Of a stretch of 32,062 nt of DNA, positions 1 through 32,062 are shown one piece after another. Under the pieces are notes generated by a model. The model was given only the letters and a program-made list of their open reading frames with translations. It had not been told where the DNA came from and searched no databases. Each line of letters opens with the position of its first letter. The stretch's first letter is position 1. The DNA comes from Gammaproteobacteria bacterium (lineage in GTDB: Bacteria > Desulfobacterota > Desulfobacteria > Desulfobacterales > JAFDCJ01): assembly GCA_049190255.1 (NCBI GenBank), contig JAIVWA010000001.1, positions 520 to 32,581 on the forward strand. Direction: 5' to 3'. A program made the translations under genes and the position numbers.

Positions 1-115
1 CACACTCGGTTACAGAGTATAAACTTCGTCCCTCGTCCCCCATAAAATTCTGATTCACGAGGACGAGAACGAAAAGAATCAGATCGCTTGCACACGCCCT
101 GCGCCTTTTCTTATT

Positions 116-147
116 TTCCGCATTCCGCATTCCAACTTCCGAATTCC
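116..147. repeat. Heptamer tandem tract (TTCCGCA-type x4)
   Basis: ttccgca ttccgca ttccaac ttccgaa ttcc, just 3' of the minus-strand gene ending at 158. Confidence 0.8.
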
Positions 148-157
148 TTATATGAAA

Positions 158-793
158 CTACTCTGCCATGGATCCCGAACCCTTATGGTATTGACGGGAG
201 TCATCACGACCCCGCCCGCCAGGACCCATCATTCCCCGACCTCTGCCGTAACCGCCACCAGGACCGCCATAGGGACAGTCGGGATTTCCCTGGTAGCCAT
301 ATCCGCCTCGTCCCATCATTCCGGGGTGCATCATACCGTGGTTCATGTGGCCACCGCCCATAAATCCCATTCCCAGATCAGGGTTGATCTTTCGAACCCG
401 GAAGATATGGTCCAGACGCTTTTGGGCCAGTTGGGCTTTGGTATCGGAAATTTCTTTTTGTATGGTGGCAGCTTTGGCGACGTCCGGGTTTTGCCTGGCC
501 ATCTCACTGGCTAACTCGAGACGCTTTTGATAGACTTCCCGGCGAAGATCTTTGGTGTCCTCGAAAAAAGCTTTACGCTCTTCTTCCAGCTTCTTGATAT
601 CTTCTTCGCTCAAATTGTCGAAAGCTCCCCATCCGGGAGCGCCATACCCGCCATGCTGCCAGCCCGGCCCCTGGTGCATCTGACCGCGATAGCCGTAACC
701 CCGTCCCATGTCCGCAGAGGCACCGGCTGCAATAACCATAATAGAAAAAGCAGCAATCAACAAAATTTTCCAATTCTTAAACGGTGTATTCAT
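158..793 (-). CDS. Spy/CpxP/ZraP-family periplasmic protein
   Basis: Signal peptide (AAGASA-D), Gly/His/Met-rich termini, helical core LSEEDIKKLEEERKAFFEDTKDLRREVYQKRLEL...NPD...IQKEISD; RBS AAGGAG. Confidence 0.85.
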   Translation of the reverse strand: MNTPFKNWKILLIAAFSIMVIAAGASADMGRGYGYRGQMHQGPGWQHGGYGAPGWGAFDNLSEEDIKKLEEERKAFFEDTKDLRREVYQKRLELASEMARQNPDVAKAATIQKEISDTKAQLAQKRLDHIFRVRKINPDLGMGFMGGGHMNHGMMHPGMMGRGGYGYQGNPDCPYGGPGGGYGRGRGMMGPGGRGRDDSRQYHKGSGSMAE

Positions 794-872
794 TTTTCTT
801 CTCCTTTGGTTCTCAATAAAATTGAGGATAATGAAATGGTAATCACGATATGTGATTTTGTAATTACCTTAT

Positions 873-889
873 TACAAGCAGCGTGCCAA
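873..889 (-). promoter_or_regulatory. Sigma54 -24/-12 promoter of the ZraP-like gene
   Basis: Minus strand TTGGCACGCTGCTTGTA matches TGGCAC-N5-TTG(C/T). Confidence 0.75.
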
Positions 890-917
890 CACATCGTCTA
901 TAAATTAAATCGGATAG

Positions 918-930
918 TAACCATTTGATA
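918..930 (-). promoter_or_regulatory. IHF binding site
   Basis: Minus strand TATCAAATGGTTA fits WATCAANNNNTTR exactly and lies between the sigma54 promoter and the putative enhancers. Confidence 0.6.
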
Positions 931-1007
931 ACAATGGGAATATTATTCAAATTAATAATTAAAAAATTCGAAACCGGAAATACCCTGAGGATTCAAGACC
1001 AAAAAGT

Positions 1008-1065
1008 GTGTAAAAAATATCCAGCATGATACGCTAAATTTCATGGATCGCGTAAAAAGTACCCA
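1008..1065. promoter_or_regulatory. Paired putative enhancer (UAS) sites for a sigma54 activator
   Basis: GTGTAAAAAATATCCA (1008-1023) and GCGTAAAAAGTACCCA (1050-1065), 42 bp apart, about 120-175 bp upstream of the -24 box. Confidence 0.5.
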
Positions 1066-1070
1066 TCTAT

Positions 1071-1200
1071 GAAAAGACGATAATCGCCTGACAGAATAAG
1101 CTAAATATCGTTCGACAGAATAAGCTAATAATGATACAACTAAATAAGCTAAATTTGGAACTGCATGAAAAGCTAAAATTTATACGGCGTAATAAGCTAA
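1071..1200 (+). repeat. Direct-repeat array with a 10-bp core AATAAGCTAA at exact 24-bp period
   Basis: Cores start at 1095, 1119, 1143, 1167 (GAAAAGCTAA) and 1191, with a degenerate one at 1071 (GAAAAGACGA); 14-bp variable spacers. Confidence 0.9.
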
Positions 1201-1216
1201 CGAAAGCACGAGAGCT

Positions 1217-2770
1217 ATGGCAAGCCCACATGGAAAACTGGCCGAATCCCTTGAGGCCCTGAGAGCACTGCAGGAGCGCGGTGTCGTCGCCGTGCGTTCA
1301 ACTAATCTGACCCGAACGCATCGGGAACGCCTGGTCAAAAACGGCTTCTTGCAGGAGGTCATGAAGGGCTGGTACATCCCTGCTCGCTCGGACCAGGCCG
1401 CGGGAGAGAGCACGGCATGGTATGCATCGTTCTGGGGATTCTGTTCAGCCTATTTACAGCAGCGTTTTGGGACAAATTGGAGCCTCTCGCCTGAACAGTC
1501 ACTATTGCTGCATGCCGGGAACATGATGGTTCCACGCCAATTGCTTGTACGCTCACCGAAGGCCCGCAACAAGATCACAACGCTGCCGTATGATACGTCG
1601 TTATTCGATACGCGTGCGGCCCTGCCAGAAGCTGGACAAATTGTAGAGAAGGACGGCTTGCGGCTGTTCTCTATACTTGCGGGCCTGGTGAGCTGCGGAT
1701 CTGAATTCTTTCGACATAACGCGACGGACGCACGCGCGGCTCTGGCCATGGTGCGCGATGCATCTGATGTGCTTGCATTGCTCCTTGAGGGTGGACGCAC
1801 CACGGTTGCCGGCCGACTCGCAGGTGCGTTCCGAAATATCGGACGTAACCATATTGCCGACGATATCGTCAAAACAATGCAAGCCGCAGACTACGACATT
1901 CGTGAAAAAGATCCATTCGATGACACAACAAATTTGATCCTGCCGGCGCGCGAACAATCGCCATATGTGAACCGTATTTGCCTAATGTGGCAGCTGATGC
2001 GAGAACCAATCCTCAAACAATTTCCGGCCGCCCCGGACCGGCCCGCCGACATCGCGGCCTATCTCAAGGCAGCCGATGACCTTTACGTTACGGACGCTTA
2101 TCACTCGTTGTCCATTGAAGGTTACCGGGTCAGCCCTGAGCTGATCGAACGGGTCCGAAGTGGCGAGTGGGATCCGGATGAAAACAAGGATGACCGCGAA
2201 CACCGTAATGCCTTAGCAGCACGTGGATACTGGCAGGCCTATCGGTCGGTCCGCCAAAGCTTACGCAAGGTGATAGAGGGCGATAACCCCGGAGCAGTTG
2301 GCGATGATGATCACCGTGACTGGTACCGTGAAATGTTTGGGCCGAGCGTAACGGCCGGCCTCTTACGGACGGCGGACCTCGCCGGTTACCGCAACGACCA
2401 GGTATATATCCGCCGCTCCATGCATGTGCCACCGCGCTATGAAGCTGTGCGGGACTGCATGCCGGCATTCTTTGATTTGTTGAGAGAAGAGCCGGAACCA
2501 TCGGTGCGTGTTGTTCTGGGACACTTCGTGTTCGTATATATCCATCCGTACATGGATGGCAATGGCCGTATGGGACGATTTCTTATGAACGTAATGCTCG
2601 CAGCGGGCGGGTATCCTTGGACCGTTGTTCCACTGGAAAAGCGAGACGACTATATGGCTGTATTGGAAAGCGCGAGCGTGGAACAGGACATCACGCCATT
2701 TGCGTCGTTTCTTGGGTGCCTTGTTTCCGACAGCTTAGAAGGTAAGCCATCACCACAGGTACCTTATTGA
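1217..2770 (+). CDS. Fic family protein with long N-terminal extension (AbiEi-like, inferred)
   Basis: Fic motif HPYMDGNGRMGR; inhibitory-type motif SLSIEG upstream; 517 aa. Confidence 0.9.
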   Translation: MASPHGKLAESLEALRALQERGVVAVRSTNLTRTHRERLVKNGFLQEVMKGWYIPARSDQAAGESTAWYASFWGFCSAYLQQRFGTNWSLSPEQSLLLHAGNMMVPRQLLVRSPKARNKITTLPYDTSLFDTRAALPEAGQIVEKDGLRLFSILAGLVSCGSEFFRHNATDARAALAMVRDASDVLALLLEGGRTTVAGRLAGAFRNIGRNHIADDIVKTMQAADYDIREKDPFDDTTNLILPAREQSPYVNRICLMWQLMREPILKQFPAAPDRPADIAAYLKAADDLYVTDAYHSLSIEGYRVSPELIERVRSGEWDPDENKDDREHRNALAARGYWQAYRSVRQSLRKVIEGDNPGAVGDDDHRDWYREMFGPSVTAGLLRTADLAGYRNDQVYIRRSMHVPPRYEAVRDCMPAFFDLLREEPEPSVRVVLGHFVFVYIHPYMDGNGRMGRFLMNVMLAAGGYPWTVVPLEKRDDYMAVLESASVEQDITPFASFLGCLVSDSLEGKPSPQVPY

Positions 2771-2849
2771 TAAAAAGAGGGTTGTCTTACCGCAGCCAGC
2801 TGCCTCTTAGCTTGACTGAATACTGCGATTTCGATATACGTCTTTACAA

Positions 2850-3542
2850 ATGCTGCTCGAATTCAAGAACATAAGCTACAAATATCCTGGCTCCATCAAC
2901 GAAGTATTCAAAAATCTAACCTGTAGAATTTCCACCCCAGGTTTTCATGCCCTCTTCGGGCCGTCCGGCGTCGGTAAAACCACCCTGGCCAAAATGATGA
3001 TCGGAGAAGTCAAAGGCTTTGGCGGTGAAATTTTAACATCCGAAATTCACCGCATATTGTACACCTACAATCTTGAAAGGCTGCCGGGATGGTCAAGTGT
3101 ACGGGAACATCTTCAAGCCACCACACCGGAATCCGGCAAAGATAAAATCGACGAACTGGTAACCGCATTCGGCCTTGAAGCCTGCATGCAGTCACGCTTT
3201 GCCCGGCTCTCCCTGGGGCAGCAAAACCGCACCAACCTGGCCCGCTATCTTTTGCAGGATTTCGACCTTCTGATCATGGACGAGAGCCTGGCCAATGTGG
3301 ATGAAGTCACCAAAGAAAAAATAATCCTCACGATGAAAAACATATTCCCTGACCGGTGTTTCCTTTACATTTCGCACAGTGTGGTGGAAGTGGCTAAATT
3401 CTGCCGGCAGATTCTGGTTCTTCGCGGGCACCATAGAAGTCCGCAAACCATATCGATTCAGGGCCGGGACCATACAGACGGAAAGGCCCTTATAAAGAAA
3501 GACCTTGAGCAGACCATGCTGGAGATTGTTAATGCTGCATAG
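2850..3542 (+). CDS. ABC transporter ATP-binding protein (NitT/TauT type)
   Basis: Walker A GPSGVGKT, signature-like LSLGQ, Walker B LLIMDE, H-loop ISH. Confidence 0.9.
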   Translation: MLLEFKNISYKYPGSINEVFKNLTCRISTPGFHALFGPSGVGKTTLAKMMIGEVKGFGGEILTSEIHRILYTYNLERLPGWSSVREHLQATTPESGKDKIDELVTAFGLEACMQSRFARLSLGQQNRTNLARYLLQDFDLLIMDESLANVDEVTKEKIILTMKNIFPDRCFLYISHSVVEVAKFCRQILVLRGHHRSPQTISIQGRDHTDGKALIKKDLEQTMLEIVNAA

Positions 3543-4281
3543 ACGCATTTATCAATTTTTTATCATCTATTTGTTGGGGATCATGACTCTTTTTATGGTC
3601 AAGTATGTTCTGAACCTCTCCGACTATGTCATCCCCGGCCCGCTGGAAATCTGGCACACCGGCGAAAGTGTTTTTATTCGATATTTTTTCAATGTGATCG
3701 ATACCCTGTCTATTGCCGTCCTCGGTCACATTCTATCGATTTTCCTGGCAACCATTATCGGCATCATCGGGCGCCTGACGCTCTGGATCGGCTCTTTCAT
3801 TCGGGTGGCCGCCTACAATATTCAATCCTATCCCATCGTCGCTGTGGCGCCCATCATTTTTATACTCCTGGGAGACGGGCTTTCTTCCCGGCTGTTGATC
3901 ACGGCCATGATTTGCTATTTTCCCCTGCTGCTATCGTTTATCGGTATTTTGTCTGAACCCGTGACTGAGATCGAACATTTTTATGAATCCACCTTGAGGA
4001 TGAACTGGCGCCTGCAGGTCAAAATCCGGGCATTTGAAAACATCAACAAAATCACCACCGTCATTGTGGGAAGCGGCACCCTGGCCATGGTGGGAACCAT
4101 TGTCGCGGAATTTATTGCCGCCAATGCGGGCATCGGTCACAGTATCCGTATGGCGCTTTACCAAAGTGATCTGGCCAAAATTCTAGTGGCCCTGTTTTTA
4201 ATCGGTATATGCACCTCCCTGTATCTGGTATGCCTGGAGGGGCTGGGGCGGGTGATCCAACGGCGTCTGAAAAATACCTAA
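3532..4281 (+). CDS. ABC transporter permease (NitT/TauT type)
   Basis: Multiple TM segments; motifs YPIVAVAPI and IVAEFIAANAGIG; ATG 3532 overlaps the ATPase 3' end. Confidence 0.85.
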   Translation: MLHRRIYQFFIIYLLGIMTLFMVKYVLNLSDYVIPGPLEIWHTGESVFIRYFFNVIDTLSIAVLGHILSIFLATIIGIIGRLTLWIGSFIRVAAYNIQSYPIVAVAPIIFILLGDGLSSRLLITAMICYFPLLLSFIGILSEPVTEIEHFYESTLRMNWRLQVKIRAFENINKITTVIVGSGTLAMVGTIVAEFIAANAGIGHSIRMALYQSDLAKILVALFLIGICTSLYLVCLEGLGRVIQRRLKNT

Positions 4282-4283
4282 GA

Positions 4284-4311
4284 GCTGATAGCTCATGGCT
4301 CATAGCTGATA
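4284..4311. repeat. Heptamer tandem tract (GCTSATR x4)
   Basis: gctgata gctcatg gctcata gctgata, starting 3 nt after the permease stop. Confidence 0.8.
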
Positions 4312-4475
4312 GTCTCGTAAAAAGTCAGAAACGCGACCTTTTTACGAGAGTGTTTAGTATTTGGTGTTTAGTGTTTAGTGATATAATAATTTAATATGGC
4401 ACACAATATGTCATGCCAAACACCAAACACGAAACACCAAACACATGATGAATTCGACTTTTTACGAATTCATCA
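4307..4475. mobile_element. MITE/REP-like element with 20-bp imperfect terminal inverted repeats
   Basis: TGATAGTCTCGTAAAAAGTC (4307-4326) vs GACTTTTTACGAATTCATCA (4456-4475), 16/20 complementary; internal inverted heptamer tracts at 4350-4377 and 4417-4444. Confidence 0.65.
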
Positions 4476-4508
4476 ATTTTAATTCTGGTAAAAAAGGGAT
4501 GGCCCATA

Positions 4509-5507
4509 ATGAGACAACAACTCCGAATAAGATTTGTCCTGATATCGGCAACTCTTTTTTTTCTTTCCTTCACCGCTTGCAGCGAGAAGGGGCAGCAGTT
4601 GGAGGAAGTCAATTATCGGCTCAAATGGTTGTTTAATATCAGCGTCGTCGGTGACCTGTGGGCCGTTGCCCAGGGTAATTTTGAAAGAAACGGTCTAAAA
4701 GTTACCGTCAAGCCGGGCGGGCCTGAAAAGGATGCCATCAAGGAGTTGGAAATCGGCCACGCTCAATTTGGTGTGGCCTCGGCGGATCAGGTCATCCGGG
4801 CGGTTTCCAAAGGGTCACCGATCGTGGTTCTGGCCCAGCTCTTTCAAATCAATCCCCTGCATTGGATCTACCGACCGGATCGAACCGTATTGAAAACACC
4901 CCAGGATCTCAAAGGCAAGACCATCGGCATCACCTATGGCGGCAATGATGAAACCATTATGCGCGCCCTGCTGGCAAAATTTAATATCTCCGAAGAAGAA
5001 GTGAATCTCTTCAGTGTGCGGTATGATTACACGCCTTTTTACAGTGGTGAAGTCGACCTTTGGCCCCTTTACCGCAATGCGCAGGCACCCATTATTGGCG
5101 CTAAGCTCCGAAAAGCAGGAGAGCCGTTCGATCTGATGAGCCCCAGCCGGTTGGGGATTCAATTCGTGGCCAATTCCGTGGTAACCACAAAAAAAATGCT
5201 GGAAGAGCGTCCGGAAACCGTCAAGCGCTTTATGCAGGCCTTGATGCAGGCCTGGACGGAGGCTTTGGATCCGGAAAACAAGGAAAAGGCGATTGAAATT
5301 GTGCTGAAGTATAATCGGGAAACCCCGGAAGAAATTGTACGCCAGCAGCTTCCGGCCACACGAATACTCATGCTGCCGACTGCCCAGTTTGAATTCGGTC
5401 GGATTGATGTTGCCGCCTGGAAACAAACCGAACAAATCATGCTGACCCAAAAACTGATCGACACTCCCGTTCACATTGAAAGCCGGTTGAGGCCGGCGGT
5501 CGAGTAA
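4509..5507 (+). CDS. ABC substrate-binding lipoprotein, NMT1/THI5-like
   Basis: Lipobox FTAC; motifs RLKW, GLKVTVKPGGP, PQDLKGKTIG, ERPETVKRFMQA; completes the ABC operon. Confidence 0.85.
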   Translation: MRQQLRIRFVLISATLFFLSFTACSEKGQQLEEVNYRLKWLFNISVVGDLWAVAQGNFERNGLKVTVKPGGPEKDAIKELEIGHAQFGVASADQVIRAVSKGSPIVVLAQLFQINPLHWIYRPDRTVLKTPQDLKGKTIGITYGGNDETIMRALLAKFNISEEEVNLFSVRYDYTPFYSGEVDLWPLYRNAQAPIIGAKLRKAGEPFDLMSPSRLGIQFVANSVVTTKKMLEERPETVKRFMQALMQAWTEALDPENKEKAIEIVLKYNRETPEEIVRQQLPATRILMLPTAQFEFGRIDVAAWKQTEQIMLTQKLIDTPVHIESRLRPAVE

Positions 5508-5597
5508 CGATAATATATTTTTGTACTTACGGGATCTAAGGAGATCAATTAATAGTTGGTGATTATTCGCCGGCAGTTATTTGTATAACTAATAACA

Positions 5598-5626
5598 ACA
5601 AATTGAGCGTCAGGCGCTCAATTTGT
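5598..5626. terminator. 12-bp perfect hairpin (terminator or 5' stabiliser)
   Basis: ACAAATTGAGCG-tcagg-CGCTCAATTTGT, directly before the RBS GAGAGG of the next gene. Confidence 0.5.
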
Positions 5627-5640
5627 CGAGAGGAATTGCC

Positions 5641-6066
5641 ATGAGCGATGCCGGATTCGAAAAAGTGTCACCGTCGGACAAACCGATGTACGGTCCCCGC
5701 AAGCTTCTGATTTGCGGGTTTTCTTCAGAAGCCCAGCCAAAATTCGTCAAGCTTTTGGAAATAATCGGTTTGTCTGAAATGCCAAAGGTCTGGGTGACAG
5801 CGGCACACGCCGGCAGCCTAATTTCTGAAGTACTGGCTCTCGAGGATAATACGGGCTGGGAATTTGGATCAGAGCTGCCACGAGCCGTCATTATGTCAGG
5901 AGTCACCCAGAACGAATTGCACCTGCTGATGTCCGGCAGCCGCCAGGCCGGAATGAAACCTCCCCTGTGGGCCACCTTGACCCCCACTTCGGAAACCTGG
6001 ACCGTGCAGGATTTGCTAAAGGAGCTGGCCGCCGAGCATCAGGCCATGCAGAAGAAAAAACCATAG
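5641..6066 (+). CDS. DUF3783-like protein
   Basis: C-terminal RAVIMSG...ELHLLM...LWATLTPTSETWTVQDLLKELAAEH pattern; ATG 5641 after GAGAGG. Confidence 0.7.
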   Translation: MSDAGFEKVSPSDKPMYGPRKLLICGFSSEAQPKFVKLLEIIGLSEMPKVWVTAAHAGSLISEVLALEDNTGWEFGSELPRAVIMSGVTQNELHLLMSGSRQAGMKPPLWATLTPTSETWTVQDLLKELAAEHQAMQKKKP

Positions 6067-6142
6067 GGTGATACGGTTGACAAAACCATTTAAAAGAGCT
6101 ATTTAAGATACTATATAAAATACCAAATAAAGGACCTTTTCC

Positions 6143-6397
6143 ATGTTAACCAAAATCTATGCAGACTATACGGTCAGTATTACCGAGCTGAAAAAAAACC
6201 CGCAGGCACTCATTGACAATGCCCACGGTGAGGCGATTGCACTGCTCAATCGCAACAAGCCGACAGCTTATATCATCCCGGCCGCAACCTACGAGAGGCT
6301 GATGGACCTGGCAGAAGATATCGAGCTCGGCGGAATCATTGAAGACCGCAAAGTTGAAAAGGCAGATGCCGTTGAGGTTAGCCTCGATGAGCTATAA
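6143..6397 (+). CDS. Type II antitoxin, Phd/YefM family (StbD-like)
   Basis: SITELKKNP...AIALLNRNKPTAYIIPA...EVSLDEL; overlaps the toxin start. Confidence 0.9.
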   Translation: MLTKIYADYTVSITELKKNPQALIDNAHGEAIALLNRNKPTAYIIPAATYERLMDLAEDIELGGIIEDRKVEKADAVEVSLDEL

Positions 6398-6683
6398 GCT
6401 GAAATTCCTGCCGAGCGCCCTGAAAGAATGGCGTAAACTTGCTCCGGAAATAAGAGAGAAATTCAAGAAGCAATTGGGCCGCAGGCTGGAAAATCCTCAT
6501 ATCGATAGCACAAAAATCAGGGGCTATAAGCATCACTACAAGATCAAGCTGCGGTCAGCGGGCTATCGGCTCGTATACGAGGTCGAAGAAAAAGAGATAA
6601 CCGTTTACGTGATATGCGTTGGTAGAAGAGACACGATTTATAAAATACTTAAAAAGCGAAAGTCAAAAATAGACAATAATTAA
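6387..6683 (+). CDS. Type II toxin, RelE/StbE family
   Basis: MSYKLKFLPSALKEWRKL...YKIKLRSAGYRLVYEV...VICVGRRD; ATG 6387 lies inside the antitoxin 3' end. Confidence 0.9.
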   Translation: MSYKLKFLPSALKEWRKLAPEIREKFKKQLGRRLENPHIDSTKIRGYKHHYKIKLRSAGYRLVYEVEEKEITVYVICVGRRDTIYKILKKRKSKIDNN

Positions 6684-6995
6684 AATTTAATGCGGGTATC
6701 ATTATTCAATTTTCACCTCAAATTATAAACTAATGTACGTCCCCAACTTCACTCGTTGCTCCAGATTGATTGCTGTGTAAAAAAGCTTATTTTGAACCTT
6801 TGACTGGCGTCCCATCATGATGGTATTACTCCGCTAAAGTTTTATTTACCGGTACTTTAGCAGTTTCCATCATGCTAAACAAGCATTATTTAAGCGTTTA
6901 TGAAGATTTTCTAGTTAAAAAAACATAAACCGTAATGTCATCAATTTAATCTGCGGCTGGGGCTGTCAGTAAAATTTGATTTGGGCAACAGCCCG

Positions 6996-7011
6996 TCAAG
7001 CTTTGACCCCC
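6996..7011 (+). repeat. 16-bp repeat TCAAGCTTTGACCCCC, copy 1
   Basis: Identical to 8874-8889. Confidence 0.75.
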
Positions 7012-7231
7012 CCCTTTTTTTTTCGGATGGAACTCGCATCAACACGGATTCATTTGATTTCGGAAGGCGGATTGAACAAAAAGGAAGAAATCCGCATAGG
7101 TGACGCAATAATTATTTGCTTGCATTCTCAGGCAAAGCAGGCAAACATATATATATTGTAGTGGGCGCACTCTTCAAAGGGTGATGCTTTCCCAAAAACA
7201 GATTACCTAACAAACACCAGCAAAATTTAAA

Positions 7232-8161
7232 ATGCCGGAAATATATCCCATAGGCGGTGGTAAAGGCGGTGTCGGCAAAAGTTTTGTCGCGGCCAACCTT
7301 GGGGCATCAATTGCCAAACAGGGCCATCAGGTTGTGCTGGTTGATCTGGATCTGGGGGCATCAAATCTTCATACGTTCTTGGGGATTGAAAATCCGAAAA
7401 TCGGAATCAACAGCTTTTTAAATAAATCAATCGAAAAATTTGAAAATCTAGCCGCCCCCACCAATATCCCGAATCTTTTTTTTATCAGTTCTTTGCATTG
7501 CTCCATGGAAATCTCGAATCTTGTCTACGCCCAGAAGCTGAAAATAATAAAAGCGGTCAGGAAGCTGCCTTTTGATTATGTTATCCTGGACCTGGGAGCT
7601 GGGACAAATTTCAACACCCTGGATTTTTTCTTAACCTCCAATGATGGGATATTTATTTGTGTTCCGGAGCCCACGTCAATCGAAAATGCCTTCCGTTTTA
7701 TCCGGGCAACTTATTTAAGAAAATTAAAAAGGATCATCAAACGGCATGCTTTTAATGCGGCGGTCAAAGATGCCGTTTTCAATCCAAATCCGACAGATAA
7801 TGCCGCCCAGCAGTCACGCGATATCATCGATATCGTACTAAAACATGATCCTGACAGAGAGCTGTTTCTCAGAGAAAAACTCAGCGAATTTAACTTTAAA
7901 TTTATTTTGAATCAGTTTCGTAAAAATATTTATCCAACCCTCGGCCAAAAGATTGCGACCGTTTGCAACCGGCATTTTTATTCTACCTTTCAATTCCTGG
8001 GGAATATCAGCTATGATGAGCGGGTCGCGGAGTCGGTCTTTTCAAGAAAACTCTACATTCATAAATATCCTTACACAACAACCTCAATAGATCTGAAAAA
8101 AATTGCAGCTGTGATAACCAAAAACAAGGCGCCGGCTTCGGTGTTTACCCAAATAGGATGA
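7232..8161 (+). CDS. MinD/FlhG-like P-loop ATPase
   Basis: Deviant Walker A GGKGGVGKS, DLDLGASNL, ILDLGAG, PEPTSIENA. Confidence 0.9.
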   Translation: MPEIYPIGGGKGGVGKSFVAANLGASIAKQGHQVVLVDLDLGASNLHTFLGIENPKIGINSFLNKSIEKFENLAAPTNIPNLFFISSLHCSMEISNLVYAQKLKIIKAVRKLPFDYVILDLGAGTNFNTLDFFLTSNDGIFICVPEPTSIENAFRFIRATYLRKLKRIIKRHAFNAAVKDAVFNPNPTDNAAQQSRDIIDIVLKHDPDRELFLREKLSEFNFKFILNQFRKNIYPTLGQKIATVCNRHFYSTFQFLGNISYDERVAESVFSRKLYIHKYPYTTTSIDLKKIAAVITKNKAPASVFTQIG

Positions 8162-8814
8162 AAAGCTTCGAAGGGCTAAATTATTACCAAATTTTAAAAA
8201 TTCCGGCGAATGCATCCTTCATCGAGATCAAGCGAGCCTACAAAGATGCGCTGGAAATTTATGGAGAAGGTTCACTTGCAACCTACTCTCTTTTCTCCGA
8301 TGACGAACGGGTTCATCTGTTGAAAGCCATTGAAAAAGCTTTTTTTACCCTTGTAGATGAAGACAAAAGAGCTGGCTACGACCGGATGCTTGTTGATACC
8401 GGTCAGGTGGACGCTTCCATCTTAGCCAACAAAACTCAAAATAAGCCGATCCCCCTTTTTAATGACAAGAATTCTTTAAGCGCTGACGATTTAGCGAACA
8501 GGATTAGAAAAAAATCAGCGGAAAAAGAAATCAAAGCGCTTTTAGAAGAGGTCCTTGGAAAAGATCTGATCTCCGGAGACGATCTAAAAAGGCTGAGAAA
8601 AGCCTTAGGTATCGAAATTTTCGAAATATATCTGATTACCAAGATCAGTGTTGCGGTATTAAGGACGATTGAAGATAATCAGTTTGAGAGTCTTCCTGCC
8701 GACGTTTATCTAAACAATTTTTTAAGATCATATGCGGAAATCCTTCAAATAGATGCCCCGAGGGTCATTGACGGTTACTTTAATAATATGTCTCTGGCGC
8801 GCAAAGATGATTAG
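8158..8814 (+). CDS. J-domain-like (no HPD) plus RodZ-type HTH protein
   Basis: NYYQILKIPANASFIEIKRAY at the N-terminus; LKRLRKALGI...TKIS...IEDNQFESLPADVYLNNFLRSYAEIL at the C-terminus; ATGA overlap with the ATPase. Confidence 0.8.
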   Translation: MKSFEGLNYYQILKIPANASFIEIKRAYKDALEIYGEGSLATYSLFSDDERVHLLKAIEKAFFTLVDEDKRAGYDRMLVDTGQVDASILANKTQNKPIPLFNDKNSLSADDLANRIRKKSAEKEIKALLEEVLGKDLISGDDLKRLRKALGIEIFEIYLITKISVAVLRTIEDNQFESLPADVYLNNFLRSYAEILQIDAPRVIDGYFNNMSLARKDD

Positions 8815-8828
8815 CAATGCAATACATC

Positions 8829-8889
8829 GGGGTCACCCATTCTTGACAGATTTATTTTCTTTTAATTCACTATTCAAGCTTTGACCCCC
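8829..8889. mobile_element. About 60-bp mini-element with GGGGTCA...TGACCCC ends
   Basis: GGGGTCAcccattcTTGAca at 8829 and TCAAgcttTGACCCC at 8874-8888; the right end equals the repeat at 6996. Confidence 0.5.
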
Positions 8890-8895
8890 TATTTC

Positions 8896-9021
8896 TTCAA
8901 ACTCTTTGCTGCCCTCTTTTTCAAGAACCTTGTCCGCGATTACCTCGACGCTGCCCTTCTCGGGCTGATTTAGCGATCCGGCTTCATAGACATAGCGGCG
9001 ATGCCTTCGGATGCGCTCTTT
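8896..9021 (-). pseudogene. Probable internal fragment of a Y1/RAYT-like transposase
   Basis: KERIRRHRRYVYEAGSLNQPEKGSVEVIADKVLEKE resembles, from memory, the C-terminal half of deltaproteobacterial Y1 transposases; it ends at the mini-element. Confidence 0.45.
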
Positions 9022-9034
9022 TAAAAAGCAAATT

Positions 9035-11581
9035 TCAATTACCACCTCTCGCCCTCACCCGCGCGGTGGCCTGAGCCCGCAACGGATCGTCCGGCCAATA
9101 ATGTTTGGGATAGCGCCCTTTCAGCTCTTTTTTAACATCAGGATAGCCGGTCTGCCAGAATCCCGCCAGATCCTGTGTAATTTGTACCGGCCGGCCGGCC
9201 GGCGAAAGCAAATGAATCAGCAGGGGTTGACGTCCGCCGGCCACGGTCGGTGTTTGGCAAAGGCCGAACATCTCCTGCAGACGCACGGCCAGCACCGGCA
9301 CATCACCCGAATAATCAATCGGAATCCGTGAACCGCTCGGCACCGTCAGGTGGGTCGGAGCCAGTTCGTCCATTAGTTGACGCTGTTGATAGGACAGCAT
9401 ACCGGCCAGGGCCTTTTTCAACTCGATTTTAGCCAGGTCACGCCGGCGGGTTATTCCGGTCAGATAAGGTGCCAGCCATTGGGCCAGGTGTTTTGAAAGT
9501 CCGGCATCTGAAACATCCGGCCACTGCTGCTGACCTGTGGCAAATCTTCGCAAAAAGCAGACCCGATTCTGCCAATGCCTGAGAGCCCGGTTCCATGGTA
9601 AACAATCGAGCCCCAACTGCCGGATACCCTCAAGTAGTGCCGCCAGCAATTGATGCGGATCGGGCGTCTTCAACGGCTCGCTGCGCAATGTCAGAGCGCC
9701 CAACTTTAAGTCACGCCGTGCCGCCACCACCCGGCGCTCCGGATCCCAGGCCACGGTTTCGGCCCACTGGATCTGGCCGGCAAACTGCGCCATGAGTATA
9801 TCCGCTTCACAGGCGGCTGCTCTGTAGATTCGCGCGTTACGACGATTACCGTCCAGTTCGACCGCAATCACAAAGGCCTCGGCCGCCAGGGGCTCAGCCG
9901 GATCCAGAACTGCACCACGGCCATTGGCCAATAGAAACGTCCCCCTTCCGGTCGGGCGCTGGCGGGCAACCCGGTCCGGATAAGCCCAGGCCAGCAGCCG
10001 GCCGATGGATGCGGTATCACCTTCACCGGCACTGCCGCCCATGCGCCGGCGCAACTGATCCGCCGTCCGGACAACTCGGCGGACGGCGGAAAAATCAATG
10101 GTAGCCGCCGGATATGCCAGGGGTTGTTTGCGGCGCGCCGCCTGCACCAGGTCTATACGGATACGCATGTCGGCATCGGTTCGGCCGATGTCAAAACGAA
10201 CCACATCACGTTCACTGAGCAAAGCTGCCAAATCACATGCTACCCCTCCCTGGCCCAGGTCGTCCGCCGCCAGCATCATGTGAGCCAACCGGGGATGGAT
10301 CGGCAAGGCCGCCATCCGGCATCCGTGGTCGCCAATCCGGCCGTCGTCATCCAGCGCACCCAGGGTTCGGAGTAGTCGACCGGCGCTGTCAAACGCCCTG
10401 GCGGAAGGTGGATCAAGCCAGCGCAGCCGGCTGGTATCGTTCACACCCCAGATTGCCAGTTCCAGGGCCAGACCGGCCAGGTCAGCCTCCAGGATTTCAG
10501 GTTTGTGGGCTGCGGGCAACGTGCGATGAATACGATGTGACCAAAGTCGCAGGCAGATCCCCGGCCCGAGTCGCCCGGCCCGGCCCCGCCGCTGGTCAGC
10601 CGACGCCCGTGATACCGGTATCGTGACCAAGCGGGTCAGTCCGCTGCGCACATCAAAACGCGGAACCCGCTGCAAGCCGCTGTCAACCACCGTCCGGATC
10701 CCCTCGATGGTCAAGCTGGTTTCAGCAATGGACGTGGCCAGCACGATTTTGCGCTTTCCAGCGGGTGCCGGTTCAATGGCCCGGGCCTGACTGCTGCGCG
10801 GCAGGTTCCCGAAAAGCGGGGCAATGATCCAATCCGGACCCAGTCCGGCGTTTTCCAACAATCGGGTTACCCGACGGATCTCAGCGGCACCGGGTAAAAA
10901 TACCAGGATACTGCCCGATTCACTGCGAGCAACCGACAGCACGGCAGCGCCGATGGCATCGCTGGAAAACTCGGGCGTGTGGCGAACCACATAGCGGGTT
11001 TCAACCGGAAACGACCGCCCCTGGCAGGTAATTACCGGCGCATGGTCCAGTAGCGCGGCAATCGGTGCAGTTTCGATAGTGGCGGACATGATCAGCAGCC
11101 GCAGCTCTATGTTGAGCACGCCCTGCATATCGAGACACAGGGCCAGCCCCAGATCGGCATCCAGGCTGCGTTCGTGAAATTCGTCAAAGATCACCAGCCC
11201 GACTCCTGCCAGAGATGGATCGCTTTGCAGCATCCGCGTCAGCACACCCTCGGTTACCACTTCGATGCGGGTTGCAGCACTGACGCAACTATCCAACCGG
11301 ACCCGGTAGCCGACCGTCTGCCCCGCCCTTTCCTGCAGGAGATCGGCCATGCGCCCGGCCGCTGCCCGGGCAGCCAGGCGGCGCGGAGCCAGTATCACAA
11401 TTTTACGACCCTTGAGCCAGGATGCTTTCAGCAGGTGCAGGGGAACACAGGTCGTCTTGCCGGCGCCGGGCGGAGCCTGCAGCACGGCAGAGGCGTTACC
11501 GGACAGCGCTTTTTGCACATCCTCTAAAACCGCTTCAACGGGAAGGCCAAGTTGCGGTATATCTGTGTTCAGAGGTTTCAC
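9035..11581 (-). CDS. hrpB: ATP-dependent helicase HrpB
   Basis: APPGAGKTT, DEFHER, MSAT, QRRGRAGR; HrpB C-terminus LLSPAGRPVQITQDLAGFW...YPKHYWPDDP. Confidence 0.97.
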   Translation of the reverse strand: MKPLNTDIPQLGLPVEAVLEDVQKALSGNASAVLQAPPGAGKTTCVPLHLLKASWLKGRKIVILAPRRLAARAAAGRMADLLQERAGQTVGYRVRLDSCVSAATRIEVVTEGVLTRMLQSDPSLAGVGLVIFDEFHERSLDADLGLALCLDMQGVLNIELRLLIMSATIETAPIAALLDHAPVITCQGRSFPVETRYVVRHTPEFSSDAIGAAVLSVARSESGSILVFLPGAAEIRRVTRLLENAGLGPDWIIAPLFGNLPRSSQARAIEPAPAGKRKIVLATSIAETSLTIEGIRTVVDSGLQRVPRFDVRSGLTRLVTIPVSRASADQRRGRAGRLGPGICLRLWSHRIHRTLPAAHKPEILEADLAGLALELAIWGVNDTSRLRWLDPPSARAFDSAGRLLRTLGALDDDGRIGDHGCRMAALPIHPRLAHMMLAADDLGQGGVACDLAALLSERDVVRFDIGRTDADMRIRIDLVQAARRKQPLAYPAATIDFSAVRRVVRTADQLRRRMGGSAGEGDTASIGRLLAWAYPDRVARQRPTGRGTFLLANGRGAVLDPAEPLAAEAFVIAVELDGNRRNARIYRAAACEADILMAQFAGQIQWAETVAWDPERRVVAARRDLKLGALTLRSEPLKTPDPHQLLAALLEGIRQLGLDCLPWNRALRHWQNRVCFLRRFATGQQQWPDVSDAGLSKHLAQWLAPYLTGITRRRDLAKIELKKALAGMLSYQQRQLMDELAPTHLTVPSGSRIPIDYSGDVPVLAVRLQEMFGLCQTPTVAGGRQPLLIHLLSPAGRPVQITQDLAGFWQTGYPDVKKELKGRYPKHYWPDDPLRAQATARVRARGGN

Positions 11582-11630
11582 GATTGACTGTATTTAGGGG
11601 ACATCCTAAAGTTTTAAAGATTAAGAGAAA

Positions 11631-12178
11631 TTAAAACGCATGAGAGTCCAGCGATAATAATTCTGAAAAATCAAATTCTCCTGCAGTTTTTTCCCCTCGC
11701 TGGACTTCATAACTGAGCGCCATAACTGATACGTTCATTCAGTCCGATAATTTTGCCATACTTATCTCTAATTCTCGGGTGGGCCGATAACATAGAAGGC
11801 TCCTAGCGCGCACCCGCTGACGATATTTACCTGTAAAAGAAAACTTGCCCGGGGATGCCAGCTTCGACCCAAGGCCGACCCGCAGCGGATTAAGGTGTAT
11901 ATACCGCCCCGCCTCTAAAATGTAAGCATCTTGCTGGCATAAAATCGATATGCCTGCCCCGATAAATCTATATTAAAGTAGGCATCACGGGTCTAAGAAA
12001 AGGAAAATATACTTTGGATATTACAGATTTGATATTCCATTTAACTGGGGTAGCGGTTTTGAAACAAATGTCCGTAACGACGATGCCGGCGATTGTACCA
12101 CAACGCATGCCCGGTCAACAATCTTCTCATTACGGTAGCTACCGGTGCATTTCCGGTTCTTAACAACAGGTGAAAATG
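11631..12178 (-). pseudogene. Decayed Y1/RAYT-like transposase (insertion, internal deletion, in-frame stop)
   Basis: 12178-12050 reads HFHLLLRTGNAPVATVMRRLLTGHALWYNRRHRRYGHLFQNRY (33/43 identical to the neighbouring intact gene); 11948-11829 reads SILCQQDAYILEAGRYIHLNPLRVG...; then KYRQRVRARSLLCYRPTRELEISMAKLSD*MNVSVMALSYEVQRGEK (HTH tail). Confidence 0.9.
11957..12050. mobile_element. MITE-like insertion inside the transposase pseudogene
   Basis: About 100 bp interrupt the QNRY|(K)SILC motif; the ends CCCCGATAAAT and ATTTAACTGGGG are imperfect inverted repeats. Confidence 0.55.
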
Positions 12179-12355
12179 TTATGTGAAGGCACATATTATG
12201 TAAAGTTGATATCCTCAAATTCTGCCTTTTGTATTCATTTCTATCACCTCTTCAATAGTTTAGTCCACATAATTGTGGCTCTTTGCCAAGTCGGTTGAGC
12301 CATTGGAGAACGTGGGGCTGTTGCAATGTGGAAACAATGGGACGTTGGTGAAAGG

Positions 12356-12383
12356 TTGACATATATGATGGTTTATGTAATGT
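12356..12383 (+). promoter_or_regulatory. Sigma70-type promoter, probably giving a leaderless transposase mRNA
   Basis: TTGACA-N16-TAATGT; ATG follows 6 nt later with no SD; the -35 box overlaps the left inverted repeat. Confidence 0.55.
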
Positions 12384-12389
12384 AAGCAC

Positions 12390-13406
12390 ATGCCACGAAA
12401 AGCACGCATAGATGCGCCGGGAGCTCTTCATCACATCGTCATACGGGGGATTGAACGAAAACCGATATTCAAAGATTCTCTAGACTATCAAAACTTTATC
12501 GAGCGACTATCAAATATTCTGAGCGAATCTTCGACACCGTGTTTCGCATGGGTTTTGATGACCAATCACGCCCATTTGTTGCTGAGAACCGGTCTGACGT
12601 CGATTTCTACCGTAATGCGTCGCCTACTGACCGGTTATGCACAACAATTTAACCGGCGCCATCGACGTTACGGCCATTTATTTCAGAACCGGTACAAGTC
12701 TTTCCTGTGTGAGGAGGAGCTCTATCTTCTTGAGTTGGTTCGATATATTCACTTGAACCCGATTCGGGCAGGTATGGTAGAAGATTTAAAGGCGCTGAAT
12801 TCTTATTCCCGCAGCGGTCACTCTGTGATAATGGGACGGGTCAAGCATGACTGGCAGGATACGCATTATGTGCTGGCGCGTTTCGGTGACTCGGTAAAAG
12901 AAGCCAGAAAATCCTATTTGAGGTTTGTTCGAAAGGCCATTAATCAGGGGCGCAGACCCGATCTTGTTGGAGGTGGACTGCTTCGATCGATTGGTGGCTG
13001 GTCAGCGCTAAAGGCCATTCGGGATACCGAAACGCGGGTCATCAGTGATGAACGCATCCTTGGGAGCAGCGAATTTGTCGAAACGGTGCTGAAATCAGCC
13101 AATGAGGCCTATGAACGGAAGACTGTAATTCAGGCCAAAGGTATTAATCTGGACCGCCTGATTGGTATGGTTGCCGGCAGACTGGATATGGATGTTGATT
13201 TGATTCTAAGTTCGAGTCGTCAGAGGACGGTTGCCTTGGCAAGATCGATCATTTGCTGTTTAGCTGTTGATCAGTTGATGCTCAGCGGAACTTTGGTTGC
13301 CAGCCGACTGAATTTGACACCGTCTGCGGTCAGCAAGCTTGTAAGCCGCGGGCGTCTGGAAACGGAAACCAGGGAAATTGCCAAAGAGCTGCCTGAAGTC
13401 AAATAG
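12390..13406 (+). CDS. HUH Y1 (RAYT/IS200-like) transposase with C-terminal HTH extension
   Basis: MPRKARI...HHIVIRG, HUH motif NHAH, GHLFQNRYKS, catalytic Tyr in RYIHLNP; tail ARSIIC...SRLNLTPSAVSKLV. Confidence 0.93.
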   Translation: MPRKARIDAPGALHHIVIRGIERKPIFKDSLDYQNFIERLSNILSESSTPCFAWVLMTNHAHLLLRTGLTSISTVMRRLLTGYAQQFNRRHRRYGHLFQNRYKSFLCEEELYLLELVRYIHLNPIRAGMVEDLKALNSYSRSGHSVIMGRVKHDWQDTHYVLARFGDSVKEARKSYLRFVRKAINQGRRPDLVGGGLLRSIGGWSALKAIRDTETRVISDERILGSSEFVETVLKSANEAYERKTVIQAKGINLDRLIGMVAGRLDMDVDLILSSSRQRTVALARSIICCLAVDQLMLSGTLVASRLNLTPSAVSKLVSRGRLETETREIAKELPEVK

Positions 13407-13870
13407 TCTTCAGCCGGGCGACGGGTTCGGAGAGTGACTTACCAGCAGTATAAAATATTTGGAAACCTTTCACCAACGTCCCGGTTCCTTATATACCATT
13501 GAAGGCAAACCTCGGAAGGTCAAACCACCGGCAGATGAGGAAATGAGTTTGAGAGGGATGCAGAGGTAGCGCTTATAATTCAGCGGTATGAGATTTTGAT
13601 GAAAGCTTTATTGAAACAATTACCCAATAACTTTCAATTGTAAGAAAAATCCACAAAATCAAGCCTATGGCAAATTCAAATCGATCCCTTTGAATTTTGT
13701 CAATGTTTAATACGTTTTCATATAGTTAAGTCGTGTTCTACAAATCTTAACCGGGCAACAGTGATGTCTTCTTACAATAAATCTATCCTTTCAAAAGTAG
13801 AGATTTCTCCACTTAAAAGGTAGTGGCCTCCGTATAACCGAATTGAATCGTATTAGGCCTGAATTCCAGT

Positions 13871-15079
13871 TCAGTCGTAAAGATCTAAATCAGGATACAG
13901 TTTTTTGGCGCAATCCGGGCAAATACCGTGGCTGAATGCAGTGCCGGTATGCTCCTGAATATAACTTTCCAGCTGGTTCCAATAGCCTTTATCGTCTCTG
14001 ATTTTTTTGCATGACGCACATATGGGTAAAAGGCGGCCCAAGGTCTTTACTTCGTCAAGGGCCTTTTGAAGCTCAACGATCAACTTCTCTTTTTCCTCTT
14101 CTGCCCATATGCGCTCTTTGATTTCCGCACTCAAACTTTGGGTTTTCCTGGCAACTTCCCGCTTCAGATACCAGAGCCCCGCCATCGCCAGTAGGAACAA
14201 AATGGGTCCCAGAATGATAGCCAGGTATTTAAGTATCAAGGTCAACGGAACGGGAGGCCGTGGAAGAATCGGGCCGAACCATTTGTTATAAAGCTCGTTA
14301 TAGGTTCCATTTGCAATAACAATGGCCAGGCCTTCGTTCAGAATCGCCAGCAATTCTCCATCGCCTTCCTGCACGGCAAAACAAAACTTCTGTTCAAAAC
14401 CCGACAGTGGTTTGCCGACCGGTTTCAGGCTTGTTTCCTGAATCGAGCTGACATTGACGACATTGGAAATACCCAGTTTCTTGATAAGCTGCAGACCGGC
14501 CAGTTGCTGGATGACAACCGCATCATGCTGACCCTCAGAGAGCAATTTCATGGCTTGCTCAAAGCTGTCGGTCAATATCAGTTTATCAGACAAGTTTTCT
14601 TTGACGGCATATTCATGGGCCGTATCGCCGCGCATCACCAGGACTTCCTTGTCTTTCAAATCCTGCTGGCTGCGAATTGACTTTTCCCCTTCACGCACAA
14701 AAATGGTGCCGTGCATCCGCAAGTAGGGTGCGCTAAAATCAAATAGCTCGTCCCGTTCCGGGGAATAGGAGACGAGAGGAAGAACATCAAGCTGTCTGTC
14801 TATCAGTTTCTGCTTGATTTCATGCCAGGGGCCAACATGGATGCTGACCTCCAGGCCCACGGCGTAGGCAACCGCCTTCAGTAAATCAACTGAAAAACCA
14901 TCGGCGCTCCCGTCTGCCCGGACCAGGGCAAAGGGGGGATAGTCTAATTCGCTGGCGGATTTGAGTATTCGGCGGTTGGCCCTTAATAGATGTTCAGCGC
15001 TTACGGCGGGCGGCATAAGCCCAAGGATGATCGCGATGACAACCAATTGACAAAAAATTACGACACGATAGGCCAACAT
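13871..15079 (-). CDS. Membrane sensor: amino-acid-type solute-binding domain, TM helix, coiled coil, Cys-rich C-terminal domain
   Basis: Signal peptide; DYPPF...GFSVDLL, FDFSAPY, NGTYNELYNKW; TM YLAIILGPILFLLAMAGLWY; LPICASCKKIRDDKGYW...SHGICPDC. Confidence 0.85.
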   Translation of the reverse strand: MLAYRVVIFCQLVVIAIILGLMPPAVSAEHLLRANRRILKSASELDYPPFALVRADGSADGFSVDLLKAVAYAVGLEVSIHVGPWHEIKQKLIDRQLDVLPLVSYSPERDELFDFSAPYLRMHGTIFVREGEKSIRSQQDLKDKEVLVMRGDTAHEYAVKENLSDKLILTDSFEQAMKLLSEGQHDAVVIQQLAGLQLIKKLGISNVVNVSSIQETSLKPVGKPLSGFEQKFCFAVQEGDGELLAILNEGLAIVIANGTYNELYNKWFGPILPRPPVPLTLILKYLAIILGPILFLLAMAGLWYLKREVARKTQSLSAEIKERIWAEEEKEKLIVELQKALDEVKTLGRLLPICASCKKIRDDKGYWNQLESYIQEHTGTAFSHGICPDCAKKLYPDLDLYD

Positions 15080-15131
15080 TAAAAAACCTCAATTCATCGA
15101 TTAATATCAAAGCCCTTTTATGGGCCTTACC

Positions 15132-16202
15132 TTAGTTTTGCAGATTGCACAACAGGAAGTGCTCCTCAAAAACTGATCCGATGAGCAGCGTGTTTTCAAA
15201 GACGGCCGCCACACTGGAACCCGAAAGCGGTTGGCCATTGTTCAGATAGATCTCTTTTACGGTGTGCTGACCGGATTCTTTTATGGTCACCTTTATCACC
15301 TGGGATGGTGATAACACTTTGGGGTCTTTGGAATGTTTAACGAAGGTCAAAAGCTTGGGGTGGGAACCGACCCATAAATCACCCCTTGGATCAATTTCGA
15401 TATTGTCCACGCCGGTACCGGCCTCTATCGTGCTGCGCAAGGACAGGTCCCCGGTATTGCGGTTTCGATCATATACATAAATTTTTTGTGCCACAGTTGC
15501 CGCAACATAAACCGTTTGGCCATCTGAGCTTATATTGATGCCGTTGGCGTAGGCAAGCGCTTGGGCAACTTTACGAAAGCCTTTGCCATCGTAGTAGAGC
15601 ACATAGGACCGCGCCAATTGGAGATACTCCTCCGCCATACGCCCAAACGCAGTGGCGTTGCCATGATCGTTGGTTACGTAAAAGGCGGCGGGTCCAACCG
15701 GGAGCACATCATTGGGGCTGTGCATCAAGGCTCCTGAAACCGACTGCCGGTGAACCAGTTTGCCGCCCCGATAATCAAAAATTTCAACAAAGTGACCATC
15801 CCGACGATGATTCACCACGAAAAGAGAAGAAGTCCCATCCCCGGCCATCCACAAACCGATGCCATGGGGGTTAAGTTCTTTGTCAAAGCCAACTGTCAGG
15901 TTTACCAGCTGCGAGTTGGCTGAACTCAGGTCAAACCCGTAAATGGCCCCCTGACGCGGCTGTGCGGCGTCGGACCACCGGGCCCTGCGGTCGGCGGAAG
16001 AAATAAAAGCCAGGCCTGTTCGCGGATGGATGGTGATGTCCTCAGAGCTTAAAACGCCTGATATGGACTTGCTCTGACCTTTAAAATGCGGCTTGATTTC
16101 CCTGAATTCCCCGGCATCGTAAAACGTCTTCACCATGAAGCCCGCTAAAATGAGCACCAGCACCAGCAAGGTTAGGATTGTATTTCTCAGATATTTTGAC
16201 AT
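15132..16202 (-). CDS. Paraoxonase/arylesterase-like six-bladed beta-propeller lactonase
   Basis: SEDITI...GLAFISS, NPHGI, PNDVLPVGPAAFYVTNDH, ANGINISSDG, VDNIEID, WVGSHP; N-terminal hydrophobic anchor. Confidence 0.85.
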   Translation of the reverse strand: MSKYLRNTILTLLVLVLILAGFMVKTFYDAGEFREIKPHFKGQSKSISGVLSSEDITIHPRTGLAFISSADRRARWSDAAQPRQGAIYGFDLSSANSQLVNLTVGFDKELNPHGIGLWMAGDGTSSLFVVNHRRDGHFVEIFDYRGGKLVHRQSVSGALMHSPNDVLPVGPAAFYVTNDHGNATAFGRMAEEYLQLARSYVLYYDGKGFRKVAQALAYANGINISSDGQTVYVAATVAQKIYVYDRNRNTGDLSLRSTIEAGTGVDNIEIDPRGDLWVGSHPKLLTFVKHSKDPKVLSPSQVIKVTIKESGQHTVKEIYLNNGQPLSGSSVAAVFENTLLIGSVFEEHFLLCNLQN

Positions 16203-16242
16203 TTGGTAATCCCCCGGTAAACGATGAAGAATTATTACCTGG

Positions 16243-16343
16243 ATTAGAGCGTTTGTCAGAATAACGCAGCGATAGCGGTGATTTGTTGGATCTTCTCAGG
16301 ATCGTCGATAACCTCCAATATGGGCTGATCCAAACGCTCTAAT
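16243..16343. mobile_element. 101-bp MITE-like element with perfect 13-bp terminal inverted repeats
   Basis: ATTAGAGCGTTTG (16243-16255) and CAAACGCTCTAAT (16331-16343). Confidence 0.65.
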
Positions 16344-16576
16344 ATTTTAATATAGCGGTTGTCATGTTAATAGCAAGTTTAAGTTGTTACACATTAAATT
16401 TTCTCCTGATAGCAAATCTGGCAAACGGAACATACTTCAGACAACCGCTATAATCTGTCTTGAAAATTTTGTTATTCGATCGTATTAACTATAGTGTCCG
16501 TGCACAAATGGCAGGTTTTGGTTCAGAGCACGTGTCGCGGCGTAGCCCTTGGGCGAAGACTGAAGGCTTGAGCAAT

Positions 16577-16910
16577 ATGGAAAAAAACACTCCCGTTATT
16601 GAATTTGCTAAATTAAAATTTTCTTTTTCTGATACGAGGGTCCTTTTTGAGAATCTTTCATTAAAGCTGAACTCCGGCAGTTTCTACCTGATCCGGGGGC
16701 CATCCGGATCGGGCAAGTCGACCTTTCTGCGCTTGATCAACCGCCTGGAGGAGCCTTCGGCCGGCAACATATTCTTTAACGGCCGCCGACTGGCATCCTA
16801 TAGCCCGCCTTTGCTGCGGCGCTCGATTTTATATATTCAGCAAACACCGACCGCCATCGACGGGACGGTCCGGCAAAATTTACTGCTGGGGTTCACCTTT
16901 AAAAACAACC
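16577..16910 (+). pseudogene. 5' half of a FetA/YbbL-like ABC ATPase
   Basis: Walker A GPSGSGKST, INRLEEP, GTVRQNL; signature and Walker B are missing. Confidence 0.8.
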
Positions 16911-17081
16911 GGACAGATTCTGGCCGGGGCCGATCCGGTGCAGGCCATCCGCTATCAGATCATCGTGATGGTCATGCTGGTGGGATCAACGGCCATCGGA
17001 TCGCTGATAGTGGTTTACCTGGTGCGCAAACTGTGCTTCGGACCGGGTGAGCGGCTGCTGCTGCAACCAACCAATCTGTGA
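16908..17081 (+). pseudogene. fetB: 3' end of a FetB/YbbM (UPF0014) permease
   Basis: A different frame reads TGQILAGADPVQAIRYQIIVMVMLVGSTAIGSLIVVYL...stop at 17081. Confidence 0.8.
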
Positions 17082-17150
17082 CCTCTGCCCAAAAGTACCC
17101 TTTGCATTTGATTATTTGGCTTTAACGATTGAGAATGACAGGACACTAAT

Positions 17151-18563
17151 ATGAAATCAATTGAAAATGATTCCGAAGGCTTTCAGCGCTTATCCCATGT
17201 GAGCGTCGAAAATGCCGTTTATGGTATATTTTGGCTGGATGCTGAAGGCCGGATCTATCGTGCTAATGATGCTGCCTGCCGCCTGCTGGGATATACAAAG
17301 AAAGAGCTATTGGGTATGAAGGTCTCAGATTTTGATCCCGATTATCAGGCACAAGAATTTACGATTTTTTGGAAAAAATTAAAGAAATTAGGAGAATACA
17401 ATATTGAATCCAGGCATAGAAGAAAAGACGGCAGTTATTATCCTGTTGAAATATCCTCTTGTTATGTCGATTTCGAAGGGCAAGGTTATAGTTGTACGTT
17501 TTTTCGCGATATCACCGAACGCAAGCACTCGGAGGAGTCTTTGCGAACTACTTTAAAGGAATTGGAGATACTTAAAGAGCGACTTCAAGAAGAGAATTTT
17601 TACCTGCAAGAAGAAATTAAGCTGGAGCATAATTTCGGAGAAATAATTGGCCAAAGCGAAGTCTTCAAAAAAGCGCTCATGCAGGTGGAGCAGGTGGCCA
17701 TTACCGATACGACGGTTTTCATTAACGGTGAAACAGGGACGGGAAAGGAACTGATTGCCCGCGCCATTCATGATATCAGTTCCAGGAAAAACCGACCGTT
17801 GGTAAAGGTAAATTGCGCGGCAATACCGCTAGACTTGATCGAGAGCGACTTGTTTGGGCATGAAAAAGGCGCTTTTACTGGAGCGCTCTCCCAAAAAATC
17901 GGTAGATTCGAACTGGCAGACGAGGGGACTATCTTTTTGGATGAGATCGGAGATATACCCAAAGAACTGCAGGTCAAGCTGTTGAGAGTATTGCAAGAAG
18001 GAGAGTTTGAGAGATTGGGAAACCCGAATACGATAAAGGTGGACGTCAGGGTAATCGCTGCAACCAATCGTGACATTGAAAAAATGGTGGCCGTTGGAGA
18101 TTTTCGCGAGGATCTTTTTTACAGGCTAAACGTCTTTCCTCTTAATTCACCGCCACTCAGAAAGCGTATAGACGACATCCCCATGCTGGTTAAGCACTTC
18201 ATACAGAAATACAGCGCCAAGACCGGCAAAATGATTCAAACCATACCTAAGTCGGCCATGGACACACTGCAGTCTTACCACTGGCCGGGCAATGTTCGTG
18301 AATTGGAAAACATAATAGAGCGCGCTCTGGTCATTAGCCAGGGAACCAAACTGGAGTTAGGCGATTGGTTTTCACGCCTGGAAAGCGAGGACAACCAAAA
18401 ATATATCCTTTCGATGCAGGATTTAGAAAGAAAACATATTCTAAAGGTTCTGGATCTAACATCATGGCGAGTAAGCGGAAAAGGCGGCGCAGCGGAAATA
18501 CTCGATTTAAAGCCCACCACGCTGGAGGCCAGGATGAAAAAAATGGGAATTGAGCGTGCCTAA
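17151..18563 (+). CDS. PAS-domain sigma54-dependent transcriptional activator (FhlA-like tail)
   Basis: PAS domain (GRIYRANDAACRLLGY, RHRRKDGS); GETGTGKE, GAFTGA, FLDEIG, WPGNVRELEN; C-terminal HTH. Confidence 0.95.
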   Translation: MKSIENDSEGFQRLSHVSVENAVYGIFWLDAEGRIYRANDAACRLLGYTKKELLGMKVSDFDPDYQAQEFTIFWKKLKKLGEYNIESRHRRKDGSYYPVEISSCYVDFEGQGYSCTFFRDITERKHSEESLRTTLKELEILKERLQEENFYLQEEIKLEHNFGEIIGQSEVFKKALMQVEQVAITDTTVFINGETGTGKELIARAIHDISSRKNRPLVKVNCAAIPLDLIESDLFGHEKGAFTGALSQKIGRFELADEGTIFLDEIGDIPKELQVKLLRVLQEGEFERLGNPNTIKVDVRVIAATNRDIEKMVAVGDFREDLFYRLNVFPLNSPPLRKRIDDIPMLVKHFIQKYSAKTGKMIQTIPKSAMDTLQSYHWPGNVRELENIIERALVISQGTKLELGDWFSRLESEDNQKYILSMQDLERKHILKVLDLTSWRVSGKGGAAEILDLKPTTLEARMKKMGIERA

Positions 18564-18684
18564 ACCTCTGCACCGATAGTTGATCTTCTTAGACCCCCCA
18601 AAACATACCACATTGATAGAGCCTCGTTTCAATATTTATGGCAGTGATAAAGAAGTGTGCTCTGACTTGAACCGGTAACACTTC

Positions 18685-18719
18685 TCCCCATATAATGGGA
18701 TATTCTCAATATGTTGGGA
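18685..18719. promoter_or_regulatory. Tandem palindromic enhancer sites, consensus TCCCAATATATTGGGA
   Basis: TCCCCATATAATGGGA (18685-18700) and TCTCAATATGTTGGGA (18704-18719), each 14/16 to the perfect palindrome. Confidence 0.65.
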
Positions 18720-18818
18720 ACACTTCCTTTTCTCTTCAAAACCCAGTCCTGAATGTCATTACTCTTATTAGTTATAAAATTCAATTGGTTAAAATCCATT
18801 TTGATAGCTTCGGCAGAA

Positions 18819-18834
18819 TTGGTACATTTTTTGA
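18819..18834 (+). promoter_or_regulatory. Sigma54 -24/-12 promoter of the trx-rdhBAC operon
   Basis: TTGGTACATTTTTTGA (GG-N10-GA variant), about 100 bp downstream of the enhancer sites; IHF-like ATTCAATTGGTTA lies between. Confidence 0.65.
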
Positions 18835-18884
18835 AGTATAGAAATGTAATCGAATTTAATAAGGATTGGCAAGGCCTATCAACT

Positions 18885-19217
18885 ATGAATCACAAACTGA
18901 TAAATACGCACATGAGTGACAATGGCTTTAGTATTGAGAATCTTCCGACCGAGAAACCAATGGTTGTTGAATTTAACGCAACCTGGAGCGGTCCTTGCCA
19001 TATAATGGAGCCGGTGTTGGAAAGCGCGGCCGGAATATATGGCCACAAGATTAATTTTCATAGGGTGGACATAGACGACTTCCCAGAAATAACCAGGCAT
19101 TTTGGTGTCAGAAAAGTGCCGACAATACTAATCTTCAATAGAGGCAGGCTGGTGGATTTTGCTGTCGGGGCAATATCACGCAGGGATCTGGCGTCGAAGC
19201 TGGATAAAGTATTGTAA
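18885..19217 (+). CDS. Thioredoxin-like protein with monothiol WSGPC motif
   Basis: VVEFNATWSGPCHIM...VDID...FGVRKVPTILIF; start placed downstream of the sigma54 promoter. Confidence 0.85.
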   Translation: MNHKLINTHMSDNGFSIENLPTEKPMVVEFNATWSGPCHIMEPVLESAAGIYGHKINFHRVDIDDFPEITRHFGVRKVPTILIFNRGRLVDFAVGAISRRDLASKLDKVL

Positions 19218-19271
19218 GCCAGAATCAACAGGGAATCTTAAAACATAACCGCAAGAAAGAAAGGATCGATC

Positions 19272-19574
19272 ATGGGTATTTTTACAGCAAATGAAATGTT
19301 GTTCTTCTTTTTGGGTGTTTTGGGCACATCATTGACCTTTACGCTTATTTATCTCAGAAAAACTTTTCCTTTCAGGTGGCATTCGACTACGCTCGCTGCT
19401 TCGGGCATCATGCTTGCTCTTTTTACGATTGCCTGGTCGGTAAGCAGTCTTCTGGAAAACGAGGCTCGGGCATCTGGTATGGGCCTCCTGATTTTTGGCG
19501 TGACCACGCTTATTTGCTTCGGCCTTGCCAGGCAACTGGTTGCCAAAGAAATGAAGCTGCTAAAGCCCAGCTAA
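19272..19574 (+). CDS. rdhB: Reductive dehalogenase membrane anchor
   Basis: 100 aa, three hydrophobic segments, WSVSSLLENEARASGMG motif, directly upstream of rdhA. Confidence 0.8.
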   Translation: MGIFTANEMLFFFLGVLGTSLTFTLIYLRKTFPFRWHSTTLAASGIMLALFTIAWSVSSLLENEARASGMGLLIFGVTTLICFGLARQLVAKEMKLLKPS

Positions 19575-19646
19575 ACGGCCTCGCAGCAGGATGACTGATC
19601 CTATAAAACTGCTTAATAATTACTAAAATTAAAGGAGAAACGTATC

Positions 19647-20978
19647 ATGGCAATCACACAAATTCCCCCAAAGGCATCCCCCGAGCCCAAAAAGCGGATT
19701 AAGGGCCTGAGCCGCCGTAACTTTTTTAAATATTCTTTAGCTTCCGGTGTGGGCGTTGGGGCCGCGGTAATGGGGGCTGACAAGCTTATTCCTGCGGTGG
19801 GCACTTCAGCCGAAGCAGCCCCTAAGATGGGTAAAGAGCATGATTCCATTCCGATCGAGATCGCAAAAGACTACAAGCGGATGAATCAAAAAAACACGAT
19901 ATTTTGCCGTTTCGGCTGGGATCCCAAGATAATACCGTTAGGAAAAGAGTTCGGCGGAAAATTCCACGGCATGATACCGCCGGCCGGACAGCCCGGATGG
20001 ACCGAGGTGGAAAGCGCTTTGAGCCTGGCCGCCTGGTCGGTGGATCATGACGCCGCCACCAATAGCGAATTCGGAATCCCCAATCAGGGCCTTTACGCCT
20101 GGGAAGGTAAAATTAACAAACGCCAGACGGTTTTCGACACTCCCCGGCAGGCTACCAGCAAAGTAAAACGGGCGGCACGTTTTTTGGGGGCAGACCTGGT
20201 CGGCATCTGTGATTATGATGAGCGTTGGGTCTATTCAGACTTCTTCAATCCATTCACCGGCAAGGCCACCCCGGGTGAGTTTCCCTTCAAGCCAAAAAGC
20301 GTGGTGGTTCTGGCCCTGGAGATGGATTACGATGCGTTTCGCGCAGCGCCATCTCTGATTGCTTCTGCCGCCGCCGGCAACATCTACTCCAATATGGCCA
20401 GCATTGCTCACAAAGTCGCCACATTTATAAGACAATTAGGCTATAATGCCATCCCTTGCGGCAATGATTCCGCCATGAGTATTCCTCTGGCCGTTTCCGC
20501 CGGATTGGGCGAGTTGGGTAGAAACGGACTTCTGATTACAGAAAAATACGGGCCGCGGGTAAGGCTTTGCAAGGTAATCACCGATCTTGAACTGACGGCC
20601 GGTAAACCCATCACTTTTGGTGTTCGGAAATTCTGCGAAGTTTGCTTGAAATGCGCCGACCAATGCCCGGGTAAAGCCATATCCCATGATAAAAAAGCAA
20701 GTTTCAAAACTACGACCATATCAAATAATCCCGGGGTTAAAAAGTGGTGTATCGACGGCGATAAGTGTTTTGCCTTTTGGGCGAAAAACGGTGGAGACTG
20801 CGGAAACTGCATAGCAAGCTGTCCCTATAACAAAATCGACGATTGGCATCACAGTCTGACCAAAGCGGCCACCCTGACGCCGGCCAAGCCGGTGCTGCGC
20901 TATTTTGACGAATTATTCGGTTACGGCAAGACCTACAACGAAAAGGCTATGGAGTCGTGGTGGAAAATCAAATCCTAA
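19647..20978 (+). CDS. rdhA: Respiratory-type reductive dehalogenase catalytic subunit
   Basis: Tat motif SRRNFFK; GADLVGI, AGLGELGRNG, GPRVRL; Fe-S motifs CEVCLKCADQCP and C-x10-CGNCIASCP. Confidence 0.96.
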   Translation: MAITQIPPKASPEPKKRIKGLSRRNFFKYSLASGVGVGAAVMGADKLIPAVGTSAEAAPKMGKEHDSIPIEIAKDYKRMNQKNTIFCRFGWDPKIIPLGKEFGGKFHGMIPPAGQPGWTEVESALSLAAWSVDHDAATNSEFGIPNQGLYAWEGKINKRQTVFDTPRQATSKVKRAARFLGADLVGICDYDERWVYSDFFNPFTGKATPGEFPFKPKSVVVLALEMDYDAFRAAPSLIASAAAGNIYSNMASIAHKVATFIRQLGYNAIPCGNDSAMSIPLAVSAGLGELGRNGLLITEKYGPRVRLCKVITDLELTAGKPITFGVRKFCEVCLKCADQCPGKAISHDKKASFKTTTISNNPGVKKWCIDGDKCFAFWAKNGGDCGNCIASCPYNKIDDWHHSLTKAATLTPAKPVLRYFDELFGYGKTYNEKAMESWWKIKS

Positions 20979-21038
20979 CCGCCGAGCCCGCAGATTAAAC
21001 GTTTCATGAAAAAATGATAGCTTGCTGGCAACGTAATC

Positions 21039-21064
21039 TGGTGACGCCCACCAAGGCGTCACCA
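21039..21064 (+). other. 10-bp perfect hairpin between rdhA and rdhC (no U-tract)
   Basis: TGGTGACGCC-caccaa-GGCGTCACCA; could stabilise the upstream mRNA or attenuate read-through. Confidence 0.55.
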
Positions 21065-21153
21065 ACAATCCAAGACCGGAAAGGTTTGCTCAAATCGGCT
21101 GGGCGCCGGTTTCAGTCTATCCGAAATCTAAACAAGCTGCCTGCAATATAGCG

Positions 21154-22359
21154 ATGGCTACCATGCTGATAAAAACGCACAGGACATCCGAGTGGAAATT
21201 TTTTCTAAGGCTGTCTGTAGTGATAAGCTTGCTGGGGGCATATTTCTACGGTGTTTCACTCCGGAGTCAAAACGAGCTTACTCTTTTGGGTCAATTCTAC
21301 GAAACAGGTGCTGTATTTCAAAAAATCAGCGACACGCCTTTAATCTACAATGTCACCTCAAAAAATGATGCAAGCCTTCTTCTCTCTGTGGCCATAGAAA
21401 CAACCAACGGCTATGGAGGTCCGACCACAATTGCCACTGAGGTGGACGCCAAAGGAATTATACAGAGGGTATTGGTTCTGGAACATAAAGAGACGCCCGC
21501 ATTTTTTAAGAATTTGCAAGATGAAAAATACTTCAAACAATTTGAAGGCCTAAAGGTAAATTCGGTCTTTGTGTTGGATGAAGATATCGATGTTGTGAGC
21601 GGGGCCACGGTCTCTTCTAAAGCATTTTGTCAAGCCGTACAAGTGGGGGGCCATAACATAGGAAGGGAATTGCTAAATATGTCTATTGCGCAACAAGAAA
21701 ACCCTTTCATTTTCGGAATAAAGGAAACTATTCTCATCATATTGTTTGTCTTGGTGATGATCGGTTCCATAAAAAAAATTGCGGTGCTGCGGTACTTCAC
21801 CTTAGCGGCCGGTGGAGTTATTCTTGGTTTTTATCTAAATTCGGCCATCTCTCTTTCCAATATCGCATCGATCCTTTTGGGATATTTCCCATCTATTACT
21901 GAAAAAGCGTTCTGGTGGCTTTTGGTTGGGGGGGCACTGCTCATGATTCTCTTCTACGGTAAGAACCTCTATTGTTACTGGCTTTGCCCTTTTGGGGCAA
22001 TCCAGGAATTCGCCACTAAAATAGGCGGAGTAAACATCAAACTCAGCCGGCGCACATTAACCGTCGCCAAGTACATAGGCCCCTGCCTTACGTGGTTGGC
22101 GTTAATGATCATTTTCCTTACTTCGAATACAACCGTGGCCAGTTACGAGCCCTTTGCCGCTATATTCGGTTTGCGGGGCACATCCGTGCAATGGTTCATA
22201 ATGCCTACGGTGATACTGGGCTCTTTTTTCATTACCAGGTTCTGGTGCAGATTTTTCTGTCCGGTGGGTGTGGTTTTGAAAATTACAGGCCGAATTAGAG
22301 CTCAAGCCAAACGGGGATTAAAAGGTATAAAAAAATGGAAAACAAGGGCAGCATATTAG
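21154..22359 (+). CDS. rdhC: RdhC (NosR/NirI-like) FMN-binding, Fe-S membrane protein
   Basis: GYGGP, flavinylation motif DVVSGATVSS, multiple TM helices, CYWLCPFG and CRFFCPVG. Confidence 0.9.
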   Translation: MATMLIKTHRTSEWKFFLRLSVVISLLGAYFYGVSLRSQNELTLLGQFYETGAVFQKISDTPLIYNVTSKNDASLLLSVAIETTNGYGGPTTIATEVDAKGIIQRVLVLEHKETPAFFKNLQDEKYFKQFEGLKVNSVFVLDEDIDVVSGATVSSKAFCQAVQVGGHNIGRELLNMSIAQQENPFIFGIKETILIILFVLVMIGSIKKIAVLRYFTLAAGGVILGFYLNSAISLSNIASILLGYFPSITEKAFWWLLVGGALLMILFYGKNLYCYWLCPFGAIQEFATKIGGVNIKLSRRTLTVAKYIGPCLTWLALMIIFLTSNTTVASYEPFAAIFGLRGTSVQWFIMPTVILGSFFITRFWCRFFCPVGVVLKITGRIRAQAKRGLKGIKKWKTRAAY

Positions 22360-22448
22360 CGGCGGTATTCGCCAATCTGGTCATAACCGGAACATTGGTA
22401 CTTATTTTAATTTACTTTTATCAGGTTCTTTTCACAGATATAATGTGA
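22335..22448 (+). CDS. Unannotated 37-aa single-TM peptide
   Basis: MENKGSILAAVFANLVITGTLVLILIYFYQVLFTDIM*; preceded by AAAGG; overlaps the rdhC stop. Confidence 0.55.
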   Translation: MENKGSILAAVFANLVITGTLVLILIYFYQVLFTDIM

Positions 22449-22516
22449 TTGGCTCGTATAGAAGGGAAATCAGTCAACATGAAACGAATTGACAATTGTT
22501 TCAAAGGTGGTGTGAG

Positions 22517-23320
22517 ATGGCCATATTTTTACTTTCGCGAGGTTCGTACTCCTGGGGTTCACAAATAGCGGGGATGGTGGCAAAAAAACTTGGCTATGCG
22601 TGCATTTCACGGGAGGATATTCTCAAAACATCAGGGAAATTCGATTTACCGGAGATCAAGTTGATCAATGCGTTTAACGAGATGCCTTCATTGATAGACC
22701 GGTTTATAGGAAGTAGAAAAGAAGAATACCTTTCCTATCTTCACGCCGCCATTCTGAAAAACGTACAGCAGGACAATGTGGTGGCACATGGTTTTGCCGG
22801 CCTATTCCTGATCCACAATATATCTCATGTCATCAAGGTTAGAATAACCATAGATCAAAAAGACCGCATCGCACTGGCCCAAAAAGAAGGCGGCATGGGA
22901 GCGGGCGATGCTTTCAGAGCGCTTAAGAAAATTGATGCCCAGAGGCAAAAGTGGGGTCAATATATGTTCGGTGTGGATTTGTCGGACTCTTCAAACTACC
23001 ATATGACCTTCCATGTCAACAGGCAAACCATCAACGACGCAGTTGAGCTCATTTGCTACGCGGCTGGGTTAAACCGTTACCGCACCACAATTGAATCTCA
23101 GAAGTCGCTCGATGACCAGTTGCTGGCCTCGGAGGTGAAGGTAGCCCTTTTGGAAATAAGACCGGACGCCGTGGTAAACTCGGATAGCGGCCGGATTTAT
23201 GTTGAAACCAGAGAAAACGGTATGGACACCAACGAGGTCAAACATATGATCAGTAAAACCGCGTTAGAGGTACTGGGTGTCAAACAAGTAGAAGTCAACA
23301 TTAAGCCCAGTTCGGCTTAG
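22517..23320 (+). CDS. Cytidylate-kinase-like protein with C-terminal BON-like extension
   Basis: LSRGSYSWGSQIA...LGY...SRE, VVAHG, IKVRI, YHMTFHV; tail GVKQVEVNI. Confidence 0.75.
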   Translation: MAIFLLSRGSYSWGSQIAGMVAKKLGYACISREDILKTSGKFDLPEIKLINAFNEMPSLIDRFIGSRKEEYLSYLHAAILKNVQQDNVVAHGFAGLFLIHNISHVIKVRITIDQKDRIALAQKEGGMGAGDAFRALKKIDAQRQKWGQYMFGVDLSDSSNYHMTFHVNRQTINDAVELICYAAGLNRYRTTIESQKSLDDQLLASEVKVALLEIRPDAVVNSDSGRIYVETRENGMDTNEVKHMISKTALEVLGVKQVEVNIKPSSA

Positions 23321-23349
23321 CCACGGGTTGATTTCCCGGTGGTTTATTA

Positions 23350-24477
23350 TTAAGATCGCACAAACCAGCTTACCGGACGTCGCAGGCTGACCGGTTCCGG
23401 ATATGTTTTTAAATAGCCGACCCGTAACACAAACTGCGAAACAACATCGGCCTCGTGGTTGGCCGCAATCTGGTTCAATCCCTCTTTTTCCTCCAGGTAC
23501 TGGGTCATGGGTTGAATCGCGATGTTTCGTTCGCGTGCCAGCAGGGCCATTTGTTCAAATCTTCTGCCGGTTTCAATTAAGTCGGCTACCGTTTGACCTT
23601 CACTGGTAATGATGAGCCAGCCACCGCCCTGCCGGGCGAGTTCGGCCGTAAGGTCAACGCTCTGCTTGCGGAAACTTGGTTTCATAAAATCCTGGGGTTT
23701 AAGGAAATTTCTGACGAACCAGCCCTTGAAGCCGCGGATCTCCATACCTTCAACCGTCAGTCCATCACGGTAGCGCTCGGCATCCTTGTTGCTGAGCCGC
23801 ACCCAGCGGACCAGTTCCCTTTGGGCGTCATCCCGCTGAACCTGGAGCCGAAAATTTTCAATGGCCCCTTCTTCAATGCATTTTGCATGCTCGGTGCCTT
23901 TCGGAAAGTAAAACAGCCGGCCCTTTAATGGTTCCGACAATGCGTGAATATCCTCTTTTTTAATCTCATCCGGAAGATAACCGTGCTTAACCGTCATGCG
24001 CAGCTTAAGCCGTTCAAGCGGATAATCGATGGGCCTGGCAGGCTTTAAGAAAACCCGTATGATGTCCTTGCGGAATGGGTTGTCGGCCATGATCTCCATT
24101 TCAGCCTTTAAGCCGTATGGGCCGGCAGCAAGCGAGAGGTTTTCAGCAAAGGCACCGATGGACAGCAGGGCCTCCCGGTTGTCGGGGTCAACTTCAGATA
24201 GTCTGCGTTGCGGGTCAAGGCCAATGATCCATTCATTTTTGTTCACTATCCTAACAAACCAGGGCTGGGAATTATGACCGCTGGGAGCCAGGGATGCATG
24301 GTATAAGATGGCACCACCGCTCTTATCCAATTGATCGGTTAGGGGTTTTGAAAGATTCTGATCAGGCAAATCAGCGCGTCGAATACTCGAGCAGGCAGAA
24401 AGTATCGACCCGCTCCCCACCGCCATCGATCCGGCTGCCAGGGTTTTCTTCAAAAAACTTCTACGATTTAATTTCAT
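23350..24477 (-). CDS. Tat-exported Acg-type FMN nitroreductase-like lipoprotein
   Basis: NRRSFLK plus lipobox LSAC; APSGHNSQPW, DPDNREALLSIGAFAENL, LRVGY. Confidence 0.85.
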   Translation of the reverse strand: MKLNRRSFLKKTLAAGSMAVGSGSILSACSSIRRADLPDQNLSKPLTDQLDKSGGAILYHASLAPSGHNSQPWFVRIVNKNEWIIGLDPQRRLSEVDPDNREALLSIGAFAENLSLAAGPYGLKAEMEIMADNPFRKDIIRVFLKPARPIDYPLERLKLRMTVKHGYLPDEIKKEDIHALSEPLKGRLFYFPKGTEHAKCIEEGAIENFRLQVQRDDAQRELVRWVRLSNKDAERYRDGLTVEGMEIRGFKGWFVRNFLKPQDFMKPSFRKQSVDLTAELARQGGGWLIITSEGQTVADLIETGRRFEQMALLARERNIAIQPMTQYLEEKEGLNQIAANHEADVVSQFVLRVGYLKTYPEPVSLRRPVSWFVRS

Positions 24478-24517
24478 AATGAATCCATTCCTTAGTTTCG
24501 ATACAACATGTATTTTA

Positions 24518-24533
24518 GTCACTATCTGGTGAC
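24518..24533. promoter_or_regulatory. Putative TetR operator 1
   Basis: GTCAC-tatctg-GTGAC upstream of the nitroreductase, next to a minus-strand TATAAT. Confidence 0.75.
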
Positions 24534-24558
24534 ATTATAGACAAAAAAATTTCGGCTA

Positions 24559-25212
24559 TTACGTTGCGCTGCCTGCAAACAGGCCTTGAATCATGGTATC
24601 GATCGCATCTTCCAGCCGTTTCCATCCCTCTTCGGATTCAAGGTCGACGCCATTGTAAAAGCGAATCTGGCGGCCGCGGCTGACCAGATAGCTGATCCCG
24701 GCACCGATAATTGCGCCCATTGCTGCTATATCCGGCCCATTGCCGGTTGAAGGGAAAAACATATCAAAAAAATTCATCATCGTATTCTCCCGGATCGTTT
24801 CCAGTTCAACCGTCAGATCATTGCGTTCGACCATTTCCCAGGCCAGGATCTCCTGGGTAATCGGTCGCTGTCGGATTGCCTGGATGAAATTTCTGCTTAA
24901 TCGGGACAATTGTTCGGTCACAGGCAATCGACTGTATGCTTCGACGTCACCACCGGCAAGCTCCTTTATTGAAGGCCAGAAGTTGCCCTCCCGGCCAAAG
25001 GCGACAATCAGATCCGATAACCCGCCAAAATACCGGTAAATCAAAACTTTATCCACCCCGGCTTCCCTGGCGACGGCATTGACTCCCAGCCCCTTGAAGC
25101 CTTCCCGGGCCAGCAGGGTTCCAACGGCCTGGATCAACCTGGCGCGTGTTGCTTCCCGGTTACGGGGTGTTGCCGGATTAAAAATAAATTTTTTCTTTGC
25201 GGAAGTCACCAT
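24559..25212 (-). CDS. TetR/AcrR family transcriptional regulator
   Basis: TRARLIQAVGTLLAREGFKGLGVNAVAREAGVDKVLIYRYFG. Confidence 0.93.
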   Translation of the reverse strand: MVTSAKKKFIFNPATPRNREATRARLIQAVGTLLAREGFKGLGVNAVAREAGVDKVLIYRYFGGLSDLIVAFGREGNFWPSIKELAGGDVEAYSRLPVTEQLSRLSRNFIQAIRQRPITQEILAWEMVERNDLTVELETIRENTMMNFFDMFFPSTGNGPDIAAMGAIIGAGISYLVSRGRQIRFYNGVDLESEEGWKRLEDAIDTMIQGLFAGSAT

Positions 25213-25223
25213 AGGGTCTATTT

Positions 25224-25243
25224 ATGTCACCTAATAGTGACAT
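25224..25243. promoter_or_regulatory. Putative TetR operator 2, within the tetR promoter
   Basis: ATGTCAC-ctaata-GTGACAT; core is 14/16 identical to operator 1 (reverse complement); abuts the minus-strand TTGACA at 25249-25244. Confidence 0.75.
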
Positions 25244-25303
25244 TGTCAAGCTTTTTTTTGCCCATCAATTGATCGGCTGAACGAAAAGATATGGGGAAAA
25301 ATC

Positions 25304-25347
25304 TTGACATTATTGTTATACTACAATATTTTCTTTGTATAACAATA
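25304..25347 (+). promoter_or_regulatory. Promoter and operator of the AbrB/VapC pair
   Basis: TTGACA-N17-TATTTT, overlapped by the perfect 11-bp inverted repeat TATTGTTATAC / GTATAACAATA. Confidence 0.7.
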
Positions 25348-25372
25348 GAACCGCCTTAACAGGAGAATAATC

Positions 25373-25666
25373 ATGGGTGCCGGTACTAAAGAATCCACTA
25401 AAATGAAAGTGTTCCCCAAGGGCCAAGTTGTCATCCCTGTTTCATTGAGAAAAAAATACCATATTGAGATTGGTGATCAGATTGATGTGATTTCTGAATC
25501 CGAGGGGATTTTATTGAAACCTCTTCCAAAAGAAAAAAGCCGGAGATCTGCGACTGAACGATTATTTGGCATCTTTCGTGCCTATGCATCCAGAAAATCA
25601 GAACCAACCAAAGCGGACATCGAAAAGGCAACTGAAGATGGTTTTGCTGAAGGATGGAATAAATGA
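25373..25666 (+). CDS. AbrB/MazE/SpoVT-family antitoxin
   Basis: KGQVVIPVSLRKKYHIEIGDQIDV...ILLKP; RBS AGGAG. Confidence 0.9.
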   Translation: MGAGTKESTKMKVFPKGQVVIPVSLRKKYHIEIGDQIDVISESEGILLKPLPKEKSRRSATERLFGIFRAYASRKSEPTKADIEKATEDGFAEGWNK

Positions 25667-26064
25667 TCGCTCTATTGGACACCAATGTTCTGATTCGATT
25701 TTTAACACTCGATAAAGGAAAGAAGTATAAACGGTTATATCATTTCTTTGAAGCGCTGGAACACGGGGAAATGCGAGTGGAGTTGAAGCTAATTGTTTTA
25801 TTCCAGGTGATATTCGTTTTAAAAAGCTTTTACAAAGTTCCTAAAAAACTCATTGCCAATGGATTAGCAGACATCCTCAAATACAAAGGAATTACAATCA
25901 AGGATAAAAAACTCGTTCAACGCACACTGGAACTGTGGCATGATAAAAATGTGGAAATCGTAGACTGCTATCTGATAGCCTGTTTGGAAAAAGACGCCCA
26001 AAACATTTTATACAGTTATGATCGGGATTTCGATAAATTTAAAATTAACCGTAAAGAGCCCTGA
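25663..26064 (+). CDS. PIN-domain (VapC-family) toxin
   Basis: LLDTNVLIRFL, VDCYLIA, YSYDRDF; ATGA overlap with the antitoxin. Confidence 0.9.
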   Translation: MIALLDTNVLIRFLTLDKGKKYKRLYHFFEALEHGEMRVELKLIVLFQVIFVLKSFYKVPKKLIANGLADILKYKGITIKDKKLVQRTLELWHDKNVEIVDCYLIACLEKDAQNILYSYDRDFDKFKINRKEP

Positions 26065-26088
26065 AGGAGTCAGATAAGGAAGAAAACC

Positions 26089-26487
26089 ATGATTAAAGGA
26101 ATCGGACATCTGGGTATCGTCGTTGACGACATCGAAAAGAGCCTGGATGCTTTATCAAAAATTATGGAGTTTGAAAAACCCGCAATCAAAGAATTTCCGG
26201 ACAAGAAAATGCGCTGCACCGTTTTGGATGTAAACGGGCTGGCGCTGGAATTTCTCCAGGATAACAGCGAAGACGGCTTTCTGGCAAAATTCGGCAAAGA
26301 AAGAGGCAATGCCATTCATCATTTTTGCCTGTTATCCGACAACATCGAAGCGGACGTCGAGGATCTTAAACAGCGCGGCGTCGAAATGATGGATCAAAAA
26401 CCCCGGATCGGCTTAAGGGGAAAAAAGATCGCCATGACCCAGCCCAACGCTTTCAACGGCATTACCATTGAATTATCCGAACCATAA
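26089..26487 (+). CDS. VOC family protein (methylmalonyl-CoA epimerase-like)
   Basis: IGHLGIVVDDIE, LEFLQ, IHHFCL, PRIG, GITIELSE. Confidence 0.85.
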   Translation: MIKGIGHLGIVVDDIEKSLDALSKIMEFEKPAIKEFPDKKMRCTVLDVNGLALEFLQDNSEDGFLAKFGKERGNAIHHFCLLSDNIEADVEDLKQRGVEMMDQKPRIGLRGKKIAMTQPNAFNGITIELSEP

Positions 26488-26536
26488 AAACAAATTGTGA
26501 CTCCCGATCTACCAAAAAAATAAAGGAAAAGAAAAA

Positions 26537-28210
26537 ATGAGCAAACGCAGCGACTTAATGACCAAAGGACCGGAGCGGGCACCCCACCGTTCCTTATTGC
26601 GGGCTGACGGATTTACCGACTGGGAAATGGAGCGGCCGATGATCGGTATTGCCAACTCGTTTAACGAAATTATACCGGGCCATATGCATCTGGACAAGCT
26701 GGTGGATGCCGTAAAAGCGGGGATTTATGCCGCCGGCGGCACGCCGGTGGTGTTTAATACCATCGGCGTCTGCGACGGAATTGCCATGAATCATGTGGGC
26801 ATGAAATACTCGCTGCCCAGCCGGGAGTTAATCGCCGATTCCCTTGAAATTATGGCCACCTCCCACCCCTTTGACGGCCTGGTTCTATTGTCCTCCTGCG
26901 ACAAGATCATACCGGGGATGCTGATCGCCGCCGCCCGGCTGAACATACCCTCTATTTTCGTCTCCGGCGGCCCCATGCTGCCCGGAAAAGTGCATGGCAA
27001 AGATACCGGTCTGGACAAAGTATTTGAGGCTGTGGGTCGTTTTAAAAGCGGCAAAATATCCCAACAGGAGTTAACCGAATTTGAATGTGCCGCCTGCCCG
27101 GGGGCCGGCTCATGCTCGGGGATGTTTACCGCCAACACCATGAGCAACCTGGCCGAAGCCCTGGGAATGGCCCTGCCCTTTAACGGCAGCGTCCCGGCGG
27201 TGTTTGCCGAAAGGATCTGGCTGGCCAAACAAACCGGCTATAAAGCCGTGGAATTGGTAAATGCGGACATTAAACCGCGGGATATTATGACCAAGGAAGC
27301 TTTTTACAACACCATCGCCGCCGATATGGCATTGGGCGGCTCCACGAACTCGGCCCTGCACATTCCGGCCATTGCTTATTATACCGAAATCGATATGACC
27401 CTCAAAGATTTCGGGGAAGTATCTAAAAAAATCCCCCACCTGACCTCCATCGCGCCGGCCGGACCGCATCATGTGGTGGATTTCTTTTATGCCGGCGGCA
27501 TTCCGGCCATCATGGCGGAACTTAAACAATCAGAGCTTATCAATACCGAAACTATGACGGTTTACGGCAAACCACTGGGGGAGATGCTGACCGAAATTCA
27601 GGCCGGGATCAAAGACCCCTCTGTCATTCGTTCAGTGGATAAGCCGGTGCATCCCACCGGCGGCCTGGCGGTGTTAACCGGCAACCTGGCTCCGGACGGG
27701 GCCGTTGTCAAGCAGGCTGCCGTGGCTGATGAAATGCTCACACATTCGGGACCGGCCCGCATTTTCAGTTCGGAAGAGGAGGCTTTTCAAACCATCGTCG
27801 ACGGTAAAATCAACAAGGGTGAGGTTATTGTGGTTCGTTACGAAGGGCCCAAAGGCGGTCCCGGAATGCAGGAGATGCTTTCCCCGACCTCCGCTCTGGC
27901 CGGAATAGGAATGGACAAAGAAGTGGCCTTGATTACCGACGGCCGCTTTTCCGGGGCAAGCCATGGAGCCGCCATCGGGCATGTGTCTCCGGAAGCAGCC
28001 GCCGGAGGCCCGATCGCCGCCCTTGAAGATGGAGATATCATTGAAATCGACATCCCCAACAACAAACTGGATGTCCGGCTTCCAGAAAAAGAAATTGAAA
28101 AAAGACTGGCCGGACTGCCGGAATTTGAGCCTAAAATCAAAAGCGGCTATCTGGCAAGGTACGCGCTGATGGTTTCCAGTGCGGATAAAGGGGCCGTGTT
28201 TCCGAGATAG
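26537..28210 (+). CDS. ilvD: Dihydroxy-acid dehydratase
   Basis: PGHMHL, CDGIAM...[52 protein letters not shown]. Confidence 0.97.
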
Positions 28211-28233
28211 GCTGGCTGCTGGATATAACGGAC

Positions 28234-28355
28234 AGGCGTAGGGCTCAAGGCATAAGGCGCAAGGCAAATGAATTCTGTCATCTGTTTTCAGGATGCTGGA
28301 TACTGGGGACTTGTCACTGGTCGCTGGTCACTGGTTGCTTGTCACTGGTCTCTGG
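28234..28355. repeat. Adjacent heptamer tracts (AGGCGCA-type x4 and CTGGTCA-type x6)
   Basis: aggcgta gggctca aggcata aggcgca (28234-28261); cttgtca ctggtcg ctggtca ctggttg cttgtca ctggtct (28310-28351). Confidence 0.8.
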
Positions 28356-28399
28356 AATTATGTTTAATGAATGGATTCGATTATATCCTCTTATTCTTT

Positions 28400-28634
28400 G
28401 ACAGGATCTACAGGATTTATTGGATTTTTTATAATTGGCATAAAGCAGCCACAATTTTTTGGTACCGAAATTTTATAAAGAAACAAAATTGTGAAGTTTT
28501 CCTTTCCACCGAAGGTGGATTGGGTTTCATCAATTTCTTCCCGCCGTCGTCCTGATTGTTCAGGACTGTGGCGCGGCAGGGACCGGAAATTGATAAAGAC
28601 AAATAAATATCCTGATAATCCTGTTTATCCTGTC
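28400..28634. repeat. Element with 30-bp imperfect inverted ends built of 9-bp CAGGAT units
   Basis: GACAGGATCTACAGGATTTATTGGATTTTT vs AAATATCCTGATAATCCTGTTTATCCTGTC (23/30 complementary). Confidence 0.65.
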
Positions 28635-28702
28635 TAATTTAAAATAATATAATAGAATCCATTCCAATAAAATAGTAGTAAACATTATTAGAGGAGTGAG
28701 CT

Positions 28703-29569
28703 GTGAGGAAAATGATCCTGATCGGAATCGGTCTGCTGTGGATGCTGGTCACAACTACGAGCTGCGGCGCGGATGAAACGGGCAGTCGCTCGCAAGGCTG
28801 CGGCCGTGCCGCACCCGCCACACCGCCGGTCTCCATCGAGGTCGGCGGCCGCACCCGCGAGTTCATCTTCGTTGTGCCGGAATCCTACGACTCCGACGTG
28901 CCTCACCGCCTGATCTTCGCCTTCCACGGCCGCACCACCCCCAACACCCGGGTGCGGAAGTACTACCGCATCGAGCAGAACTCCAAAGTGCCGACGATTT
29001 TCGTATACCCTGCCGGTCTGATTGCTGCGGACGGCAAGTACAGCTGGTACGAACGCAGCGACCCGCGGGATCGCCTGCGGGATTTCGCCCTCTTCGACGC
29101 CCTGCTGGCGAAGTTCAGTTCCAGCTACTGCATCGACCTCGGGCAGGTTTTCGCAGTCGGCCACTCGCTGGGAGCAAGCTTTGCCAACAGCCTGGGCTGC
29201 GCCCGGGGGTCGGTTATCCGCGGCGTGGGTACGGTGGCAGGGCGCATCTGGGACATCAAGTGCAGCGGCCCGGCCGCTGCAATGATCATGCACAACCCTA
29301 ACGACAATCTGGTCCCCGTGTCACGCGGGCTGAGAGCCCGGGACTGGGCCCTGGCCCAAAACGGTCTTAAGCCGCCGGCCCGGCCCTGCGAACCCCGGAA
29401 CCTGAACTGCGAGTGCTACGGCCCGCCCGGAACCCCGAATCCGGTGGTCTGGTGTCCCCACACCCAAGACCTCAACCGCCAGGGAAAGTTCTATCCCCAC
29501 CTCTGGCCCAAAGAAGCGGGCGCAGCAATCATGGCGTTCTTCGACTCACTCCCGGCGTCTGCACAATAG
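28703..29569 (+). CDS. Secreted alpha/beta-hydrolase (PHB depolymerase/feruloyl esterase-like)
   Basis: Signal peptide; LIFAFHG, FVYPAG, YCID, nucleophile GHSLG, HNPNDNLVP, C-terminal H-LWP; RBS GAGGAG. Confidence 0.85.
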   Translation: MRKMILIGIGLLWMLVTTTSCGADETGSRSQGCGRAAPATPPVSIEVGGRTREFIFVVPESYDSDVPHRLIFAFHGRTTPNTRVRKYYRIEQNSKVPTIFVYPAGLIAADGKYSWYERSDPRDRLRDFALFDALLAKFSSSYCIDLGQVFAVGHSLGASFANSLGCARGSVIRGVGTVAGRIWDIKCSGPAAAMIMHNPNDNLVPVSRGLRARDWALAQNGLKPPARPCEPRNLNCECYGPPGTPNPVVWCPHTQDLNRQGKFYPHLWPKEAGAAIMAFFDSLPASAQ

Positions 29570-29661
29570 CAGTTCAACGTTCAGAAGATTAAATCCAAAT
29601 TGATGTTCAGTATTAAAAAACTGATCGGGAAGCTGCAGGTCCACCGCTTCAGATTGATCCG

Positions 29662-31839
29662 TTAAGTCTCTTTAAATGATTTGTTAAGATCCTTCTGGAT
29701 ATTAACCCATGAGTCTTCATTCAAAACTCTGATTATGGAGGTCAGAATTCTCTTGTTGCTGTCCAGCAGAACGGCATTCGACTTTTTCTTTAAAATAGAA
29801 TAGTAGTGCCGGCCGGCCTCGGTTTCAGAAAATGATAGATATTCTTCCAACTCGGACTCGGTTAATCCACGATAGGTATAGACAAATCCGGCAAATACAT
29901 ACTGGGCCGCCAATATATCCAGATACGGATCGATTTCGGTTTCAAATTTCTTAATAATCTCATCAATCGACGCCTGATCCACTTTATCCGAATCTGACAG
30001 AACCAGGTCCAGGATTTGATTCTGGACGATGAGATTGGTTTGCAATTCAACCATCGCTTCAGTGGAATAAGTCGCCTCATCCAGCCTCGAAAAGAGATTC
30101 GCCCTGGATGTGTTCTGGTATCTGGTAAGTCTGAAAGCGAGACGCATGGTGTTCACATACTCTTTTTTTTCGGAATAAGAACTGTATTCTATTTCGGCTA
30201 TTTTTTTCCCCAGGGATGTTTTATACCATTTCAAAACTTGTTCCAGTTCAGGTATCGTTAAGCTTGCAGCGATATTCTTCTGGATATACTCTTTTATTCT
30301 TTGCGGATTCGTTGCCAGCCTGATAACGTCTTTGAACCGCAATAATTTTTCATCAAATGACGGGATTTTTGAAGTGTCGGCTTCTTTATATTTCTCTTCA
30401 AATGACACCAATGCCATTTCGGTTAAACTATTGGCCTGTTTCGCTATACCGGCTTCTTTTATAATTTCAGCAGCCATCTTGGCTTTTAAAATCTCATTGG
30501 TCGGTTGGGAGGGTTTGTCTTTTCCTTTTTTAACCTCCGATTTCTCGTGTTTGATATGCTTGATAATTTCTTTTTGAAGCATCGCGAGATTTTCATTTTT
30601 ATCTTCACTGACCTTCTCGGTCCAGGCCGCGAGGTCTAAAGGTCGTCTATCCTCCATGGCAAGAATATTTTCGGCCGGGATGGCGAAATTCAAATTCTGC
30701 CCGTTTACTATCTGAAAAAATGCCACGCCGACAACTTTCCCATTCATATCAATTACCGGACTGCCGCTCGATCCTCTTGAAATCGGTGCCGTCATCTGAA
30801 AAGCGGTCCCTCTGTCCGGAATTTCCCGAATAGCCGAAATTATTCCATCGCTGACTGTCCGCCCCAGGCCCATGGGTGTGCCGATCACGATAATTTTATC
30901 GGCAATGTTGGGTTGATTCGGATCAATCTCCAGCCATGCTCCGGGCTTAAGCGTACCACCCGGAACGTTTATTACCAGCTTGATAAGATCTTGTTTTTCG
31001 TTTGCAGCTAAAACGAAATCCACTTTGTATTCTATATCGTTGTGGAATTTAATAACAGCGGAATAAGCGCCCTTGAGGACATGGTAATTTGTAATAAAAT
31101 CGCCATCCTGGCTGATAAAAAAACCGCTTCCCTGCTTGAATAGATTATTTCCGCTGTCATAGGTTAATACCGTGGCAACTGCCGGATTCACCCTATTAAA
31201 CAGGTCTCCGATACTGACATCCGAATTATCTGCAGCTGAATCATTCTCAGTCTCTGCAGAAGTGACGACTGCAGGCTGAGCAACTGCTGAAAGTTCGATA
31301 GTATCCGGTGAAGTTTCGGCCTCCGAAGGCGGATCGTCGTTCTTGGCCGTGACCTGAAAGTTGTATTTCTGCATGAGAAAAAATACAGCTCCGCCACAAA
31401 TCAGCAGTATTAAAACTGCTAAACTGCCGATAAGCAAAAAATTCTTTTTCTTACCCGTTTTTGCTGTTTGAGTTTCGGGTGCATTATTTGCCGGTGTTCT
31501 ATTGGCGGGGACTGATTTTTTGTCGGGTGCTTTTTTGACAGGCACTGCTTTTCGTTCTGACTTTTTGCTGACGGGGGCTGCTGTTGGTTCTGACTTTTTG
31601 CTGACGGGGGCTGCTGTTGGTTCTGACTTTTTGCTGACGGGCGCTGCTTTTTTTGAGGGCCTGGCCGCAGGTTTGGGGCTTACCTTTTGGGGCGCGGTGG
31701 GTGCCGGCGGCCTTGCAACAAAAAACGGTTTTTTACATTTTTTGCAGTTTGCTTCACATCCCTTTTCAGGAATTTTAGAGATGTCAACTTTAAATATGGT
31801 TTTACATGCCGGGCATTGGATATCTGTTATGCTGTCCAA
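29662..31839 (-). CDS. Zn-ribbon, linker, TM, trypsin-like serine protease and helical (DUF2059-like) protein
   Basis: CPAC...CKKC; TM FLLIGSLAVLILLICGGAVFFLM; GSGFFI, TNYHVL, DL, ISRGSSGSP; repeated ELE...F/WY.T..G motifs; TTG start after AAGGAG. Confidence 0.85.
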   Translation of the reverse strand: MDSITDIQCPACKTIFKVDISKIPEKGCEANCKKCKKPFFVARPPAPTAPQKVSPKPAARPSKKAAPVSKKSEPTAAPVSKKSEPTAAPVSKKSERKAVPVKKAPDKKSVPANRTPANNAPETQTAKTGKKKNFLLIGSLAVLILLICGGAVFFLMQKYNFQVTAKNDDPPSEAETSPDTIELSAVAQPAVVTSAETENDSAADNSDVSIGDLFNRVNPAVATVLTYDSGNNLFKQGSGFFISQDGDFITNYHVLKGAYSAVIKFHNDIEYKVDFVLAANEKQDLIKLVINVPGGTLKPGAWLEIDPNQPNIADKIIVIGTPMGLGRTVSDGIISAIREIPDRGTAFQMTAPISRGSSGSPVIDMNGKVVGVAFFQIVNGQNLNFAIPAENILAMEDRRPLDLAAWTEKVSEDKNENLAMLQKEIIKHIKHEKSEVKKGKDKPSQPTNEILKAKMAAEIIKEAGIAKQANSLTEMALVSFEEKYKEADTSKIPSFDEKLLRFKDVIRLATNPQRIKEYIQKNIAASLTIPELEQVLKWYKTSLGKKIAEIEYSSYSEKKEYVNTMRLAFRLTRYQNTSRANLFSRLDEATYSTEAMVELQTNLIVQNQILDLVLSDSDKVDQASIDEIIKKFETEIDPYLDILAAQYVFAGFVYTYRGLTESELEEYLSFSETEAGRHYYSILKKKSNAVLLDSNKRILTSIIRVLNEDSWVNIQKDLNKSFKET
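31555..31648. repeat. 33-bp coding tandem repeat (about 2.8 copies)
   Basis: TTCTGACTTTTTGCTGACGGGGGCTGCTGTTGG at 31555, 31588 and partially 31621; encodes AAPVSKKSEPT units. Confidence 0.9.
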
Positions 31840-31966
31840 AATTTACTCCTTTGGAGTAGATAATTGTTATCGATTATACAACTATGTATATCTGCCGGAA
31901 CCTAAATCTAATTTTGTCTATTAGGTTTATCAGCTAATCGTCAGATAACTTTAACAAAAATTTAAG

Positions 31967-32062
31967 ATGATGAGATACGGCAAATCCTATGGCAACGCTG
32001 ACCCCGAGATGATTGAGGGAGATGTGTTCAGAATTGTCGTGAAAGTACCGGAATTTGGGACG
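31967..32062 (+). pseudogene. Possible 5'-truncated fragment of an HATPase_c_4/RecG-C-like regulator (runs off the window)
   Basis: MMRYGKSYGNADPEMIEGDVFRIVVKVPEFGT resembles, from memory, the YG..DP..IEGDVFR.. segment of such proteins; no N-terminal part upstream. Confidence 0.4.

Follow-up and report, generated by a model that had tools for sequence, protein, structure and literature searches.

What is a run of short repeats, spaced evenly at 24 bp, doing directly upstream of a gene for a Fic protein? A sequence-only reading of the window (the whole stretch of 32,062 nucleotides analysed here) had offered two answers, a cooperative operator for the protein's N-terminal domain or a mini-array processed into 24-nt RNAs. 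Our analysis indicates that the array is probably a tandem operator: the AbiEi-like part of the Fic protein encoded next to it would bind the units, thereby shielding the predicted promoter and shutting down transcription of its own gene. The direct basis for this consists of the 24-bp spacing, the two-part unit, its register with promoter-like boxes, the stand-alone cassette and the covariation between array bases and protein residues.

The array, its unit and its family

The cores lie exactly where that reading had placed them, with AATAAGCTAA at 1095, 1119, 1143 and 1191 and GAAAAGCTAA at 1167; the four spacers it had quoted are likewise exact, and 16 nt separate the end of the last core (1200) from the ATG at 1217. 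A period of 24 gave the top five-unit periodicity score in the window (48 of 50, at 1095), whereas 30 block-shuffled versions of the window reached 36-39. The degenerate core at 1071 scores below the calling level when taken alone, but it is a decayed unit, because close relatives (L001, L083, L084, L088 and L092) keep an intact sixth core, GAAAAGCTAA, in the same place. The claim that did not survive is that the spacers are free in sequence: over 287 units they contain a second conserved block, R-Y-A-C-R-R-C-A, in which one column is C in 94%, and particular spacers hold promoter-like boxes. The 24-bp unit is thus bipartite, with ~17 bits, and the spacers are constrained. Its best phase, which was set from first-unit versus after-last-core scores, is CAN-AATAA[G/C/A]CTAA-N5-RYACRR, and the unit matrix and phase scores together define sites 1 to 5 as follows.

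1071..1080, + strand: decayed sixth core and left edge of the cassette (intact in relatives; its first base is absent from the empty site of the same-genus genome G002)
1092..1115, + strand: site 1, in the phase CAN-AATAAGCTAA-N5-RYACRR
1116..1139, + strand: site 2
1140..1163, + strand: site 3
1164..1187, + strand: site 4, with the GAAAAGCTAA core
1188..1211, + strand: site 5, ending 5 nt 5' of the start codon
1071..2805, no strand: cassette of array and gene, where G002 has 140 unrelated bases instead (from comparison with that genome)

A wider regulon was looked for and set aside: a scan of the window's own genome with the unit found no second array, and 5 of its 21 single units of at least 15 bits are those within the array. 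The single unit at 1019-1042 of the window is host sequence that is also present in G002, which lacks the gene.

Array and gene form a stand-alone cassette. G002 lacks positions 1071-2805, whereas both flanks are 94-95% identical; the left boundary of the cassette coincides with the first core, and neither terminal repeats nor a target duplication were seen at the empty site. Other relatives have different genes or nothing at this site, and two bear the cassette elsewhere. The Fic gene's neighbours in the window are ZraP-like and ABC transporter genes, and no neighbour is conserved across loci, the largest cluster comprising 5 of 290 flanking ORFs.

The surroundings of the cassette have features of their own. 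The gap that separates the ZraP-like gene from the ABC transporter operon is a variable slot (1071-2805; L187, L193-L198), filled, depending on the relative, by the Fic cassette, by heptamer repeats or by genes of a flavin-reductase-like kind. On the minus strand, positions 874-889 carry a sigma54-type promoter of the divergent ZraP-like gene (TGGCAC-N5-TTG, which we take to be the sigma54 consensus). Two TAAAAAGTATCCA-like direct repeats at 1010-1023 and 1052-1065, spaced 42 bp apart, are probably enhancer sites of the ZraP-like gene. Same-genus genomes retain both the promoter and the repeats, whether or not they carry the Fic cassette. Further along, the window holds an ordinary Phd/YefM-ParE/RelE type II toxin-antitoxin pair (6143-6683), as well as intergenic heptamer repeats that recur across the genus and a 33-bp tandem repeat (116-147, 4283-4444, 28309-28355 and 31545-31648).

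Among 300 further genomes from the phylum, two had the Fic gene, one of them as a fragment, and the family as a whole spans phyla, with at least 589 GTDB loci, 582 metagenome loci and 79 plasmid records. Of the at least 589 relatives from the GTDB scan, 80 were kept, 75 of them with the gene start. The upstream regions of homologues, which had been proposed as a check, bore out a fixed-period array common to the family: of the periods 12-45, 24 scored highest for 75 of the 76 upstream regions (window included) and for two of 62 control regions taken further upstream. Another 100 loci, set apart as a held-out group (80 from metagenomes, 3 viral and 17 from plasmids; 96 usable), behaved alike, with period 24 best in 92 of 96 and period 23 in two. 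Arrays contain 2-6 units, and members below about 50% identity have arrays with their own, different consensus and periods of 23-24 bp. Divergent members on Rhizobiaceae plasmids (L174, L176 and L177) and at L173, L175, L178 and L179 have longer arrays and other cores; for example, Ri-type plasmids have six to seven array units adjoining traH/traM, and the array of a Vibrio IncC plasmid has a period of 23 bp. In two further proteins (P0125 and P0074), the N-terminal domain is joined to pentapeptide repeats or forms part of a 560-aa protein that Pfam Fic does not match, architectures that may be assembly artefacts.

A predicted AbiEi-like domain fused to a class II Fic domain

The 517-aa protein has a Pfam Fic match at residues 389-461, and its N-terminal half is without annotation. 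Its parts are as follows.

1217..2770, + strand: gene for the AbiEi-like/Fic fusion protein (Pfam Fic and structure predictions)
1217..1387, + strand: predicted winged helix-turn-helix, residues ~1-57 (model and structure match)
1412..1891, + strand: predicted AbiEi-type C-terminal domain, residues ~66-225 (model and structure matches)
1565..1615, + strand: putative specificity hairpin, residues 117-133, with R117, K119 and D131 (covariation; strands E119-123 and E127-133)
2105..2122, + strand: inhibitory-helix motif SLSIEG, with E301 (158 of 164 full-length members)
2543..2578, + strand: Fic catalytic motif HPYMDGNGRMGR, with H443 (motif search and Pfam Fic)

The catalytic motif HxFx(D/E)(A/G)N(G/K)R appears as HPYMDGNGR, with Y at the F position, and Pfam Fic matched all 54 members examined. 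N-terminal of it, the class II helix motif (S/T)xxxE(G/N) is present as SLSIEG in the same 158 of 164 proteins; class II Fic proteins are those whose inhibitory motif precedes the catalytic motif (PMC10628234). By these motifs the protein fits class II and is predicted to be self-inhibited. The full-length model has a pLDDT of 90.5, and the solved Fic fold nearest to its C-terminal half is that of FICD (Z 23.2). At four loci (L100, L116, L144 and L168), a second, shorter Fic-like gene adjoins the AbiEi-Fic gene.

A model of the N-terminal 236 residues (pLDDT 93.9) had as its best match among 48,161 chains Rv2827c (1ZEL; Z 10.2, rmsd 4.6, 219 aligned), with AbiEi second (6Y8Q; Z 8.1, rmsd 5.0, 178 aligned), and the same two led in Foldseek (E 1.6e-4 and 6.3e-4, respectively). 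The resemblance is distant (Z 8-10, rmsd 4.6-5.0, identity 12-14%): Pfam AbiEi models matched none of 54 members, and the N-terminal profile had no significant match among PDB sequences. From the model, we predict that the N-terminal half is an antitoxin domain of the AbiEi/Rv2827c type, consisting of a winged helix-turn-helix (wHTH) and a C-terminal domain (CTD).

AbiEi and Rv2827c are described as monomers on 23-bp inverted repeats over their own promoters, with the CTD required (PMC3985639 and PMC7319586). As with Streptococcus agalactiae AbiEi and Rv2827c (MenA4), whose structures 6Y8Q and 1ZEL are the ones matched, the fold predicted here is wHTH plus CTD, and as with their operators, the site is about one monomer footprint and covers the predicted promoter of its own gene. 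Unlike in AbiE systems, however, there are two to six direct, head-to-tail repeats in place of inverted pairs, and the domain is fused to Fic, whereas the gene for AbiEi has a DUF1814 nucleotidyltransferase gene as its partner, of which the surroundings here show no sign. A likeness of the AbiE operator repeat IR2 to our unit was considered and rejected, since on the unit matrix it does not rise above shuffles (23-31% of which reach IR2).

Helicobacter ICEs can carry a separate AbiEi-like gene with a fic gene behind it (PMC12443045), and CccR of Yersinia pseudotuberculosis is a single-gene Fic protein that represses its own promoter (PMC9755527). CccR and SoFic-type Fic-wHTH proteins resemble the present one in combining Fic and a DNA-binding domain in one gene, but theirs is a C-terminal HTH that acts as a dimer on a palindromic operator, and ours is an N-terminal AbiEi-like module. 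The protein is not SoFic itself: the NCBIfam score is 29.7 against a cut-off of 550, with matches restricted to the Fic domain. FICD/HYPE and CbFic2 share the class II layout, and the activity of CbFic2 depends on DNA binding (PMC10628234); a sequence-specific operator array and an AbiEi-like domain set the present protein apart from both. Among the papers listed by full-text searches of the open literature, none was apparent that describes the AbiEi-Fic fusion, the 24-bp array or the phage copies discussed below. The family is unannotated; its presumed autoregulation is AbiEi-like, yet it is not an AbiE system.

Covariation, promoter register and the readings of the array

One core position, column 15, is uniform within arrays and varies between them (0.93 versus 0.32 when shuffled), and its base follows the protein. 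In the first set, Arg117 accompanied all 22 arrays with G15 and none of 52 others, making residue 117 the top covarying protein column; Asn119 accompanied all 29 A15 arrays, and Tyr131 all seven arrays with A at column 16. After arrays with fewer than two called units, short proteins and sequences more than 90% identical were dropped (170 loci reduced to 124), R117 and G15 agreed in 123 of 124 non-redundant loci, and in 64 of 65 held-out loci, with a phi of 0.98 for column 117 versus 0.69 for the next best protein column. On a tree (FastTree) built without residues 105-140, R117 and G15 each change 18-19 times, and independent pairs all point in the same direction, both for R117/G15 (8 pairs, p=0.008) and for N119/A15 (7 pairs, p=0.016); the first 74 proteins alone gave five pairs, below significance (p=0.0625). 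A rule of three classes failed at 6 of 65 held-out loci, four of which belong to a further T class, with P117/G119/T131 and T15/A16. Residues 117-133 span a predicted beta-hairpin in the N-terminal model, and contacts of the kinds Arg-G, Asn-A and Asp-C are common in protein-DNA recognition. An arms race read from fast evolution of residue 117 was dropped, its change rate being only at the 78th percentile of columns. For the AbiE site, Dy et al. ascribed the conserved portion to the wHTH, and DNA-binding residues are mentioned in both AbiEi domains (bioRxiv 10.64898/2026.01.19.700257); here, the covarying residues 117 and 119 lie in the CTD.

The units are also predicted to overlie promoter-like boxes of the gene, in register with the array.

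1112..1117, + strand: predicted sigma70 -35 box TCGACA (at a phase shared by 28 of 49 arrays in one set and 48 of 84 in another)
1132..1140, + strand: predicted extended -10 box, with TG at 1132-1133 and TACAAC at 1135-1140, 17 nt 3' of the -35 box

In 28 of the 49 non-Bacteroidota arrays, T[CT]GAC occurs at a fixed phase in exactly one unit; no array has it in two (5 expected under independence). The unit that follows has TG.TA in 16 of 28 cases, compared with 4 of 120 other units. Held-out arrays repeated this, with one T[CT]GAC unit in 47 and two in a single array (9 expected), and TG.TA in 30 of 48 following units versus 14 of 207 others. Fisher p values for such counts are overstated because the arrays compared are related. 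In Bacteroidota-like loci, TAnnTTTG, presumably the Bacteroidota -7 box, overlaps the start of the first unit in 21 of 27. The predicted promoter thus lies inside the array in most non-Bacteroidota and 5' of it in Bacteroidota. A strict consensus promoter scan of the window did not call the array promoter, the support for which is the counts in related sequences.

Because the repeats overlie promoter-like sequence and covary with two residues, the array likely consists of the Fic protein's own docking sites, and the cooperative operator that had been proposed, together with the core/protein covariation that had been asked of it, is strongly supported by the AbiEi-like fold, the promoter-like boxes and residues 117/119. 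Each 24-bp unit would bind one protomer through both its wHTH and the CTD hairpin, with residues 117, 119 and 131 of the hairpin reading the variable core base and the winged helix another part of the unit. Protomers would align head to tail along the array and cover the predicted promoter, resulting in autorepression. The Fic domain is presumably an AMPylase/deAMPylase restrained by E301, and binding to neighbouring sites may, in addition, keep the enzyme inactive, because the activities of CbFic2 and FICD shift with dimerisation.

Other readings of the array are far less probable. Type III toxin-antitoxin arrays (ToxIN, AbiQ) also place short repeats directly 5' of a toxin gene, and the array might be transcribed and cut into 24-nt RNAs that act as an antitoxin by binding the protein. 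Covariation alone cannot separate DNA from RNA binding, the Bacteroidota promoter predicted 5' of the array would have it transcribed whole, and against mononucleotide shuffles the arrays have a slight folding advantage (mean z -0.53, with 13% of 150 below -2). The array of the window, however, folds no better than dinucleotide shuffles (z 0.23), none of 160 arrays has a terminator-like gap before the gene, column 15 has no pairing partner (best minimum complementarity 0.33), and most non-Bacteroidota arrays have promoter-like boxes within their units. Unlike ToxIN/AbiQ repeats, then, these units are degenerate, unstructured, without a terminator and hold promoter-like boxes; moreover, the Fic domain carries its own inhibitory motif, and AbiEi homologues bind DNA (PMC3985639). 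RNA contigs of relatives cover the gene and not the array, though contigs cannot reveal starts or absence. We consider the RNA reading very improbable.

Scarcely better placed is a role chiefly as a DNA scaffold that sets the Fic oligomeric state, and so the balance of AMPylation and deAMPylation, which would be compatible with repression. The strict 24-bp period, arrays of two to six units and phage copies of mostly exactly two would suit it, as would the deAMPylation proposed for CbFic2 on DNA-induced dimerisation and that of FICD on dimerisation (PMC10628234), but repression alone explains a register with two different promoter grammars. An iteron or transposon-end array, or one encoding a repeat peptide of 8 residues, we regard as the least credible of all. 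It would draw on the cassette boundary at the first core, the one frame open across the window's array and the 79 plasmid records, but there is neither a conserved neighbour nor a terminal repeat or target duplication at the empty site; and for coding, that frame shows 57 stops versus 67 expected, 39 of 76 arrays are interrupted, the distance to the ATG is even modulo 3, and CTA is fixed in 239 of 287 units.

Two-unit copies in phage genomes

Searches of viral sequence with a two-unit pattern matched 32 IMG/VR stretches, with no family gene within 1.8 kb of them. Pooled searches gave 45 viral lineages, one of which is a true Fic array, leaving 44. Exactly two cores are present in 39 of the 45, in contexts that include tRNA clusters, the gap 5' of a terminase gene and gene junctions. 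The N-terminal profile found no match in 30 of these viral records (6 at least 90% complete), and protein relatives were absent from 50,697 annotated phage records and numbered three in IMG/VR. We infer that the two-unit copies are sites for the same AbiEi-Fic proteins; the benefit to the phage would most likely be to bind and hold the protein, as a decoy, and an anti-phage or cassette-maintenance role of AbiEi-Fic is therefore likely. In this indirect way the copies speak for the candidate defence module of the sequence-only reading.

Alternatively, the copies could be captured promoter fragments, chance tandem duplications or the sites of an unrecognised protein, unrelated to neutralising Fic, an explanation that we think possible but on balance doubtful. 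It gains from the 16 of 45 lineages in which the copy lies inside open frames of at least 100 codons, several of these probably chance K/A-rich repeats, from a few near-perfect duplications, from the promoter boxes retained at L337, and from the unexceptional change rate of residue 117; most viral records, moreover, are fragments, and the match in the cultured phage CRP-143 is weak. Against it stand the geometry and sequence of the copies: with either gap left free over seven lengths, native spacing occurred in 22 of 22 matches, and a looser pattern over periods 22-34 placed 29 of 50 loci (25 distinct) at 24, compared with 1-4 distinct matches at any other period. The reversed pattern had no match, versus the 32 of the pattern itself; positions outside the search pattern fit the unit matrix at period 24 and not at others; both cores have the same class base in 43 of 45 lineages, with G, C and A classes all represented; and only 2 of 45 retain the -35 box. 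Among 802 bacterial genomes, a control of low power, there was no orphan two-unit copy, the sole match being a Fic array.

To return to the decoy reading, in its fuller form AbiEi-Fic would be a defence of a single gene, with the operator DNA itself as antitoxin: protein bound head to tail on the array would be repressed and enzymatically off, to be freed when infection removes or blocks the operator, and the two-unit phage copies would be decoys for it. We put this forward tentatively, as a somewhat unlikely possibility. Diverse lytic phages would have independently acquired two-unit operators of the G, C and A classes, and a recognition code of one to three residues would let hosts switch class. 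The retention of pairs by phages fits "bound means off" better than titration of a repressor, because mere titration would raise Fic levels. That decoy DNA represents a new kind of counter-defence is, by the same token, a speculative proposal.

Several consequences follow. The family would offer a predictable protein-DNA code across phyla and a set of orthogonal repressor/operator pairs, as well as a first residue-level handle on how the AbiEi CTD may read DNA, and a defined DNA ligand gives a direct way to study how class II Fic enzymes escape self-inhibition. The phage copies suggest a counter-defence that is neither protein nor RNA, and searching phage genomes for operators of such genes would be a route to defence-gene discovery.

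Individual phage sites, of two or three units, illustrate the range of contexts. One (L338) lies between two genes that we take to be tail-tube-like; another (L337) follows the terminator of what is presumably a capsid-like gene, its promoter boxes intact; a third (L249) is 5' of a terminase gene; and a lineage of 181-256 kb contigs (L347) matches a Bacteroidales-type array at 39 of 43. In annotated phages, blastn with operator pairs gave one weak intergenic candidate, and the cultured Roseobacter phage CRP-143 has a weak G-type two-unit match in its non-coding right end (L330:1496-1543; 10.0 and 8.9 bits).

Follow-up and report, generated by a model that had tools for sequence, protein, structure and literature searches.

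The question raised by this locus is whether seven consecutive genes encode a respiratory reductive dehalogenase and what the genes that accompany it contribute. The window is the whole stretch analysed, 32,062 nucleotides, and an earlier note on it had described, between positions 17151 and 23320, an activator followed by genes for a thioredoxin, RdhB, RdhA, RdhC, a small transmembrane peptide and a cytidylate-kinase-like (CMK-like) protein, all on one strand. All seven open reading frames (ORFs) were found, in that order and on the + strand (Table 1), and comparison with a relative (L059) gives dN/dS values of 0.08-0.27, that is, purifying selection on every one of them. From the gene content, motifs, conservation and fusion/fission pattern observed, the cassette is likely to be a sigma54-activated, membrane-anchored respiratory reductive dehalogenase, of which the 37-residue ORF is predicted to supply a separate seventh RdhC helix.

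Table 1. Features of the cluster, with positions counted from the first nucleotide of the window
Feature	Position	Strand	Evidence
PAS-AAA+-HTH sigma54-dependent activator (bEBP), likely to control the operon that follows	17151..18563	+	PF00158 E=2e-72, PAS_9, GAFTGA intact
Sigma70-like -35/-10 TTGAAC-18-TATAAT, rival or basal promoter	18667..18696	+	-10 inside first palindrome
Tandem palindromes CCCATATAATGGG / CTCAATATGTTGGG, candidate sites for binding of the activator	18686..18718	.	Conserved in L058, L059
Sigma54 -24/-12-like element TGGTAC-N5-TTGA	18820..18834	+	Same place in L058, L059
Thioredoxin-fold protein, WSGPC, apparently dispensable passenger	18885..19217	+	PF00085 E=2.5e-19; dN/dS 0.27
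rdhB, membrane anchor, 3 predicted helices, E62-x-E64 motif	19272..19574	+	PceB 8Q4H_C E=4e-4
rdhA, reductive dehalogenase, Tat signal SRRNFFK, two Fe-S motifs	19647..20978	+	TIGR02486
Stem-loop (10 bp) in the rdhA-rdhC gap, may affect mRNA stability	21039..21064	+	-19.5 kcal/mol, z -5.9 (window chosen around the stem-loop)
rdhC, membrane flavoprotein	21154..22359	+	FMN_bind + Fer4_5; DVVSGATVS FMN motif at 146; CX3CP at 274, 365
37-aa single-helix membrane protein, predicted to be a small subunit supplying the seventh RdhC helix	22335..22448	+	Overlaps rdhC stop by 25 nt
CMK-like protein, apparent member of a lineage-wide passenger family	22517..23320	+	PF13189 (Cytidylate_kin2) E=3e-29

Host Genome and Distribution of the Cluster

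The host genome (G000, 4.87 Mb, 85% complete) carries dsrA above its cut-off and dsrD, in agreement with the sulfate-reducing host proposed earlier, and also ApbE, TatC and rpoN. The absence of a CRP-type RdhK and of an RdhT chaperone, also claimed earlier, holds for the window, where none of the 29 ORFs scanned is of the CRP or trigger-factor type. The rdhB-rdhA-rdhC cassette is patchily distributed, and none of 400 other genomes sampled from the phylum has an RdhC at E<=1e-40. On sequence grounds, it likely adds an uncultured lineage of marine-sediment sulfate reducers to the candidate organohalide respirers, which is an incremental step. The flanks of the cluster differ between strains. A scan for terminators returned 10, with 9.7 expected by chance, and the stem-loop between rdhA and rdhC is absent from L058.

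The Reductive Dehalogenase and Its Anchor

The RdhA product scores 238.1 bits against TIGR02486 (cut-off, 160.35) and contains the Tat RRxFxK motif and two Fe-S motifs, C330-x2-C-x2-C-x3-CP and C374...C385-x2-C-x3-CP. When it is aligned to 8Q4H_A (whose chain number plus 48 gives the numbering of the paper, as checked on V333 and Y337), the catalytic Y337 and R396 and the corrinoid-contacting K399 of PceA correspond to Y247, R306 and K309, and the quinone-pocket residues K489, H495, D515 and Y520 to K396, H402, D421 and Y426. These PceA residues, as well as the role of the ExE motif in the anchor, are described in PMC10624902 (in part). The rdhB-like ORF has no Pfam or NCBIfam match, and its three helices and ExE motif, together with the quinone-pocket K/H/D/Y of RdhA, are the features of MOOR-type RdhA2B2. 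The family profile, the motifs and the PceB match bear out the respiratory-type Tat-RdhA/RdhB/RdhC cluster recognised in the earlier note.

The RdhA forms a clade of its own with metagenomic relatives at 69-92% identity, and the closest RdhA with a species name is 60% identical. Ortholog groups of characterised RdhA are delimited at 90% identity. It could be argued that the cassette does not serve organohalide respiration in this host, either because the substrate is not a halide or because it is silent for want of corrinoid or quinone. No characterised close homolog of the RdhA was found, rdhB carries a 1-nt deletion in L058 (error or decay), and a search of G000 detected no cobS and neither MqnC nor MenB above its cut-off, although that genome is only 85% complete. 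Against this, the catalytic, Tat and quinone-site residues are all kept, purifying selection is strong, and comparable deltaproteobacterial clusters are induced by bromophenols (PMC6299228, in part). Additionally, contigs from RNA libraries (four studies, relatives at 90-99%) bridge trx-rdhB, rdhB-rdhA, rdhA-rdhC and rdhC-peptide, although such contigs may derive from DNA and their bridging does not show a single transcript. We therefore regard a cassette not used for this purpose as very unlikely, and a working respiratory dehalogenase as the preferred reading.

Activator and Promoter Region

Activators 43-54% identical to that of the window precede rdhABC in L054-L057. Taken alone, the -24/-12-like match is at chance level (38 found vs 32 expected); it has two mismatches to the consensus and ends in TTGA, and what speaks for it is its conservation. 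The promoter elements hold their exact spacing in all three copies, as the 19 nt between the palindromic sites and the 115 nt to the -24 element are identical in L058 and L059, and in L058 they lie directly before rdhB. The tandem pattern, which was derived from these same sites, has one match in the 4.87 Mb of G000. Inspection of L058 and L059 by eye also shows sigma70-like hexamers with equal spacing, and the corresponding scan returned 15 sites, with 11.9 expected by chance. Since the activator gene ends before the candidate promoter, it is probably a separate unit, with the operon starting downstream of it.

Sigma54 control, as proposed earlier, is thus consistent with a bEBP that has an intact GAFTGA, with rpoN in the host and with a conserved -24/-12-like site downstream of palindromes. 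By contrast, its description as an unusual feature in the absence of RdhK has to be abandoned, because this layout is already published for Deltaproteobacteria, with 22 such activators in 31 clusters (PMC6299228, in part). An operator common to other bEBP-rdhABC clusters was rejected, as their palindromes differ (GATGATAT type), and so was one shared with another locus, G154, which has no palindrome.

The Thioredoxin and the CMK-Like Protein

The three extra genes had been presented as candidate maturation or electron-transfer factors, and all of them could be dedicated to the dehalogenase, replacing functions of RdhT and RdhK. Purifying selection acts on all of them and L059 has the full set, while the peptide and CMK-like genes are also found in L058. 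A search of 300 other genomes from the order gave the SxxC thioredoxin no close homolog (>40%), the best being at 37-40%, and the two CX3CP motifs of RdhC could be serviced by a thiol protein. The details of both flanking genes, however, argue against such dedication.

1.- The thioredoxin gene is missing from the L058 cluster, where RdhA is 97% identical and the promoter is intact. In WSGPC, the first, nucleophilic cysteine is replaced by serine; with the WCGPC dithiol absent and 75.7 bits against TIGR01068 (cut-off, 96.8), the protein does not qualify as TrxA. WSG[PS]C is found in 11 of 12 homologs, the remaining one being a fragment. In G154, a similar activator and a one-cysteine thioredoxin (WCGTS) precede an unrelated gene of the beta-lactamase family (one case, at 39% identity). 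The start at 18885 is likely, since a longer one at 18753 would run through the promoter; the resulting 154-aa protein, not kept in L059, was discarded. No usable literature on SxxC thioredoxins was found in the partly available sources.

2.- The CMK-like protein has RGSYSWG in place of the P-loop GxxxxGK[ST] and no NCBIfam match, which does not fit a Cmk enzyme, while an ORF with a canonical GPAGAGKT loop exists elsewhere in G000 (L052). Paralogs occur in 21 of 22 genomes of the same genus, next to transporters and two-component systems where examined, and no rdh gene lies near them in 29 neighbourhoods of about 3.8 kb. A BON label for its C-terminal part was dropped, as the window protein does not qualify for it and one homolog does so weakly, and no literature on CMK-like/BON proteins in sulfate reducers was found.

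Four bEBP-rdhABC loci from the same order (17-20 kb) have neither gene, and neither was seen in the other rdhA/rdhC loci compared beyond L058 and L059. A joint dedication of all three extra genes to the dehalogenase is, consequently, distinctly unlikely, and these two look like lineage-specific passengers that the core would not need. Neighbourhood conservation, which had been suggested as a check, is found for the small transmembrane ORF only; of the three candidates it alone survives, with a predicted assignment to RdhC.

A Single-Helix ORF at the End of rdhC

The RdhC product has the features of its family (PMC5928378, in part): a [ST]G[AS]Tx[ST] FMN motif, two CX3CP motifs, no C-terminal Fe-S motif and an rdhA in the genome. 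T152 is invariant in the 43 rows of the alignment. Hydropathy gives five helices and the AF2 model of a homolog six core helices, the family criterion being about six. In recent work, the function of RdhC/PceC is stated to be unknown (PMC10624902 and PMC8905343, in part).

The survey of rdhC 3′ ends, which left out Dehalococcoides, Gammaproteobacteria and Bacteroidetes, yielded 80 RdhC, which collapse at 90% to 61 distinct ones, mostly from one clostridial-type order and including kin that are not independent: 37 are split, with a separate small ORF, 18 are fused to a C-terminal helix tail, none has both and six have neither. In two of these six, the ORF lies slightly beyond the stretch that was scanned. 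By identical criteria, a small ORF follows 24 of 43 rdhC genes, whereas in G000 it follows 13 of the 1749 long ORFs and 2 of the 235 polytopic ones, and in low-GC loci 4 of 145 further ORFs. An RBS-like motif accompanies 32 of the 37 split ORFs and 30 of the 37 peptides obey the positive-inside rule, while the ORF of the window differs from its L058 counterpart by three synonymous and no non-synonymous changes. Helices of this kind also end 22 of 140 representatives of 50% clusters with both CX3CP motifs. Judged from these sequences, the small single-helix ORF is a general feature of rdhC, present in most related clusters or fused. A programmed -1 frameshift joining both genes was rejected, as the A-AAA-AAA at the overlap in the window is not found in L059 and as small-ORF starts occur in all three frames, with their own RBS.

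The small protein could also be real but independent of RdhC, a translationally coupled factor for, e.g., RdhAB assembly or stability or Tat export, with the fusions arising by chance read-through. For instance, its sequence is weakly conserved, with no invariant column; a tatA-like ORF follows it in L060 and L062 (read by eye); PceC is approximately 50-fold less abundant than PceA (PMC8905343, in part); and 4 of the 61 RdhC (L056, L167, L210 and L235) lack the helix in either form, so that it may be dispensable. The strict mutual exclusion, with a separate small ORF in 0 of 18 fused RdhC, argues against independence, as does repeated fusion/fission on a quick RdhC tree, where the fused state requires four changes, three of them forced by well-supported branches. 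Moreover, the helix occurs in six split and six fused loci (>=3 kb) that show no rdhA. An independent factor thus seems unlikely, and a separately encoded RdhC helix is preferred.

Similarity between both forms is weak. A fused-tail profile gives the split peptides a median of 8.3 bits, vs 2.4-2.5 for other transmembrane helices, and the window peptide 7.6 bits, at about the 95th percentile of controls. The peptide has no Pfam or NCBIfam match and 31 members give scattered weak ones, short helices being poorly detected. In the AF2 model of a fused RdhC (pTM 0.86), the tail helix spans 403-426, with pLDDT 95-97 over residues 401-420. The predicted complex of the window RdhC and peptide, which also argues against independence, scores 0.63, vs 0.00 for the best of three controls, although these had not been chosen as membrane helices, own alignments were used and split-gene halves tend to pass such predictions; the mark is reached by 116 of 157 solved pairs vs 2 of 215 mismatched ones. 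At least 96% of the contacts are shared between runs, with a partner pLDDT of at least 75, and the predicted contacts lie at RdhC 295-331 and 343-368, next to the second CX3CP motif. Fold searches with the fused model, which are dominated by the FMN domain, returned FMN-domain matches only, and a sequence search found no solved structure of an RdhC membrane domain.

Proposed Mechanism and Implications

In the mechanism that we propose, the PAS activator would bind the tandem palindromes and open the -24/-12 promoter on some signal. RdhA would take up a corrinoid and two 4Fe-4S clusters, be exported by Tat and dock on RdhB, forming a quinol-oxidising site by analogy with PceA2B2. RdhC would be flavinylated by ApbE on Thr152 and serve, in sub-stoichiometric amounts, as a helper or electron-transfer partner. 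Translation of the small protein would be coupled to that of rdhC; after N-in insertion, the protein would complete the membrane domain, packing in the model against helices 5-6 of RdhC and its second CX3CP motif.

There is about an even chance that this extends further: RdhC/PceC would be a two-chain protein in most organohalide respirers, with a fifth gene of the pceABCT type encoding the last helix, which would lie next to the second CX3CP, close the membrane domain and be needed for a stable, redox-competent RdhC. If so, studies of PceC have so far lacked a small subunit. If most rdhC genes have such a hidden partner (a fused tail elsewhere), it should be included in expression, reconstitution and structural work on RdhC, for which naturally fused proteins would be an alternative, and the question of RdhC function would become directly testable. 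The gain from the cassette itself is incremental: its RdhA is distant from named enzymes, and it offers a candidate operator sequence.

Comparison with Known Systems

RdhC shares the RnfG/NqrC-type FMN domain with the NosR, NapH and RnfG-NqrC flavoproteins, and the NosR and NapH profiles match it below cut-off; a difference is that it has no C-terminal 4Fe-4S motifs.

The closest layouts are the rdhABC clusters with sigma54 activators of Desulfoluna and other marine Deltaproteobacteria (PMC6299228, in part; bioRxiv 10.1101/630186), which share the upstream bEBP, the -24/-12-like site, a Tat-RdhA, RdhB, an RdhC with FMN and CX3CP motifs and the lack of a CRP/FNR regulator. By contrast, the window has the order rdhB-rdhA, seen in 2 exceptions among the 26 in PMC6299228 (in part). 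Four genomes of the same order have PAS-bEBP-rdhA-rdhB-rdhC at 42-54% identity to the window, and its RdhC groups with theirs (SH-aLRT 88, quick tree), whereas its RdhA does not, and the thioredoxin and CMK-like passengers and the palindromic operator also set it apart.

With pceABCT and the PceA2B2 menaquinol:organohalide oxidoreductase (8Q4H; PMC10624902, PMC8905343 and PMC5928378, in part), the cluster shares the catalytic Tyr/Arg, the quinone-pocket residues, the ExE of the anchor, the RdhC motifs and a hairpin upstream of rdhC, and its RdhA is approximately 46% identical to the PceA of L191 over the aligned part (188/409). Unlike in pceABCT, V333 of PceA is Ala243, there is no rdhT and control is probably by sigma54. 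In their available parts, these three papers give the operon four genes and PceC six helices, with no mention of a small ORF, and no published description of an ORF of this kind linked to rdhC was found in the literature, supplements and book chapters aside. The plasmid of T. lovleyi IAE (NZ_CP058410.1) has a 47-aa single-helix ORF between pceC and pceT (WP_265555383.1, ‘hypothetical protein’), and such an ORF occupies the same position in L190, L192 and L193, whose PceC and PceT contain published marker peptides.

The dehalogenase genes and their host

All seven ORFs read in the earlier note are present, and the operon is a further member of an already known cluster type. RdhA scores 238 bits against TIGR02486 (cut-off 160), carries SRRNFFK as well as its two Fe-S motifs, and aligns at E=2e-90 with the PceA chain of the PceA2B2 structure 8Q4H, whose chain number plus 48 gives the published numbering (checked with V333 and Y337). 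In this alignment, the catalytic Y337 and R396 of PceA and its corrinoid-contact K399 are kept as Y247, R306 and K309, and the menaquinone-pocket residues K489, H495, D515 and Y520 (PMC10624902, in part) as K396, H402, D421 and Y426, whereas R499 is replaced by Lys406. The 100-aa RdhB-like ORF has an ExE motif and matches PceB at E=4e-4; its family search gave no match. RdhC contains all three motifs that define its family (PMC5928378, in part), and its true N-terminus is uncertain because the window lacks the start codon that relatives use for a 425-aa form. Compared with L059, one of two relatives' copies of the cluster (the other being L058), dN/dS is 0.08-0.27 across all seven genes.

The host genome, G000 (4.87 Mb, 85% complete), contains dsrA, dsrD, rpoN, ApbE and TatC; at this completeness, cobS had no match, and MqnC and MenB fell below the cut-off. 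From the genes common to G000 and the Desulfobacterales L022 (about 59-81%), we infer that the host is probably a Desulfobacterales-like sulfate reducer. The RdhA ortholog was found in none of 22 same-genus genomes (best match 47%); elsewhere in the order, 6 of 400 genomes encode an RdhA at E<=1e-100. The closest relatives are metagenomic (85-98%) and form, in a quick tree, a clade of their own with the window RdhA; the nearest species-named RdhA stands at 60%, and we agree with the earlier view that the substrate cannot be read from sequence. Beyond the stretch common to the window, L058 and L059, flanks differ where contigs extend and, therefore, the cassette is placed in different contexts.

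Several further observations concern these surroundings. The FetA-like/UPF0014 junction may be what a deletion left behind at the cassette's left edge; alternatively, it is an artefact of assembly. The adjacent repeat matches 27 other G000 contigs, and an end similar to it lies to the right of the cassette in L058, followed by a transposase-like remnant. The flanking arylesterase, nitroreductase and TetR genes are not common to L058 or L059. Additionally, G000 has two more TIGR02486 genes over the cut-off (L002 on C48, L003 on C252), one of 389 aa with no evident Tat motif and the other of 479 aa with N-terminal membrane helices, which we take to be of the hybrid type (cf. PMC6797604); genes like these are present in 19 of 22 same-genus genomes. 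In clostridial-type genomes, ordinary rdhA genes adjoin a group of 600-710 aa proteins (P0006-P0016) in which two RdhA-like domains stand in tandem and a Tat motif is not evident.

Coordinates of the features discussed
Feature	Location	Positions
Y1 transposase	window	12390-13406
Arylesterase (paraoxonase-like), left flank	window	15132-16202
~210-bp repeat	window	16244-16454
13-nt inverted repeat within it	window	16351-16363 / 16440-16452
FetA-like ABC ATPase 5' part fused straight to UPF0014 (FetB-like) 3' end	window	16460-17081
Stretch common to window, L058, L059	window	~17102-23347
-24/-12-like element	window	18820
Site lacking the longer RdhC start codon	window	21079-21153
Small ORF	window	22335-22448
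Acg-family nitroreductase (twin-arginine-like N-terminus) and TetR gene, right flank	window	23350-25212
rdhB with 1-nt deletion; rdhA-rdhC hairpin spacer missing	L058	2294-2594
Upstream start of 425-aa RdhC	L059	3517-3588
Tandem-domain RdhA-like protein	L009	2740-4869
Activator-thioredoxin region of G154	L281	7503-11186

Regulation and expression

Sigma54 control without a CRP-type regulator is already published for Deltaproteobacteria and is not unusual; 22 sigma54 activators were reported beside rdh genes in 31 clusters (PMC6299228, in part); the available parts of PMC6299228, 10.1101/630186 and PMC12908670 describe adjacent sigma54 activators and no CRP/FNR regulators. The order PAS-bEBP-rdhA-rdhB-rdhC occurs in four genomes of the same order. 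Taken alone, the -24/-12-like element of the window is at chance level (38 matches found vs 32 expected); it also occurs in L058 and L059, and in all three loci it lies 115 nt past the second of two palindromes, themselves 19 nt apart. Because a sigma70-like promoter overlapping the first palindrome is likewise kept, either of these candidate promoters may be the one in use.

In RNA libraries from four marine-sediment and cold-seep studies (runs compared: 4 of the 14 listed, then three more), contigs of close relatives bridge the borders trx-rdhB (X6), rdhB-rdhA (X1, X4, X6), rdhA-rdhC (X1) and rdhC-peptide (X7). As such contigs could originate from DNA, the bridging is a weak hint. The short rdhA-rdhC junction of L058 is also seen in X1.

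The thioredoxin and CMK-like genes

The first cysteine is missing in the window thioredoxin and in 11 of 12 homologs. In L058 (RdhA 97%), the same promoter lies directly 5' of rdhB and the thioredoxin gene is missing; this promoter is 80% identical, vs 96-97% for the genes. In another genome, G154, a 54%-identical PAS activator precedes a -24/-12-like site, then a thioredoxin left with one cysteine (WCGTS, the second being lost) and a gene of the beta-lactamase family. This one case suggests that the thioredoxin may travel with the regulator, and activator plus one-cysteine thioredoxin is possibly a recurring module. CMK-like paralogs exist in 21 of 22 same-genus genomes; the 18 closest neighbourhoods hold, by eye, transporters, two-component and CBS-type genes, and rdh genes were near none of 29 neighbourhoods tested. 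Among the rdhA/rdhC loci compared, many of them short, the thioredoxin and CMK-like genes were found nowhere outside the window, L058 and L059. Of the “unusual accessory set” proposed earlier, the small ORF, widely conserved with rdhC, stays, while these two genes are best read as passengers, although both are conserved and may have a local role.

The small ORF downstream of rdhC

BLAST matched the 37-aa ORF in L058 and L059 only, and inspection located a same-sized hydrophobic ORF 3' of rdhC in 12 of 13 loci. Sampling the order of G798, another genome (30 of 103 genomes and 40 more regions), and one plasmid gave 80 complete RdhC ORFs, or 61 after collapse at 90%. Of these, 37 have a one-helix ORF of 25-70 aa downstream, 18 carry a fused C-terminal helix, none has both and six have neither, although in two of the six the ORF lies just beyond the scanned range, leaving four without the helix. 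Fisher's p for this mutual exclusion (1e-10) is overstated, as kin are not independent; on a quick RdhC tree, the fused state needs four changes, three of them forced. The likeness between fused and split helices is weak but exceeds their likeness to other helices, and such a terminal helix is present in 22 of 140 cluster representatives (at least two within the 61). Under identical criteria, with truncated and duplicate loci left out, 24 of 43 rdhC ends passed, vs 13 of 1749 long G000 ORFs, 2 of 235 polytopic ones (G000) and 4 of 145 others in low-GC loci.

The AF2 model of a fused RdhC (L186, 41 rows; mean pLDDT 90, pTM 0.86) has six core helices, a loose linker and a confident seventh helix (403-426); sequence search found no solved relative of the RdhC membrane domain. 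Complex prediction of the window RdhC with its own peptide gave 0.63 (best control 0.00), a mark reached by 116 of 157 solved vs 2 of 215 mismatched pairs, a benchmark only roughly applicable because custom alignments were used. Contacts agree between runs by at least 96%, partner pLDDT is at least 75, and the predicted interface (RdhC 295-331 and 343-368) adjoins C365-x3-C369. The models support a putative binding of the peptide to RdhC, with the caveat that complex prediction often gives a positive result for the two halves of a split gene.

No published description of the small gene was found in the open-access main texts searched. The pce operon is given as four genes, and PceC as a six-helix protein of unknown function, in the available parts of PMC5928378, PMC8905343, PMC10624902 and PMC3403914. 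T. lovleyi IAE has the ORF between pceC and pceT, where the annotation gives a hypothetical protein; the ORF has the same position in L190, L192 and L193, loci with the published PceC/PceT marker peptides. Its overlap with pceC in L190, about 70 nt long, would make gene callers miss it. In pce operons and in the window, this widely conserved and apparently undescribed small protein is a predicted partner of RdhC.
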